Part shown: one piece after another, positions 1-64,000 of the stretch
How positions within the stretch are numbered: the stretch's first letter is position 1
Layout: each line of letters starts with the position of its first letter
Assembly: GCA_038230295.1 (NCBI GenBank)
Contig: JBBRNM010000003.1
Span: 3,168-67,167, forward strand
DNA from: Candidatus Limnocylindrales bacterium
Lineage (GTDB): Bacteria; Chloroflexota; Limnocylindria; Limnocylindrales; CSP1-4
Length of the DNA stretch: 64,000 nt
Direction of reading: 5' to 3'
Notes under the pieces: model-generated
Told to the model about the DNA's origin: nothing
Seen by the model: the letters and a program-made list of their open reading frames with translations, nothing else
The model's database searches: none
Program-made: the position numbers and the translations under genes

Positions 1-236
1 TCGCCCGAATCCATCACCCGATCGACGAGCTGCTCGTTGGCCCGGAAGGTGCCGGTCTGCCGCAGCATCGCGTCGACGAGGGTGGTCTTGCCGTGGTCGA
101 CATGGGCCACGATCGCGACGTTCCGGAGGTCGTCGCGGACCGAGGTGTCGCGCGCGCTGGAAGCGTCGGCACCGAGAGTGCCCGCGCGGTTGCCGGAGTC
201 GGGCGAGAGCACAGCGGAGCGGGCATCGAGGTTCAT
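1..236 (-). CDS. typA: Translational GTPase TypA/BipA, N-terminal fragment (gene continues past the window start)
   Basis: Reverse translation from ATG 236-234 gives MNLDARS...[46 protein letters not shown]. The G1 motif AHVDHGKTT and its context are typical of TypA/BipA. It is absent from the ORF track because it runs off the edge. Confidence 0.85.
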
Positions 237-507
237 GGGCCGCTGGATTGTCCCACGCCGGACCCGAAATGCCGAGGAGACGCCTTCCACTCCGGGGCTT
301 ATCGCCCAGCACGATGAACATGACCTCCGTCGCCCCGAAATCCGTCGTTCCCATTGCCCTGGTCGATGAACCAGTTCATTCAATCGCCCGAATCGATGAG
401 ATTGACCAGGTTGGGCCCTCATGGGGGCAAGTTCAGCGGCCAGGCCGATTAGCGCTGGGAACCTCGAGTCGAGGGGGAGCGTAAGCACCCGCCAAGGCGC
501 CGATCCC

Positions 508-1173
508 ATGATGAACATCGTGCCCAGCGCAGAGCGCACCACGGATCGGGCGGCCCGGCGCGCGGATGCCCAGCTGCTCGAGATCGCTGCCGCGATTCGC
601 GAGGCTCGGATGACGCATGGCATCAGTCAAGCTGCTGTCGCCCGCGCGGTTCGTATACCGCAGTCCGAACTGTCCCTGATCGAGCGCGGAAAGCGAGCAT
701 CGGTGTCCTTACGGACACTGGTTCGACTTTGCGCAGTGGTGGGCTTGGATCTCTCCTGCCGCGCCTTTTCTGCCGGCGCTCCGATCAGGGATATTGCGCA
801 TCTCGAGCTGCTCGATCGCCTGCGCAAGGCTTTGGCCTCGACGTGGTCGTGGCGCTCCGAAGTTCCGTTCCCGATTCAGGGCGACCGGCGAGCATGGGAT
901 CGGGTGATGCGGAACGGCCCGCTCGCGATCGCCGTGGAGGCGGAGACGAGACCGAGGGATCTGCAGAGCCTGGAGCGCAGGCTCGAGCTCAAGCGCAGAG
1001 ATGGCGGAGTAGATCGGTTGATCCTAGTAATGCGCGAGTCGAAGTGGAACCGGACGCTGGTCCGCTCGGATCCGGCCGGCCTGTCGGCCGCCTTCCCGAT
1101 CCCCGGACCCGTGGCGCTGCGGGCGCTCGCCGACGGGCGCGACCCGGGCGGCGACGCAATCATCTTTCTCTAA
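508..1173 (+). CDS. XRE-family HTH protein fused to a restriction-endonuclease-like (PD-(D/E)XK-type) C-terminal domain; catalytic motif degenerate
   Basis: ORF 421..1173; the likely start is ATG 508 (MMNIVPS). The HTH is [26 protein letters not shown]. The C-terminal half aligns with the 7553..8428 paralogue, but the core reads WDRV...AIAVEAETR (E-A-E instead of E-x-K). It ends ...DAIIFL. Confidence 0.7.
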
Positions 1174-1237
1174 GCGTGGTCGTTGCTCGGAGCGGGGTCG
1201 GTGCTGCTGTGAGCGGGCTCGCTGGTAGCATCGCGGC

Positions 1238-1957
1238 GTGACCGTTGCCGCCGTGATTCTTGCCGCGAGCACCGAGTCGGCGCTCGCCGACGCGGAGGGT
1301 CAAGCGAGGGTCCGTCGCCTTGCCGACGCAGCGTGGTCGGGTGGCGCGCTGCCGATTGTCGTGGTCGCGCCGGACGCGGATGGCGCCGTCGCAACCGCGC
1401 TCGCGGGTGCTGCCGTGACTCTCGCCGAGCCCGCGCCTACGGAACAGGGCCCTGCGGCGCAGATCGCTCGCGGCATCTCGGTCGCCCTCGGCACCGTCCG
1501 CGACGTCGATGCCGCCCTCGTCTGGCCGGCTCGCATGGTCTGGGTGGGGCCCGAAACCGTCACCTCGCTGATCGAAGCCCACGGCGTCGATCGGTCGACG
1601 ATCCTGCGGCCCGCATTCCAGGGGACGGCGGGATGGCCGGTCCTGCTTCCAGTCGCGGCGGCGGCCGGGCTCGCCGGTATCGCGCCCGACAGGATGCCCG
1701 ACGCGATCATCGAAGACCTGGCCTCGACCGGGACGCCAATGCGGCTCATCGAGCTAGGGGATCCCGGCACGACGCACGACGCTTCTGTGGCGCGCGCGGA
1801 CCTCCCGGCCTACGAAGGTCCGGGGGAGCCGGGAACCGCCCACTCGCACGAGTGGGGCGCCGCGCTCGCCGATGATTCCGAGGATTCGCCCCTCGAAGGC
1901 CCGGCCCTCGCACCGTACGGACAGGCCGGTGAGACCGAGCCCGACCCCACCGGCTGA
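1238..1957 (+). CDS. MobA-like NTP-transferase (nucleotidyltransferase) family protein with an acidic C-terminal tail
   Basis: GTG start. AAVILAAS...LPIVVVAP...WPARMVWVGPETV...GWPVLLP resembles the NTP_transf_3/MobA-like fold. The glycine-rich loop is degenerate. Confidence 0.55.
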   Translation: MTVAAVILAASTESALADAEGQARVRRLADAAWSGGALPIVVVAPDADGAVATALAGAAVTLAEPAPTEQGPAAQIARGISVALGTVRDVDAALVWPARMVWVGPETVTSLIEAHGVDRSTILRPAFQGTAGWPVLLPVAAAAGLAGIAPDRMPDAIIEDLASTGTPMRLIELGDPGTTHDASVARADLPAYEGPGEPGTAHSHEWGAALADDSEDSPLEGPALAPYGQAGETEPDPTG

Positions 1958-1961
1958 AGCC

Positions 1962-2900
1962 TCAGGCGAGCGCAGCCCGCGCGCGGTCGCGCATGCGGCC
2001 GACCGGGACGGTCGCGATGGCGATGCCGCCCACGACGAGCAGGACCCCGAGGAGCTGGGCGAGTGATGGCTCCTCGTCGAGCAGGATTCGCGCCAGGATG
2101 ACGGTGGCCACCGGCTGGGCCAGCAGGATGATCGAGACGAGGGACGCCGGCAGCCGTGGCAGGGAGATCCCGATCACCAGGTAGCCGATCGATTGCGACG
2201 TGACTCCCACGAGCGCGAGCCAGCCGTGGCTCGGCCAGTGGGGCACCGGGTCGAGCTCGCCGAGCAGGAGCCCGATGACGATCGCCACGACCATCGTCGA
2301 GGCCGTGGCGATCGCGACCGGCCCGGCCGGCCGGCGCAGGTCGCGGCCACCGCGCCGAATGACGAGGAGGTAACCCGCATACGCGAAGGCGGTGAACGTC
2401 CCGAGCGCTACGCCGAGCGGCGGGTTCGAGCCATAGGCGCCCTGGCCGACGATCCCCGAGATCAGCACCGCGCCGACGAGCACGACCGGCAGGGCCATGA
2501 GCGCGGACCGCGGCGGCTTCTCGCGGAAAACCGCCCAGGCAACGAGCCCGACGACGAGGACCTGCAGGTTGCCGAGCACGGTTGCGAGACCGGCCCCGAC
2601 GACGTCGACCGCGTGATGCCACGACAGGAGGTCGGCCGCGAAGAAGACCCCGGCGAGGATCGAGAGCCGGACCACGAGGGGCGGCAGTGGCCCGTAGCGA
2701 CGATGCTCGAAGTACGCCACGGCGGCGAGAATCGGCAATCCATACAGGCATCGGAAGACGGTCGCGGTGGCCGGGGTCACCTCGGCGAAGCGATAGAAGA
2801 TCCCCGAGAACGCGATACACAGCGCGCCGAGCAGCGCCGCGAGACGGGGCCGTCGCGCGATCGGCTCGAGGATCCCGAGCCCGCTCCCCGGCTCGCTCAG
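1962..2900 (-). CDS. EamA/DMT-superfamily transporter
   Basis: C-terminal 313 codons of ORF 1962..3458 form about 10 predicted TM segments with a duplicated EamA pattern (RPRLAALLGALCIAFSGIFYRF...). There is no ATG/GTG/TTG near the N-terminus. The only candidate is CTG at 2900-2898, overlapping the TGA of the upstream gene, so the start is uncertain. Confidence 0.8.
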   Translation of the reverse strand: MSEPGSGLGILEPIARRPRLAALLGALCIAFSGIFYRFAEVTPATATVFRCLYGLPILAAVAYFEHRRYGPLPPLVVRLSILAGVFFAADLLSWHHAVDVVGAGLATVLGNLQVLVVGLVAWAVFREKPPRSALMALPVVLVGAVLISGIVGQGAYGSNPPLGVALGTFTAFAYAGYLLVIRRGGRDLRRPAGPVAIATASTMVVAIVIGLLLGELDPVPHWPSHGWLALVGVTSQSIGYLVIGISLPRLPASLVSIILLAQPVATVILARILLDEEPSLAQLLGVLLVVGGIAIATVPVGRMRDRARAALA

Positions 2901-3838
2901 CGGGTCCCCGATCCGACGGACGGCTCGAACGGCGGCTCGAACCGGGGCGCCACGGGCCGCGCCCAGCGATCCCTTGTCTGGCTGCGGACGAAGCCCTCGC
3001 TCACGTACAGCCCGAGTGCGGCCTCGTTCCGGCCGTTCACCGAGAGCGAGACGTGGCGAGCCCCGATGTCCCGCAGTCGCCCGACGCCCCAGCGCAGGAG
3101 CTGGCGGCCGAGCCCGCGGCCCTGGCGATCCGGCCGGACGCCGATCGTCCAGATCTCCGCATCGGGCGCAACGGCCCCCTCGATCCGCTCCGGCTGGGTG
3201 GCACAGAAGCCGACGAGCACTCTGGTCTCGGTCTCCTCGATGAGCAGGGTGTCCGCATCGTCGATGGTGAGGTCGTCGGCGGCCGAATCGATCGCATCGT
3301 CGGCGATCTGGAGCGGCGTCGCGTGATCGGCAAAGGCCGCGTTGAACAGCGCGGCCCACGGCCGGGTGTCCCGAGCCCGTTCGAACGGCCGAGCGGCATA
3401 CCCAGCGGGCCAGGTCGGCGGCTCGACCCCTATCCCCTCTGGGAGCTCGAGGTCCCACAACGTCGAGTGGAACGCGAAGCCGGTCGCTCGCAGGAATGCC
3501 AAACCGGCCTTGTCGGCCGGCAGGACGCCCAACAACAGGTTCGGCCGATCGCGTTCGCGCTCGATGGTCAGGCCTGCCTCGACCAACGACCGGCCGATCC
3601 CGGTTCGGCGGTCCTCGGGCCGCACGACGACGACCTTGAACTCCGGCGAAATGAAGCCGACGAGATCGCCGTCCTCGCCGAACGCTCCGGCGACCGGGCT
3701 CGGGGCGAAGTCGAACGCGCGCATGAAGAACTTCGCGTCCGGGTCCGAGGAGGCTCGGAATTCCCCGGCCGTCCGAGCCCGATCGACCTCGGCCTCGAGC
3801 GCGGGATGGTCGGCGTTCAGGATTGGCCGGATGACCAC
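2897..3838 (-). CDS. Tandem-GNAT N-acetyltransferase (mycothiol synthase MshD-like architecture)
   Basis: 313 aa, GTG start 8 nt after the aspS stop. Two acetyl-CoA binding motifs are present (RRTGIGRSLVEAG and RQGRGLGRQLLRWG), each in its own GNAT half. Confidence 0.7.
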   Translation of the reverse strand: MVIRPILNADHPALEAEVDRARTAGEFRASSDPDAKFFMRAFDFAPSPVAGAFGEDGDLVGFISPEFKVVVVRPEDRRTGIGRSLVEAGLTIERERDRPNLLLGVLPADKAGLAFLRATGFAFHSTLWDLELPEGIGVEPPTWPAGYAARPFERARDTRPWAALFNAAFADHATPLQIADDAIDSAADDLTIDDADTLLIEETETRVLVGFCATQPERIEGAVAPDAEIWTIGVRPDRQGRGLGRQLLRWGVGRLRDIGARHVSLSVNGRNEAALGLYVSEGFVRSQTRDRWARPVAPRFEPPFEPSVGSGTR

Positions 3839-3845
3839 CGCCGGA

Positions 3846-5825
3846 TCAGGGCTTGGGCGGCGGTGCGGTCGGCGGTGCGGTCGGCGCAGGGACCGTCGGG
3901 CCAGGGTGTGTCGCCGGTGCGCCTGGGGCGGCGTCCGCCGCCGCTGATCCCGCTCGCCCCGGGACCCCCACGAATTTCAACCCAAGGTCCGCGTACTGGG
4001 CCGGATCCGGCGCTGACGGTGCCTCGAGCATGAGGTCGGCGCCCGACTGCGTCTTCGGGAAGGCCATGACCTCCCGGATGTTCGTCTGGTCGGTGAAGAG
4101 GGCGGCCCAGCGGTCGATGCCGATGGCGATGCCGCCATGCGGCGGGGCGCCGTACTCGAACGCGGTCAACATCGCCCCGAACATGTTCTGCATCCGCTCG
4201 AGGCTGTAGCCCTGGAGGGCGAAGCTCCGCTCGAGCAGGTCGCGGCGCCAGATGCGGATCGAGCCGCCGCCGAGCTCCCAGCCGTTCAGGACGAGGTCGT
4301 ACTGCATGGCCCGGGCGCGGCCGGCAGGATCGTCGGGCGACGGCGTCGAGATGTCGCCCGAGGCGGTCTCGAGCAGCTGTTCGTCCTCGGCGAGCACGCC
4401 CGAGAACGGGTTGTGGGTCGCGTCCCAGCGACGGCCCTCGGCGTCCCACTTGTACATCGGGAAGCGATGGACCCAGCCGTAGGCGAGCACGTTCGGGTCG
4501 GCGAGCCCGAGCTGGGCGCCAAGCCGGACGCGCAACTGGCCGAGGACCTCGTTGGCGACCTCGGCGCGATCCGCGACGATCAGGATCAGGTCGCCAGGAC
4601 TCGCGCCGGCGCGCGCCGCGAGCCGCTCGGCGCCATCCTCGCCGAGGAACTTCGCGATCGGGCCTCGGACGTCGCCCGTCGGCTCGACAGCGAGTTGGGC
4701 AAGGCCCTTGGCGCCGTCCTTCCTGGCGGCTTCGGTCAGGTCGTCGATCTCGCGCCGGGTCGCGGCGGCGTGGCCAGTCGCGACGATCGCCTTGACGACG
4801 CCACCGCCCGCCAGTGCTTCGTCGAAGACCCGGAAGCCCGAGCTCGGGGTACCGGCCTTGTCGGTGAGCGCCGAACCCAGGTCCACGAGCTCCATGCCGA
4901 AGCGCAGGTCGGGCTTGTCGACGCCGAATCGGTCCATTGCCTCGGAGTACGTGAAGCGCGGGAACGGCGTCGTCTGGAGGGGCCGGTCCGGGACCACCCG
5001 CCGGCTCACCTCGATCGCCATCCGCTCGACGAAGTCCATGACCGTCGCCTCGTCGGCGAAGCTCATCTCGAGGTCGAGCTGGGTGAACTCGGGCTGCCGA
5101 TCGCCGCGGTTGTCCTCGTCCCGGAAGCAGCGGGCGATCTGGAAGTAGCGGTCGATGCCGGCGACCATCAGCAGCTGCTTGAGCTGCTGCGGGCTCTGCG
5201 GCAGGGCGTACACGCTGCCCGGCTGGAGCCGGCTCGGGACGATGAAGTCGCGAGCGCCCTCGGGCGTGCTCTTGATGAGGTTCGGCGTCTCGATCTCGAG
5301 GAAGGCGTTCGCGAAATGGACCTCGCGGATGGCCTGGACGAGCTGGCTGCGAAGGACGATCCGACGCTGCATCGGCCCCCGACGGAGGTCGAGATAGCGG
5401 TACTTCAGCCGGAGCGTCTCGTCGATCGTGGCATCGGGATCGTTGATGTAGAAGGGCGGCGTCTTCGCCTCGTTGAGGATCGTCAGCTCGGTGGCGCGGA
5501 CCTCGATCTCACCGGTCGGCAGCTTCTTGTTCTCGGTTCCAGGCAGGCGCAGCGCGACGGTCCCCACGGTCGCGACGACGAACTCGCTCCGGACGCGGCT
5601 CGCGCTCACGTGGGCCTCCGGCGCATCGACGCGATCGATCACGATCTGGGTGACGCCGTGGCGGTCACGGAGGTCGAGGAAGATCAGCTGGCCGTGATCC
5701 CGCCGGCGATGCACCCAGCCGGCGAGGCGAACCTCGGCTCCGGCGTCGGCGGCCCGAAGCTGGCCGCAGCTGTGGCTGCGGTACGAGCTGGAGAGATCCG
5801 GCGGGGCGGACTCGGGGTCGGGCAT
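3846..5825 (-). CDS. aspS: Aspartate--tRNA ligase with a Pro/Ala-rich C-terminal extension
   Basis: ATG at 5825 (MPDPESAPPDLSSSYRSHSCGQLR...). Class II AspRS motifs are present (GWVHRRRDHGQLIFLDLRD, FQIARCFRDED, GGGSIRI). The C-terminal 45 aa are low complexity (PTAPPTAPPPKP). Confidence 0.95.
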   Translation of the reverse strand: MPDPESAPPDLSSSYRSHSCGQLRAADAGAEVRLAGWVHRRRDHGQLIFLDLRDRHGVTQIVIDRVDAPEAHVSASRVRSEFVVATVGTVALRLPGTENKKLPTGEIEVRATELTILNEAKTPPFYINDPDATIDETLRLKYRYLDLRRGPMQRRIVLRSQLVQAIREVHFANAFLEIETPNLIKSTPEGARDFIVPSRLQPGSVYALPQSPQQLKQLLMVAGIDRYFQIARCFRDEDNRGDRQPEFTQLDLEMSFADEATVMDFVERMAIEVSRRVVPDRPLQTTPFPRFTYSEAMDRFGVDKPDLRFGMELVDLGSALTDKAGTPSSGFRVFDEALAGGGVVKAIVATGHAAATRREIDDLTEAARKDGAKGLAQLAVEPTGDVRGPIAKFLGEDGAERLAARAGASPGDLILIVADRAEVANEVLGQLRVRLGAQLGLADPNVLAYGWVHRFPMYKWDAEGRRWDATHNPFSGVLAEDEQLLETASGDISTPSPDDPAGRARAMQYDLVLNGWELGGGSIRIWRRDLLERSFALQGYSLERMQNMFGAMLTAFEYGAPPHGGIAIGIDRWAALFTDQTNIREVMAFPKTQSGADLMLEAPSAPDPAQYADLGLKFVGVPGRAGSAAADAAPGAPATHPGPTVPAPTAPPTAPPPKP

Positions 5826-5919
5826 GGCCCGGGTATGGTATCGGCCGCGCTCCGTGCAGGGCGGCCGCGGCGGTTCGAGCCATAGGCGACCCGTCATCAC
5901 TCCCGATGATCAGTCCGAC

Positions 5920-6168
5920 CTATTGAACCGCCTCCAGGGTCGTTTTGATCATGCCGCGGGCATGGTCCATAGCGGTTCAGTCGCCTCGGTGATCGAAACC
6001 TACAACGCAGGGGTTTCGCAGGTCGTACTGATCACCCGAGGTGATACGGACCGGGCTGAGGTGGGTTTGCCGTGGCTACGCCGGCGGCCAGACACGGGCC
6101 TCTTGATCCGTCATCGTGGCCGCGAAGTCGTCCCGAGACGGATGGATGAAATAGATCCACTCGGCCAC
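5920..6168 (-). pseudogene. Decayed YciI-like family gene (intact 30-codon N-terminus, then two in-frame stops)
   Basis: GTG at 6168, 3 nt after the hisS stop, gives VAEWIYFIHPSRDDFAATMTDQEARVWPPA* (TAG). The same frame continues ...VVGFDHRGD* (TGA) TAMDHARGMIKTTLEAVQ* (TAG at 5920-5922). The N-terminus matches the L/IxPxRxxFxxxMTxxE pattern I recall for small YciI-like proteins. The region is visibly lower in GC. Confidence 0.4.
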
Positions 6169-6170
6169 GG

Positions 6171-7514
6171 CTAGGGCTCGCCCACTCCGTGATGGTGCGT
6201 CCGCGACGCGCGCTCGAGGTCTTTCGCGAGGTCGGCGGCCGCGATCGCGCGCTGGGTCCCGGCCTTGAGGTCCCGGAGCTGAAGCGTGCCGGCGCCGCTG
6301 GGGCCTTTCGCGCCCGCGGGGCCTTCCTCCCCGTCCCCAGCCTCGTCGCCGACGATCACCGCGAAGTGCGCGCCCTCGCGCGCCGCGGCCTCGAGCTGCT
6401 TGCCCAGCTTCCGCTGGCTCAGCTCGGCCCGGGCGGCGATCCCCGCGCCACGGAGCTCCGTGGCGATTCGAAGTCGCGCGGCGGTCGCCTCCGGCACCAT
6501 CCCGACGACGACCGCGACGGGCGGCGGCTCGGCCTCGGGCGCGACGCTCTCCGCCGCGCGCGCGAGCACGACCCGGTCGATGCCCAAGGCGAAGCCGATC
6601 CCGGGCGTGGGCTTCCCACCGAGCAGCTCGATGAGCCCGTCGTAGCGGCCTCCCCCGCCGAGGGCATCCTGCTGGCCCTCCGCGCCGGGCCGGAAGTACT
6701 CGAAGGTCGTCCGGGTGTAGTAGTCGAGGCCGCGGACGATCTCCGGCGCGAGCTGGTAATGGATCCCAAGGCCCTCGAGATGGACCCGAACCGACGCGAA
6801 GTGCTCGCCGCAGGGCCCGCACAGGTGGTCCCACGCGAGTGGCGCGTCGCGATTGAGCGCCACCATCGCCGGATCCTTCGAGTCGAGAAGGCGCAGCGGG
6901 TTCGTCTCCAGGCGAGCGCGCTCGAGCGGCGGGAGGGCCGCCACGTGCTCGCGGTAGTACGCCGTGAGCGCCGCCACGTAGCCAGGGCGGCAGGCCGCGT
7001 CCCCGATCGAGTTCAGCTTCACCTGGACGGTGGGCAGGCCGACCTCGCGGTAGAAGCGGAGGCCGAGCTCGATGATCTCGGCGTCGACCGCCGGACCCGG
7101 ATCGCCGATCGCCTCGATGTTCCACTGCCAGAACTGGCGATAGCGGCCCGCCTGCGGCCGGTCGTAGCGGAACATGGGGCCGAAAAGGCTGAGCTTCACG
7201 GGCTGCGGCAGCGTGCGCATCCCGTGCTCGATGTAGGCCCGCACGATCCCGGCCGTCGCCTCGGGCCGGAGGGCCCAGCGCTCGCGTTCGTCGCCGCGGG
7301 AGGGCGAGACCCTGAAGAGCTCCTTTTCGACGACATCCGTCACGGCCCCGATGCCGCGCTCGAACACCGCGCTCTGCTCGAACAGCGGCGTCTCGATCCC
7401 CCGGTAGCCGTACCGACCCGCGAGCTCCGCGGCGACCCGCTCGAGCTTCGCCCAGGTCGGCCGCTCGGCCGGCAGGAGGTCGCGCGTGCCGCGCGGTGCC
7501 CGAAAGGTCGCCAT
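6171..7514 (-). CDS. hisS: Histidine--tRNA ligase
   Basis: ATG at 7514 (MATFRAPRGTRDLLP...). Class II HisRS motifs are present (MFRYDRPQAGRYRQFWQ, GGGGRYDGL). Confidence 0.95.
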   Translation of the reverse strand: MATFRAPRGTRDLLPAERPTWAKLERVAAELAGRYGYRGIETPLFEQSAVFERGIGAVTDVVEKELFRVSPSRGDERERWALRPEATAGIVRAYIEHGMRTLPQPVKLSLFGPMFRYDRPQAGRYRQFWQWNIEAIGDPGPAVDAEIIELGLRFYREVGLPTVQVKLNSIGDAACRPGYVAALTAYYREHVAALPPLERARLETNPLRLLDSKDPAMVALNRDAPLAWDHLCGPCGEHFASVRVHLEGLGIHYQLAPEIVRGLDYYTRTTFEYFRPGAEGQQDALGGGGRYDGLIELLGGKPTPGIGFALGIDRVVLARAAESVAPEAEPPPVAVVVGMVPEATAARLRIATELRGAGIAARAELSQRKLGKQLEAAAREGAHFAVIVGDEAGDGEEGPAGAKGPSGAGTLQLRDLKAGTQRAIAAADLAKDLERASRTHHHGVGEP

Positions 7515-7552
7515 CGCGCCCCACGATAACGGACGGGTAAGCCCGAAACCCG

Positions 7553-8428
7553 ATGATCGGAGCCGTGGACGATCTCCGGATCGGGCGGATCGCGAGAGCT
7601 CTGCGTCAGCGGCTCGGCATTCGGCAGACGGACGTGGCGGCACGCGCGGGCCTTGGGCACGACCTCGTTTCACGCCTTGAACGCGGTTACGTCGCTGGGA
7701 TGACGCTCGGATCCCTCCGGCGCCTGTTCGCCGTGTTCGAGGCGGAAGTCGTCGTTCTTGTGCGGTGGCGCGGCGGCGAGATGGACCGACTCGTCGATCG
7801 CCGCCACGCGGCTCTTGGCGAGCACATGCTCCAGCGCCTGGAGCCAGACGGCTGGACGGTGATCCCGGAGGTCTCGTTCTCCGAATTCGGGGAGCGCGGC
7901 TCGATCGATCTTCTCGCGTGGCATCCGCAGGCTCAGACGCTGCTCGTTGTTGAGATCAAGACCGAGATCATGTCCGTCGAGGAGACGATCCGGCGCCACG
8001 ACGCGAAGGGACGGCTCGCAGCGAAGATCGCGCGCGATCGATTCGGCTGGCGCGCAGCCTTGGTGGCGAAGGTTCTGGTGCTCCCTGACGAGCGGACACC
8101 GCGACGCCACGTTCAGCGCCACGAAGGTCTATTCGCTCAGGCCTACCCGATTCGGGGATGGGAGCTTGCCCGTTGGCTCAGGGCGCCGGACGCCATCGAG
8201 GCTCATCGCACCGCACCGGGCAGACAGGTGTCCGGCCTCGGTGGGCCCGTGCGCGGGCTCGGGGTGTCCGGGCCCGGGATGTCCGGCCTGATCTTTCTGG
8301 CAAATGCCGATGGAGCGCGATCAAGGCGAGAGGACGGAGGTCAGAAGCGCATCAGGGCGGGGCGTCGGCAGCTCGCGAGCACACAACTGGGTTGCCAGAT
8401 CAGGATTCATCGGCATCGACGCGCCTGA
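7553..8428 (+). CDS. XRE-family HTH protein fused to a PD-(D/E)XK-like nuclease domain (D...E-I-K core intact)
   Basis: The HTH is LGIRQTDVAARAGLGHDLVSRLERG. The core is GERGSIDLLAW...LLVVEIKTE. It is a paralogue of 508..1173. About 50 extra residues follow the shared LIFL terminus. Confidence 0.7.
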   Translation: MIGAVDDLRIGRIARALRQRLGIRQTDVAARAGLGHDLVSRLERGYVAGMTLGSLRRLFAVFEAEVVVLVRWRGGEMDRLVDRRHAALGEHMLQRLEPDGWTVIPEVSFSEFGERGSIDLLAWHPQAQTLLVVEIKTEIMSVEETIRRHDAKGRLAAKIARDRFGWRAALVAKVLVLPDERTPRRHVQRHEGLFAQAYPIRGWELARWLRAPDAIEAHRTAPGRQVSGLGGPVRGLGVSGPGMSGLIFLANADGARSRREDGGQKRIRAGRRQLASTQLGCQIRIHRHRRA

Positions 8429-8434
8429 TCGGCA

Positions 8435-8470
8435 GGTGACGTCGGATCGGCGCTAGACGCCGCCGTCACC
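8435..8470. terminator. Hairpin between convergent genes (possible bidirectional terminator)
   Basis: ggtgacg(8435-8441) pairs with cgtcacc(8464-8470), with an inner cggcg/cgccg stem. It begins 7 nt after the stop at 8428. There is no U-tract. Confidence 0.35.
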
Positions 8471-8573
8471 GCGCTCGGCCGTGCCGATGTTGTGCTTAAG
8501 TCGCGCCTCATCGGCAGATGGCGCACGTTGGCGCGACTCGGGGCGTGCGCACGTCGCCGCGCGGGCGAAACGC

Positions 8574-10976
8574 TCAGCCGAGGTCGCGAGTGACGCTGAA
8601 CACGTCCTTGAGCTGCTCGATGCGGGCGAGGACGCGAGCCAGCTGGCTGACCGAGGCGACCTGGAGCGTGGCGCGGACGAGCGCGGCGTGATCCGGCCCC
8701 ACCGAGACGTCCGCGGCCAGGATGTTGACCTTGGCCTCCGCGACGACCTGGGTGATGTCGCTGAGGAGGCCCGTCCGGTCGTAGGCCTCGACGCGGATCG
8801 CGATCGGGTATGTCTGGGCCGGCGCCGCTTCCCACTCGACCTCGATCAGGCGAGTGACCTCGCGCTCGTTGAGCACGGTCGGGCAGGATCGGAGGTGGAC
8901 CGTCACGCCCTTGCCCCGAGTGATGAAGCCGACGATCGGGTCGCCGGGGATCGGGTGGCAGCAGCGGGCGAACCGAACCAGCAGGTCCCCCACGCCCTTG
9001 ACCCGGACGCCGCCGGCTCGGGCGGGCTGGACGGGCGGCGCGACCGTGGGCAGCGCGAGCTGCGCGTCGTCGACGACGCCGAGCCGCATGACGACCGATT
9101 GGGCGCTGATCGCCCCGTAGCCGATCGCGGCGAGGAAGTCGTCGAGGCTGTCGTGGTTGTACTGGCGGGCGACCTCGACGAGCTTGTCCTGGCCAACGGC
9201 AGCGCTCGAGGTCCGGGCGAGGCGGCGGAGCTCGCGGTCGAGGGCCTCACGGCCGTGAACGATGTTCTCGTCGCGCTCCTGACGCTTGAACCATTGCCGG
9301 ATCTTCTCGCGGGCGTGCTGGGTTCGGACGACGTTCAGCCAGTCGCGCGACGGCCCGTGCCCGACCTTCGTCGTCACGACCTCGACGATGTCGCCGTTCT
9401 TGAGCCGGTAGTCGAGCGGGACGAGGCGGTTGTTGACCTTCGCTCCGATCGTCCGGTGGCCGACGTCGGTGTGGATCCGGTATGCGAAGTCGAGCGGGGT
9501 CGCGTTCGCCGGCAGGTCCTTGATGTCGCCCTTCGGCGTGAACACGAAGACCTGGTCCTGGAAGATGTCGAGCTTGATGCCCTCGACGAATTCGGTCGCG
9601 TCGCTGACGTCTCGCTGCCAGTCCATCAGCTGACGCAGCCAGGCGAGCTTGGCGTCGTAGTCCCGATCGGACTTCGAGCCCTCCTTGTACCGCCAGTGGG
9701 CCGCGATCCCGACCTCTGAGACCTGGTGCATCGCGTGGGTCCGGATCTGGATCTCGAGCGGCTTGCCGTCGAGCGCGATCACCGCGGTATGGAGCGACTG
9801 ATAGAGGTTGTTCTTGGGCACGGCGATGTAGTCGTCGAACTGGCCCGGGATCGGCCGCCACAGGGCATGGACGATACCCAGCGCCGCGTAGCAATCGCGG
9901 AGGTCCTCGACGAGGACCCGGATCGCGTAGACGTCGTAGATCTCGCCGAACTCGGCGCTCTTGCGCTGCATCTTCTTCCAGATGCTGTAGATGTGCTTCG
10001 GCCGGCCCTCGAGGTCGGCCGTGATCCCGGCGGCCTCGAGCCGCGGTCGGAGCTCCTCGATTGCCCTGTCGATATAGGACTCGCGGCCCTTTCGGCGCGT
10101 GTCCAGGAGCTTGGCGAGCTCGCGGAAGCGGACCGGCTCGATGACCTTGAACGACAGATCCTCGAGCTCCCACTTGACCTGCCAGATCCCGAGGCGCTCG
10201 GCCAGCGGGGCGTAGATCTCGAGGGTCTGGCGGGCGATCCGGAGCTGCTTTTCCGGCGGCAGCGGGGCCAGGGTCCGCATGTTGTGGAGGCGGTCCGCGA
10301 GCTTGATGAGGACGACCCGGATGTCGTCGGCCATCGCCAGGAACATCTTCCGGATGTTCTCGGCCTGCTGCTGCTCGTGGCTCAGCGTGCTGAATTTGCT
10401 GAGCTTCGTCACCCCGTCGACGAGATGGGCGACCTCGGCACCGAAGCGATCCTCGATGTCGGGCAGGTCGTACTCCGTGTCCTCGGGGACGTCGTGCAGG
10501 ATGGCCGCCTCGATCGCGATCGGGTCGATGCCGAGGTCGGCGAGGATCTGGGCGGCGGCGATCGGATGGGTGATGTACGGCTCACCGGAAGCGCGCTTCT
10601 GGTCGCCGTGGGCCTCGATGGCGAAGTCGATAGCGCCCTGGAGGGCGGCGAGATCGGCCTGCGGATCGTGTCGTTGGAGGGTGTCGATCAGGGTCGCCCG
10701 CATCGACCCCACGCTCGGGACCTTCGGGGCCGACTTGGTCGCCGCCGGCTTGGCGACGAGGGACGGCTTCGGGGCCGGCGCCTTGGCCACCACCGCGAGC
10801 TTGGGGCCTGCGGACTTCCCATTCCCGGGTTTCGCCGCTGCTGACTTCGCGGTCGCCTTCGGTCGCGCGACCGCGCGAGGCGCGCGCTTCGGGACCGGTC
10901 CGGCCGCGGGTGGAGCTGGCGGGCGAGGCTCGGCCGGTCGCACCGCCCGCGTGCGTGGGACGACCATCGTGCGCAA
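8574..10976 (-). CDS. relA: Bifunctional (p)ppGpp synthetase/hydrolase (RelA/SpoT homologue) with a Lys/Ala/Pro-rich N-terminal extension
   Basis: HD domain (HGDQKRASGEPYITHP), synthetase domain, and TGS and ACT regions. The longest ORF starts at TTG 10976. Alternative starts are ATG 10967 (MVVPRT) and the internal MRATLIDT. Confidence 0.9.
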   Translation of the reverse strand: MRTMVVPRTRAVRPAEPRPPAPPAAGPVPKRAPRAVARPKATAKSAAAKPGNGKSAGPKLAVVAKAPAPKPSLVAKPAATKSAPKVPSVGSMRATLIDTLQRHDPQADLAALQGAIDFAIEAHGDQKRASGEPYITHPIAAAQILADLGIDPIAIEAAILHDVPEDTEYDLPDIEDRFGAEVAHLVDGVTKLSKFSTLSHEQQQAENIRKMFLAMADDIRVVLIKLADRLHNMRTLAPLPPEKQLRIARQTLEIYAPLAERLGIWQVKWELEDLSFKVIEPVRFRELAKLLDTRRKGRESYIDRAIEELRPRLEAAGITADLEGRPKHIYSIWKKMQRKSAEFGEIYDVYAIRVLVEDLRDCYAALGIVHALWRPIPGQFDDYIAVPKNNLYQSLHTAVIALDGKPLEIQIRTHAMHQVSEVGIAAHWRYKEGSKSDRDYDAKLAWLRQLMDWQRDVSDATEFVEGIKLDIFQDQVFVFTPKGDIKDLPANATPLDFAYRIHTDVGHRTIGAKVNNRLVPLDYRLKNGDIVEVVTTKVGHGPSRDWLNVVRTQHAREKIRQWFKRQERDENIVHGREALDRELRRLARTSSAAVGQDKLVEVARQYNHDSLDDFLAAIGYGAISAQSVVMRLGVVDDAQLALPTVAPPVQPARAGGVRVKGVGDLLVRFARCCHPIPGDPIVGFITRGKGVTVHLRSCPTVLNEREVTRLIEVEWEAAPAQTYPIAIRVEAYDRTGLLSDITQVVAEAKVNILAADVSVGPDHAALVRATLQVASVSQLARVLARIEQLKDVFSVTRDLG

Positions 10977-10977
10977 A

Positions 10978-10983
10978 AGTCTA
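10978..10983 (-). promoter_or_regulatory. Candidate -10 element (TAGACT) immediately upstream of relA
   Basis: The minus strand reads TAGACT-t-TTG...ATG. The ATG at 10967 lies 10 nt downstream of the hexamer, so the leader is very short or absent. Confidence 0.3.
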
Positions 10984-11307
10984 GCAGCGGCTCGAGTCGC
11001 CTCCGATCGGCGCGCGGACGGGCAGGAGCGTGGCGGCCCTCAGGAATCGACCCGCTTGGACATCGGTCGGCGTTCTCTCAAGCTCCGGTTGTGCCAAATT
11101 GCCACCACGCGGCAGCTCGTCAGCGATCCCGTGACAACCGTGCCCCAGGCGCACGTTTGGCAGCGCCATACCGGCACCGCGAGCGCTCCCGTGCTCAGCA
11201 GCTCCGACACGTCGATCGAATCCGTGACGAGTTGCCACCTCATTCACGTTTGACCACATGGGCCCGGTCCAGGTTCGAGAGATGGGTCGGCTCGAGGCGC
11301 TGGAGGC

Positions 11308-11727
11308 TCAGCTGTGCTGCTGCGCCAGCTCCGCCAGGCGGGCATCGGAGATGCCGAAGTGGTGGGCCACCTCGTGGCGCACGGTTTCAGCAACACCGCG
11401 CGCGAGCGCGTCGGGATCGCGGAAGATCCGAAGGTGTGGGCCGCGATAGATCGTGATCTTGCTGCCCAACGGGGCATTGCTGGCCCCGTATTTCGTCCGC
11501 GGCACCCCGGTATAGAGCCCGAGCAGGCCAGTCGCGCCCATCGCAGCGAGCTGATCCGGTGTGGGCTCGTCTTCGATCACCACCGCCACCGTGTCGAGCC
11601 GGTCACGGAAAAGGTCCGGTAGCCCGTCCAGAGCGGCCATGACCAGCCCCTCGAACAGGTCGCGGGGAGCGTCAGTCGCAGAGTCGCCGGAAGGTTCGGG
11701 CTGAGCGATGCCGGATTCGGTGGGCAT
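11308..11727 (-). CDS. Zincin-like metallopeptidase family protein (small, HExxH)
   Basis: 139 aa with HEVAHHFG near the C-terminus, an architecture typical of the small 'metallopeptidase family protein' group (Zincin_1). Confidence 0.75.
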   Translation of the reverse strand: MPTESGIAQPEPSGDSATDAPRDLFEGLVMAALDGLPDLFRDRLDTVAVVIEDEPTPDQLAAMGATGLLGLYTGVPRTKYGASNAPLGSKITIYRGPHLRIFRDPDALARGVAETVRHEVAHHFGISDARLAELAQQHS

Positions 11728-11759
11728 CCGCGAATTATCGGCCTGAACCCAAGCAGCCC

Positions 11760-13400
11760 TCAGGAATCGCCCCGGTAGCCGAGCTCGGCGAGGGCTGACT
11801 CAGCCACCTCCCGCTCGCTCCAGGGCTGGGCGCCGGACGGTCCGATGTTCCAGGTCTCGTGGCCTTTGCCGGCGAGGAGCACGACGTCGGCCGGCCGTGC
11901 GCGGGCGAATGCCTCCGCGATTGCGGCACGCCGGTCCGGGATCACGAGGACCTCGTGGTCGCGCTGGAGCCCGGCCGCCTCGGCGCCCGTGACGATGGCT
12001 TCGAAGATCGCCGCCGGGTCCTCGTTCCGCGAATCATCCTCGGTCACGATGACAAGCCGACTTCGAGCGCCGGCGGCCCGGCCCATCAGCGGCCGCTTCC
12101 CCGTGTCGCGCTCACCCGACGCCCCGAACACGCTGATCACTCGCCCACCATGCGGCGAGGCAAGCTCGCCGAGCTCGCGTCCAACGGCGTCGAGAGAGCC
12201 CGGGGTATGCGCGTAGTCGATGATCACGTGGAACGGCTGGCCGCGGACCACCGCCTCCATGCGGCCCGGGACACCGCCAAGCTCGCCGAGCCCAGTTGCG
12301 ACGCGATCGAGGTCGAGCCCCCAGCCGAGCCCGAGCCCGACGACGGCGAGGGCGTTGTGGGCGTTGAACCGCCCGCCGATGCGCAGCGCCACGGTCAGCG
12401 TGCGGCCGGCCGCGTCGACCTCGAGGCGACTCGACGACGCATCGCCCTCGAACGAAACGAGGCGCACGTCGGCGCCCGGATCGACGCCGTAGGTGATCGC
12501 TCGCGCTCCGGCCGTCGTTGTGGCGGACGCGAACGTCGGGCCATTCGCATCGTCGATGTTCACGACGCCGATGCCGGGCCGCCCCTCGCGGCCGTCCCGG
12601 GGAAGCCGCTCGAACAGGCTGAGCTTGGCGGCCCGATACGCCTCGAACGTGCCGTGGAAATCGAGGTGCTCGTGCGAGAGGTTCGTGAAGATGGCGGCGC
12701 CGTAGGCCACGCTCCCGACGCGCTCCGCCGCGAGCCCATGGGAGCTCGTCTCGATGACGACGGCTCGCCGCTCGGCGTCGACCATCTCGCGCAGCACGCC
12801 CTGGAGATCGATCGCCCCGGGCGTCGTGTTCGGTCGGTCGTTGCGCCGCAGGGTCCCCGCGACGCGGATTCCGATGGTCCCGACGATCCCCGTCGGCCAG
12901 CCGACCGCCTCGAAAGCCGCGGCCGCGAGAAACGTCGTCGTGGTCTTGCCGTTCGTCCCAGTCACGCCGACGACGTCGAGCTCGCGGCTCGGGTCGCCGA
13001 ACCACCACGCTGCCGCGGCCGCGAGCGCGACGTCGCTCCGCCGAACGACGAGCTGGATCACGGCGACGCGTTCACTCGCGGCGTCGCTCGCAGGTTCGGG
13101 TGCGCCCGCGTTCGAGCCGAGAGCGTCTTCCACGATCACCGCGGACGCGCCTCGAGCGATCGCCTCGGGCACGAAACCATGACCATCGACGCGCAGGCCG
13201 CGGACTGCGGCGAAGACCTGGCCCGGCTCGACCGCTCGCGAATCGTCGGCGATTCCGGTCACGGCGGTCGACTCGAGCTCGTGTTCGGGGATCGGCTCTC
13301 CGCTGCCGCGGCGGATCGCGATCAGTTGACCATCCGCGTCGAGACGCCGAACCAGCTCGGCGAGCGGCCGTTCAGCGGGCGGCCGTTCGGCGGGCGTCAC
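11760..13400 (-). CDS. murE: UDP-N-acetylmuramoyl-L-alanyl-D-glutamate--2,6-diaminopimelate (or L-Lys) ligase
   Basis: Mur ligase motifs are present (VVGVTGTNGKTTT, DYAHTP). A GTG at 13400 lies 11 nt after the upstream stop. An alternative ATG at 13472 would overlap the femX-like gene by 62 nt. Confidence 0.9.
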   Translation of the reverse strand: MTPAERPPAERPLAELVRRLDADGQLIAIRRGSGEPIPEHELESTAVTGIADDSRAVEPGQVFAAVRGLRVDGHGFVPEAIARGASAVIVEDALGSNAGAPEPASDAASERVAVIQLVVRRSDVALAAAAAWWFGDPSRELDVVGVTGTNGKTTTTFLAAAAFEAVGWPTGIVGTIGIRVAGTLRRNDRPNTTPGAIDLQGVLREMVDAERRAVVIETSSHGLAAERVGSVAYGAAIFTNLSHEHLDFHGTFEAYRAAKLSLFERLPRDGREGRPGIGVVNIDDANGPTFASATTTAGARAITYGVDPGADVRLVSFEGDASSSRLEVDAAGRTLTVALRIGGRFNAHNALAVVGLGLGWGLDLDRVATGLGELGGVPGRMEAVVRGQPFHVIIDYAHTPGSLDAVGRELGELASPHGGRVISVFGASGERDTGKRPLMGRAAGARSRLVIVTEDDSRNEDPAAIFEAIVTGAEAAGLQRDHEVLVIPDRRAAIAEAFARARPADVVLLAGKGHETWNIGPSGAQPWSEREVAESALAELGYRGDS

Positions 13401-13410
13401 CAGGCCGCGC

Positions 13411-14607
13411 TCAATCCGTCTTGGGCTCGGTCGCGGCGATGGGCGGCCCGCCGGCTTCGGCCTCGTTGGCATCGTGGCTCGCGACCGGTCGTCTGCCGAG
13501 ACCCCGAAGTTCCCGGACCGCTCGGAGCACCGGTCCCCGCGCCGTCTCGCCGAGCCGGAGTGCCGTCGCGCCAACGGGCGAGAGGTCGAGATCCCAGGCC
13601 CCGATGTACTCGATCTCGCGGCCACCGAAGCCCTGCTTGAAGTGGGCGATCCCGGGATGCACGAGGCCCCACAGGTCGTACGACGTCGCGCCCTGCTCCC
13701 GCGACGAGCGGATCGCCTCCCACTTCAGGAGATAGTTCGCTCGCAGGTTGGCCCCGGCCTCGGTCATGCCGCCGTACGGCTCGACGACCCGGCCGCCGCA
13801 GCGGACCAGCAGGAGCACGGCCACGGTTTCGCCAGAAGCATCGCCGGCGAAAAGGAGCCGGCTCTCGCCCGTCGGCCGCAAGGCCGACCAGAGCTCCTCG
13901 TAGGCGCTCGCGGCCCGAATCGGCACACCGGCGCGGAGGCCCGTCTCCCGCATCACCCGATGGAAGACCTGGAACGCGTCGGTTTCGACCGCCGGATCCA
14001 CGTCCCGGATCACGACGCCGCTCGTTCGTGCGCGGTTGACGTACTGACGCCACTTCTTCCGCAGATCGGACCACAGGGCCGCTTCATCCGCCCGGAGGTC
14101 GATGATCCGGGTTCGGCGTGGCTGCGCGTCGGGAGCGTGGCGCCAGCCGAGCCGGCGGAGCTCCGCGACAAAGTCCCCGCCGCCCTCGAGCGTCGCGCCC
14201 ATCTCGACCTCGGGATCCATCCGCACCAGCGCCACCCCTCGCAATCCGGGGAAGCCACTCCGAAGGCGCTCCGTCCAGGCGCCGAGCGCGGCCGCGGTCC
14301 AGTAGTCGGCCAGCGGCCCACGGGGGGCATACGCGAATCGCCACGGCAGCAACGGCAGCGGCTGCACGAGAACCTGGGCGCCGATGACCCCCGAGGCCGG
14401 CGACGAGCCGACCACGAGCGCCGGCGTCCAGCCGTTTGGGCGTTTGACCGTCGCCCACGCGCTTGTCTGCAGGTAGGTGGCCTGGGGATGCGCCCGGACG
14501 TGGGCATCCCAGGCGTCCGCGGTCCAGGCCGCCGGCCGGCTGGCGGCGGAATCGCTCACTGCGGGCAGCGCGCCCGCGAGATCGCCCATCGCCGGATCCT
14601 CGCTCAT
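13411..14607 (-). CDS. FemAB-family peptidoglycan interpeptide-bridge aminoacyltransferase (FemX-like) 1
   Basis: 398 aa. YLQTSAWATVKRPNGW...RMDPE...KKWRQYVNRA...AGANLRANYLLKWEAI is the FemABX/GNAT-pair signature. Confidence 0.8.
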   Translation of the reverse strand: MSEDPAMGDLAGALPAVSDSAASRPAAWTADAWDAHVRAHPQATYLQTSAWATVKRPNGWTPALVVGSSPASGVIGAQVLVQPLPLLPWRFAYAPRGPLADYWTAAALGAWTERLRSGFPGLRGVALVRMDPEVEMGATLEGGGDFVAELRRLGWRHAPDAQPRRTRIIDLRADEAALWSDLRKKWRQYVNRARTSGVVIRDVDPAVETDAFQVFHRVMRETGLRAGVPIRAASAYEELWSALRPTGESRLLFAGDASGETVAVLLLVRCGGRVVEPYGGMTEAGANLRANYLLKWEAIRSSREQGATSYDLWGLVHPGIAHFKQGFGGREIEYIGAWDLDLSPVGATALRLGETARGPVLRAVRELRGLGRRPVASHDANEAEAGGPPIAATEPKTD

Positions 14608-15770
14608 CCCTCGGAGCCCCCTTCGGCACCGTCGTCGCCCACGCGACGCTCGGAGGCCGCCTCATCGCCGGGGGCAGGCCGCGATCGACCAAACGCGCGA
14701 GCCATCACCCGGCCGAGGAGGTAGCGCGTCGGTCGGAGGACACGTTCATGCGCCCCGACGAGCTCGAGCCATTCGGCACCGAACGATCGCTTGTGCTGGT
14801 AGAGCCCGAACATCGGCTCGCCTTCCCGGGGCTCGTGGCGGGCACCCGCGACATCGACCCCGCCAAGGTCCATCTCGAGGCTCCGCTCCTGGATGGCGAT
14901 CTCGATCGCGCGCCATCGGAGCAGGTGGAAGACCCCAGGGTGCCGCTCCCGCGCGCCGGCCTCGTCGCCCGAGAACGCCGTCGAGAGCCGGCCGCCATGG
15001 CGGTACAGGACGAGCCCGGCGAACGGGACGCCCTCGAGGTCGCGGGCCTCGAGGAGCACGAGGTAGCCCGCCCGATACGCGACGTGGCTCCAGTCCAGGA
15101 ACGAGGACCGGGCGCTCAGGGCAAAGCGGCGTCGGCGTCCGGTCGCCTCGAGGAAGCCATGGAAACGGGTCAGTGCGACCTCGGGGGAATCCTCGCGGGA
15201 GAGAAAGTCCGGACCCAGGTCGTCGTCCTCGACCGTGGCGTCATAGCGGACGGTCTTGATCCCCTGCCGTTCCGCCTGGCGGATTCGCTGCCGGGTCGAC
15301 TTCGAGATGTTGCCGAACGCGGTGTCCTCGTCGATCCGATCGCCAAGCTTCAGCACCAGGCGATGGCGGGAGGGCTGGATCTCCTCGATGGGGCGGTAGC
15401 CGAGTGCCGAGATCCGATCGCCGTAGCCCGTCCAGGTCGCCACCTCAGCGTCGCTCGCCACGACGTCGACGCCATTGCCCGCGAGCCACTCGGTGACGCC
15501 GCCGAGACGCGCGGCCAGCTCATCGACGGTGCCATTTGGGATTGGACCGCGGGAGATGTAGGCGCTGGCGCTGCCGAGCAGTGGCCATGGTCGCAGGAGC
15601 GCGAGGACCGCCGAGCCATCCGAGCCGATCAGGAATCGGGGTTGCCAGCCCGTCCGGGTGCGGTACTGGGCCCACGCCCGGGACTGCAGGACGTGACCTC
15701 CGGCCGGATGCACCGTGAGCGTGTCCCAGGTTTCGAGCTCGCTCTGGGTTGCGTCGCGGAACTCGATCAC
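14604..15770 (-). CDS. FemAB-family peptidoglycan interpeptide-bridge aminoacyltransferase (FemX-like) 2
   Basis: 388 aa. HVLQSRAWAQYRTRTGWQPRFL...STRQRIRQA...HLLRWRAIE. It shares a 4-nt ATGA overlap with the downstream paralogue. Confidence 0.8.
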   Translation of the reverse strand: MIEFRDATQSELETWDTLTVHPAGGHVLQSRAWAQYRTRTGWQPRFLIGSDGSAVLALLRPWPLLGSASAYISRGPIPNGTVDELAARLGGVTEWLAGNGVDVVASDAEVATWTGYGDRISALGYRPIEEIQPSRHRLVLKLGDRIDEDTAFGNISKSTRQRIRQAERQGIKTVRYDATVEDDDLGPDFLSREDSPEVALTRFHGFLEATGRRRRFALSARSSFLDWSHVAYRAGYLVLLEARDLEGVPFAGLVLYRHGGRLSTAFSGDEAGARERHPGVFHLLRWRAIEIAIQERSLEMDLGGVDVAGARHEPREGEPMFGLYQHKRSFGAEWLELVGAHERVLRPTRYLLGRVMARAFGRSRPAPGDEAASERRVGDDGAEGGSEG

Positions 15771-17416
15771 CGCCGGCCGCGGCGGCGAACCAGGTCGACC
15801 ATGATCCCGACGATAGAAGGCAGCTCCGGTATCCGCAAGGCGACCGAGACCCCGACATAGGCGAGGACGCCGGCGATCGTGGCCAAGCTGGCCTCGACCA
15901 GCAGGACGAGCTTGCCGGGTTGCGAAGCGATTCCGGCCACCGCGCCGGGAGCGAGGAACGGGCCGCTCGCCTCCAGGACCACGAGGGCCATGACGCCCGC
16001 GACGGCGGAGCCGACTGCGGCGCGGAGCGTGACAGAGGCGATGGCCCCGAGATCGAAGCCAGCCTCGCGCCGACGGAGCATCCAGAGCAGCACGAGCGCC
16101 TCGATCCAGGCGGCCGTGGCGATCGCCAGCCCGAGGGCCGGCAGGCCGAGCGGACCGACGAGCACGACCCCGAGCGAGACGTTGACGACGACGGCGAGGA
16201 TGGCCGCCGCGACCGGCGTGCGCGTGTCCTGGCGAGCGTAGAAGGCGCGGGCGAGCACGCCGATCGCGCTATGCGCCGTGAGCCCGAGCATGAAGAGGAG
16301 GAGCGTATCCGCCGTCAGCTGGACGGCGGCGTCGGTGAACCGGCCATAACCGAGCAGGAGCTCGACGATCTGGAGGCGCAGGACCATCGCCAGCGCGGTG
16401 ATCGGGAGCATCACGAAGATCAGGATGCGAAGCGATCGCGTCAGGAGCTCGACGTAGTTGCCGGTGCGGCCGATCGCGATCTCCCGCGACAGCGACGGGA
16501 AGATGACGATCCCGAGCGGGATCCCGATGACGCCGAGCGGGATCTGGAGGAGGGCGAACGCGATCGTGTAGGCCGAGATCGCGCCCTCGCCGAGGTTGGA
16601 CGCAAGCGACGTCATGACGACGAACGTGATCTGGGTCACGCCCAGGCCGAGCACGCGGGGCCCCATCAGCGTGAGTGCCCGACGGGCCTGCTCGTCGGAC
16701 AGGTCGATGCGCGGCATGTACCGGAATCCGGCCTGGGCCAGCGCCGGAATCTGCACGACGAGGTGGCCGAACGAGCCGACCACCACGCCGATGGCCAGCC
16801 CGGTCACGCCCAACGGGCCGCTGAGGAGCACGGCGCCGCCGATGATCGCGAGGTTGTACAGAATCGGGGCGACCGCGGAAGCGCCGAACCGATGATCCGC
16901 GTTGAGGGCGCTCGTCGCGACGGCACCGAGGGCGAGCAGGATCGGGGCGACGAGCATGATCCGGGTCAGGTCGACGGTTCGAGCCAGTCCTGCGGCATCG
17001 AACCCCGGGGTGATCACGGCGACGAGCGGCTCTGCGACGACGAAGGCGACAACCGCGAGCACGGCCAGCGCGGCGAGCATCAGGTTCGCGACCGTCGAGA
17101 CAATGCGCCACGCGCGCTTCTGTTCGCCGGTGGCCAGGAGGCCCGCCACCAGCGGCACCAGCGCCGACGCCACAGCGCCGGCGGCGACGAGCTGGAAGAT
17201 CAGGTCCGGGATCCGAAATGCCGCGAAGAACGCATCGAGATCCGCGCCAGCGCCGAACGTCGTGCCGATGATCAGGACCCGGACGTACCCGAGGACCCGC
17301 GCCACGAGGTACGTCGCGGCGACGAGCAGGCCGGCTCGCGCGAGCGTCGCCGCGCTCGTCCGGGGTGGCAGGGCCGCCGGAGCGGCGATCGAATCTGACT
17401 CGAAATCCTCGCTCAC
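15767..17416 (-). CDS. murJ: Lipid II flippase MurJ
   Basis: MviN/MurJ N-terminal signature (GYVRVLIIGTTFGAGADLDAFFAAFRIPDLIFQL) and about 14 TM segments. The GTG at 17416 overlaps the xerC stop (GTGA). Confidence 0.9.
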   Translation of the reverse strand: MSEDFESDSIAAPAALPPRTSAATLARAGLLVAATYLVARVLGYVRVLIIGTTFGAGADLDAFFAAFRIPDLIFQLVAAGAVASALVPLVAGLLATGEQKRAWRIVSTVANLMLAALAVLAVVAFVVAEPLVAVITPGFDAAGLARTVDLTRIMLVAPILLALGAVATSALNADHRFGASAVAPILYNLAIIGGAVLLSGPLGVTGLAIGVVVGSFGHLVVQIPALAQAGFRYMPRIDLSDEQARRALTLMGPRVLGLGVTQITFVVMTSLASNLGEGAISAYTIAFALLQIPLGVIGIPLGIVIFPSLSREIAIGRTGNYVELLTRSLRILIFVMLPITALAMVLRLQIVELLLGYGRFTDAAVQLTADTLLLFMLGLTAHSAIGVLARAFYARQDTRTPVAAAILAVVVNVSLGVVLVGPLGLPALGLAIATAAWIEALVLLWMLRRREAGFDLGAIASVTLRAAVGSAVAGVMALVVLEASGPFLAPGAVAGIASQPGKLVLLVEASLATIAGVLAYVGVSVALRIPELPSIVGIMVDLVRRRGRR

Positions 17417-18402
17417 GCCGGCCGGTCTGGCACGGGGCCGGCGGTGGGGTCTGCGGTGCCTGCCGCTCTTGCGCGGGGGTGCGCGGTCACGTACGCCGCC
17501 CGAAGCCGCGCTGGCGAGACGTGGGTGTAGACCTGCGTCGTCGCGAGGCTCTCGTGGCCGAGCAGCTCCTGGACGACCCGGAGGTCCGCACCGCCGTCGA
17601 GCAGGTGCGTCGCGAACGAGTGCCGCAGCGTATGAGGCGACACGCCCTCGGGCAGGCCCGCGGCCCGGCACAGCCGGGCGATCCGGAAGCGGAGGCCACG
17701 CACCCCGATTGCGGCTCCTTCGTGATTCAGGAAGACCACGTCCGGCTCCGGTCCCGGCTCGTGCCGGCGCGCGAGGAGTGCGGGCCGACCCGCGTCCAGG
17801 TAGGCCTCGAGGGCCGCGACCGCAGGCCGTCCGAGGAGGCCCGTCCGCTCCTTGCGGCCCTTACCGAGAACGCGGACCTCGCCGCGCCGTAGGTCCAGCG
17901 TCGCGAGCTCCGCCGATGCGAGTTCGCTGATGCGCAGCCCGGCGGCGTAGGCCACCTCGACGATCGCGCGGTCGCGCAGCGCGATGGCACTCGCCACCGG
18001 CGAGGACGCGCCGTCGGTCGGGGCAAGCAGCTCGACCGCATCGAGAAGCCGCTCGATCTGCTCGATCTCCAGGACCCGCGGCAGGCGACGCGGAATCCGC
18101 GGCGTCGCGATCCCGCCCCAGGGGTCACCGGGCGCGAGGCCTGCGCGCGCGGCGAACCGGTGGAACGATCGGATCGCAGCGAGGCGCTGGCTGACCGTGC
18201 TCCGGGCGCCGGAGGTCACGAGCCGGGCCAGATACGCCCGGAGATCGGGCCGCGCCGGTGCTCGCCAGTCGGCGCCGCGGGCGTCGAGCCACTCGATGTA
18301 CGCGCCGACCGCGGTCGCGTAGGACCGAATCGTGTTCTCCGACGCATCCCTCGCCCGGATGGTGAGCAGGAAGCGCGCCAGCGCGTCGGTTCCGCTCGTC
18401 AT
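17413..18402 (-). CDS. xerC: Site-specific tyrosine recombinase XerC/XerD family
   Basis: ATG 18402 (MTSGTDALARFL...). The catalytic set R...HTLRHSFATHLL...GH...Y is present. The dprA-topA-xerC neighbourhood resembles the B. subtilis order. The rest of the 728-aa track ORF is an out-of-frame overlap with topA. Confidence 0.85.
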   Translation of the reverse strand: MTSGTDALARFLLTIRARDASENTIRSYATAVGAYIEWLDARGADWRAPARPDLRAYLARLVTSGARSTVSQRLAAIRSFHRFAARAGLAPGDPWGGIATPRIPRRLPRVLEIEQIERLLDAVELLAPTDGASSPVASAIALRDRAIVEVAYAAGLRISELASAELATLDLRRGEVRVLGKGRKERTGLLGRPAVAALEAYLDAGRPALLARRHEPGPEPDVVFLNHEGAAIGVRGLRFRIARLCRAAGLPEGVSPHTLRHSFATHLLDGGADLRVVQELLGHESLATTQVYTHVSPARLRAAYVTAHPRARAAGTADPTAGPVPDRPA

Positions 18403-18409
18403 CGGGCGT

Positions 18410-20827
18410 TCACGCTCGAGTGGCGGCTCGGCGGGTTCTCGCTGGCCGCGACTTGGTCGACGCTCGGCGTCCGGAGCCGCCGGATCGACCGGCTCCTCCG
18501 CCACCGCTACCACGGCGCACCGGCGCGATCGCCGCCGGATCGGGCGGTCCACCCGGGAGCTTCGCCCCGACCGGATCGATACCGGGTGGCACCTCGACGG
18601 CAGCACCGCAGCGGAGACAGATCGTCGTTCCATCGGCTCGCCGCGCCACGGGGCCGTCGTCGAGGTCGTGCAACGCGCCGATCGGTTCGTGGTTCGTCGT
18701 GAAGTCGCACTTCGGATAGGCCGAGCATCCCCAGAAGACGTTGCCGGTCCGCCGCGCGCGACGCGCCACCAGATGCCCATCGCGATTCTTGGGGCACTCC
18801 ACCTCGAACGGCAGCTGGTCCGGCGGCGGCGGACCCTCGCGCTTGATGTACGTGCAATCGGGATACCGCGAGCAACCCACAAACGGTCCGAACTTACCCG
18901 TCTTTCCGACGAGCGTCCCCTCGCCGCACTGCGGGCACACCTCGCCCTCTCCAGGCTGCGGCGGGGCCTCGTCGCCGGGTAATGGCCGAGTTTCTTTGTG
19001 CTCGGGGAACTTCGAGCAGGCCAGGAAGCGCCCATTCCGGCCCAGGCGGATGACCATTGGGTGGCCCTCCGAGCAGACCTCGTCGGTTTCCTCCGTCGTG
19101 AATTGGGCTCGTGTGAGCTCCTTGCGCTTGAGGTCGACCCGATCGCGCAGCGGCTCCCAGAACGCTTCCAGCAGGGGCACCCAGGCGCGCTTGCCGCTCG
19201 CGACCTCGTCGAGGTCCTCCTCCATCTTGGCCGTGAACTCAACGTCGACGTAGTCGCCGAAATGCTCGACGAGCAGGTCCGTGACGATTCCCGCCACCGG
19301 CTCCGGAAACAGGCGCCGCTCTTCGACCCGGACGTAGCCGCGGTCGACGATCGTCGAGATCGTCGCGGCGTACGTTGACGGGCGGCCGATGCCGTGCTCC
19401 TCGAGGGCCTTGATGAGCGAGGCTTCCGTGAACCGCGGGGGCGGCTCCGTGAAGTGCTGGGTCGTCTCGACGTCGGTGACCGTCGTCTCGTCGCCCTCGG
19501 CGAGCGCGGGCAGGCGGCCTTCGCGCTCGTCCTCGTCGGCCTCGTCCCGGCCTTCTGTGTAGACCCGCGAGAAGCCGTCGAACAGCGTCCGTGTCGCACT
19601 TGCGCGAAGGCCGTACGGGCCGGCCTCGAGCTCGGCCGTCGTCGTCTCGAGCTCCTTGGCCTCCATCTGGCTCGCCAGCGCGCGCTGCCAGATCAGGCGA
19701 TAGAGGCGCAGCTCCTCGGGCTTGAGGAACTGGGCCAGTCTCTCGGGATCGCGGGCGAAGCTCGTGGGCCGGATCGACTCGTGGGCCTCCTGGGCGCCCT
19801 TGCTCTTCGTCTTGTACACGCGGCCCTTCGGCATCGTGTACGGCTCGCCGAATCGCTGCCGGATCACGTCTCGGGCCTCGCCCATGGCCTCGCCCGCGAT
19901 CGCCACGGAATCCGTTCGCATGTACGTGATCAACCCGACGTGGCCGTCGGGCGTGTCGACGCCCTCGTAGAGATGCTGGGCGACCGACATCGTCCGCTTC
20001 GGGCTGAACGAGAGCTTGCGGCTCGCCTCCTGCTGGAGCGTCGAGGTCGTGAACGGCGGCGCCGGGCTGCGCTTCTGGCGCTTGACCGCGATCGAGGTCA
20101 CTCTCGGGTGGAGTGTCCTGAGCGCGCTGGCGTGGCGCTCGGCGGCAGTCCCATCGCCGACCTCGAGCGGCGCGCCGTCGATCCGGACGAGCTCGGCCTC
20201 GAAGACTTCGCCGGTCTTCGTCTCGAGCATGGCCTTGAGCGTCCAGTACTCGCGGGCGACGAAGCCGTCGATCTCGCGCTCGCGCTCGACGACCAGCCGC
20301 ACCGCAACGGACTGGACACGCCCAGCGGACAGACCACCGCGCACCTTGCGCGACAGGAGCGGGCTCAGCGTGTAGCCGACGAGCCGGTCGACGATGCGCC
20401 GCGCCTGCTGGGCATCCACGAGATTCGTGTCGATCCCGCGCGGATGGGCAAAGGCCTCCTTGATCGCCCGTTCGGTGATCTCCGAGAAGGTGACCCGCCG
20501 CGTCTTGGATTCGGGCACATGCGCGGCCTCGGCCACGTGCCAGGCGATCGCCTCGCCCTCTCGATCGAGGTCGGTGGCGAGATAGACCGTGTCTGCCGTC
20601 TTCGCCGCTTTCGCGATGGCATCGACCTGCTTGCGGCGGTCCTCGGAGATCACGTACTCGGGCGTGAAGCCGTGCTCAACGTCGACGCCGAACTTGCCCT
20701 TGCCGGGGTTGTCGGGGAGATCGCGGACGTGACCGTAGGAGGCCAGGACGCGGTAGTCGTCACCGAGGTATCGCTCGATCGTCCGCGCCTTGGCCGGCGA
20801 TTCCACGATCACCAGGTGCTTCGGCAT
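18410..20827 (-). CDS. topA: DNA topoisomerase I (type IA) with C-terminal zinc-ribbon repeats and a basic tail
   Basis: ATG 20827 (MPKHLVIVESPAKARTIERYLG), Toprim plus topo IA core. C4 motifs are present (CPQCGEG...CSRYPDC; CPKN...CSAYPKC). Confidence 0.95.
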   Translation of the reverse strand: MPKHLVIVESPAKARTIERYLGDDYRVLASYGHVRDLPDNPGKGKFGVDVEHGFTPEYVISEDRRKQVDAIAKAAKTADTVYLATDLDREGEAIAWHVAEAAHVPESKTRRVTFSEITERAIKEAFAHPRGIDTNLVDAQQARRIVDRLVGYTLSPLLSRKVRGGLSAGRVQSVAVRLVVEREREIDGFVAREYWTLKAMLETKTGEVFEAELVRIDGAPLEVGDGTAAERHASALRTLHPRVTSIAVKRQKRSPAPPFTTSTLQQEASRKLSFSPKRTMSVAQHLYEGVDTPDGHVGLITYMRTDSVAIAGEAMGEARDVIRQRFGEPYTMPKGRVYKTKSKGAQEAHESIRPTSFARDPERLAQFLKPEELRLYRLIWQRALASQMEAKELETTTAELEAGPYGLRASATRTLFDGFSRVYTEGRDEADEDEREGRLPALAEGDETTVTDVETTQHFTEPPPRFTEASLIKALEEHGIGRPSTYAATISTIVDRGYVRVEERRLFPEPVAGIVTDLLVEHFGDYVDVEFTAKMEEDLDEVASGKRAWVPLLEAFWEPLRDRVDLKRKELTRAQFTTEETDEVCSEGHPMVIRLGRNGRFLACSKFPEHKETRPLPGDEAPPQPGEGEVCPQCGEGTLVGKTGKFGPFVGCSRYPDCTYIKREGPPPPDQLPFEVECPKNRDGHLVARRARRTGNVFWGCSAYPKCDFTTNHEPIGALHDLDDGPVARRADGTTICLRCGAAVEVPPGIDPVGAKLPGGPPDPAAIAPVRRGSGGGGAGRSGGSGRRASTKSRPARTRRAATRA

Positions 20828-20834
20828 CCGGGGG

Positions 20835-20866
20835 AGTATAGCCACGGGTTCTCTCCCGCCAGTCAA
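20835..20866 (-). promoter_or_regulatory. Candidate topA promoter, leaderless type
   Basis: The minus strand reads TTGACT(20866-20861)-N20-TATACT(20840-20835)-N7-ATG(20827). The -10 is near consensus. The -35 spacing is long, so only the -10 is convincing. Confidence 0.45.
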
Positions 20867-20897
20867 CCGCGAGAGCGCGTCAGAGTCACGGCGAGCA

Positions 20898-20921
20898 CCG
20901 CCGCCCCGAAAGGGGCGGCGG
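20898..20921 (-). terminator. Strong GC hairpin (10-bp stem, 4-nt loop) downstream of the 99-aa ORF and upstream of the topA promoter
   Basis: ccgccgcccc gaaa ggggcggcgg is a perfect stem. There is no U-tract (an I-shaped terminator, as is common in high-GC genomes). Confidence 0.5.
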
Positions 20922-20995
20922 ACGAATCCGGGCGACAGCGTGCGCCGCACGCGGCTTGCCGAGCGACGGGCGAGTCGCCTTGGGCTGGCGGCGGA

Positions 20996-21295
20996 TCAGG
21001 CTTCGCGGACGCGGCGGAGGAAGTCCTCGTCGATCTCGAGCTCGTCGGGCTCGGCCGGCTCCGCGATTTCCGGTGAGGTCATGCCGGCATCGACGCCTGA
21101 GTACACCTCGACGAATCGGATCGAGAGGTAGGGAAAGATGAACGTCGAATCCTTGCGGTCGATGAACTTCGGGCGCTTTCCGTCGATCGTCCGCACGTTC
21201 CGGCACACGAGGGCGATGTCCGTGGGCAGCGGCATCTCCTCGATATCGACGACGAGGGGCTGGTCGTTGAGCGGGTGGATCACGGCTCGGAACAT
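20996..21295 (-). CDS. Hypothetical small protein (beta-rich N-domain plus acidic C-terminal tail)
   Basis: 99 aa, ATG start 26 nt after the dprA stop. The composition is lower in GC and rich in informative residues (FIDRKDSTFIFPYLSIRFVEVY). No family was recognised. Confidence 0.6.
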   Translation of the reverse strand: MFRAVIHPLNDQPLVVDIEEMPLPTDIALVCRNVRTIDGKRPKFIDRKDSTFIFPYLSIRFVEVYSGVDAGMTSPEIAEPAEPDELEIDEDFLRRVREA

Positions 21296-21321
21296 CGGCC
21301 ACCGACCATAGCACGCGCGAT

Positions 21322-22638
21322 TCAGGCGGCGGGGGTCGCCCGCTCCGACGTCCGCTCCGGAGCTCGCGGAATACGCTGAGGAGCCTGTGTCGCCCAGGCC
21401 CCCTGGAGCCGGTATCGCCCGTGGCTCGCGGAGACCTGGCCGGCTGCCTCCAAGCGGGTGAGTGCCCCAAGCACTGCGCCGATCGAGAGACCCGCCACGG
21501 CCACGATCTCGTCGACGATGACGGCACCCTCCAGCAGCGCCGACCCGACGGCGCGCTCATCTGGCGCCAGGCCGCTGAGGATGCCGTCGGCGGTGGGTGC
21601 TCGGACCTTCGAGGTCGGTGTCAAAGGAAGAGATGGAGTCGCATAGGCAGCCGAGGGCGTGAGCCCAAGGTCCTCGAGGAGCTGCGGAATCCCCGATACC
21701 ACCCGCACGAGCCCGGGCCAATCGCGCAGGAATCCGAGGCAGCCCGCCGACATCCGGGCGTCGATGGATCCGGGGACGACGAAGCAATCCCGGCCCTGCT
21801 CGAGAGCCCACGAGCCCGTCAGCAGCGCCCCGCTCTTCGCGCCCGCCTCGACGATGACCACCGCGTCGGCGGAGCCGCTGATCAGGCGATTCCGGCGCGG
21901 AAAGGTCCATTTGGTCGGCTCGGTGTCGGGGGCGTATTCGGACACGATCGCGCCGCCAGCCTCGACGATGGCGTCGGCGAGCTGGTCGTGGACAGCTGGA
22001 AAGAGGCGGTTGTGGCCGCTGCCGATGAATGCGATCGTCGGGCGCTGCTCGGTGATGACGGCGGCGTGCGCGGCGCCATCGATCCCGACGGCCAGACCCG
22101 ACACGACGACGGCTCCGGCCCGGGCGAGGCTCGCCCCGATCCGGCTGGCGACTCGGCGACCCAGCTCCGTGGGCCGCCTCGTGCCCACGATGGCGACCGT
22201 GTGGTCGGCGGAGAGACCCTGGATGTTCCCGCGCACGAACAGCGCCACGGGTGGGATCTCGATCGCACGCAACCGAGCCGGATAGTCGGGATCCCCAAGC
22301 GCGACGACCCGAAGGCCCAGCCTCGCGATCCCATCGAGGATCTCGTGGCGTCGGCTGCCGGCATCGACGATCGATTCGGCCACGGCGCCGGCCATCGACC
22401 GCGATGGAAATTCCGAATCCAGGCCGGCCGCGACGAGCGCGCGAACCCCGCGCGGGCCATTCGCCACCGAGAGAATGGCCACGGGCGACCCGATCGCGAC
22501 CAGGAGCCGACCGAGCGTGATCGGCCCGAGGCCCTGAACCGAAACGAGGACGGCCAGCGCGTCACGATCCTCGGTTGCGAGCTGCGAGGCGAACCGAGCC
22601 TCGTCGGCGGCTTCGGGGCCTGTACCCACGCCAAGCAC
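21322..22638 (-). CDS. dprA: DNA-processing protein DprA (Smf)
   Basis: The Rossmann-like DprA core is present (VAIVGTRRPT..GRRVA...VVSGLAVGIDGAAH...FPRRNRLISG). Candidate starts are GTG 22638 or 22629, just after the comM stop. Confidence 0.9.
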   Translation of the reverse strand: MLGVGTGPEAADEARFASQLATEDRDALAVLVSVQGLGPITLGRLLVAIGSPVAILSVANGPRGVRALVAAGLDSEFPSRSMAGAVAESIVDAGSRRHEILDGIARLGLRVVALGDPDYPARLRAIEIPPVALFVRGNIQGLSADHTVAIVGTRRPTELGRRVASRIGASLARAGAVVVSGLAVGIDGAAHAAVITEQRPTIAFIGSGHNRLFPAVHDQLADAIVEAGGAIVSEYAPDTEPTKWTFPRRNRLISGSADAVVIVEAGAKSGALLTGSWALEQGRDCFVVPGSIDARMSAGCLGFLRDWPGLVRVVSGIPQLLEDLGLTPSAAYATPSLPLTPTSKVRAPTADGILSGLAPDERAVGSALLEGAVIVDEIVAVAGLSIGAVLGALTRLEAAGQVSASHGRYRLQGAWATQAPQRIPRAPERTSERATPAA

Positions 22639-22639
22639 C

Positions 22640-24211
22640 TCAGAGCGCCAGCGCGTTGAGCGGCCGAGCCGCGGGCGCCCGCCAGCGCGCGGCTTCGTCG
22701 AGATGCGGCGCGAGCACCTCATCCGCCTCCGCGAGGTCGGCGATCGTTCGGGCAACACGGAGCAGCCGCTCGGTCCCGCGGCCCGAGAGGCGCTCGACCT
22801 CGGACATCGCCGCGAGGCGCGCCTGATCCGACTGTGAGAGGCGCGCCGCCGCCCGAAGCATTCGGCCCGAGATCCGCGCATTCAGCGCTCCGCCGGGACG
22901 GGCGAGCTGCCGAGCCCGCGCCGCCGCGATTCGCGCCGCCACGGCTGATGAGGGCTCGGGTTCCGCGCCGGCGAGCATGAGCGTGGCCGGAATGCGCGGC
23001 ATCCCCACCCACAGATCGATGCGATCGCGGAGTGGCCCCGAGATTCGGCCCACGTACTTCTCCGCCACGCCCGGGCGGCAGACACAGGCGCCATCGTCGC
23101 CACCCGCGTGGCCGCAGGGACACGGGTTCATCGCGGCGACCAGCTGGAATCTCGCGGGCAGCGTAACCGCGCCGCGGGCTCGGACGATCGTCACCCGGCC
23201 ATCCTCGAGCGGCTGGCGGAGCGCCTCGAGCACATCGCGCGAGAACTCGGCGAGCTCATCGAGGAAAAGCACCCCATGGTCGGCGCGCGTGACCTCACCC
23301 GGGGCCAAGGCCGGCCCGCCGCCGACCATCGCCGCGTAGGAGCTCGTGTGATGCGGCGCTCGGTAGGGCGCCCGCCGGACGAGTCCAACCATCGGACCCT
23401 CGCCCGACACCGAAGCGACGATCGTTGCGGTGAGGGCCTCGTCGTCCTCGAGCGCGGGTTGGAGGCTGGGAATCGTTCGGGCCAGGAGCGTCTTGCCGGT
23501 GCCGGGCGGCCCCATGAGCAGAAGCCCGTGGCCGCCCGCGAGGGCAACCTCGAGTGCTCGCCGCGCCTCCGCGTGCCCCCGGACGTCTGCGAGGTCCGGT
23601 CCGTCCGTCGGGACGGCGACGGCCGCGCCGCCCGTGTTTGGACCCTCCCCCGCGCCCGCCGTCGCCAGCTCGACTCGATCGGGCTGCCGCGGCGACGACC
23701 GGCGTCGGGCGCGCAGGGCGTCGACTGCCTCCGGAATCGAGCCCGCTGGCAGGATCTCGACGCCGCTGACGAGCCTCGCCTCCGCGGCGCCATCGGCCGG
23801 CACCACGATCCGCGCCACGCCCCTGCGGGCGAGGGCCAGCACCATCGGCAGCAGGCCCGGCACGGTCCGCACCTCCCCGCCGAGCGAGAGCTCCCCGATC
23901 AAGGCTGCGCGGCCGGGCCTCGGCGTGAACTGCTCCGAGCCGACGAGGATCCCGATCGCGATCGCGAGATCCGCCGCCGTGCCGGTCTTCGGCAAGTCCG
24001 CCGGGGCAAGGTTCACCGTGATCCGCCGTGGTGGATGGACGAATCCGGCATTGCGCAGGGCGCCTCGAACCCGCTCCCGCGCCTCGCGAATCCCGACATC
24101 CGCAAGCCCGACGATCGTGAAGCCGGGCATACCCGGCGCGACGTCGACTTCGACCCGGATGACGCGGCCATCCAAGGCGACCAGGGTGGCGGACAGCAGG
24201 GTCGCGAGCAC
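22640..24211 (-). CDS. comM: YifB/ComM family Mg-chelatase-like AAA+ ATPase
   Basis: Lon-like N-domain (GMPGFTIVGLAD..REARERV), Walker [12 protein letters not shown], and a C-terminal Mg-chelatase domain. Confidence 0.9.
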   Translation of the reverse strand: MLATLLSATLVALDGRVIRVEVDVAPGMPGFTIVGLADVGIREARERVRGALRNAGFVHPPRRITVNLAPADLPKTGTAADLAIAIGILVGSEQFTPRPGRAALIGELSLGGEVRTVPGLLPMVLALARRGVARIVVPADGAAEARLVSGVEILPAGSIPEAVDALRARRRSSPRQPDRVELATAGAGEGPNTGGAAVAVPTDGPDLADVRGHAEARRALEVALAGGHGLLLMGPPGTGKTLLARTIPSLQPALEDDEALTATIVASVSGEGPMVGLVRRAPYRAPHHTSSYAAMVGGGPALAPGEVTRADHGVLFLDELAEFSRDVLEALRQPLEDGRVTIVRARGAVTLPARFQLVAAMNPCPCGHAGGDDGACVCRPGVAEKYVGRISGPLRDRIDLWVGMPRIPATLMLAGAEPEPSSAVAARIAAARARQLARPGGALNARISGRMLRAAARLSQSDQARLAAMSEVERLSGRGTERLLRVARTIADLAEADEVLAPHLDEAARWRAPAARPLNALAL

Positions 24212-24277
24212 TGCCCGACCCTACGGCCGAGGGCTTACCTGACGCTCACCCGGGCGCGACCACGACCGCGCGCAACC

Positions 24278-25456
24278 CTACCGACGCGAGGCCCCCGCCT
24301 TCGCGGCGAGCGCGGCCTGGGCGACGGCCGCATCGATCTGTCCGGCGAGCGCGCCGATCTCCTTGGCCAGTGGCGATTCCGGCTTCGAGAAGGAGAACGG
24401 CTGACCCGTGTTCTGGGCCCGGATCGCGACCGCGTAGTCGTTCGTGATCTTGGATTCGAACTTGCGCTTGAGGGCGCTCTCGGCGGCCCCGGCGGTGACG
24501 CCGGTGAACGCGTTCGAGCGGTTCAGGACGAGCTTGAGCCGGCTCGACTGGAAGCCGATGCGCTGGAGCGCCTCGAGGACGAGGCGGACGTTCTTGAGGC
24601 ACGACAGGTCGGCGGTCATGACGATGTGGAGCTCGTCGGCGTGGTCGAGGATCGATAGCGTCAGGTCGCCGAGCCGCTTGTCGACGTCGACGATGACGTA
24701 GTCGTACATGCTCCGGAGGATCGCGAGGACGCTCGTCATCCGCTCCTCGGAGACGAGGTCGCTCTCCTCCGGCGTCGCCGGCGCGAGCAGGAGGTCGATC
24801 CCCGAATCGTGCTTCACGAGCACGGACTTCAGGAGCTCGGGATCGACGTTTGGAGCGGAGACCGCGTCGATGATGCTCTTGCGGTCGTTGCCGAGGTCGA
24901 GGAAGACGCGATGGTCGCCGAACTGGAGCGCGGCGTCGACGAGGACGACCTTGCGGTCGTGGAGGGTCTGGAGCGCGATCGCGGTGTTGATGGCGATCGT
25001 CGTCGACCCCACCCCGCCCTTCGCGCCGTAGAACGCGATCATCCGCCCGAGCGGCGGCTTGCCAAGGGCCCCGCCGTCCTGTGTCCCGAACCTCGAGAGC
25101 AGGCTCTTCATCCGGGCGAGGAGCTCGGCCTGGTGGAACGGCTTCACGAGGAAGTCGTCAGCGCCGGCCCGAAGGCCACGGACCTTCTGCTCGACCTCCT
25201 TCTCGGAGGTCAACATGATGATCGGGACGTGGGCGCCGCCGCCTTCGTCGGTCCGGATCTTCTCGGCAACGGCGTAGCCGTCGAGCTTCGGCAGCCCAAC
25301 GTCGAGCAGGATCAGCGCCGGCGATTCGGCCGACCAGAGGCGAATCGCCTCCTGGCCGTCGCCCGCGACGATGACGCTGTAGCCGGCCTGTTTGAGCGTG
25401 TACTGCAGGAGTCGCTGGACGTTGGCTTCGTCGTCGACGACGAGGATCTTCGTCAT
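24278..25456 (-). CDS. Response-regulator receiver domain fused to a CpaE/TadZ-like ParA/MinD-family ATPase
   Basis: Canonical REC residues are present (VVDDE, LLDVGLP, MLTS, LVKPF). The P-loop is YGAKGGVGSTT (Ser replaces the usual Lys of KGGxGK[ST], as in the CpaE/TadZ type). The ATG overlaps the stomatin stop by 4 nt. Confidence 0.85.
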   Translation of the reverse strand: MTKILVVDDEANVQRLLQYTLKQAGYSVIVAGDGQEAIRLWSAESPALILLDVGLPKLDGYAVAEKIRTDEGGGAHVPIIMLTSEKEVEQKVRGLRAGADDFLVKPFHQAELLARMKSLLSRFGTQDGGALGKPPLGRMIAFYGAKGGVGSTTIAINTAIALQTLHDRKVVLVDAALQFGDHRVFLDLGNDRKSIIDAVSAPNVDPELLKSVLVKHDSGIDLLLAPATPEESDLVSEERMTSVLAILRSMYDYVIVDVDKRLGDLTLSILDHADELHIVMTADLSCLKNVRLVLEALQRIGFQSSRLKLVLNRSNAFTGVTAGAAESALKRKFESKITNDYAVAIRAQNTGQPFSFSKPESPLAKEIGALAGQIDAAVAQAALAAKAGASRR

Positions 25457-26352
25457 CGGGCCGGCTTCGCCTCGCCGCCCGACATGCCGCGCTCGACGAA
25501 GCCCGTGAAGGGCTCGACGAGCCGGGTGAACTCGGTCGGGATGACGAACTTCGTGGCGGGGCTGGCCCCGAGCGCCTTGAGCGCGTCGAGGTACTGGAGG
25601 GCCATGGTCTTCTCGTCGATGCCGGTCGCCGCCTGGAAGATCCGGGTCAGGGCCTGGCCGAAGCCCTCGGCCCGCAGGATCGCGGCCTGCTTGTCGCCCT
25701 CGGCCTTGAGGATCTCGGACTGCTTCTGGCCCTCGGCGACGTTGATCGCCGACTGGCGGGAGCCTTCGGATTCGGTGATGACGGCGCGCCGTGTCCGCTC
25801 GGCGGAGAGCTGGCGGTTCATCGCGTCCTGGACATCGCGGGGTGGCGTGATCTCGCGGATCTCGACGGTCGTGACCTTGCCGCCCCAGCGCTCGGTGACC
25901 TCATCGAGCTTCGTTCGGAGGACCTCGTTGATCTGCTCGCGCTTCGAGAGCACCTCGTCGAGGAGGATGTCGCCGATCACCGCGCGGAGGGTCGTCGTGG
26001 CAACGCCCTGCAGGGCGCCCGCGAAGTTCGCGACGTTGACCACGCTCTTGAGGGGCTCGCTGATCCGCCAGTAGATGAGGAAGTCGACTGAGATCGGGGC
26101 GTTGTCCTTCGTGATCGTCGTCTGGCTCGGGACCTCGATGAACTGCTCGCGGACATCGACCTTCACGGGCCGGTCCACGATCGGGATCAGGAAGTTGATG
26201 CCCGGGTTGCGGACCATGGCCTCGTTCGTCTTGCCCAGCCGGAAGACGACCATCTTCTCGTACTGCTGCACGACACGAACCGAGAGATACACGAACACGA
26301 GCAGCACGACCACCACGAACGCAACGATCGCGGCCAGCACGGCGCCTTCCAT
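25453..26352 (-). CDS. SPFH/Band-7 (stomatin-like) membrane protein
   Basis: N-terminal TM segment followed by the SPFH core (VVQQYEKMVVFRLGK...TKDNAPISVDFLIYWRI) and a coiled-coil region. Confidence 0.9.
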   Translation of the reverse strand: MEGAVLAAIVAFVVVVLLVFVYLSVRVVQQYEKMVVFRLGKTNEAMVRNPGINFLIPIVDRPVKVDVREQFIEVPSQTTITKDNAPISVDFLIYWRISEPLKSVVNVANFAGALQGVATTTLRAVIGDILLDEVLSKREQINEVLRTKLDEVTERWGGKVTTVEIREITPPRDVQDAMNRQLSAERTRRAVITESEGSRQSAINVAEGQKQSEILKAEGDKQAAILRAEGFGQALTRIFQAATGIDEKTMALQYLDALKALGASPATKFVIPTEFTRLVEPFTGFVERGMSGGEAKPAR

Positions 26353-26361
26353 TCGATCCTC

Positions 26362-27756
26362 CTACGACAACTGTGCAGATGATGACGCTTCGGCCTCGAC
26401 GACGAGCGTCAGCCCGTCACGGGCAACGATCCTGACCGGCGTGTCGCGCCGGAGCGGGTGGTTGTCAGCGGTTCGCGCCGACCACTCCTCGCCGCCGGCG
26501 TAGACGGATCCGACGGGCTCGAGCGGCCGACGGACGACGCCGCGCGAGCCGGGCGGAACTGCCGCGGCGGTCCCAGCCATGCCCACGGGCGGGAGCATGC
26601 CCCGCGACCGCAGCGCCCCATAGACGACGAGGGCCATGAGGATCGCGGCCGTCACGGTCGTCGTGACGATCACCGGCAGCGCGACTCGCACCGCCGGACC
26701 GAAGGGATCGACCGGCCCCGTGAACAGGGCAGACGCTCCCAGCGCCAGGCAGATGACGCCCCCGACGCCGAGCAGGCCGTGGCTCGTCACCGTCAGCTCG
26801 AGGCCGAACAGCACGAAGGCGAGAATCACGAGCAGGAGGCCGCCGACGTTGAGCGGCAAGGCCCCCAGCCCGATGAACGCGAGGATGATCGCGATCCCGC
26901 CGAGGATGCCGGTGACGAAGTTCGGGCTCCAGAGCTCCGCGAGCAGGCCGACCGAGCCGGTGCTCAGCAGGAGGAAGGCAATCGTCGGATCCGACAGCAG
27001 CCGGAGGAAGGACAGGAACGGGCTCATCGACTGCGCGGTCGTCGTGGCGCCGGCCAGATCGAGGGTCACGTCGCCGGCTCCGGTGTGAACGATCTTGCCG
27101 TTCGCCTGGGAGAGCAGATCCTCGATCGTCCCCGCCTCCCCATCGACCGCTCCCGCCGCGACGGCCTCGGTCACGGTGTAGGCCTTGGCGTTCTGGACGG
27201 TCGAGACGGCCCAATCGAGCGGCCGATGTCGGGCATCCGCGATCGAGGAGATCATCTTGATCGCGATGTTCATCGTCTTCTGGCCTTCGGTGCCGGTGAT
27301 GTCCTCGCCCTGCGCCCCGACCGGCGACGCGGCACCGATGCTCGTTCCGGGTGCCATGTAGGACAGGTTGCCGGCCAGCGTGATGAACGTTCCCGCGCTG
27401 GCCGCGAAGCCGCCGGAGGGGGCGACCCAGACGATGACCGGGATCTTCGCGTCGATCATCGCGCCGGTGATGCCCTGGGTCGCGAGGAGGCTGCCACCGG
27501 GCGTGTTGAGCTTGACCACGACAGCCGCATCGCCGTCCGCGGCGGCCCGCGAGATGCCGTCTGCCAGGTAGTTGGCCATGCCCTCGTCGACGATGCCGGT
27601 GGTCGGCAGGACGACGACGGTCTTGTTCGCCGCGCGGGCGCCGCTCGCGATCAGCAGCCAGCCGAGCGCAGCGACGACGATCGCGAGGCGCGGCGAGACG
27701 TGATGGCTGGTGCGGTGGCCCAAATCGGGAGTCCCCCTCAGCGGGAAGTATCGCAC
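26362..27756 (-). CDS. NfeD-family membrane-bound ClpP-class serine protease
   Basis: ClpP-like domain (LNTPGGSL...VAPSGGFAASAGTFI), TM block, and C-terminal NfeD OB domain. An alternative TTG start at 27723 is preceded by AGGGGGA. Confidence 0.85.
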   Translation of the reverse strand: MRYFPLRGTPDLGHRTSHHVSPRLAIVVAALGWLLIASGARAANKTVVVLPTTGIVDEGMANYLADGISRAAADGDAAVVVKLNTPGGSLLATQGITGAMIDAKIPVIVWVAPSGGFAASAGTFITLAGNLSYMAPGTSIGAASPVGAQGEDITGTEGQKTMNIAIKMISSIADARHRPLDWAVSTVQNAKAYTVTEAVAAGAVDGEAGTIEDLLSQANGKIVHTGAGDVTLDLAGATTTAQSMSPFLSFLRLLSDPTIAFLLLSTGSVGLLAELWSPNFVTGILGGIAIILAFIGLGALPLNVGGLLLVILAFVLFGLELTVTSHGLLGVGGVICLALGASALFTGPVDPFGPAVRVALPVIVTTTVTAAILMALVVYGALRSRGMLPPVGMAGTAAAVPPGSRGVVRRPLEPVGSVYAGGEEWSARTADNHPLRRDTPVRIVARDGLTLVVEAEASSSAQLS

Positions 27757-27775
27757 CGGCGCGGGCGGATCACGG

Positions 27776-28389
<614 letters not shown>

Positions 28390-28393
<4 letters not shown>

Positions 28394-29364
28394 CGGGCGC
28401 GTTCGTCCGGTTCGGGCGGCGGCGCGAGGAGGCGGCGGGCGGCGTCGAGGCGCTCCGCGAGGGCCGGCGCATCGGGGCCGGACGTTTCCAATGCCTCGAT
28501 CCAGCGGTCGATCGCGGCGCGAAACGCCCGGAGCTCCGTCGCGACGTTCGTGGCGTTCGTGGCGAGGATCCCCGCGCCCATCTCGGGCTCCCCGCGGGCG
28601 AGCCGGGTCATGTCCGCCCAGCCACCCGCCGCGAGCGACCGAGCGGTTGTCCACGATTTGCCGCCGGTTGCGTCGCCGCCGGACGCCTCCGCAACGCCCG
28701 CGACGGCCTCGACCAGCGCCGCTGCGGCAACCAGCGGCAGGTGGCTGATCGCGGCGACCGCAACGTCGTGCTCGCCGGCCGACAGGCGGACGGGCGTCGC
28801 GCCGGTCGCCCTCGCGAGCACCTCCACGAGCGTGACGTCGCCTGCGGCTGAGTGGGCCGTCGGAATGACGACCCAGGGTCGGCCGACGAACAGATCGGGG
28901 TCGGCCGCCTCGACGCCGGATCTGTCGCGCCCGGCCATCGGATGACCGCCCACGAAGCGGAGGCCGAGCGATGCTGCCCGCTCCACGATCGCGGCCTTCG
29001 TGCTCGCGACGTCCGTGACCGTCGCGTCGGGGTCGAGTGCGGCCCCGAGTTGGTCCCCGAGCGCGTCAAGAAGATCGAGGACCGCGAGCGGCGGACCGGC
29101 GAGGATGACGAGGCCCGCTCCCTGGACCGCCGCTTCCGCGGTCGGCTCCGCCTCGTCGATCAGTCCGCGCCGCAGCGCCTCCGCGGGACCGCGGCCGGAC
29201 GGCGTCCACGCGACGAGGCGGCTCTCCGCCCCCGCGGCTCGGAGGGCGCCAACGATCGATCCGCCGATCAGCCCGAGGCCGAGCAAGGCAATCCGATCCG
29301 GAAGAAGGTTCGCGGCCGCGCGACGGGCGTCCGCGATGTCAGCCGGCGTGCGGTCCGCTGTCAT
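28390..29364 (-). CDS. tyrA: Prephenate dehydrogenase
   Basis: ATG 29364 (MTADRTP...). NAD-binding IALLGLGLIGGS and a GGHPMAG catalytic region are present. The upstream part of the 514-aa track ORF is non-coding read-through. Confidence 0.85.
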
Positions 29365-29605
29365 TGCGCCGCCGTCCGCGCTGCTGACGACGCTCGGCAA
29401 CCCGGCGCTCCGCGGCATCGGGCGGCCCCGCGTCGGTCGGCGGGCTCTCGCGACGGTGGGCGTGCCGGCGGTTGTCGGCCCCGCGGCGGTCCGGGTCGAG
29501 CCCGGCGCCGCAGCGCGGGCAGCGCCGCTCTTCCGCGAACAGGGACTCGAGCGGCGCGGTCGTATAGACCTGGCGGCCACACGTCCGACACACGATGGTG
29601 GGCAT
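29339..29605 (-). CDS. Small zinc-ribbon protein with an Arg-rich tail (hypothetical)
   Basis: 88 aa. CRTCG...(19 aa)...CPRCG forms a C4 ribbon, followed by a DRR/ERR-rich tail. It overlaps the tyrA start by 26 nt. Confidence 0.45.
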   Translation of the reverse strand: MPTIVCRTCGRQVYTTAPLESLFAEERRCPRCGAGLDPDRRGADNRRHAHRRESPPTDAGPPDAAERRVAERRQQRGRRRNDSGPHAG

Positions 29606-29642
29606 CGGTTCGATCGTAGCAGGGAGGTCACGATGGACCTCC

Positions 29643-30242
29643 TCAGCCCCCGAGGGTTGCCTCGGCCACAGATTCGTATCGCGCCGGCCCGCGACCGAGG
29701 AGGCTCCGGAAGAGGACCACGCGCTCGGCCATGAACGGGGCCTCGAGCGTTTCGGCGGCCGAGATCAACGCCCGGGCGGCTTCCGGCGCGGAGCGGAGCC
29801 CGTCGGTCCGGGCGATGGTCAGGTGCGGCGCGAACGGCCGGGTCTCGAGCTGGGTGCCATCGGCCGCCGCCACCGTGCCGAGCTCTGCGGCGAGCTCGGC
29901 CAGCCGATCCGCGCCGGTCTCGATTCGCAACCACAGCGTCCGCGGGTGGAGTGGTCCCGGAAACGCGCCCGCCCCGGAGATCGTCACGGGAAACGGCGCC
30001 ACCACCGCCGCCACGGTGGCGAGCGCGGTCGCCAGCTCGGGGACGCGACCGAGGGCCGTCGGTCCCAGGAACCGCAGCGTCAGGTGGAGACCTTCGACAC
30101 GGACCCAGCGGATCTTCGCGGAGCCGTCTCCGACGGACAACTGGACCGTCGCCATGAGCGAGGAAACCTGCTCGCGGGCGGGATCGGGGATGGGAACCGC
30201 GAAGAAGAGCCGCGGCCTTTCTGGGTCGTCCTCGACAGGCAC
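29643..30242 (-). CDS. thpR: RNA 2',3'-cyclic phosphodiesterase (2H phosphoesterase, LigT/ThpR)
   Basis: Two HxT/S motifs are present (HLTLRF and HLTIAR). The preferred start is GTG 30242. An alternative ATG 30329 would overlap ppa by 56 nt. Confidence 0.8.
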   Translation of the reverse strand: MPVEDDPERPRLFFAVPIPDPAREQVSSLMATVQLSVGDGSAKIRWVRVEGLHLTLRFLGPTALGRVPELATALATVAAVVAPFPVTISGAGAFPGPLHPRTLWLRIETGADRLAELAAELGTVAAADGTQLETRPFAPHLTIARTDGLRSAPEAARALISAAETLEAPFMAERVVLFRSLLGRGPARYESVAEATLGG

Positions 30243-30273
30243 GAACCGGTTGCGACGCCGGTGCTGTGTGGCC

Positions 30274-30846
30274 TCAGCCACCGCCCGCTCGAGCCGCGGG
30301 TCCGGCGTCGCCGGCGGCGCCGGCGACATCTCCCGCGGCGCGCCCCTCGCGCTCCCAGAGCCCACGATCGTGGATGAGAATCTCGCGAGCCCGCCCGCCG
30401 TCACGCCAGCCGACGACGTCGACCTGCTTGTCCTCCAGCAGCTTGTACGTGTTGAAGAAATGCTCGATCTCGACGAGGCGGTGGGGCCGCATCTGCTCGA
30501 TCTTCGTGACGTGCTCCTGGTGCGGATCGGCCTCGGCCACGCACAGGATCTTGAAGTCCTCGCCCTTGTCATCGCGCATCTCGAGGACGCCCACAGGGCG
30601 GGCCCAGACGTGGCACCCGGTGAAGGTCGGCTCGTCGATGATCAGGACCGCGTCGGTGTGGTCGCCGTCGTCTGCCCGGGTCCCTTCGATGAACCCATAG
30701 TCGAAGTTGTAGAAGACCGCCGACGACAGGACCCGATCGAGCCGGAACACGCCCGCGGCCTCGTCGAACTCGTACTTGTTGCGGCTCCCGCGCGGGATCT
30801 CGACGACGACCTCGATGCGCTCTGGAAACGCCGTCGCGCCGGTCAT
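30274..30846 (-). CDS. ppa: Inorganic pyrophosphatase (family I)
   Basis: ATG 30846. VVEIPRGSRNKYEFD...DYGFI..T...DGDHTDAVL. It has a Gly/Ala-rich C-terminal extension. Confidence 0.9.
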   Translation of the reverse strand: MTGATAFPERIEVVVEIPRGSRNKYEFDEAAGVFRLDRVLSSAVFYNFDYGFIEGTRADDGDHTDAVLIIDEPTFTGCHVWARPVGVLEMRDDKGEDFKILCVAEADPHQEHVTKIEQMRPHRLVEIEHFFNTYKLLEDKQVDVVGWRDGGRAREILIHDRGLWEREGRAAGDVAGAAGDAGPAARAGGG

Positions 30847-32129
30847 TCGGTGTAGAGCCGCTCCTCGATGAGCTTTTCCTGGACCTGCCGGCCCGTCGGG
30901 TCGAAACAGGAGTACTCGAAATGCTTCTCGTACTCGAGCTCGATGTTGTCCTGGCCGCTGCGGTTCTTCTCGACCGAGACGATGATCCAGTCCCGGAAGC
31001 GCTGGGCCTGGTACGGGTTGAACTCGATGTTGACCTTGGCGACGATCTGGTACTTCTCGTTGAGGATGAGGATGACGTCGGCCTCGTAGTTGATCGCCGA
31101 GGAGCCGCGCAGGTGGTAGTTGCGCAGGCGGGTGGCCTTGAGGCCCTCCTTGTCCGCGGCGACGATCGCGATGATGGGCACGTGCTCCGTGAGGGCGATG
31201 TCTTTCAGGCCGTTCACGACATACGTGACCTTCTCGGCCTCGTTGGATGGCTCCGGGAGGACCGGCACCTTCTGGAGGTAGTCGACGAAGACGACCAGCC
31301 GGCGGTCGCCCGACCGCTCGCGGTGCTGCTGGATCAGCTCGCGCAGGTTGTCGACCGTGCTCGTCGTCGCCGAGCCACGCATCAGGAAGAGGTTGTGGCC
31401 GTAGCGCGCCAGCCGCTCGAGCGAGGGTCGAAGCTTCGGGTTCGCGGCGATGTCGGGCAGGCCCTCGCCCGCCTTGGCCCACGTCCCCAGGACCTCGCTC
31501 CGGACGTCCTGGATCTTCACGGCGCCGGCCTTGTGGGGCAGGCGCGGCAGGAGCGACTCCATCGCGATGATCCGGTTGAGGAGGTCCGCCTCGTCGTGCT
31601 CGAAGCAGACGTAGAGGACGTACGCCTGGCCGGAGGCGGCGATATTGCGCGCCATCTGGAGGGCCATCGTCGTCTTTCCGGTGCCCTGGGCGCCGCCCAT
31701 GAGGAGCATCTCGCCGGGCCGGAGACCGCCACCGATCGTGCGATCGATCGGCGGCATCCCGAGCGGCACGGGCTCGTAGTCGGCGATCTGGCCGGTCATG
31801 ACCTTGTCGTTGACGTCGATCAGGATGTCGAGCGAGGAGCGCGGCGCGAGCGATCCGCTCTCCGTGTCGATGCGCCACGGCGCCGGAGGCGCCTCGGGCT
31901 CGACGAGCTCTGCCGTGCGGCCCGCACGCCCCGTTCGAGCCGCGACCGGGGCCGGGGCTCGTCGCGCTCGCACCGCCTCGGCGGCTGTGCCATCGTCCGC
32001 CGGCAATCCGTTGTCGTCCGCCGGCACAGAGCCGTCGGCCGCTGTGCCCTCGGGAGCCGTTTCTTGAGCCATCCCGTCCTCCGAACCCGGCGCTTCCGCC
32101 GCGATGTCCGCGTCGCCCTTGGCCTTCAT
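30843..32129 (-). CDS. DnaB-C-terminal-domain-like RecA-superfamily ATPase with an acidic disordered N-terminus (no DnaB N-domain)
   Basis: The ATG 32129 overlaps the M20 stop (ATGA), and its own stop overlaps the ppa start. Walker A is GGAQGTGKTT and Walker B is LVVFVDYLQ. The conserved lower-GC C-terminus reads NEKYQIVAKVNIEFNPYQAQRFRDWIIVSVEKNRSGQ. Confidence 0.8.
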   Translation of the reverse strand: MKAKGDADIAAEAPGSEDGMAQETAPEGTAADGSVPADDNGLPADDGTAAEAVRARRAPAPVAARTGRAGRTAELVEPEAPPAPWRIDTESGSLAPRSSLDILIDVNDKVMTGQIADYEPVPLGMPPIDRTIGGGLRPGEMLLMGGAQGTGKTTMALQMARNIAASGQAYVLYVCFEHDEADLLNRIIAMESLLPRLPHKAGAVKIQDVRSEVLGTWAKAGEGLPDIAANPKLRPSLERLARYGHNLFLMRGSATTSTVDNLRELIQQHRERSGDRRLVVFVDYLQKVPVLPEPSNEAEKVTYVVNGLKDIALTEHVPIIAIVAADKEGLKATRLRNYHLRGSSAINYEADVILILNEKYQIVAKVNIEFNPYQAQRFRDWIIVSVEKNRSGQDNIELEYEKHFEYSCFDPTGRQVQEKLIEERLYTE

Positions 32130-33523
32130 GTCGCTGTCCCCCGCATTGGCGTCATCGTGGCGAGATCGTCCCACAGGCGGCAAATCGTTCGAATCCCCCG
32201 TTCGTAGTTGTCGAGGACCATCGATTCGTTTGGCGCGTGGGCGTGAGAGTCCGGATTGGCGAAGCCCAGCATGACGGGTGGCAGTCCGAGAATCGAGTCG
32301 AACATCGCGGCCACCGGGATGGAGCCGCCCCCGCGGATCAGGTACGGCTTCGCGCCGAACGTCGCCTCGAGCGCCCGCAACGCCGCGACCGCGACCGGGT
32401 GGTCGGCGCTGACGACAGTGGGCCGACCGCCACCGAGGTTCGTGACCTCGATGTGGACGCCCGGTGGCGCCACCTCGAGCACGTAGGCCCGGAGGAGCTC
32501 GAAGATTCGGTCCGGGTCCTGGTTCGGGACGAGCCGGCAGCTGACCTTCGCATGGGCCCTGCCCGGGATGATCGTCTTGGAGCCGTGGCCCTGGAAGCCG
32601 CCCCAGATCCCATTGACGTCGAGCGTCGGGCGATAGCCGAGCCGCTCCAGCACGCTGTGGCCGCGCTCACCGACCAGGGCCGGCGCTCCCGTGATCTCGA
32701 GGAGATTCGCCTCATCGAGGGGAATCCGGGCGATCTCCGCCCGCAACTCCGGGCTCAACGGCGCGACGTCGTCGTAGAAGCCGGGCACCTGGACGATCCC
32801 GTCCCGGTCCTTGAGCGCCGCGATGATCCGGGCGAGCGCGTTCGCCGGGTTCTCCACGACGCCGCCGTAGCCGCCGGAGTGGACGTCGCTCGAGGGTCCG
32901 GAGACGTCGATCTGGATGTAGGCGAGGCCCCGCAGCCCGACGGTGAGCGCCGGCCGGTTGCCCTCGAGGAAGCCGGTGTCGCTGATGATCACGGCATCCG
33001 CCTCCAGGCGCTGCCGATTGGCCTCGAGCCAGCCAGCAAGGCCCACGGAGCTCGACTCCTCCTCGCCCTCGAACACGATTCGGAGGTTCACGGGCAGGCG
33101 GCTCCGTGTGGCCAGAAGCGCTTCCGCGGCGCGGAGGTGCATGTGGATCTGGCCCTTGTCGTCGGCCGAGCCTCGACCGACCACTCGGCCGTCGCGGACA
33201 AACGGCTCGAACGGCGCGGTCTCCCACTCGTCGAGCGGGTCGACCGGCTGCACGTCGTAGTGGCAATAGACGAGGATGGTCGGAGCGCCGTCGGCGTGGA
33301 GCCAGTCGGCATAGACGATCGGGTGGCCCTCCGACTCCGAAGCCTCGGCATGTTCGAACCCGATCCGCTTCAGCTCGGCGACGATCCAGTCCGCGGCGCG
33401 GCGAATGTCGCCGGCGTGCTCCGGCAGGGCCGATATCGACGGGATCCGGAGCAGGTCGAGGTACGAGGCGTGGCGGGCTTCGAGCGTCGAGTCGAGGTGC
33501 GCCTCGACGGCTGCGTCGGTCAG
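32126..33523 (-). CDS. M20-family metallopeptidase (dipeptidase, ArgE/DapE/ACY1 family)
   Basis: HYDVQP, GRGSADDKGQ and EGEEE metal-site motifs are present. The start is uncertain: the only canonical start (ATG 33655) overlaps ftsH by 128 nt, and the homology-expected N-terminus (LTDAAVEAHL) begins at CTG 33523. Confidence 0.85.
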   Translation of the reverse strand: MTDAAVEAHLDSTLEARHASYLDLLRIPSISALPEHAGDIRRAADWIVAELKRIGFEHAEASESEGHPIVYADWLHADGAPTILVYCHYDVQPVDPLDEWETAPFEPFVRDGRVVGRGSADDKGQIHMHLRAAEALLATRSRLPVNLRIVFEGEEESSSVGLAGWLEANRQRLEADAVIISDTGFLEGNRPALTVGLRGLAYIQIDVSGPSSDVHSGGYGGVVENPANALARIIAALKDRDGIVQVPGFYDDVAPLSPELRAEIARIPLDEANLLEITGAPALVGERGHSVLERLGYRPTLDVNGIWGGFQGHGSKTIIPGRAHAKVSCRLVPNQDPDRIFELLRAYVLEVAPPGVHIEVTNLGGGRPTVVSADHPVAVAALRALEATFGAKPYLIRGGGSIPVAAMFDSILGLPPVMLGFANPDSHAHAPNESMVLDNYERGIRTICRLWDDLATMTPMRGTAT

Positions 33524-33527
33524 GGGA

Positions 33528-35501
33528 TCAGGCCGGGTTCGGGGCCGGCGATGACTTCGGCTTCGGCTCGGCCTTCGGCTTCGGCTCGGCCTTCGGCTGG
33601 AGGTCCGCGGTCGCGTTCGGGGCCGGCGGCTCGTGCCGTCGCGGCGGAAGACCATGGAGGTCCTCCTTCGGCGGCAGGTCGCTGAAGAGCGTCTCGAACG
33701 CAGTGCCGTCGACGGTTTCCTCGGCGATCAGCTTCTGGGCGAGGGCCTCGAGCCGGTCGCGGTGCGTCTCAAGGACCTGGCTCGCGCGCTCGTACGCCCG
33801 GTCGATGATCGCCCGGACCTCCTCGTCGATCCCCTTTGCGGTCTCGTCGGAGTAGTTGCGTTGCTCGCCGATCTCGCGACCGAGGAACACGAGCTCGTCG
33901 CGCTTGCCGAAGGACAGCGGCCCGAGACGATCGCTCATCCCGAACTCCGTGACCATCCGGCGTGCGAGATCGGTCGCCTTCTCGATGTCGTTGCTCGAAC
34001 CCGTCGTCGTATCGCCAAAGACGAGGCGCTCGGAGACGTTGCCGGCAAGCAGGCCGGCGATCTTGTCCTCGAACTCGGACTTCGACTGGAGGTAGCGGTC
34101 CTCGGTCGGCAGGGCCATCGTGTAGCCGAGAGCCATGCCGCGGCTGATGATCGTGACCTTCGTGACCGGATCGCACTTCGGCAGGATCCGCTGGACGACG
34201 GCGTGGCCACCCTCGTGGTAGGCGATGATCAGCTTCTCGGCTTCCGAGATGACGCGCGACTTGCGCTCAGGGCCGGCGACGATCCGCTCGAGGGCCTCCT
34301 CGAAGTCGTTCATCGTGATGCTCTTGCGGTTGCGGCGCGCGGCGAGGATCGCGGCTTCGTTCATGAGGTTGGCGAGGTCCGCACCGGAGAAGCCGGGCGA
34401 CTGACGGGCCAGGTCCTCGATCGCAACGCCCTTGTCGAGGGGCTTGCCCTTGGAGTGGACCTTCAGGATAGCCGTGCGGCCCTTCATATCGGGCCGGTCG
34501 AGGATGACCTGGCGGTCGAACCGGCCCGGCCGGAGGAGGGCCGGGTCGAGGACATCGGGCCGGTTGGTGGCGGCAACCACGATCACGTTCGTATTCGTGT
34601 CGAAGCCGTCCATCTCGACGAGGATCTGGTTGAGGGTCTGCTCGCGCTCGTCGTGGCTACCGCCGAGGCCGGCGCCGCGCTGGCGCCCGACGGCGTCGAT
34701 CTCGTCCACGAAGACGATGCACGGCGAGTTGCGCTTGGCCTGGTCGAAGAGGTCGCGGACGCGGCTCGCGCCCACGCCGACGAACATCTCCACGAACTCC
34801 GAGCCCGAGATGCTGAAGAACGGAACGCCGGCCTCACCGGCCACCGCTCGGGCCATCAGGGTCTTGCCGGTGCCGGGAGGGCCCACGAGGAGCACGCCGC
34901 GCGGGATGCGCGCGCCGAGGGTGTTGAACTTTTCTGGGTATTTCAGGAACTCGACGACTTCCTGGAGCTCGGTCTTCGCCTCGTCCACGCCGGCCACGTC
35001 GTTGAACGTCACGACCTGCTTGTTGCCGAGGAACATGCGGGCCCGGCTCTTGCCGAACGACATCGCCTGGTTATTCGTTCCCTGGGCCTGCCGCATCATG
35101 AAGAAGATGAAGCCGCCAATGATGATCAGCGGAAGCAGGCCGGTCAGGATGAGCCCGAGCCACGAATTGTCCGGGGCGGTCTCGAGCTTGTAGTTGTTCT
35201 GGTCGAAGGGGTGGCCGCCTGATGCTGCGGCGGCCTGGATCTTTTCGAGGACATCGACATTGAGGCCCGGAAAGACCGGCGCGATCACGGTGTAGGTCGT
35301 GCCATCGGCTCCCTTGACGGTGAGCTTCTGGTCCTGCTGGTCGACCTCTTTGACCTGACCCGCCGAAATGTTGGTGAGGAACTGGCCCCAGCCAACCTCC
35401 TTGTTGGGAGTCGAGCCGGCGAGCCACGTGTACAGCAGGGCCGAGATGCCCATCACGAGGACGAGCATCAGCAGGCCATTGCGCATGAACTTCGGATTCA
35501 A
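33528..35501 (-). CDS. ftsH: ATP-dependent zinc metalloprotease FtsH
   Basis: Two TM segments, an AAA module ([17 protein letters not shown]), the zinc site HEGGHA, and an AEPKPK-repeat tail. Confidence 0.95.
33555..33596. repeat. 18-nt tandem duplication (2 exact copies plus a partial) encoding the AEPKPK repeats in the FtsH tail
   Basis: cttcggctcggccttcgg at 33561-33578 is repeated exactly at 33579-33596. Confidence 0.85.
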
Positions 35502-35622
35502 GGAGCGCCTCCGGATCGGGACGGGCGAACGCTGAAGCCGTCCCGTGTAGCGAGTATAGCGATGGGGTTCCTGGAGTCCTCTGAGACGGTCGGCGCGCTG
35601 CCGGCGGTATTCGTCAGGGATA

Positions 35623-35641
35623 CGCGGGAGGCCCTCCCGCG
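35623..35641 (-). terminator. GC hairpin 17 nt downstream of the tRNA 3' end
   Basis: cgcgggag gcc ctcccgcg forms an 8-bp stem. There is no U-tract, and it could be a terminator or a processing signal. Confidence 0.35.
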
Positions 35642-35658
35642 GATGGTGCCAGAGGGAT

Positions 35659-35733
35659 TGGTAGCTGGGACAGGATTCGAACCTGTGACCTAGCGATTAT
35701 GAGCCGCTTGCTCTACCACTGAGCTACCCAGCC
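35659..35733 (-). tRNA. tRNA-Met (anticodon CAT), elongator type; tRNA-Ile2 (lysidine) not excluded
   Basis: The minus strand reads GGCTGGGTAGCTCAGTGGTAGAGCAAGCGGCTCATAATCGCTAGGTCACAGGTTCGAATCCTGTCCCAGCTACCA. It folds as a cloverleaf with an encoded CCA. There is no triple G-C in the anticodon stem, so it is not an initiator. Pair 1-72 is G-U. Confidence 0.9.
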
Positions 35734-35764
35734 ACGGGCGAGGAATGGTACCGGGTCGGGCTCG

Positions 35765-36367
35765 TCAGCCGCCGAAGATCGTCGAGAGCCAGACCTCGAG
35801 CGGCGACCGCCGGTCGTGGACGGCACCGAGCCGGACCGCGGCCGATCCCGGTGCGTCGGCCGCGAGGGGCGGCGCGTCCGCGGCCAGCGTGAAGGGAATC
35901 TCGCCCGGTCCTCCGAGGCCGAACGCCCGACCCTGGAGCCGGATGAACCGCTGGTCCTGGACACTGGCCAGGTCTTGCTGCAGCGTCGAGACGTCCTGCC
36001 GCAGGGCGGCGTTGGCAGCGCGGAGATCATCGGCCCGGTTCGAGGCCGCAGTCGCGTCGCCGACCTGGCGTCCGAACGCGAGGACAAACCAGGCGGCCAC
36101 GATCACCGCGGCCGCGGTCGCGAGCCGCCGGCGGGACAGGCCGGGCAATGGCAGTGAGGCGGGGTCGAGCGGCGGGCGGCGGTCCTTCGCCGGTTTGGCG
36201 GTCGCTTCCGCTGTGACGGCGGGTTTCGGCTTGGCTTCTGCGGGTGTGCGCTGCGGTCGCGCCTTCGCGCCGGGGCTCGCGCTGGCTTTCGCCGACCCGG
36301 ACGGCACGCGCAGGAATGCCGGGATCGCGCTGACGTCACGCGGGTCCTTCGGGCTGGGGGCCGCCAT
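35765..36367 (-). CDS. Septum-formation-initiator-like (FtsB/DivIC-type) membrane protein
   Basis: ATG 36367. A basic Pro/Ala/Lys-rich N-terminus is followed by a single TM segment (LATAAAVIVAAWFVLAF) and then a coiled coil (RADDLRAANAALRQDVSTLQQDLASVQD). Confidence 0.55.
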   Translation of the reverse strand: MAAPSPKDPRDVSAIPAFLRVPSGSAKASASPGAKARPQRTPAEAKPKPAVTAEATAKPAKDRRPPLDPASLPLPGLSRRRLATAAAVIVAAWFVLAFGRQVGDATAASNRADDLRAANAALRQDVSTLQQDLASVQDQRFIRLQGRAFGLGGPGEIPFTLAADAPPLAADAPGSAAVRLGAVHDRRSPLEVWLSTIFGG

Positions 36368-36373
36368 CGGGTG

Positions 36374-36403
36374 AGGGTAGCTACGGGTCAGAGGCCGTGT
36401 CAA
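36374..36403 (-). promoter_or_regulatory. Candidate leaderless promoter of the FtsB-like gene
   Basis: The minus strand reads TTGACA(36403-36398)-N18-TACCCT(36379-36374)-N6-ATG(36367). Confidence 0.5.
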
Positions 36404-36509
36404 CCGCGTCGTCGTGCGGCGAGCTGTGACAGCCGAGTTGACACATCGCCCGGCGACGCTGAGGCTACACTCCGTCAAACCGAACGGGCGTTCTCTATCG
36501 AGGCATACG

Positions 36510-38897
36510 ATGCGGACCTATGCGCCGGCCACGACCGAAGCGGTCCTGAGCCGGCTGCTCGACGAGCCGTCGATGGCGAACGCCGTGCTGCACCATGCCG
36601 TCCTGCCGGCGCGGGAGGCCGTGACGGCGCCGTTTCCGGACTGGCTCGATCCACGGATCGTGCGCGGCCTCGAGGGTCGCGGCATCACCTCGCTCTATGC
36701 CCATCAGGCGGAGGCAATCGAGGCGGTCCATCGCGGCGAGGACGTCGTCGTCGTCACGCCAACCGCCTCGGGCAAGACCCTCTGCTACGCGCTGCCGGTC
36801 CTGCAGGCGCTCGCGGTCGATCCATCCGCGCGGGCGCTGTTCCTCTTTCCGACCAAGGCCCTCGGCCAGGACCAGGTCGCCGAGTTCGCCGAACTCGCGC
36901 GGGCGAGCGAGCTGCAGGTGGCCGCGGCGACGTATGACGGCGACACGCCGGCCCCGATTCGGTCGGCGATCCGGAGCGCGGGCCAGGTCGTCGTCACGAA
37001 CCCTGACATGCTCCACTCGGCGATCCTGCCCCACCACACGAAGTGGTTCCAGCTCTTCGAGCAGGTCCAGGTCATCGTCATCGACGAGCTGCACATATAC
37101 CGCGGCGTGTTCGGGAGCCACGTCGCGAACGTCCTCCGTCGCCTGCTCCGGCTGTGCCATCACTACGGCTCGAACCCGATCATCGTCTGCGCGTCGGCCA
37201 CGATCGGGAACCCGGCCGAGCTCGCTGCCCAGCTCACCGGGCGGGCGCCCCGACTGATGGATCGCAACGGCGCGCCGGCCGGCGAGCGCCACGTCCTGCT
37301 CGTCGATCCACCGCTCCTCGACCAGGCCACCGGCGCGCGCGGCTCCGCCTTGACCCATGCCCAGCGCTGGGCGCTGCCCTTCCTGCGCGCCGGCCGCCAG
37401 ACGATTGTCTTCGGACGGGCGCGCGTCGCGGTCGAGATCATCCTGACGGGCCTTCGCGAGTCCCTTCGGGAGCATCTGGGCCCACGGTCGCGCATTCGCG
37501 GCTATCGCGGCGGCTACCTGCCGACCGAGCGCCGGGCGATCGAGCGCGGCCTCCGCGACGGCGAGGTCCTCGGCGTCGTCTCGACGAACGCACTCGAGCT
37601 CGGGGTCGACATCGGGGCCCTCGATGTCTCGATCCTCGCGGGCTATCCAGGCTCGATCGCCGGGACGTGGCAGCAGCTCGGCCGGGCGGGCCGGCGCCGT
37701 GAGACCAGCGTCGGGATCCTCGTCGCGTCGGGCTCGCCCGTCGACCAGTACGTCATCCACCATCCCGAGTTCCTCCTCGAGGGCAGCCCGGAGGAGGCGC
37801 GGGTCGATCCGGACAACCTCCACGTGCTCCTGGCCCACCTCCGTTGCGCGACGTTCGAGCGACCCTTCGACCCGGGCGAGGTCTTCGGCCCGGGGCCTGC
37901 CGACGACCTGCTCGCCTTCATCGGCGAGGAGGGTCACGTCCGCCAGTCCGGCGACGGTCGCTGGTACTGGAGCTCGGAGAACTTCCCGGCCTCCGAGGTG
38001 AGCCTCCGGGCGGCCGCACCCGAGAACGTCGTGATCATCGACACCACGCCGGACCGGCCGCGGGTCATCGGCGAGGTCGACCTCTTCTCGGCCCAGGTCC
38101 TCGTCCACACCCAGGCGATCTACCTCCACGACAGCACCCAGTACCACGTGGATCGGCTCGACTGGGGCGAGCGGAAGGCCTACGTCCGCCGTGTCGACGT
38201 CGACTACTACACGTACGCGAACCGAGCAGTGACGCTGAAGCCCCTCGACGTGTTCGCCACCGCCGAGGCGCGCGGTGGCCGGCGAGTCCATGGCGAGGTC
38301 ATGGTCGCGAGCCTCGTGACCCTGTTCAAGAAGCTCAAGTTCGGCACCGATGAGAACGTCGGCTGGGGGCCGATCGAGCTACCCGAGCTCGAGCTCCAGA
38401 CGACGGCCTATTGGCTGACCGCCGAAGTGGCTGCGACCGGCTGGCGGCGGGACGAGCTTGACGTGGCGCTGATCGGCGCGGGTCGCGCGATCCAGGCGGT
38501 TGCAGCCGTCCTGCTGATGGTCGATCCGCGGGATCTGGGTCTGGTCACCCAGGTTCGCTCGCCGCACCAGGAATCGCCGACCATCTATCTGTACGAGGCG
38601 GTACCCGGCGGCGTGGGCCTCTCCGAGCGGCTCTTCGCCCGGCACGATGAGCTCGTCGCCGGCGCGCGGGACCTCATCGAGGCCTGCGGCTGCGAGAGCG
38701 GCTGCCCGGCGTGTACCGGCCCGCGACTCGATCCGGCAGTCGACGCCAAGGCGCTCGCGCTGCGACTCCTCGCGGCGCTCGACCCCGATGCCCGCGAGGG
38801 CCGAGCCGCCGGAGGACGGCGGGCCCCGGGCGTCGCGGCGGACACGGGTGTCGGGGCGGCGCCGGTCGCGGGCGCGCTGGTCGCCGCGCCCGCATGA
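36510..38897 (+). CDS. mrfA: DEAD/DEAH-box helicase with a C-terminal DUF1998 zinc module (MrfA/YprA-like)
   Basis: ATG 36510. Motif I is TPTASGKT and motif II is DELH. The C-terminal four-Cys cluster reads CGCESGCPACTG. Confidence 0.85.
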   Translation: MRTYAPATTEAVLSRLLDEPSMANAVLHHAVLPAREAVTAPFPDWLDPRIVRGLEGRGITSLYAHQAEAIEAVHRGEDVVVVTPTASGKTLCYALPVLQALAVDPSARALFLFPTKALGQDQVAEFAELARASELQVAAATYDGDTPAPIRSAIRSAGQVVVTNPDMLHSAILPHHTKWFQLFEQVQVIVIDELHIYRGVFGSHVANVLRRLLRLCHHYGSNPIIVCASATIGNPAELAAQLTGRAPRLMDRNGAPAGERHVLLVDPPLLDQATGARGSALTHAQRWALPFLRAGRQTIVFGRARVAVEIILTGLRESLREHLGPRSRIRGYRGGYLPTERRAIERGLRDGEVLGVVSTNALELGVDIGALDVSILAGYPGSIAGTWQQLGRAGRRRETSVGILVASGSPVDQYVIHHPEFLLEGSPEEARVDPDNLHVLLAHLRCATFERPFDPGEVFGPGPADDLLAFIGEEGHVRQSGDGRWYWSSENFPASEVSLRAAAPENVVIIDTTPDRPRVIGEVDLFSAQVLVHTQAIYLHDSTQYHVDRLDWGERKAYVRRVDVDYYTYANRAVTLKPLDVFATAEARGGRRVHGEVMVASLVTLFKKLKFGTDENVGWGPIELPELELQTTAYWLTAEVAATGWRRDELDVALIGAGRAIQAVAAVLLMVDPRDLGLVTQVRSPHQESPTIYLYEAVPGGVGLSERLFARHDELVAGARDLIEACGCESGCPACTGPRLDPAVDAKALALRLLAALDPDAREGRAAGGRRAPGVAADTGVGAAPVAGALVAAPA

Positions 38898-40531
38898 GCG
38901 GCGTCGGGCTCGACCGGCGCTTCGCGAACTTCCGCCAAGGTCTCGTTGCCCGCCCGGCCGTCGATCCAGGCGAGCGGGTCCGCCGCTCCTCCGCCGCCGC
39001 GGAGCGGCTCGCGGCCGAGCTGGACGGCGAGCTCGTCCGGACACCGCGGGGCTGCTTCGTCCGGGTCGAGACGCCGTCGACCCTCCTGCCCCTGGATCGC
39101 GAGCGGCTCTCGCGGCTTCCCGGCCAACCGCCGCCGGACGCCCCCCTCCTCTGCCTCGACACGGAGACCACAGGGCTCGCGACGGCGGCCGGGACGCTCG
39201 CATTCCTCGTGGGTCTCGGCTGGTGGGAAGGGAGCCGCTTCCGACAGGTCCAGCTCCTCCTCCCGGACCATGCTGACGAGCCGGCGCTCCTCGCGGAGCT
39301 GTCGAACCACATCGCGCCCAATGCGTGGCTCGTCACGTACAACGGTCGAGGCTTCGACTGGCCGCTGCTCGTGGCCCGCTACCGGCTCGCCCGCGAGAGC
39401 CCGCCGGTCCATGCGGGCCATCTCGACCTGCTGCCGCTCGTCCGCCGCATGTTCCGGCATCGGATGTCCGATGCCCGCCTCGGAACCGTCGAGTCGGTGC
39501 TCCTGGGCCTGCGCCGACACGCGGACGTCGGCGGGTGGGAGATCCCAGCGCGGTATCTCGAGTTCCTCCGGTTTGGCGAGCCGGCGGCGCTCCTCGAGGT
39601 CGTTCGGCACAACGACGAGGACGTTCGGTCGCTCGCCCGCCTGCTCGTGCATGTCGACCGCGGTTATGCCGACATCGAGCGTTGGATCGAGGCGCCCGCG
39701 GGGGACCTCGCTGGCCTCGCGCGGGCCTATGCCGGCGCCGGCCGTCATGAGGAGGCACTCGCCTGCCTGGAATCGGCGATCGCAGGATCGCGCTCACAGC
39801 CGGAAGTTGGACCCGCGCTCGTTCGAGACACCGGGCCGGCCGTGGCCTATCACGCGGAGTCCGACGACAACGGTCCCTGGTGGTCGCCACGTCACCGGCC
39901 CGACTTCGGTGGCCGGCCCGGCCGCTATGCCCTGCCCCACTCCTGGCCCGCCCCAGATCCGGTGCGACGAGATGCGCCCTGGACAGAGAGTCGCCTGCTC
40001 GGCGAGCGAGCCCGCCTCCTGCGACGACTCGGGCGGAGTCGCGACGCCGAAGCCGCCTGGACGGAGCTGGTCGGGGCCGGCGGGACCCTCGCCGCGCTCG
40101 CCTGGATCGAGGTCGCCAAGCTGCGCGAGCACCAGCTCCAGGATCCGGCAGGAGCGCTCGAAGCGGCATCGATCGCTGCGTCCGTCGTAGAGCGGCAGGC
40201 GCGGCTCGGGCGGCGGCTGCCCCGGCTCGAGTCGGCGCTCGCCCGGCGGCTCGCGCGGTTGCGGCTGCGCGTACTCCGGGCTCAGGCGCTCGCGACACGA
40301 GTCGAACGGCGTCGCATCCGTCGGAGCACGGCGTCGAGCTCGGGAACGCCTGCGAGCCCGGGCCGCTCGATTGCAAGCGAAGCCGTGGCCGCAGCGAACC
40401 GGATGTCCGAGTCGCGGCCGGTCGGCTCGGCCTCGAGGGACGGATCGAGCCTCGCTGCGACGATCGCGGCGAGAAACACGTCGCCCGCGCCAGTCGGATC
40501 CACGAGTTCGTCGGATCGGAGTGCCGGATAG
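38894..40531 (+). CDS. mrfB: RNase-H-like (DEDD) exonuclease with a TPR-like C-terminal region (MrfB/YprB-like)
   Basis: ATGA overlap with mrfA. LCLDTETTG...LVTYNGRGFDWPLL...HNDEDV is present. The last 250 nt overlap the convergent PfkB gene and encode a low-complexity Ser/Ala/Arg tail. Confidence 0.75.
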   Translation: MSGVGLDRRFANFRQGLVARPAVDPGERVRRSSAAAERLAAELDGELVRTPRGCFVRVETPSTLLPLDRERLSRLPGQPPPDAPLLCLDTETTGLATAAGTLAFLVGLGWWEGSRFRQVQLLLPDHADEPALLAELSNHIAPNAWLVTYNGRGFDWPLLVARYRLARESPPVHAGHLDLLPLVRRMFRHRMSDARLGTVESVLLGLRRHADVGGWEIPARYLEFLRFGEPAALLEVVRHNDEDVRSLARLLVHVDRGYADIERWIEAPAGDLAGLARAYAGAGRHEEALACLESAIAGSRSQPEVGPALVRDTGPAVAYHAESDDNGPWWSPRHRPDFGGRPGRYALPHSWPAPDPVRRDAPWTESRLLGERARLLRRLGRSRDAEAAWTELVGAGGTLAALAWIEVAKLREHQLQDPAGALEAASIAASVVERQARLGRRLPRLESALARRLARLRLRVLRAQALATRVERRRIRRSTASSSGTPASPGRSIASEAVAAANRMSESRPVGSASRDGSSLAATIAARNTSPAPVGSTSSSDRSAG

Positions 40532-41244
40532 CGACGTGTCGAGCGTCGGCGATCGTCGCCCGTAGCCGGACCCGAGATCGACCCGCCTCGATCACCCTCG
40601 GTCACGACGAGCTCGGCGTGGGTGCCGATCAATCGGAGGAGGTCGGACGGTGAGGTCGCGGGCGCGAGGTCGTCCCGACTCAGCCCGATCAGATTCGCCC
40701 GCGCCACGAGCTCGTTCCGCTGGGGCGCACGCCGCCGGACCATCTCGCCCGCCACGAGCGTCCGGAGCATGCCCTGCCAGCCGACGGCCACGAACGCAAC
40801 AGCACCGGGCTCGGTCGCCCACTCTGGGCCAAGCTCATCGGCGACCGGGACGAGCATCCACGCCGGCTCCCGACCGGCGGTCGGGTCTTGGCCCCGCGCC
40901 GGCTCCGGGCCCGCGGCCTCCGCGCGCACCCATGCGGGCGGCAGCACCGCGACGGGGATCCGATCGGATTCCGAGACGCACATCTGAACGCGTCCGCTGG
41001 CAGATTCGATGTTCTGGAAGACCGGTCCGCGGTCGAGGCGTGCCTGCACGACCTCGGCGCCGGCAGCGCGGAGGAGATCGAGCTCCTGCGCCTCCGCGGC
41101 GATCGCGTCGACACCAACCAGGGCCCGGACGTGCAACCCGAGTCGCGCCAGGGTGAGCGCAGCGTAGGTCACCGCGCCGCCGAGCCGCCAGCCTCGGGGA
41201 TCGTCCGCCGCGAGGTCGCGCGACGCCGCGCCGACCACGAGCAC
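40282..41244 (-). CDS. PfkB-family carbohydrate/nucleoside kinase
   Basis: GTG 41244. VVGAASRDL...GGAVTYAALTLARLG is at the N-terminus and DPTGAGDVFLAA forms the anion hole near the C-terminus. Confidence 0.8.
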   Translation of the reverse strand: MLVVGAASRDLAADDPRGWRLGGAVTYAALTLARLGLHVRALVGVDAIAAEAQELDLLRAAGAEVVQARLDRGPVFQNIESASGRVQMCVSESDRIPVAVLPPAWVRAEAAGPEPARGQDPTAGREPAWMLVPVADELGPEWATEPGAVAFVAVGWQGMLRTLVAGEMVRRRAPQRNELVARANLIGLSRDDLAPATSPSDLLRLIGTHAELVVTEGDRGGSISGPATGDDRRRSTRRYPALRSDELVDPTGAGDVFLAAIVAARLDPSLEAEPTGRDSDIRFAAATASLAIERPGLAGVPELDAVLRRMRRRSTRVASA

Positions 41245-41308
41245 GATCGGGTCGTCAACGGGCTCGGGTGTATCCTGCAGGCCCCATTCCTCCCCTTCGG
41301 AGTCGACC

Positions 41309-41665
41309 GTGTATTTCTATGAGCTTCACGAGGGCGACGAGGAGGTCTTCTCGGACCTGCTCCTCGTCAGCGAAGACCAGATGGATCCCGAGGACTTCTA
41401 CGAGCTCGTCCAGGCGGTTCGTGAGCAGGTCCAGCCGAACTACGAGGACGATACCTTGATCGAGGCGATCGCCCGCGAGCTCGAGCGCGAGCATGGCTTC
41501 ACGTTCATCTCGGATGCCCGCCTCGAGGCCTCAGTCCATGTGTCGCCGATCGAGGCCGAGAACCGGCTGATCGCCGTCGACGACGAGATCGCCGAGAGTG
41601 CCGAGTTCCGGACCCTGTTCGCGAAGCTGAACGTCGACGACGACGTCACCGACGAGCTGAACTAG
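41309..41665 (+). CDS. Hypothetical acidic small protein
   Basis: 118 aa. The GTG is preceded by GGAG with a 6-nt spacer. The protein is strongly acidic with lower-GC codons, and no family was recognised. Confidence 0.6.
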   Translation: MYFYELHEGDEEVFSDLLLVSEDQMDPEDFYELVQAVREQVQPNYEDDTLIEAIARELEREHGFTFISDARLEASVHVSPIEAENRLIAVDDEIAESAEFRTLFAKLNVDDDVTDELN

Positions 41666-41741
41666 CTGATCGCCCGCGGCCCCCCCGCGCGCGGCCGCCG
41701 GGGACGGCAGGGTCGAGCGCGGGCCTCACGCTTACGGCGCT

Positions 41742-41942
41742 TTGTGCAACGGGAGCACCGAAACGACGTGGATCGGTCGAAATGTGCAGACGCAGCACAA
41801 CGGCGACGTGATTGGGGCCCATTCGGCGCCGTTTACCCCGCCACAGATCTTCGAGCGTCGTTCCTGTGCAACCACGGCACGAGTCGACACCTTCTACGGC
41901 TCTAAGCAGCTCAGGCAGTCGAGTTGGTGCAGTGGGGGCACA
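41742..41942. repeat. Array of four TGTGC-N7-GCACA palindromes forming two composite hairpin elements plus a central hairpin (candidate sRNA, REPIN-like element or operator array)
   Basis: The units lie at 41743-59, 41783-99, 41865-81 and 41926-42. See the first finding for the pairing scheme. Confidence 0.6.
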
Positions 41943-41987
41943 AAGGGCTGGGGGCGATCAGCCTGGTAGTGCGGGCGAGGCGCCCGT

Positions 41988-43091
41988 CTACGGGCTGAAA
42001 AGAATCTCCAGCACGTCGCCGTCCTTGACCCGGTAGGTCTTGCCCTCGGAACGCAGGCGCCCGGCCTTGCGGGCCTCGGCCATCGACCCGAGCGTCAGCA
42101 GATCCTCGTAGGCGACCGTCTCGGCGCGGATGAAGCCGCGTGCGAGGTCCGTGTGAATCGCGGCCGCGGCATCGACCGCCGTCGAGCCGTCCGGGATCGG
42201 CCACGCCCGAACCTCGTCGGGGCCCGCGGTCAGGAACGAGATGAGCCCCAGCAGCTGATAGGACAGCGCGATCACGCGGTCGAGGCCCGAGTCGGCAATC
42301 CCGAGCTCGCTCATGAATCCCGCCGCTTCCTCCGGCTCGAGCTCGCCGAGCTCCATCTCGATCTTCGCCGAGAGCGCGGCCACGAGGGTCTGCCGATGGG
42401 GATGTGCGGCTTCGACGCTGGCCACGAGATCGCCCGCACCCGCGAGGGCATCCTCGCCCACGTTCAGCAGCACCAGGACGGGTTTCTCGGTCAGGAAGCG
42501 GAAGCCTCGGATCGCCTTGGCGTCCTCGTCGTCGAGGCCGAGGTCGCGGATCGGCCGGCCCGCGCTTAACGCCGCCTTGAGGTCGACGAGGATCGTCGCC
42601 TCGCGCTCGTTCGCGTCCCGCTCGGCCTGGGTGCCGTGGCGACCGCTGCCGGTGAGCCGCTCGAGGCGGCGATCGACCATCGCCAGGTCGGCGAGGATGA
42701 ACTCGAGATCGAGGCGCTCCACGTCACGGGCCGGATCAACCGAGCCCTCCGGGTGCGGCACGGACGCATTCTCGAACGCGCGGACCACGTGCAGCAGCGC
42801 ATCCGAGTCGCGCAGCCGAGCGAGGTGCTCGGCCGGCAGCTCCTCGGTTCCGACGTGCCCTTCGGTCGAGGTCGGCGGCGCGGGCAGATCGACGTAGGTG
42901 ACGTCCGCCTGGACGACCTTCTTCGGCTTGAAGATCTCAGCAAGGCGGTCGAGCCGGCCGTCCGGTACCTTCACGACGCCGACATTCAGGGTCAGACCGC
43001 CGAAGCCGCCGGTCTCGGCGTGCCCCCGGGTCAGCGTGTTGAAGACGGTGGTCTTGCCGCTCGCGGTGAGCCCGACGATCGCGATCTGCAC
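41988..43091 (-). CDS. ychF: Ribosome-binding ATPase YchF
   Basis: MQIAIVGLTASGKTTVFNTLT, with a TGS-like C-terminus (RSEGKTYRVKDGDVLEILF). Confidence 0.95.
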   Translation of the reverse strand: MQIAIVGLTASGKTTVFNTLTRGHAETGGFGGLTLNVGVVKVPDGRLDRLAEIFKPKKVVQADVTYVDLPAPPTSTEGHVGTEELPAEHLARLRDSDALLHVVRAFENASVPHPEGSVDPARDVERLDLEFILADLAMVDRRLERLTGSGRHGTQAERDANEREATILVDLKAALSAGRPIRDLGLDDEDAKAIRGFRFLTEKPVLVLLNVGEDALAGAGDLVASVEAAHPHRQTLVAALSAKIEMELGELEPEEAAGFMSELGIADSGLDRVIALSYQLLGLISFLTAGPDEVRAWPIPDGSTAVDAAAAIHTDLARGFIRAETVAYEDLLTLGSMAEARKAGRLRSEGKTYRVKDGDVLEILFSP

Positions 43092-43098
43092 TCGCCGC

Positions 43099-44163
43099 TC
43101 AGTAGCCCGCGGCCGGGTCGACGACGTTCCGCAACGGCTCGCCCGCGCTGAAGCGGCGGAGGTTGTCGCAGAACAGGTCGATGCTCCGGTCGAGCACGCG
43201 GGATGACGACCAGGCCGTGTGCGGGGTCAGGATCAGGTTCGGGATGTCCCAATACGGCGACGAGGCCGGCAGTGGCTCGTCTCGGAACGTGTCCAGGGCT
43301 GCGCCGCCGATGCGACCCGCACGCAGCGCCCGCAGGAGCGCCACGTCGTCGATCAAGCGGCCGCGGGCGACATTGATGAGCCAGGCGTCCGGCCGCATCG
43401 CCGCGAGCGCGGCCTCGTTGATGAGGCCCTCGGTCTCGGGGGTCAGCGGCGCCGCGAGCACGACGACATCGGATGCGCCGAGGAGCTCGTGGAGGCCGTC
43501 TGGGCCGAGAAGGCGATCGACGTGGGGCGAGAAGGGAAAGGACTCGTCGCCGTCGGCAGTGGCGTCTTCGGGGGCCTCGGGCCGCCGGCGCATCGCGATG
43601 ACCCGGCTGCCGAAGGCGCCGGCCAGCGATGCCACAGCACGCCCGAGCGAGCCGTAACCGACGATCCCGATCGTCAGGTCGCGCAGCTCGCGGCCCTCGA
43701 GCGGCTGCCACGTCCGCTCCCGCTGGAGCTCGAGCAGCTGTGGCAGCCGGCGGCTCAGGGCAAGGATCATCAGGAGCACGTGCTCCGCGATCGGCCGCGT
43801 GAAGACCCCGCGGGCATTCGTCACGACGACATCTCGGGCGAGCGCCGCCGTCGTCAGCGCCCGCTCTACCCCGGACGTCGCCGAGTGGACCCAGCGCAGT
43901 TGCGGTGCATGGGCCAGCAGGCGGTCGAATGCGTCCGAGCTCAGCCAGCCGCGGAGCAGGACCTCCACGTCATCGACCGGTCCGTCGGCGAGCCCCTCGA
44001 CCGAGAGATTGACGATTCGCGATCCCGGGGCCGACTCCCGGATCCGATCGAGATCCTGAGCCCGGACGCGCGCCGACAGGAGCGGGCTCACCGCAATCGC
44101 GAGCGGTACACCGCCCGGGCCCTTGCCGGGCCCGACCGCGGTTTGGGCCGGCGAGTCGCTCAC
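43099..44163 (-). CDS. D-isomer-specific 2-hydroxyacid dehydrogenase family protein
   Basis: GTG 44163. The NAD site is IVGYGSLGRAVA, with the catalytic LINVARG...D...TPH. Confidence 0.85.
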   Translation of the reverse strand: MSDSPAQTAVGPGKGPGGVPLAIAVSPLLSARVRAQDLDRIRESAPGSRIVNLSVEGLADGPVDDVEVLLRGWLSSDAFDRLLAHAPQLRWVHSATSGVERALTTAALARDVVVTNARGVFTRPIAEHVLLMILALSRRLPQLLELQRERTWQPLEGRELRDLTIGIVGYGSLGRAVASLAGAFGSRVIAMRRRPEAPEDATADGDESFPFSPHVDRLLGPDGLHELLGASDVVVLAAPLTPETEGLINEAALAAMRPDAWLINVARGRLIDDVALLRALRAGRIGGAALDTFRDEPLPASSPYWDIPNLILTPHTAWSSSRVLDRSIDLFCDNLRRFSAGEPLRNVVDPAAGY

Positions 44164-44176
44164 GAAGCTGAGTTGC

Positions 44177-45391
44177 TCACGATGCGGCGGGGTCGGCGAG
44201 CCGGGGCCGGTCGAGGACCCGCGTGGCCCACGCCTCGGGCGCCCCGATCTCGGCGGCCGTCGGCAGGCTCTCGGGCCCGTCCCAGATGTGCGCAAGGGCG
44301 GACCTGCCACGCGCCTCGGCGACGGCCCGGACGAACTTCTCGCCGCGCTCGTACTGCTCCATTTTCAGGTCCATGCCGGTCAACCGGAGGATCGCCCGCT
44401 CGAATCCCGTTCGATGCTGGCGCCGTTCGTGGAATCGGGCCGAGATCCGCTCGACGTCCGGCACGAGCCCCCGACCGACCTCGTCCATGACGTAGTCGCT
44501 GAAGCCCTCGAGCAGGCTCATGACCGCCTGCGTTTCGCGGAAGAGCCGGCGCTGCTCCTCGCCCATCAGGGCCTCCATCCAGTGCTCGCCGCCGCCTTCG
44601 CCGCGGAGCGCTCGCCCGATCGCCCGGATCGCGTCGCGGCCCATGCTCGACGCCGACCCACTGAAGAGGCTGAGCTGGCGCTCGAGGCGCTCGGCCAGGT
44701 AGGGCCGCAGCCACGGATGGGCCTCGAACTCGAAGGCATGCGTGGTCTCATGCAGCGCGATCCAGGTCCGGAACGGCGCCACGGGCACGCCGATGGCGTG
44801 GGCAGTGCCGCGAATGTTCTCCTCGACGAAGAGGAGCCGACCGTCCTCCGCCTCGGCGGACAGGATCGCCAGGTCGTACTGGCCGAGGACCCGGGTGCCC
44901 ATGAAGCCGAGCAGGAAGCCCAGCTGCTGGCTCGTGACCCAGCGATTTGCGAGGGCCATCGTCGCCCGGGTGAAGCCGCCACCGACGGGCACGACCTGGT
45001 CGAGCAGGTCGGTCTCGAGGCGCGAGATCAGCGATCGGAAGGTGCCGACGTTGGCCCGGATCCAGCCCGCCCGGTCGACGACGCTGGCGCGATCGACCAC
45101 GCCCGGCAGCTCGGTCCCGAGCGCCTCCGCGAGTCGAGGGACGACGAGGGCCATCGCCTCGCGGTACGCGCCTTCGGCAGCTCGCAGCTCCAGCGGCGTG
45201 AGGCGGCCCGGCGCCTTTTCCGCCCGGCGGATGGCGAGTCGCTCGACGGCCGCCCAATCCACGAGACCGCGGCGGGCGATGCGCTCCGCGCGCCGGCCGA
45301 GGACGGTCGCCGCGGCACCGAGCGCCGAGCCAACGAGGAAGCCCGCCTGCCAGCGCCGGTCATCGCGCCAGCCGCCGCGTCGCCCGGTCAC
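44177..45391 (-). CDS. Zinc-dependent metalloprotease, DUF2342 family
   Basis: HETTHAFEF (HExxH) lies in the conserved context IALHETTH. The GTG start overlaps the murI stop (GTGA). Confidence 0.8.
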   Translation of the reverse strand: MTGRRGGWRDDRRWQAGFLVGSALGAAATVLGRRAERIARRGLVDWAAVERLAIRRAEKAPGRLTPLELRAAEGAYREAMALVVPRLAEALGTELPGVVDRASVVDRAGWIRANVGTFRSLISRLETDLLDQVVPVGGGFTRATMALANRWVTSQQLGFLLGFMGTRVLGQYDLAILSAEAEDGRLLFVEENIRGTAHAIGVPVAPFRTWIALHETTHAFEFEAHPWLRPYLAERLERQLSLFSGSASSMGRDAIRAIGRALRGEGGGEHWMEALMGEEQRRLFRETQAVMSLLEGFSDYVMDEVGRGLVPDVERISARFHERRQHRTGFERAILRLTGMDLKMEQYERGEKFVRAVAEARGRSALAHIWDGPESLPTAAEIGAPEAWATRVLDRPRLADPAAS

Positions 45392-46422
45392 GTCGCGACC
45401 TCGGCGGGCGCCGCTGGGGCGGGCGGCGCCGGCTCGGTGAGAACCGGCGCGGAGGGAGCCGCGACGTGCGCGGTTCGCGCAGTCCCGGCCCCGACCCTCA
45501 CGGCCACAACATCGGGAAACGCGTCACCGAACATACGGCCGGCAATTGACCGGAAGCGCTCGACGTCGCCCGTCGTGAGCTGGACGTGGGTCGTCGCGGC
45601 TCCGGTCCCGCCGATCCCGCGTGTCTCGCCGGGCGCGAAATCCGCCCTCGCTGGCGAAAAATCCGCCCTCGCTGGCGCGAGGTCCGCCTGGGCCGGCGCT
45701 TCGAGACCGTTGATCGAGAGGAGCTCCGCGAGCGCCGATGCGGTCGCCGAGGCGGAATCGACGATCGCGATCCCCTCGCCCGCGACCGCTGCGATCGCCT
45801 GCCGCAGCAGCGGGTAGTGGGTGCAGCCGAGGAGGAGCGTGTCGATCCGGGCCGACATCGGGAGCGGGAAGACGAAGTCACCGGCGGCATCGCGCGCCCC
45901 GAGGAGCGGCGCAAGCCCCTCTCGGACCGCAGACTCGACCTCGGGTCCCGCGAGCTCGCCCGCCTCGACCATTGGGACGAATGCCGGCGTCGCGTGCTCG
46001 TAGACCTCGACGGCCGGGTTCTCGTCCTTGATCGCGGCGAAGTAGGCATGCGACCGGATCGTGGCGGGCGTCGCGATCACCCCGACGCGTCGATTTCGGG
46101 TCGTGAGGGACGCCGCGACGGCGCCGGGCCGGATCACGCCGAGGATCGGCAGGTCGTAGCGGCGGCGGAGATCGCCGATCGCGACCGCGGTCGAGGTGTT
46201 GCAGGCGACGACCACCGCCTTGACGTCGCGCTCGACGAGGGCGTCGATGGCTTCGATCGAGAAGCGGCGGACCTCGTCGTCGCCGCGGGTCCCGTACGGG
46301 GCGCGGGCATTGTCACCGAGGTAGATCGTCGATTCTTGGGGATTTCGGCGCAGGATCTCGCGCAGGACCGTGAGACCGCCAACGCCGGAATCGAACACAC
46401 CGATGGGACGCGGATCCGACAC
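45388..46422 (-). CDS. murI: Glutamate racemase with a roughly 75-aa C-terminal extension
   Basis: GTG 46422. GVFDSGVGGLTV, VVACNTS and GCTHYPLL are present. The extension contains a 21-nt tandem repeat. Confidence 0.9.
   Translation of the reverse strand: MSDPRPIGVFDSGVGGLTVLREILRRNPQESTIYLGDNARAPYGTRGDDEVRRFSIEAIDALVERDVKAVVVACNTSTAVAIGDLRRRYDLPILGVIRPGAVAASLTTRNRRVGVIATPATIRSHAYFAAIKDENPAVEVYEHATPAFVPMVEAGELAGPEVESAVREGLAPLLGARDAAGDFVFPLPMSARIDTLLLGCTHYPLLRQAIAAVAGEGIAIVDSASATASALAELLSINGLEAPAQADLAPARADFSPARADFAPGETRGIGGTGAATTHVQLTTGDVERFRSIAGRMFGDAFPDVVAVRVGAGTARTAHVAAPSAPVLTEPAPPAPAAPAEVAT
45633..45695. repeat. 21-nt tandem repeat x3 (third copy diverged) inside the murI 3' extension
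   Basis: gcgcgaaatccgccctcgctg / gcgaaaaatccgccctcgctg / gcgcgaggtccgcctgggccg, encoding ...DLAPARADFSPARADFAPGE. Confidence 0.85.
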
Positions 46423-46436
46423 GCCGATGTGCGCTC

Positions 46437-47600
46437 CTACCGGGCAGCCGCGGCCGCGACTCGCCTGCCGGCCTGCGACCCGAGGGCGATGAGGTCCTCG
46501 GCCACCGTGAGCAGGTCGCGGCTGACGCCCGCGCTCGGGTCGACGGTCACGAAGGCCAGGCCCTGGTTGCTTGCCGGCCCGACGACCTGGCCCTCGGAGC
46601 GAAGGCGATGCTCCGGCTCGCGACCGAGCGCCTTGTAGAGATCCGCTGGGTCGATGCCGGCGGTCGCGTCGCTGCGATTCAGGAGATAGTGGACCTTGTC
46701 GGTCGAGTAGCCGATCTTGCGGAACGTGTCGGCCATCGCGGCCACGTTGCGGATCGTCGTGCCGTCGTAGGTCACGATCTCGAGGATCGTGTCCGCCTGG
46801 TCGAGGATCGCGAGCGTGAGCTCGTCGAGGGCGACGCCGGTGTCGACGATCACGAGGTCGTAGAGGCGCCGCAGGAGCGAGAGGGTCTTCTCGAGATCGT
46901 GGGCGAGGACCATCTCGGCCATCTCGACGCGCGGCGGCGCGAGGAGGATGTCGATACCGGACGCGTCCCGCCACAGGACGTCGGTGAGGTCCGACTCGAC
47001 GACCTTGTCCGTTGGCAGGTCGAGCATCGACGGCGCGCTGTCGGGGACCTGCAGGATGGAGCGCACGTCGGCGAACTGGATGCTTCCGTCGACGAGCGCC
47101 GTTCGCACGCCGAGCCCGGACGCCGCGACCGCGAGGTTGAGGGCGATCGTTGTCTTGCCGACCCCGCCCTTCGGCGCGAACACCGCGACGATCCGACTGG
47201 GTCCGCGCTCGGCCGCCGCAACCGCGACCTTGTTGACGCTGATGACCCGGCTGATCAGGTCGTAGCCGTTGAACGGCATCGCCAAAACATCGTGGATCCC
47301 GTTGTCCGGGTCCGGGTCGAGCGGGTGCTGCGGGACCGTCAGGACGATGACCGGGACGGGGACTGCGGCCTCGTGGAGCTGCTTGACCACGGCCATGCCG
47401 CGCAGGCGTCCCTGGAGCAGCCCATCCACCACCACGACGTCCGGCCGCTGCTCGGTGACCTGGCCCATGACCAGCGCGCCATCGGCGATCACATCGATGA
47501 GCTTGACCTGCGTCTGGGCGTTCAGGAGCCCTCGGACGTACTGCGCGACCTGGGGCACGTCCTCGACGAGGAGGAGCCTGACCTGACCGCTCGGTGCCAT
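46437..47600 (-). CDS. Pseudo-receiver domain fused to a ParA/MinD-family ATPase (paralogue of 24278..25456)
   Basis: The REC-like N-domain has E-D, D (VVVDGLL) and T (VLTV), but the conserved Lys is replaced (LAMPF). The P-loop is the canonical deviant Walker A, PKGGVGKTT. Confidence 0.85.
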   Translation of the reverse strand: MAPSGQVRLLLVEDVPQVAQYVRGLLNAQTQVKLIDVIADGALVMGQVTEQRPDVVVVDGLLQGRLRGMAVVKQLHEAAVPVPVIVLTVPQHPLDPDPDNGIHDVLAMPFNGYDLISRVISVNKVAVAAAERGPSRIVAVFAPKGGVGKTTIALNLAVAASGLGVRTALVDGSIQFADVRSILQVPDSAPSMLDLPTDKVVESDLTDVLWRDASGIDILLAPPRVEMAEMVLAHDLEKTLSLLRRLYDLVIVDTGVALDELTLAILDQADTILEIVTYDGTTIRNVAAMADTFRKIGYSTDKVHYLLNRSDATAGIDPADLYKALGREPEHRLRSEGQVVGPASNQGLAFVTVDPSAGVSRDLLTVAEDLIALGSQAGRRVAAAAAR

Positions 47601-47613
47601 CCCCGGAACGGTA

Positions 47614-48414
47614 TCACGAGGGGCTGGGCGGACCCGGTCGACGCAGGATCAGGATCGCCCGGTCGCTGCCCGGGCCATACGGCGACAGGTCGTAGTCGCC
47701 GGCGAGCGATTCGAGCTCGAAGCCGGCCTCCTCGGCGTATTCCACGAGCTCGTCCGGCCCGACCAGCCGGAGGGCGTCCGAGCGGGTCCATCGAATCGGG
47801 GCCAAACCCGGTTCGGCCTCGTCGAAGATCGTGGTCAGGGTCACGAGGCGGCTCCCGGCGTCGTACCAGGCGGCGGCGAGCTTCGTGACCTCGCGGCCGG
47901 TCTCAGCGTCCGTCCGGAGCCACTCGAGCGAGAGGCGACCATCGAAGCGGGTCAGGTCCTCGACGCCGGGCAGCCACGTGTCGACGACGGCGATCCCGCC
48001 GGGTGCGAGCAGCTCGAACATCCGCTTGACCGCCTCGCGCTGCCGGCCACGCTCCGCCAGGAGGAGGATCGAGTTCAGGCCGAGGATCGCGAGCCGGAAC
48101 GTACCTTGGCCGGACACCGCAACGTCCACGAGGTCGCCTTCGACGAGCGACAGGCGCTCGACCGCTCCCGGTCCCGATGCTCGGGCACGCTGGGCGGCGC
48201 GGGCGAGCATCGCGGGATCGAGGTCCACCCCGACGACCTCGTGGCCGGCGACCGCCAGCGGCACCGCGATGCGGCCGGTGCCGGCGGCGAGCTCGACGAT
48301 CGGCCCGTCGACCCGATCGGCCAGGGCGAGATACAGATCGAGGTCGCCCGGATCCTCGGCCAGGTCGAGATCGTACAGGCGGGCCAGGGCGTCGGCACGG
48401 GACTCTGCGGTCAT
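47614..48414 (-). CDS. Class I SAM-dependent methyltransferase
   Basis: Motif I is VELAAGTGRIAVPLA and motif II is VVGVDLD. Confidence 0.8.
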   Translation of the reverse strand: MTAESRADALARLYDLDLAEDPGDLDLYLALADRVDGPIVELAAGTGRIAVPLAVAGHEVVGVDLDPAMLARAAQRARASGPGAVERLSLVEGDLVDVAVSGQGTFRLAILGLNSILLLAERGRQREAVKRMFELLAPGGIAVVDTWLPGVEDLTRFDGRLSLEWLRTDAETGREVTKLAAAWYDAGSRLVTLTTIFDEAEPGLAPIRWTRSDALRLVGPDELVEYAEEAGFELESLAGDYDLSPYGPGSDRAILILRRPGPPSPS

Positions 48415-48421
48415 CGCTCGG

Positions 48422-49528
48422 TCAAGGGGTCCGCCGCTCGGTCAACGCCGGCCGGCCGCTCGGGTCCCAGCGGACCGGGTGGCCATCGCGTCGCTTGACG
48501 GCGAGCGCCGAGATCGCCTCCAGCGCGGCCCGATTCGCGATCATCGCCGTCGATTCGGCCCAGTCGTAGGGCGGCGCGACCTCGACGATGTCCATCGCCG
48601 CGAGATCCACCGCGGCGACGATTCGCCGGATCGCCCGCAGGAGCTCGCGGGTCAGCAGGCCGCCCGGCTCGGGCGTGCCGGTGCCCGGCGCGAGGCCCGG
48701 ATCCACGACGTCGATATCGACGGAGAGATAGACGGCATCCGGGCCGTCAAGCGCTTCGGCGATTGCGTCGTCGACGACCGCGTCCGCGCCGCGCTCCTCG
48801 ATCTCGGTCATGAAGTGGGTTCGCAGGCCGTGCTCGCGCATCCACTCGAGAACCGACGGTGGCGGCCAATAGCCCCGCAGCCCGACTTGCACGAAGTTCT
48901 TGCCCAGCACCGCGCCCGACTCGATCAGGCGCCGCATCGGCGAGCCGTGTCCGCCGAGCTGGCCCCAGGAATCGGGCGCCGTGTCCGCATGGGCGTCGAA
49001 ATGGACGATCCCGATGCTGCCCGGCCGCCGGACCGAGGCAACCGCGCTCGCGCTCGGCCAGCTGATCGAGTGATCGCCACCGAGGACGATTGGGATCGTC
49101 CCAGTCGCCGCCACCTCGCGAACCTTGCGATAGATCATCGCGTGCCCCCGCTCCCACAGGGCCGGCACGATGTTGGCGTCGCCCGCGTCGACCGCGACGA
49201 GCTCCTCGAACGGCTCCACGCCCAGCTGGAGCGAGTTCAGCGAGCCGGAGGTGTACTGGGCCTCGCGGATCGCACGTGGGCCGAATCGGGCCCCGGGCCG
49301 GTGGGTGACCATGTCGTCGAAGGGGGCGCCGACGATCGCGACATCGACCTGCCGCTCCCGGAGCTCAGCGGGATCCGTGACCCACGGCAGTCGCGAGAAC
49401 GTCTGGAGGCCGACATACGTCGGCAGCTCGAAATCCGGGAAGACCTCGAATGGCGCGTCCCAGCCGTTGCGGACGGCAAGATCATCTGGAGTGGGACGGC
49501 TCTCGCCGTCGGTCGGGCGCTCGCTCAC
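48422..49528 (-). CDS. speB: Agmatinase/ureohydrolase family protein
   Basis: Arginase-fold Mn sites are present (GGDHSI, HFDAHADT, SVDIDVVDP). Substrate specificity (agmatine versus another guanidino compound) cannot be determined by eye. Confidence 0.8.
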   Translation of the reverse strand: MSERPTDGESRPTPDDLAVRNGWDAPFEVFPDFELPTYVGLQTFSRLPWVTDPAELRERQVDVAIVGAPFDDMVTHRPGARFGPRAIREAQYTSGSLNSLQLGVEPFEELVAVDAGDANIVPALWERGHAMIYRKVREVAATGTIPIVLGGDHSISWPSASAVASVRRPGSIGIVHFDAHADTAPDSWGQLGGHGSPMRRLIESGAVLGKNFVQVGLRGYWPPPSVLEWMREHGLRTHFMTEIEERGADAVVDDAIAEALDGPDAVYLSVDIDVVDPGLAPGTGTPEPGGLLTRELLRAIRRIVAAVDLAAMDIVEVAPPYDWAESTAMIANRAALEAISALAVKRRDGHPVRWDPSGRPALTERRTP

Positions 49529-49660
49529 GCAGATCCTCCGGGTCGGGCCCGCGACAGCAATGCGGGACGACCGGTCGCGCTCGACGCCGCCGGTTCGGAT
49601 CCGCCGTCCAGCGGGGCGCCAAGCGGCATCGTAGCACCGGGACCCTGAGCGGCGGCCCCT

Positions 49661-50035
49661 TCAGCGCTGCGCGGAGATCGTCATCTCGGCGACGAGGACC
49701 ATCGCGGCCAGGAAGAGCCCGATTGGCGGCTGGAAGATGCCCTGGACCCGCATCACGATGAAGAGCGCGACGAGGATTGCAATCCAGCCACCTCGCCGGA
49801 GCGCCCGCGCCCAGTCGCCGCGATAGGCGATCCGGCGGTGGCGGCTGAACGCGGCCAGCCAGAAGAGTGGTGCGGTCGTCAGGCCGACCGCGATTCCCAT
49901 CGCGACCCCGCCGATGAACCCCGCGCTCGGATCGGTTCGGGGGTCGAGATTCAGGACGACCCAGCCCACGACAAGCCAGGCGAGGAACGCGACGCCGAAG
50001 ATGGCGAGATTCGCCCGCCGGTCGCGCGTCTCCAT
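49661..50035 (-). CDS. Hypothetical small membrane protein (4 predicted TM segments)
   Basis: 124 aa with hydrophobic segments separated by Arg-rich loops. No family was recognised. Confidence 0.55.
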   Translation of the reverse strand: METRDRRANLAIFGVAFLAWLVVGWVVLNLDPRTDPSAGFIGGVAMGIAVGLTTAPLFWLAAFSRHRRIAYRGDWARALRRGGWIAILVALFIVMRVQGIFQPPIGLFLAAMVLVAEMTISAQR

Positions 50036-50056
50036 CGCGCGGAAGTCTAGGGCGTC

Positions 50057-50860
50057 CTAGGGCGTCCATCGGTCGATCCGCGGCCCGATCTCGGCGAGCT
50101 CATCGATCTCGAGGTCCGGGACGACCTTCCCATCCGGATCGGAGGTCGGCAGTGGCGTGTCGGCCTGCCGGTTCCGGACGTACGCCACCTTCCAGCCGGC
50201 GCGGGTGGCCCCCACGACGTCCGCGGCCCAGTCGTCGCCGACATGCAGGATCCGTTCGGGCGGTGCCTCGAGGGCCGCCGCGGCCTGGCGAAAGATCTCG
50301 GGATGGGGCTTGATGGTCCCGACCCGCTGGGACACGATCACCGCCTCGAGATGGGGCATCCAGCCCTGGGCCTCGGCGAACCGATCGATCGTGGCGGCAT
50401 ACGGCCAGTTCGACAGGATGATGAGCCGGAATCCGCGGGCCGCCAGGTTCCCGATGACCTTGCCCGCGTCGGGCATCGGCACCATCGTCGCCACGAACGC
50501 CGCGCTGTACGTCTCGATCGTGAAGGCGACCTCGGGCGGATCGATGAACCGCGCGGCCTCGAGATCGTCCCACGGGTCGTCGAGCGGGGGTGGTCCAAAG
50601 CCCCGCAGCCGCGCCAGGACCCGCACGACCCGCTGGCTCATGTTGACCTCGCGGAGCTTCGGAACCTCGTCCCGGAATTGGCGGTCACGCTCCTCCGACC
50701 AGGCGGCAAGGAATGTCGGCACATCGGCGATCGTGGCGCGCGCAAGGAGCGCGTCGGCGGTCTGCTCGATCACCGCCCGGAGGTCGGCGCGATCGACCCG
50801 GACGAGGGTGTTGCCGAAGTCGAAGGACACCGCCTCGACTGCCAGCCGTGACGTCGTCAC
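50057..50860 (-). CDS. HAD-superfamily hydrolase (subfamily IA-like)
   Basis: Motif I is VSFDFGNTL, motif II is ILSN, and motifs III/IV are K...HVGDDWAADV. Confidence 0.8.
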   Translation of the reverse strand: MTTSRLAVEAVSFDFGNTLVRVDRADLRAVIEQTADALLARATIADVPTFLAAWSEERDRQFRDEVPKLREVNMSQRVVRVLARLRGFGPPPLDDPWDDLEAARFIDPPEVAFTIETYSAAFVATMVPMPDAGKVIGNLAARGFRLIILSNWPYAATIDRFAEAQGWMPHLEAVIVSQRVGTIKPHPEIFRQAAAALEAPPERILHVGDDWAADVVGATRAGWKVAYVRNRQADTPLPTSDPDGKVVPDLEIDELAEIGPRIDRWTP

Positions 50861-50893
50861 GCTAGCCGCGGGGCTTTCACGCCCGCTGGGCCC

Positions 50894-53800
50894 TCACCTG
50901 GCAACGCTCGACGGGCAGATGTCCCGGAACGGGCAGTACGTGCACGCCATCGTCGACGGCTTCGAGGTGTAGTCGCGAGCCCGGATCCCGGCCGCCGCTC
51001 CGGTGATCTTCTCGCGCGCCTTGTCCAGCCGCTTCGGGTCGACCTCGGCCCGGCCGACGAGCCCCGAATCGAGGAAGTGGAGCTGCACGGCGTCCGGCAG
51101 GCGCCCCGTCATCGCCTCGTAGGCCATCGCGTAAATCTGGAGCTGCAGGGATTCGCGGGCGCGCTGGCGGGCCTTGACCGGGTCCCGCACGTCACTCGAC
51201 TTGTAGTCCGTGATCGTGACCCGCTCTCGCCCCATGAGCTCCAGCATCGGCTCCACGACGTCGGCCCGCGCCATCGCGGCGATCGCGAGGTCCGCCGCCG
51301 CCTCGGCGTCCCCCTCGGTCCCATCGTCGGGCACGATGTCCACCTTGTCGAACCGGCCCCGGATCCGGTCGCCGCCCATCGCGAACGAGAACTCGCGCTC
51401 TACCCACGCCGGGATCACCGCGCCCGGCTCGAGCTGGGCGAGGCGGAAACGCCGCAGGGCGTCCCGGCCGGCCTCCAGGCGGGCCGTTTCGTGCTCGCGG
51501 GAGACGAAGCCCTCGTTCGACCAGGCCGCGTCGAAGACCGCGAAGAGTTCGCTCTCCGACAGCACCTTGCCGCCGGCGTGGGCCCGATGGAACTCCTGGA
51601 CCGCCTTATGCAAGGCCGAGCCGTAGATCAGGGCGTGATGAGGCGGCGTGGGGACGCGCAGGACCTGGCTGTACTTGTACTTGAGCGGACACGTGAGGTA
51701 ATCGTCGATCGAGGAGTGGCTGAGGAGGAGCGGGCCCTCGATTGGCACCCGGACGGGCTCGGGAGCCTCACCCGGCGGCTCTATGGCCGCGATCCTTGCC
51801 AGGGCGCCGGCGGAAATCGCGCCGCTGCCGGCCGGCGAGGCGGTCGGGAAATCCAGCGCCTCGACGACGAACGGCGAGATGCGTCGGGCTCGCCCGCTCG
51901 CGGATTCGGCGGCGTGGCTCAGGATCAGCTCGTCCCGGGCCCGGGTCATCGCGACGTAGAAGAGACGCCGCTCCTCCTGCAGCTGGTCATCCCCCTCGGG
52001 CAGGACTTCGTCCACGAGCTCGACTGGCAGGGCCAGCGCCTCGCGACGACCGCGGGCCGGGAATCGATCCGCCACGAGGCCGGGGAGGAACACGACGGAA
52101 AACTCAAGACCCTTCGCCTTGTGGACCGTCATCACAGCGACGGCATCGACGTCGGGATCCGGGTCCGCCGTTGCCGGATCGTCTCCGGCCTCGATCAGGG
52201 TCGCGAGGTGTCGGGCCAGGAAGATGGCCCGGTCGTCGGCAAGCAGCGCGGACTGGTTCCGGACGATGTCGAAGAAGCGGGCGATGTTCGCGAGGGCCTC
52301 CTCCGCGGCGACGCTCGTGGCGCGTGCCAGGGCGGTGAGCCACCCAGTATCGCGAAGGAAGGCATAGAGGACCTCGCCGGCAGGGCGCCGGTGGGCGAGA
52401 TCGCGGTAGCGCCGGATGTCGCTCGTCAACTGCGCCAGCGCCGCCCGGCCCGCATCCGACACCCGCAGGACGCCAGGCTGCGCCTCGAGCTCGTCGAGAA
52501 TCTCGAACGCAGTGCGATGGCGTCGGCGCGCGGCTGACATGACGAGACTGAGGTCCTCGCCGGGCACGTCGTACTGCTCGGAGGCCGCGAGAGCGTAGAC
52601 GTCCACGCTCGAGCCCGGATCGGCCACCGTCCGCAGCAGGGCGAGCAGCAGCCGAACCTCGGGCCGGGCGTACAGGCCGGAGGTCCCCGAGAACCGCCAC
52701 GCGACCCCGGCCGAATTGAAGGCGCGGAGGATCGGTTCGGCATCGGCATTCGCCCGAACCAGGACCGCGTGGTCCCTGGGCGCCGCACCGGCGGCCAAGC
52801 GCCGCCGAATCTCGTCGGCAATCCAGTCGGCCTCCTCCGCGCCAGTCGCAAAGGCGAGATGTCGCACCGGTGGCGCATCCGGGCGCGACCGCTCGGCAAC
52901 GAGCCGCTTCGAGATCCCGACACGGACCTCGAGGCGATCTGGATCGTTGAATCGGATCAGCCGGTGGGCCCGGTCGAGGATGGGCGCGAGGGAGCGGTAG
53001 TTCCGTCGAAGGACGACCGTGCGCGCGCCCTGATAGCGCTCCCTGAACTCGAGGATGTTGCTGATCGCGGCACCGCGGAAGCGGTAGATCGACTGGTCAT
53101 CGTCGCCGACGACGGTCACGTTCCGATGCCGCTCGGCGAGGATCGCGACGAGCTCCGACTGGGCCCGGTTCGTGTCCTGGAACTCGTCGACGAGGATGTA
53201 GCGGTAACGGGCCTGGATGGCAGCACGGGCCGCGGGCGACTCGCGCAGGAGCCGCAGGGCCATCGACACCTGGTCACCAAAGTCAATTGCGCCGTGTGCG
53301 CTCATCAGCTCCGTGTAGCGGGCATAGGCATTCGCCAGCTCGCGCTGCCGTCGCGCCTCCTCGGCAAGGGCCATCGCGGCCTCGCGGTCCGCTTCCCCGG
53401 CATCTGGCCCCGAGATCGCCGTTGCAGCCTTTGCAGCCTGGACCTCGAGTCGATCCGCATGCTCGAGGTATCGAGCCGGCGAGACGTCCTCGTCGCGACA
53501 GCGGGCAAACAGGGCGGCGAGCGCCCCGAGAAAGCGGCCGGGGTCGCCCAACGGTCGGTATTCGGCCAGATCGAGCTCGAACAGTCGCTCCTTGAGAAAG
53601 ACGACGACCTCGGGCCGCGACAGGACGCGCACGTCGGGCGCCAGGCCGAGGTCGAACGCGTGCTCGCGGATCAGCCGGTCCCCGAATGCATGGAACGTCG
53701 AGATCGCCGTGTCCGTGTAGCCGTACGGCACAAGCTGGTCGACCCGGAGCTGCATCTCCTCCGCGGCCTTGTCCGTGAACGTGAGGCCCAGGATCTCGGA

Positions 53801-54079
53801 AGGCTTTGCCCGCCGGGTGGCGATCAGCCAGGCGATCCGGCGCGTGATGACCTGCGTCTTGCCCGTCCCGGCGCCGGCCACGACGAGCAGCGGGCCCTCG
53901 CCATGGGTCACCGCCCGTCGCTGATCCACGTTCAGCCCTCGCATGAGATCCGCGAGGCCTTCGTTCTCAGAGGCCGCCTCGGGGTCGACGGGCGTCATGC
54001 CATCGAAGCCGTGCCAGACCGGCATCTGCTCGAGGGGCCGGGGTCGACGGCGAAGCGGGGTGCGGCTCACTGGGGGCAT
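50894..54079 (-). CDS. UvrD/PcrA-type SF1 helicase fused to a C-terminal RecB/Cas4-like PD-(D/E)XK nuclease with a 4-Cys cluster
   Basis: The helicase motifs are VVAGAGTGKT and DEFQDTN. The nuclease motif is VTITDYKSS. The cysteines are C (DDYLTCPLKY) and CTYCPFRDIC. Confidence 0.9.
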   Translation of the reverse strand: MPPVSRTPLRRRPRPLEQMPVWHGFDGMTPVDPEAASENEGLADLMRGLNVDQRRAVTHGEGPLLVVAGAGTGKTQVITRRIAWLIATRRAKPSEILGLTFTDKAAEEMQLRVDQLVPYGYTDTAISTFHAFGDRLIREHAFDLGLAPDVRVLSRPEVVVFLKERLFELDLAEYRPLGDPGRFLGALAALFARCRDEDVSPARYLEHADRLEVQAAKAATAISGPDAGEADREAAMALAEEARRQRELANAYARYTELMSAHGAIDFGDQVSMALRLLRESPAARAAIQARYRYILVDEFQDTNRAQSELVAILAERHRNVTVVGDDDQSIYRFRGAAISNILEFRERYQGARTVVLRRNYRSLAPILDRAHRLIRFNDPDRLEVRVGISKRLVAERSRPDAPPVRHLAFATGAEEADWIADEIRRRLAAGAAPRDHAVLVRANADAEPILRAFNSAGVAWRFSGTSGLYARPEVRLLLALLRTVADPGSSVDVYALAASEQYDVPGEDLSLVMSAARRRHRTAFEILDELEAQPGVLRVSDAGRAALAQLTSDIRRYRDLAHRRPAGEVLYAFLRDTGWLTALARATSVAAEEALANIARFFDIVRNQSALLADDRAIFLARHLATLIEAGDDPATADPDPDVDAVAVMTVHKAKGLEFSVVFLPGLVADRFPARGRREALALPVELVDEVLPEGDDQLQEERRLFYVAMTRARDELILSHAAESASGRARRISPFVVEALDFPTASPAGSGAISAGALARIAAIEPPGEAPEPVRVPIEGPLLLSHSSIDDYLTCPLKYKYSQVLRVPTPPHHALIYGSALHKAVQEFHRAHAGGKVLSESELFAVFDAAWSNEGFVSREHETARLEAGRDALRRFRLAQLEPGAVIPAWVEREFSFAMGGDRIRGRFDKVDIVPDDGTEGDAEAAADLAIAAMARADVVEPMLELMGRERVTITDYKSSDVRDPVKARQRARESLQLQIYAMAYEAMTGRLPDAVQLHFLDSGLVGRAEVDPKRLDKAREKITGAAAGIRARDYTSKPSTMACTYCPFRDICPSSVAR

Positions 54080-54157
54080 GGCCGAACGATGGCAGCGAGT
54101 CGTGACAGCTCTCCTGTCAGGGGCATCGCGGTCGCCGACCGGACCACGGGAATCGTG

Positions 54158-54667
54158 TCAGCGCGCCGCCGAGGGCGCCGGTCGCGCGAGCGCCTCGCGG
54201 AGGGCCGCGGTCTCCTCATCCGACAGCGCGGATTCGGCCGTCCCGGCCTTCACGGCCTTGGCATAGACGCGCGTTCCGGCGCGAGCGTGGAGGCTGCTCA
54301 CGACGAATCCGTTGCCGTTGCCGTCGAGGACCGCCAACGCGAAGCTCTGGTTGCCACCGGTCTCCTCGAAGGGGTTGTAGCGAACGATCCCGACCCGCCC
54401 GAGGGACTGGCGCAGATCGGTCTCGAGGGTTGTCGTTCGGGCGCTGAGGCGCTCGACATCGCCCACCACGGTGCGAACGCGCTCCAGGTGCGAGCCGAGG
54501 ACCGATTCGAGGCTCTGGGCGTCGCTCCCCTGGGTGATCGCCTCGAGTCGTCGGGACAACCGACCGATGCGGCGAGTGAGGGCGACCGAGACCACGATGA
54601 GGATCGCGAGGATGACGACGATACCGGCAACGAGGGCGTCGAGATTGGCGCTGACGAAGGCGTGCAC
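54158..54667 (-). CDS. DUF4446 family protein
   Basis: An N-terminal TM segment is followed by GIVRYNPFEETGGNQSFALAVLDGNGNGFVVSSLHARAGTRVYAKAV, the DUF4446 signature as I recall it. Confidence 0.75.
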   Translation of the reverse strand: MHAFVSANLDALVAGIVVILAILIVVSVALTRRIGRLSRRLEAITQGSDAQSLESVLGSHLERVRTVVGDVERLSARTTTLETDLRQSLGRVGIVRYNPFEETGGNQSFALAVLDGNGNGFVVSSLHARAGTRVYAKAVKAGTAESALSDEETAALREALARPAPSAAR

Positions 54668-54794
54668 GTCGATCGGAAGGGTCCTCGGTGCGGTCGATCG
54701 AGTCTAGCGTCCGCTGATCGGGTGGTATCCTCCCGGCCGACGGCGCGTGGCACGATCCCGCCCGCTTCGACCTTCCGGAGGATTCCCTCGGCTC

Positions 54795-55256
54795 ATGGCC
54801 AAACGAACACGCTACCCCGGTCGCCCGTCAGGTCGCCGGCCGGGCACCAATCGGCCCCTGAAGGCGCCGCAGACGCGAACGCCGCTCGCGCCCGTTACCG
54901 ATCCCGGAGTCGATCTCGCCCCGGAGGTCGAGCTGCCGACGGGCGCAGCCGCGGTGGCGCGAACCGCGGGCCTCACCGACGTCGAGATGGAGAGGGCGGC
55001 CGAGCTCGAGGCCGAGGTCACGGCCCGCGAGCGCGCCGCGATCGCCGAGTCGATCCGACGACGGGCCCGCGCACGTTCGCCCGAGGCAAATGTCCTGGCC
55101 GGCGACGTCAACGCTCCCCTGTCGGTCCGGGCGGCCCACGAGTACGCGTACGTCGCCCGCGATGTGCGCCGGATCCTGCTCACGGGCGGCCTCATGGTCG
55201 TGATCCTCGCCGTCCTCGCGATCCTCATCAACGTGATGGGAGTCATCACGCTCTAG
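54795..55256 (+). CDS. Hypothetical tail-anchored membrane protein
   Basis: ATG 54795 (MAKRTRYPGRP...). It has a basic N-terminus, a helical middle and a C-terminal TM segment (LLTGGLMVVILAVLAILINV). Confidence 0.5.
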   Translation: MAKRTRYPGRPSGRRPGTNRPLKAPQTRTPLAPVTDPGVDLAPEVELPTGAAAVARTAGLTDVEMERAAELEAEVTARERAAIAESIRRRARARSPEANVLAGDVNAPLSVRAAHEYAYVARDVRRILLTGGLMVVILAVLAILINVMGVITL

Positions 55257-55261
55257 GCCCG

Positions 55262-55267
55262 TAGACT
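55262..55267 (+). promoter_or_regulatory. Candidate -10 element for a leaderless rarA transcript
   Basis: TAGACT-N6-ATG(55274). Confidence 0.4.
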
Positions 55268-55273
55268 GGCGAC

Positions 55274-56800
55274 ATGTCGCCGCCAGGAGCTTCTTCTCGC
55301 CTCAGCGGAGCCCGTCCGGAGGCCCTCTTCCAGCCGCCCGCCGAGCGCCAGCCGCTCGCGGCGCGCATGCGGCCGCGGACGCTCGAGGAGTTCGTCGGGC
55401 AGGAGCATCTCGTTGGTGAGCGTGGGCCGATCCGGCGTTCGATCGCTCGTGGTCACCTGGGCTCGATGGTCCTGTGGGGCCCACCGGGGACCGGCAAAAC
55501 ATCGCTGGCGCGCCTCCTCGCCGCCGCGATCGGGGCGGAGTTCACGACCCTCTCGGCGGTCATGTCGGGTGTCGCCGAGGTCCGCGCCGGCCTCGCCGCG
55601 GCCCAGGAGCACCTGGCTCTCAACGGCCAGCGGACTGTCCTCTTCATCGACGAGATCCACCGCTTCAACAAGGCCCAGCAGGACGCGCTCCTGCCACACG
55701 TCGAGGACGGCACCGTAACCCTCATCGGCGCGACAACCGAGAACCCCTATTTCGAGGTCAACTCGGCCCTCCTCTCGCGACTCCGGGTCTGGCGCCTCGA
55801 GCCGCTGACCGACGATGACATCGGCGTCGTCGTCCGGCGGGCGCTTTCGGACGCCGAACGGGGGCTTGCGGGCGAGCTCGGGCCGGAGGGCGGCGTGGCG
55901 CTCCCCGACGAGCCGTTCGAGCATCTCGTCTCGATCTCGGGTGGCGATGCCCGGGTCGCCCTGAACGTCCTCGAGGGCGCCGCAGCCCTCGCGGAGGAAG
56001 AAGGCGCCCGCGACAAACAGGGCCGCGTCTCCCCGCGCCTCGCCGACATCGAAGCCGCCGCGCAGCAACGAATCCTCGCCTACGACCGGGCCGGCGACGG
56101 CCACTTCGACACCGTCTCGGCATTCATCAAAAGCCTTCGTGGCAACGATCCGGATGGCGCGCTCTACTGGCTCGCGGCGATGATCGCGGCCGGCGAGGAC
56201 CCGAAGTTCATCGCCCGACGCCTGATCATCAGTGCCTCGGAGGACGTCGGGAACGCCGACCCACGGGCGCTCCAGGTTGCCGTCGCCGCGGCGGACGCCC
56301 TCGAGTGGGTGGGTCTGCCCGAAGCGCAATATGCCCTCGCACAAGCGACGACGTTCATCGCGACCGCCCCGAAATCGAACCGGTCCGGGCAGGCGTACTG
56401 GGCCGCCGCCGGGGACGTTGCCGAGCACGGATCGTTGCCGGTCCCGCTGCACCTGCGGACGGCCGGCAATCCGCGGCTGAAGCATCACGGGATCGGCGTG
56501 GGCTACCAGAATCCGCACGAGTTCGAGGGCGCCGACGTCGAGCAGCAATACCTGCCCGAGAGTCTCGCGGAACGGCGCTACTACCTGCCCACGGACCAGG
56601 GCTACGAGTCGACGATCTCCGAGCGAATCGCGCGCCGTGCCGCCGCCCGAGCCAAGGCGAAGGAGGTCGGTCGGACGCCGCGGTCGTCACTCCCCTCCCC
56701 GAGCGTGCCGCGCGGCACCGGCGACAGGGTCATGAAGGGTCGCGAGGAAAACCGAAAGAAGCTCGCCGAGACCGAGAAGAAGGACGCCGCGACGGAGTAG
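55274..56800 (+). CDS. rarA: Replication-associated recombination protein A (MgsA/RarA) with a basic/acidic C-terminal extension
   Basis: [14 protein letters not shown]...[15 protein letters not shown]...[10 protein letters not shown]...ALYWLA. Confidence 0.95.
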
Positions 56801-56849
56801 GAACCGGCCGGGAAAAGGCCCGCCGCGTCAGGCCCGGGCCAGGGACCCG

Positions 56850-57170
56850 TCAGGAGCCGGTCGGGACGGCTTCGCTCGCCAGCTCGCTCGTGAGGGTGCC
56901 CGCGCCGTGGAAGATCACGAGGATGTCGCGGCGGCCGCCCGGGCCGACCTGCCGATCGGAGACCAGCGCGTGACCCGAGACCACTCGCCCGTCGGCCGTG
57001 CGACCCGATAGCTCGCCCTCGTCGACCATCGCGCCCGGCCGCGTGACGAGCCGGGCCGTCCATTGGGCGTTCCCGCCGCCGTCGTGCCATTGATCGATGG
57101 TTGCGCCGGGCATCGCTGCCCCGCCGAAGGTCACATCGTGAATCGCAAACCGAAGGTGCCGCGTCGTCAT
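56850..57170 (-). CDS. Hypothetical small protein
   Basis: 106 aa, the only plausible ORF in the rarA-aminotransferase gap. It looks beta-rich with no recognisable family, and coding status is unproven. Confidence 0.4.
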   Translation of the reverse strand: MTTRHLRFAIHDVTFGGAAMPGATIDQWHDGGGNAQWTARLVTRPGAMVDEGELSGRTADGRVVSGHALVSDRQVGPGGRRDILVIFHGAGTLTSELASEAVPTGS

Positions 57171-57319
57171 CCGATCACCCTAACAGGCGAATCACGGCTG
57201 AACACGGATTCACCCCATCGCGAGCGCGGCAGCGTCGCGGCCGTGAACCCGAAGCATGACAGCCGCCGACCGCCGTGCGACCATCGTACCGTCGCCTGAA
57301 TCGCATGCCGGAGGCCCCC

Positions 57320-58498
57320 ATGTCCCGCTTCGAGCCGAACCTCCGAGTCCCCGGTCCGACAGGCCTGCCGCCGAGCGTCCGCGTCGCGGGCGGGAAGCAG
57401 ATGATCAACCACCGCGGGCCCGAGTTCGCGGCGATCCTCGCCCGGATCCAGGAAGGCATGAAGCCCTACTTCGGGACGAGCGGCGACATCACGATCCTCT
57501 CGAACGCCGGCACGGGCGGGCTCGAGGCCTCGATCGTCAACACGCTCTCGCCCGGCGACCGGGTCCTCGGCGTCTCGATCGGCTCCTTCGGCGATCGGTT
57601 CGCGAGTATCGCCGAGGCCTACGGCGCGGACGTGACGCGGATGGTCGTCGAGCCGGGCTCGGCCGCCGACCCGGCGGGTGTCCGGGAACGGCTCCGCGGC
57701 GGCGACTACGCCGCGGTCCTCCTCACCCATAACGAAACCTCGACCGGCGTCATGAACCCCATTGCCGAGCTCATCGCCGTCGTCCGCGAGGCGGCACCCG
57801 ACGCCCTCGTGCTCATCGACGGCGTGTCCTCGCTCGGCGCGGTTCCCTTCGAGATGGACAGCTGGGGCGCGGATGTGGTCGTCACGGCCTCCCAGAAGGC
57901 GTTCATGTCGGCGCCCGGCCTGGCGATGGTCGGCGCCTCTGAGCGAGCGTGGGCCGCGATGGAAACCTCGAGGATGCCGCGGTTCTACCTCGACCTCCGC
58001 CGCCACCGCGCGAGCGCCGCGACCGGCGAAACGCCGTGGACGCCCGCGATCGCCGTCCTCTACCAGGTCGAGGAGGGCGTCCGCTTGATGGCCGAGGAGA
58101 CGCCCGCCGGCGTGTTCGCCCGCCACGAGGTCTGTGCGGCCGCCACCCAGGCCGGGCTCGAGGCGCTCGGCTTTCGGCTCTTTGCCGACGAGGCCGTTCG
58201 CTCCAAGACCGTCACGGCCGCCTGGATTCCTGACGATCTCGACTGGAAGCCATTCAACGCCGACCTCCGACGGGCCGGGCTCGTGCTGGCCGGCGGCCAG
58301 GCCAAGCTGACCGGCAAGATCTTCCGGGTCGGTCACCTCGGCTCCGTCACGATCGAGGAGATCATCGCGGCCATGGCGACGCTGGAAGTCGCGCTGATCG
58401 GTGCCGGTCGCGACGTCGCGCCAGGGGCCGGCGTGGCCGCTGCCCAGCGCGCGGCCCTCGATGCCGCAGGGGTGCGATCGCGCGTCCCGGCGGGCTGA
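57320..58498 (+). CDS. Class V aminotransferase (serine-glyoxylate / phosphoserine aminotransferase-like)
   Basis: ATG 57320 is preceded by GGAGG. NHRGPEF...LTHNETSTG...VTASQKAF contains the PLP lysine context. Its stop overlaps the serA ATG. Confidence 0.85.
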   Translation: MSRFEPNLRVPGPTGLPPSVRVAGGKQMINHRGPEFAAILARIQEGMKPYFGTSGDITILSNAGTGGLEASIVNTLSPGDRVLGVSIGSFGDRFASIAEAYGADVTRMVVEPGSAADPAGVRERLRGGDYAAVLLTHNETSTGVMNPIAELIAVVREAAPDALVLIDGVSSLGAVPFEMDSWGADVVVTASQKAFMSAPGLAMVGASERAWAAMETSRMPRFYLDLRRHRASAATGETPWTPAIAVLYQVEEGVRLMAEETPAGVFARHEVCAAATQAGLEALGFRLFADEAVRSKTVTAAWIPDDLDWKPFNADLRRAGLVLAGGQAKLTGKIFRVGHLGSVTIEEIIAAMATLEVALIGAGRDVAPGAGVAAAQRAALDAAGVRSRVPAG

Positions 58499-60099
58499 TG
58501 CGGGTCCTCGTCGCCGAGACCATCGCCCCCGAGGGCGTCGCCGTCCTCAGCGCGCGTCACGAGGTCGACGTCAAGGCCGGGCTCAGCCCGGAGCAGCTCC
58601 GAGCGATCATCGGCGGCTACGAGGCGCTGGTCGTCCGGAGCCAGGTCGCGGTCGATGCCGAGCTCATCGCGGCCGGCGAGCGTCTCCAGGTCGTCGGCCG
58701 GGCCGGGGTCGGCGTCGACAACGTTGATCTCGAAGCGGCGACCCGGGCCGGCATCACCGTCGTCAACGCCCCGACCGGGAACACGATCGCCGCGGCCGAG
58801 CACACGATCGGGCTGCTCTTCGCCGTCGCCCGGAGGATCGCCGTCGCGGACGCCTCGGTCCGGCGGGGCGAGTGGACGCGGTCGGCGTTCCAGGGTGTCC
58901 AGCTCCGCGGCCGGACGCTCGGGATCGTCGGGCTTGGCAAGATCGGGATGGCGATCGCGGAGCGAGCCAGGGCGCTCGAGATGACGCTCCTCGGCATGGA
59001 TCCCTATGTCAGCGCCGAGCAGGCGACCCTTCGCGGGATCGAGCTCGTGGCCATGCCCGCGCTCCTGGCGCGGTCCGATGTGATCACCGTCCACGTCCCC
59101 CTGACGCGTGCGACCACGAACCTCGTCGACGCGAAGGCGATCGCGGCGATGAAGCCCGGGGCGATCCTCCTCAACGTCGCCCGAGGCGGGATCTTCGACG
59201 AGGCTGCCGTGGCGGCAGCCCTTCGCGAGGGCCGCCTCGGTGGCGCCGGGATCGACGTCTTTGTCCACGAGCCGCCCACGGACAGCCCGCTCCTCGACGC
59301 CCCGAATGCGGTCCTGACCCCGCATCTCGGCGCGTCCACGGCCGAGGCCCAGGTCGCCGTCGCGGTCGAGGTCGCCGAGCAGATCGTCGACGTCCTCGAC
59401 GGTCGCGGCGCACGGTACGCGGTCAACGCGCCACTCCTGAGCCCCGAGGCTGCGCGCACGATCGGCCCGTACGTCCCACTGGCCGAGATCCTCGGCCGCT
59501 TCTTCGGTCAGCTCGCCCGAGCCGGCGTGGGCACGCTGACGCTCGAGCTCGCGGGGGAGCTCGCGAGTGCCGAGGCGGCGCCGCTGACCGCCGCGGTCCT
59601 GCGGGGCCTCCTCGAGAACGTCACGACCGAGCGGGTGAACCTCGTGAACGCCGGAATCCTCGCCCGCGCCCGCGGAATCTCGCTCGTGGAACGAAAGACC
59701 GCCGATGCCGGCACGTTCAGCTCGCTCATCACGGTCTCGGGGCGCGTCGGCGGGCGCGACATCGCGGTCGGCGGGACCGTGGCCGGCGGCGGCCCCGACT
59801 CGCCCGGCGAGCCACGGCTCGTCCGCCTGAACGGCTACCGCCTCGACATGGCGCCGGTCGACTTCATGCTGATCACCCACCACCACGACCGGCCCGGAAC
59901 GATCGGGCGGCTCGGGGCCCAGCTCGGTCGCGCCGACGTGAACATCAGCGCGATGCACCTCGCCCGCTCGGCGCCGCGCGCCGACGCCCTCATGGTCCTT
60001 GCCCTCGACGACGACGTGACCCCCGAGCTCGAGGAGGCCATCCGCGGCGAGGACGGCGTCGAAGACCTCTGGACGATCCGCCTCGGCGCCAGTCGGTGA
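58498..60099 (+). CDS. serA: D-3-phosphoglycerate dehydrogenase (long form with ASB and ACT domains)
   Basis: MRVLVAE..., the NAD site GIVGLGKIGMAIA, and a C-terminal ACT domain (MLITHHHDRPGTIGRLG). Confidence 0.95.
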   Translation: MRVLVAETIAPEGVAVLSARHEVDVKAGLSPEQLRAIIGGYEALVVRSQVAVDAELIAAGERLQVVGRAGVGVDNVDLEAATRAGITVVNAPTGNTIAAAEHTIGLLFAVARRIAVADASVRRGEWTRSAFQGVQLRGRTLGIVGLGKIGMAIAERARALEMTLLGMDPYVSAEQATLRGIELVAMPALLARSDVITVHVPLTRATTNLVDAKAIAAMKPGAILLNVARGGIFDEAAVAAALREGRLGGAGIDVFVHEPPTDSPLLDAPNAVLTPHLGASTAEAQVAVAVEVAEQIVDVLDGRGARYAVNAPLLSPEAARTIGPYVPLAEILGRFFGQLARAGVGTLTLELAGELASAEAAPLTAAVLRGLLENVTTERVNLVNAGILARARGISLVERKTADAGTFSSLITVSGRVGGRDIAVGGTVAGGGPDSPGEPRLVRLNGYRLDMAPVDFMLITHHHDRPGTIGRLGAQLGRADVNISAMHLARSAPRADALMVLALDDDVTPELEEAIRGEDGVEDLWTIRLGASR

Positions 60100-60938
60100 C
60101 CGACGACCCACCAGCCCCGATCGTCCCGCCGGGCCTCGACGCGACGCTCGTCCTCCTCCGCCACGGCGAATCCGAATGGGTCGCCCAGGGATTGTTCCAG
60201 GGCCAGGGTGATTCGCCGCTCTCGCCGCTGGGTCGCCGCCAGGCATCGCTCGCGGCGGGACGCCTCGCCCATGTCCACCGGCCGCCCGCCCTGCCCGTCC
60301 CGACCGGCCCGCCCGTCGCGATCGTCCATTCGCCCCTCTCGCGGACGACGGAGACCGCCGCCCTCGTCGCGGCAGCGATCGCGGGATCCGACGGCTTCGG
60401 CGGCCCGGTCGCCGTTCGGTCGGACGCGGGCTTCCTGGAGATCGGCCAGGGCGAGTGGGAAGGGGTCGCGAGCGCCACCGTCTCGGAGCGCTGGAAGGAC
60501 GTCCTGGCCAGGTGGCGTGAGGACCCGCTGACGGCCTGGGCGCCCGGCGGCGAGTCCCTACCGGAGGTCGATGTTCGCGTTCGCGTCGCGCTCGGCCGGG
60601 TGCTCGACGAGCTTGCCGCCGCCTCCCCGGAGGACGCCGTCGAGCGGTCGCACGTCCTCGGCTACGCCGACCTGCCCTCGAACGAGCCATGGTCGGTGAT
60701 CGTCGGCCACGACGGCGTGTTCAAGGTGACGCTCCTCGCCCTGCTCGACCTGCCGCTGAGCCGCTTCTGGACGTTCCCCTTCGCCTTGTGCGGCATCACG
60801 GTCGTCGAGCTCCGTGGCGGGCGGCCGCGGCTGCGGCTCCACAACGCAACGGACCACCTCGCGCCGCTCGAGTCCGAGGCCGAAGGGGCGGCGCCCCGAA
60901 TCGCCGCCGCGGAGCGCGGTCGGGCCGGAGCGCTCTGA
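60096..60938 (+). CDS. Histidine phosphatase (phosphoglycerate-mutase-like) family protein; candidate phosphoserine phosphatase
   Basis: The GTG overlaps the serA stop (GTGA). LLRHGESEW (RHG motif) and a distal GHDGV histidine are present. Confidence 0.8.
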   Translation: MTDDPPAPIVPPGLDATLVLLRHGESEWVAQGLFQGQGDSPLSPLGRRQASLAAGRLAHVHRPPALPVPTGPPVAIVHSPLSRTTETAALVAAAIAGSDGFGGPVAVRSDAGFLEIGQGEWEGVASATVSERWKDVLARWREDPLTAWAPGGESLPEVDVRVRVALGRVLDELAAASPEDAVERSHVLGYADLPSNEPWSVIVGHDGVFKVTLLALLDLPLSRFWTFPFALCGITVVELRGGRPRLRLHNATDHLAPLESEAEGAAPRIAAAERGRAGAL

Positions 60939-60997
60939 CCGGGGCGACTCAATCCGACGCGCGGCGCCTCCACCGGCGCCCTACTCCGACTCGGGCC

Positions 60998-63343
60998 TCA
61001 GCGCCTCCGGCTGAACCGCCGCAGGCCGAGCCGCAGGATCGCGAATCGGAGGCGCCGGTACGCCTCGCCGATCGATCGCAGCCGCTCCACGCCGAGCTCC
61101 TGCCGGCCATACGCCACCTCGACCTTGGCCCGCGCCACGGTAGAGAGCTCGGCCCGGAACGTGGGCACGGCGTCGCCCAGCATCCCGGCATATTCGTACA
61201 CGGTCTGCGTGGGCCGCGGCCCGAAGCCGAATCGCGCCGCCAGCCGGCCAAGCGATCCCCAGGCCTGATCGGGATGCATCGGCTTTCGAGGTGCCCGGCG
61301 GCGTGCTGCCAAGGCCAGCGCCCCGATCCCGATGACGAGCAGGATCGCGATCGCGATGAAGGGCCCGGAACCGGTGCCGGTGGTGCCGCCGGGGGCCTGG
61401 ATCGGCCGCGCGGAGCTACGGCTCAGCGGGTCGGTGGCACGCTCGCCGGCGCCCGGGCTGAACAGCGAGCTGGGCCGCGGCGTCTCGGGTCCGCCGGACG
61501 GGATCGGCTCGGGCTGGCCGACAGTGCCCGTCGGGTCGAACTCCACCCAGCCGTACTTCGGGAAGTAGACCTCCACCCACCAATGGGCCGAGGCGGCTTT
61601 GACCGTCTCGGTCCCGCCGAGGTCGGGCGCGGTTGGCAGGAAGCCGTAGGCGATCCGCGCCGGGATCGAGGCCGCTCGGAGCAGCACCGCCATCTCCGCG
61701 GCGTAGTACTCGCAGTAGCCCTGCCGGATCGTCGCAAAGCACTCCACCGTCGACAGGCCCGAGCACCGGGCACGCGCGGCGTCGCGCACGTCGGCGCTGT
61801 AGGTGAACCTGCCGGACCGCAGGTATTCCTGGAGCGCGAACGCGAGATCGTAGGCGTTGCCCTTCGGCCCCGGCCCCCCTGCGGCGATCTGGCGCACATC
61901 GGCAAGGATGGCTCGAGCGTTGGGCCCGATGGCACTCGCGGGGAAGGACAGATAGTTCCGGCTGATGTCGCCCGGGTAGTCCGTACCGGCGATTCGCAGC
62001 CGGTTCTGCGTCAAGCCATTCTGGCCGCCGAGCACGGGAACAAGCGCGGTGACGACGTACTGCCCCGAGCCGCCGCTCGACTCGACCGTCGTGTAGCGAT
62101 TGCCGTCGAGGCGAACGATCGACGGTCGATCGACCCGTTCGATGGTCTGCGGGCTGAGGATCGAACCGTCATAGGCACCCGGCGTGATCGTCGCCCGGAA
62201 CTCGCGCCGTCCGGTCTCGAGCGCTGGGTCGTCGCCGGTCCCCTTCAGCAGCGACGTGTCCGCGTCGCGCCGGATCGTGCCCGAGTCGCCCCAGCTCCAG
62301 CGCGCGATGCCGTCGTAAACCGCGTAAGTACCAGCGCGCCACTTGAACTGGCCCGCCTCCGTCGGAGCGACCCGCGCGGTGAAGGCCACCGCGTCCGAGG
62401 GCTGCCAGAGGCCCTGCGTCGTCGCACTCGAGCCGAACCCGACCACGCCCAGGGGACGCGGCTCGCCGCCGGTCGGGGCGTAGCGCTGGAGCCACTGCGA
62501 GAAGCCGACGAGCTTCTGGGGGACATCCGCCCAGAAGCCCTGGAGCGGCGACGACGACGCGGTTGCTGTGAGGAAGAGCGCCCCGATCACCGCTGCGGCG
62601 ATGAACGAGCCTCCGCCCCGGAGGTACAGGGCCGAAACCGCGGCTGGATCGCCGATCCGCCGCCGCATCCACGTCACCTGCTCCTCGAAGCTGTGGGCCC
62701 GGATGAGCAGCACCAGCGCCGCGACGCTGAAGAGGACGAGGATGGGGAGCTGGTCGATCGCGGTGACGGCCATGTTCGCGAGCGTGAGCAGGCCGACGAC
62801 GACGACGGCGTCGAGCGGGCGATGGCGGGCAAAGACCGCCGTGGCAGCGAGCTGGCCGGCAGCCCAGACCAGTGCCCCGAACACCATGTGGTAGTGGGCG
62901 AACTGATCGGTGAAGGGTCGGCCGTCACGCACGAGATCGGCCCACACGAGGAAGGCGACGTCGCCGGCCGCGCGGTATCGGAGCACGATCGATGCGACGT
63001 CCAATCCGCCTGCCGCAGGCCCGAGCGCGATCCCGCCGGCGATGAGCGGCAGCAGCAACCCGGCGATGACAGCCCCGACGACGTAGGTCCGCCAGCGCCC
63101 GAGGCCGGCCTTCGCGGCCAAGAGCCCAAATAGCACCGCCGCAACCGCGACCCACACGAGGTAGCCCGTCGAACCCTCCGAATCGGGCACCCAGCCGGCG
63201 CCGTTCAGCGAGAGCGCGAACGATGCCGCCAGCAGGGCGACCATCGCCACGGCGAGCCAGCCCTCCGCCGGTCGCAGGACGGGGCGGCGCCTGAGCGAGG
63301 GGAGCTCGAACATGCGGGCCACTGGCGCCGCTGGTGTGGTCAT
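60998..63343 (-). CDS. Transglutaminase-domain membrane protein (TgpA-like)
   Basis: The ATG 63343 overlaps the DUF58 stop. A multi-TM N-terminus is followed by the transglutaminase core (GYCEYYAAEMAVLLRAASIPARIAYGF...HWWVEVYFPKYGWVEFDPT). Confidence 0.85.
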   Translation of the reverse strand: MTTPAAPVARMFELPSLRRRPVLRPAEGWLAVAMVALLAASFALSLNGAGWVPDSEGSTGYLVWVAVAAVLFGLLAAKAGLGRWRTYVVGAVIAGLLLPLIAGGIALGPAAGGLDVASIVLRYRAAGDVAFLVWADLVRDGRPFTDQFAHYHMVFGALVWAAGQLAATAVFARHRPLDAVVVVGLLTLANMAVTAIDQLPILVLFSVAALVLLIRAHSFEEQVTWMRRRIGDPAAVSALYLRGGGSFIAAAVIGALFLTATASSSPLQGFWADVPQKLVGFSQWLQRYAPTGGEPRPLGVVGFGSSATTQGLWQPSDAVAFTARVAPTEAGQFKWRAGTYAVYDGIARWSWGDSGTIRRDADTSLLKGTGDDPALETGRREFRATITPGAYDGSILSPQTIERVDRPSIVRLDGNRYTTVESSGGSGQYVVTALVPVLGGQNGLTQNRLRIAGTDYPGDISRNYLSFPASAIGPNARAILADVRQIAAGGPGPKGNAYDLAFALQEYLRSGRFTYSADVRDAARARCSGLSTVECFATIRQGYCEYYAAEMAVLLRAASIPARIAYGFLPTAPDLGGTETVKAASAHWWVEVYFPKYGWVEFDPTGTVGQPEPIPSGGPETPRPSSLFSPGAGERATDPLSRSSARPIQAPGGTTGTGSGPFIAIAILLVIGIGALALAARRRAPRKPMHPDQAWGSLGRLAARFGFGPRPTQTVYEYAGMLGDAVPTFRAELSTVARAKVEVAYGRQELGVERLRSIGEAYRRLRFAILRLGLRRFSRRR

Positions 63344-64000
63344 GAGACGAGCACCTCGCCGAGCGCCCTGGCCGGCGTGACCGTGTGCAGCTCGATGTCG
63401 AACTCCGCGAGCGCGTGCCGAAGGGCGCGTGCCTGCTGCTTCCGGCTCGCCTCGACGGTGGGGTCCTCGGCCTCGGGTGGCAGGCCGAGGCGGCGGAGGT
63501 CCGCGTCCCGCGAGTAGCGGTCGTAGGCATCGATGTCGAACGAGATCACGACGCAGGCGACGCCGCGCGACCGCAGCGTGGACAGCGGCTTCACCCACGT
63601 CCGATCCTGCGACGCCGTGATGACGACCGCGGTCATGCCCCGCCGGATCCGGGGGACACTCGCGATCAGGGTCTGCGACAGCGGGTTCGTGCCGTCGCCG
63701 TCCACGGCCGCGAGCAGCTGCATGACCTTCAGGTGCTGTCGACCGCCGCGATCGGGCGGGAGTTGGGCGAGACGGTGGGCTCCGATCGTGATGCCGACCG
63801 CCCGGTTCTCGAGCAGGGCCTTGTCGGCCACGGCGGCCGCCACCCGAACGGCCGATTCGATCGTCGACTCGTCACCGCTCCCGGCCTGGATGGCGCGTTC
63901 GAGGTCGAGGACGATCCAGGCGTCGGCGGTCTGCTCGAGGTCGAACTCCTTGACGTGGATGTCGCCGTGGCGGGCGGTGGCCTTCCAGTGGATCCGGTTG
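63340..64000 (-). CDS. DUF58 domain protein, C-terminal part (gene continues past the window end)
   Basis: The frame is open to the window edge. It reads ...NRIHWKATARHGDIHVKEFDLEQTADAWIVLDLE..., the DUF58 signature. This is the typical partner of MoxR/transglutaminase clusters. Confidence 0.85.
   Translation of the reverse strand, partial: NRIHWKATARHGDIHVKEFDLEQTADAWIVLDLERAIQAGSGDESTIESAVRVAAAVADKALLENRAVGITIGAHRLAQLPPDRGGRQHLKVMQLLAAVDGDGTNPLSQTLIASVPRIRRGMTAVVITASQDRTWVKPLSTLRSRGVACVVISFDIDAYDRYSRDADLRRLGLPPEAEDPTVEASRKQQARALRHALAEFDIELHTVTPARALGEVLVS

Follow-up and report, generated by a model that had tools for sequence, protein, structure and literature searches.

A lineage-specific insertion of hairpin-forming DNA in the convergent gap downstream of ychF, possibly a small palindromic insertion element

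Four short palindromes lie close together between the 3' ends of two convergent genes, ychF and an acidic 118-aa open reading frame (ORF), and this locus raises the question of what such a cluster is and how it came to be there. The original prediction offered three readings, namely a structured small RNA (sRNA) of roughly 200 nt, a pair of extragenic palindromes of the REP/REPIN kind, and an operator-like or centromere-like array for a dimeric DNA-binding protein. The window, by which we mean the whole analyzed stretch of 64,000 nucleotides, is made up of housekeeping genes (AspRS, HisRS, RelA/SpoT, Mur ligase, FemAB, MurJ, topoisomerase I, ComM-like chelatase, FtsH, helicases, and others), and its YchF homologues assign the organism to Chloroflexota, the named matches being 'Chloroflexota bacterium' and 'Candidatus Limnocylindrales' MAGs. 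Both flanking genes are real and convergent, as had been assumed. The right-hand one was identified as YchF by Pfam (YchF-GTPase_C, 1.2e-31), and the left-hand ORF, for which no Pfam domain was found, is called at the equivalent place and converges with ychF in seven out of seven relatives. Neither the Pfam-scanned ORFs of the window nor the syntenic annotation of the closest relative contained a transposase, a RAYT, an integrase, a phage gene, or an obvious repressor, and the GC-skew profile showed no origin-like or terminus-like switch at the locus.

The palindromes themselves were confirmed. All four are exact GTGC-N7-GCAC units, starting at 41744, 41784, 41866, and 41927, with the positions and sequences originally described (Table 1). 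The whole window contains six such units while 1.42 are expected from shuffled sequences, and the two copies outside the gap, at 11140 and 24809, are the same two that had been found by eye. The claim that chance cannot account for the cluster was upheld as well: with a first-order Markov model fitted to the gap's own sequence as the local control, the probability of at least two units was 1.7e-4, and at least three units occurred in none of 300,000 simulations. Aligned with each other, the units follow the pattern T-GTGC-A-R-N4-R-GCAC and share one orientation; their symmetry is limited to a core of 4 to 5 bp, beyond which the sequence (GTGCAR...RGCAC) is asymmetric. The spacings of 40, 82, and 61 bp were given correctly, but the proposed phasing on the same face of the helix did not hold. 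At 10.5 bp per turn, these spacings correspond to 3.81, 7.81, and 5.81 turns, and the offset accumulates with each spacing, so that units 1 and 4 (183 bp or 17.4 turns apart) come to lie on opposite faces.

Comparison with relatives was the most informative step with regards to the origin of the cluster. In the seven relatives, whose YchF proteins are 85 to 96% identical, the gap between ychF and the 118-aa ORF measures from −4 to 107 bp (39 bp in the closest relative; 107, 36, 32, 27, −4, and −4 bp in the six others), and in the two genomes with a gap of −4 bp the stop codons of both genes share the letters CTAG. No GTGC-N7-GCAC unit was found in the orthologous gap of any of the seven. Along 21 kb, the closest relative (NCBI GCA_038234575.1; YchF 96% identical) aligns collinearly with the window at 89% nucleotide identity (blastn). 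Homology to it ends at 41665, the last base of the stop codon of the 118-aa ORF, and restarts at 41978, and apart from this net gain of about 283 bp, the 21-kb alignment contains no large indel. This homology break, together with the short and unit-free gaps of the relatives, identifies a lineage-specific insertion of about 283 to 312 bp in the window. Aligning the orthologous ychF-downstream gaps had been proposed as a check for covariation; as the sequence is wholly absent from the seven relatives, there is neither conservation nor covariation to be found. The relatives' gap sequences are mutually unrelated, yet each forms hairpins, and the 107-bp gap consists of an unrelated long hairpin of −54 kcal/mol. 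The presence of a different, unrelated hairpin in that gap indicates that the site turns over by gaining hairpin-forming DNA, and the convergent terminator gap between ychF and the 118-aa ORF evolves with quick turnover.

Table 1. Positions of the features in and beside the gap between the 118-aa ORF and ychF.
Feature	Coordinates	Strand	Source or remark
Unit 1, TGTGC AACGGGA GCACC	41743..41759	.	sequence read-out and motif scan
Unit 2, TGTGC AGACGCA GCACA	41783..41799	.	sequence read-out and motif scan
Unit 3, TGTGC AACCACG GCACG	41865..41881	.	sequence read-out and motif scan
Unit 4, GGTGC AGTGGGG GCACA	41926..41942	.	sequence read-out and motif scan
Window-specific inserted or replaced segment	41666..41977	.	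312 bp here vs 29 bp in the closest relative (blastn)
Outer terminal inverted repeat, left arm GCTGATCGCCCGCGGCCC	41665..41682	+	first base is the G of the 118-aa ORF's TAG stop
Outer terminal inverted repeat, right arm GGGCTGGGGGCGATCAGC	41945..41962	-	inverted-repeat search
Inner inverted repeat, left arm GCGCTTTGTGC	41737..41747	+	sequence read-out; pairs with 41938-41948
Inner inverted repeat, right arm GCACAAAGGGC	41938..41948	-	sequence read-out
Very GC-rich left part of the insertion	41666..41736	.	hairpins no stabler than shuffles (z −0.17, +0.68)
H1 composite module	41742..41800	.	MFE equals the described fold, both strands
Middle hairpin AACGGCG...CGCCGTT	41799..41833	.	inverted-repeat search and folding; nearly concentric with the outer inverted repeat
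H2 composite module, direct repeat of the H1 layout	41865..41942	.	folding
Short hairpin CGGGCG-CCU-CGCCCG directly past the ychF stop	41972..41986	-	outside the insertion; partly common to the closest relative

The insertion is bounded by inverted repeats. The arms of the outer repeat are 18 nt long and complementary at 16 of 18 positions (89%), 11 of them in a perfect run, and the repeat coincides with the homology break. When sequences of local composition were simulated, a match of at least 16/18 was obtained in 0 of 5000 cases, and a perfect run of 11 had a probability of 4e-4 (0.04%). An inner inverted repeat (10/11 complementary, with a perfect run of 8 bp) flanks a core of lower GC content, and the alternative pairing of CTTTGTGC with GCACAAAG that had been noticed originally is present in the sequence. 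Neither the outer nor the inner inverted repeat is flanked by a direct repeat that could represent a target-site duplication (TSD); the flanks read CTA/G... and ...C/CTGG, with the slash marking the boundary. The lower GC content of the gap was borne out, at approximately 0.61 for positions 41775-41924 against approximately 0.70 in the flanks. The same is true of the implausible composition of the ORFs in the gap: their GC3 values lie between 0.49 and 0.77 over the six frames, compared to 0.89 in both flanking genes, and a search of 5.8 billion protein clusters with the longest of them, the 75-aa ORF that spans the core, revealed no homologue; this ORF also stood in for ORFs that might have been called spuriously in other copies of the element. 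The segment is non-coding.

Within the insertion, the units combine as had been described, and the two composite hairpins of the same layout were recovered in the MFE or centroid folds of both strands when each module was folded alone. H1 is built of the layers TTGTGC:GCACAA, a 7x7 internal loop, GCAC:GTGC, CGAC:GTCG, and an apical loop of 8 nt, with folding energies of −19.8 and −22.1 kcal/mol for the two strands. H2 consists of TGTGC:GCACA, CCAC:GTGG, GCAC:GTGC, TCGAC:GTCGA, and an apical region of 29 nt (−35.7 and −34.7 kcal/mol). The z-scores of the hairpins against shuffled sequences ranged from −1.4 to −3.3, and the middle hairpin is present between H1 and H2, also in agreement with the original description. 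Units 1 and 3 have TGTGCAAC in common, units 2 and 4 share GTGCAG...GCACAA-N-GG, and the inner stem CGAC...GTCG(A) lies at an equal offset within both unit pairs. The region is thus composed of two directly repeated modules with the consensus TGTGCAAC-N4-GCAC-N4/5-CGAC ... GTCGA-N3/4-GTGCAG-N5-GCACAA-N-GG. Between H1 and H2, the stem and half-site bases (TGTGCAAC, GCAC, CGAC, GTCGA, GTGCAG, GCACAA, GG) are identical at 35 of 35 positions, and the loop and spacer positions agree at a random level. All pairs in the unit stems are of the Watson-Crick type. The change from a G-C to a C-G pair inside the 7x7 loops, which had been taken as compensatory, carries no statistical weight, being one position in two paralogues.

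This distribution of differences bears on the level at which the modules are read. Structured RNAs that have diverged to such an extent show compensatory changes in their stems and conserved loops, while protein-binding DNA sites keep their half-sites invariant and leave the spacers free. Invariant stems and half-sites combined with random loops therefore point to DNA recognized by its sequence more than to RNA covariation. RNA stems kept for their structure alone would not show this pattern, which argues for the GTGC/GCAC and CGAC/GTCG blocks being candidate sites that would be read by sequence in DNA. The history of the module is probably longer than the short stay of the insertion at this locus, which suggests that the module evolved elsewhere and arrived ready-made.

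We tentatively favor reading the segment of about 300 bp as a small palindromic insertion element, non-autonomous and of the MITE or REPIN-BIME kind, that came to lie in a terminator gap; this is a possible origin rather than a probable one. It is only in this lineage that approximately 300 bp of non-coding DNA entered the tiny convergent gap between ychF and the 118-aa ORF. In the scenario of such an element, the units would serve as recognition sites for a dimeric DNA-binding protein, either the transposase or recombinase of the element or a host factor, and this protein could bind the duplex DNA or the extruded hairpins. As for a present role at the site, the segment would most likely do no more than provide both convergent transcripts with extra hairpin structure at their 3' ends. 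Terminal inverted repeats (TIRs), the lack of coding capacity, a GC content lower than that of the host, dense structure, and presence or absence among relatives are all consistent with this assignment. Its length, its strong fold-back, and its intergenic position are likewise shared with MITEs. However, no TSD is visible, the window holds neither a second copy nor a parent transposase, RAYT, or integrase, and the internal modules are direct rather than mirrored repeats; the latter in particular is unlike a typical MITE of the DDE type, in which the transposase-binding sites stand at both ends.

The likeness to REP, BIME, and REPIN sequences lies in short imperfect palindromes that cluster between the 3' ends of convergent genes and in the pairing of units to longer hairpins. 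REP families are high-copy, and the arms of true REPINs are full inverted copies of each other. The segment differs from them in that it does not recur within 64 kb, has no GTAG-type head, and is accompanied by no RAYT gene in the window; moreover, unit 1 and the reverse complement of unit 2 have matching stems but loops that agree at only 2 of 7 positions, and the arms are 71% complementary overall. Among the three readings offered originally, REP/REPIN comes nearest to the evidence, as the segment is a non-coding insertion that is specific to the lineage, has inverted repeats at its borders, and lies between convergent 3' ends. The high copy number that defines such families was not seen, as the 64 kb contain no second copy, although a family of few copies may exist. 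The evidence does not establish the segment as a member of any named family.

Searches for further copies were carried out at several scales. No second copy of the element was detected by blastn in the 64-kb window or in approximately 85 kb of the relatives' loci, and the 11-mer of the outer repeat is not enriched in the window (10 matches vs 6 expected). For larger collections, a strict composite pattern of 23 positions that is satisfied by both H1 and H2 was used, TGTGCAAC-N4-GCAC-N20-50-GTGCAG-N5-GCACA. It matched five loci in 185,579 species genomes, none of them related to the element: an operator-like pair in Natronococcus, an AT-rich tandem repeat in Haemophilus (two loci), a Bacteroidetes repeat, and a chance match in a Cys-rich ORF were all rejected. 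In metagenome contigs, ten loci were obtained and again none was related, eight being the AT-rich repeat of the Haemophilus genome loci and two being other sequences. A literature search for the motif strings yielded nothing.

Capture of foreign control DNA must be weighed against the insertion element, and we consider it an unlikely source. Here, an operator array of a phage, plasmid, or ICE, built for a dimeric helix-turn-helix (HTH) repressor, would have been joined into the gap through illegitimate recombination or the repair of a break and would now be a functionless relic or, at most, act as a decoy for a repressor whose gene lies elsewhere. When viral contigs (IMG/VR) were scanned with a looser pattern, it was seen that many GC-rich (60-67%) contigs of temperate phages carry two to three TGTGC(A)-N5/7-(T)GCACA palindromes, among them 17-bp TGTGCA-N5-TGCACA palindromes, beside a TTGAC box. 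On one of these contigs, the array (positions 6028-6120) lies between a Peptidase_S24 repressor of the CI/LexA type and a small Cro-like HTH gene and has the same 17-bp geometry, and from this context TGTGC-N7-GCACA is a geometry that operators of dimeric HTH repressors really have. The core pentamer, the odd-length dyad of 17 bp, and the arrangement of several sites per 100-200 bp with variable spacers are common to the lambdoid type of array and to our units; invariant half-sites with free spacers would suit operators, and a lower GC content and a single copy in the window would suit a one-off event. The differences are nevertheless considerable. In the phages, the sites overlap the TTGAC promoter box between divergent regulator genes, whereas the gap in the window contains no promoter and no HTH or S24 gene, and no obvious repressor gene was found among the scanned ORFs of the window. 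The phage palindromes are symmetric throughout (TGTGCA...TGCACA), while our units become asymmetric past the 4-5 bp core. With blastn in distant mode, no match to the phage collection was obtained, and the plasmid matches were merely GC-rich low-complexity hits to bases 1-75, so that no similarity to any phage or plasmid record supports a capture. Finally, a random fragment would account neither for the conservation of the inner CGAC/GTCGA stems nor for a terminal inverted repeat of such significance.

Two further explanations appear quite doubtful, and to about the same degree. According to the first, the gap encodes a structured non-coding RNA of about 200-300 nt, either an independent sRNA or an extended 3'-UTR belonging to the 118-aa gene or to ychF, with the outer stem closing the fold and H1, the middle hairpin, and H2 as its arms. 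The gap as a whole does fold better than shuffled sequences, with z-scores of −3.15 and −3.08 on the two strands and an MFE structure that closes 41666-41682 with 41945-41962; H2 alone reaches approximately −3.0 to −3.3, and the lone G-T position of the outer stem would be a G-U pair on the plus strand only. However, the excess is equal on both strands, as DNA palindromes give it, and invariant stems with random loops are what would be expected of such palindromes, too. The left 71 nt of the insertion are no more structured than shuffles. Rfam, which had been suggested as a check, returned no family for 41600-42050 even at E<=10, and at the gathering score of Rfam 15 only a tRNA (35662-35733), outside the gap, was found in the whole window. 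Consensus searches detected neither a sigma-70-type promoter nor a terminator in the gap, the sole terminator-like site being located inside ychF. Taken together with the absence of the sequence from seven of seven relatives, these results weaken the sRNA reading.

According to the second, the segment arose locally and neutrally in a bidirectional terminator gap that evolves fast: intergenic DNA prone to palindromes would have expanded by replication slippage, template switching, and duplication, and the result would have neither a dedicated function nor mobility. The different hairpin-forming sequence in the gap of each lineage, with its scatter of lengths, points in this direction, and so do the left arm of the inverted repeat, which is preceded by a 9-bp near-tandem repeat of the end of the gene (AGCTGAACT followed by AGCTGATCG), and the resemblance of H1 and H2 to a tandem duplication. 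After a recent duplication, though, neutral drift should have spread the differences between H1 and H2 evenly instead of sparing every stem base, and neither a core with a GC content distinctly below that of host intergenic DNA nor the only large indel in 21 kb sits well with local expansion.

A functional operator-like or centromere-like array for a dimeric DNA-binding protein of the host is, in our estimation, very unlikely. What speaks for it are the four 17-bp palindromes with half-sites spaced by one helical turn and a weak look-alike pair in the intergenic region upstream of the RelA/SpoT gene (11090 and 11139). This pair, at about 11.1 kb, is within chance expectation: the window contains 42 units with one mismatch, from which approximately 0.6 clusters of three units are expected by a Poisson estimate, and the look-alike cluster at 11091/11140/11163 was accordingly judged to be due to chance. 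A convergent gap offers no promoter to regulate, the array is missing in relatives that share all of the neighboring genes, and its spacings are out of phase. From the operator reading proposed originally, the geometry thus survives, being real in GC-rich temperate phages, but a nearby regulator, a promoter, and a common helical face do not.

Highly improbable is an undescribed class of small palindromic elements whose layered modules would be sites for a hairpin-binding recombinase or HUH-type enzyme (as in attC sites and IS200/IS605 ends, with a new sequence logic) or would form a programmable two-loop guide RNA that has been left without its enzyme. Integron attC sites and CALINs resemble the modules in their hairpins of the same orientation, two stem layers, an unpaired spacer, a variable apex, and a layout that is conserved more than the sequence, but cassettes and an integrase are lacking here. 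The attC reading was rejected: GTGCAAC corresponds to R'' (RYYYAAC) at 6 of 7 positions, but no GTTRRRY partner was found by eye at the 3' end of H1 or H2. The bridge RNA of IS110 and the seekRNA of IS1111 also have two like stem-loops, each with a symmetric internal loop. This reading was rejected as well, since there is no adjoining DEDD recombinase, the genes on both sides being conserved housekeeping genes, and no 7-mer of the loops matches the boundaries of the insertion.

With regards to the small insertion element that we favor, its wider meaning depends on the source genome. If more copies are present there, they would define a new family of small mobile elements in Limnocylindria-like Chloroflexota, a little-studied and mostly uncultured group from soil and freshwater, and TGTGCAAC-N4-GCAC ... 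GTGCAG-N5-GCACAA would then be a recognizable motif with which the enzyme of the family could be sought. For now, we are dealing with one insertion that is present in one genome and is not conserved. Its main lesson is that convergent terminator gaps in this lineage turn over through the gain of hairpin-forming DNA, and it illustrates that a striking cluster of palindromes need not equal a conserved RNA or an operator.

The segment can also be compared with the bidirectional intrinsic terminators that are found at such places. It shares their location, and the gap of the relatives holds just such short hairpins, whereas the segment is ten times longer than the gap of most relatives, contains repeated sequence-specific palindromes, and has no U-tracts. 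The short hairpin directly past the ychF stop, which lies outside the insertion, is likely the native terminator stem of ychF.

At the gap between ychF and the convergent acidic ORF, the orthologous position in one relative (L002) holds a 107-bp long imperfect hairpin of -54 kcal/mol, which is present in a single copy in the 21 kb of that locus, is likewise present in L003 and is unrelated to the palindrome-rich insertion of the window. The gap thus seems to be a hotspot for the gain of hairpin-forming DNA. In two relatives, the stop codons of ychF and the acidic ORF overlap in a shared CTAG. The very acidic protein of 115-118 aa, for which no Pfam domain was found, is conserved in this Chloroflexota lineage and always lies convergent with ychF. 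In the relative GCA_004297395.1 (L100), a 2-hydroxyacid dehydrogenase gene and ychF are separated by 870 bp without a called gene, whereas the two are nearly adjacent in the other relatives.

Within the window, the intergenic region upstream of a RelA/SpoT-type gene has TGTGC-like palindromes at 11091, 11140 and 11163, all of them weak, and two of the three can form a nested hairpin resembling H1, one of the two layered composite hairpins of the insertion, with an inner stem of CACG/CGTG. This cluster was judged to be within chance. Most matches to the strict pattern, which describes the composite hairpins, were due to an AT-rich tandem repeat of approximately 36 nt containing CAGTGGTTAATTTTTGTTCACTGTGCAACCCTAGCA. 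This repeat was seen in eight metagenome contigs and at two loci from Haemophilus MAGs.

Operator-like arrays were encountered in phage and archaeal DNA. GC-rich IMG/VR phage contigs (L089, L027, L047, L055, L063 and L095) share an immunity-switch layout, in which two to three 17-bp TGTGCA-N5-TGCACA operators and a TTGAC box are placed between a Peptidase_S24 repressor gene and a Cro-like HTH gene. A Natronococcus MAG (L006) has ATGTGCAACTTTTGCACAT and TTGTGCAGCGTTTGCACAT, both near-perfect palindromes, at a distance of 44 bp from each other and directly beside a gene start; they look like an archaeal operator pair.

Of the remaining window genes, the second ORF listed below matches, in size and syntenic position, the gene of the closest relative (L001) with receiver and ParA/AAA_31-type ATPase architecture, and the tRNA gene was the sole Rfam match in the window.

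Coordinates of the features in the window and in the compared loci
Feature	Location	Strand	Basis
RelA/SpoT-type gene	window 8574-10976	-	
Intergenic region upstream of RelA/SpoT-type gene	window 10977-11307		
ORF, response-regulator receiver domain and ParA/AAA_31-type ATPase	window 24278-25456	-	
tRNA gene, single	window 35662-35733	-	Rfam
Acidic ORF convergent with ychF	window 41309-41665	+	
Second ORF	window 46437-47600	-	size and syntenic position
Acidic ORF, relatives	L001 11144-11500; L005 1207-1563; L098 2191-2547		
Imperfect hairpin in orthologous gap	L002 11105-11211		
Stretch between dehydrogenase gene and ychF	L100 9132-10000		
Palindrome pair, Natronococcus MAG	L006 7030-7095		
Phage immunity-switch array	L089 6028-6120 and 4610-4661		
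AT-rich tandem repeat	L007, L010-L012, L014-L017, L019, L020
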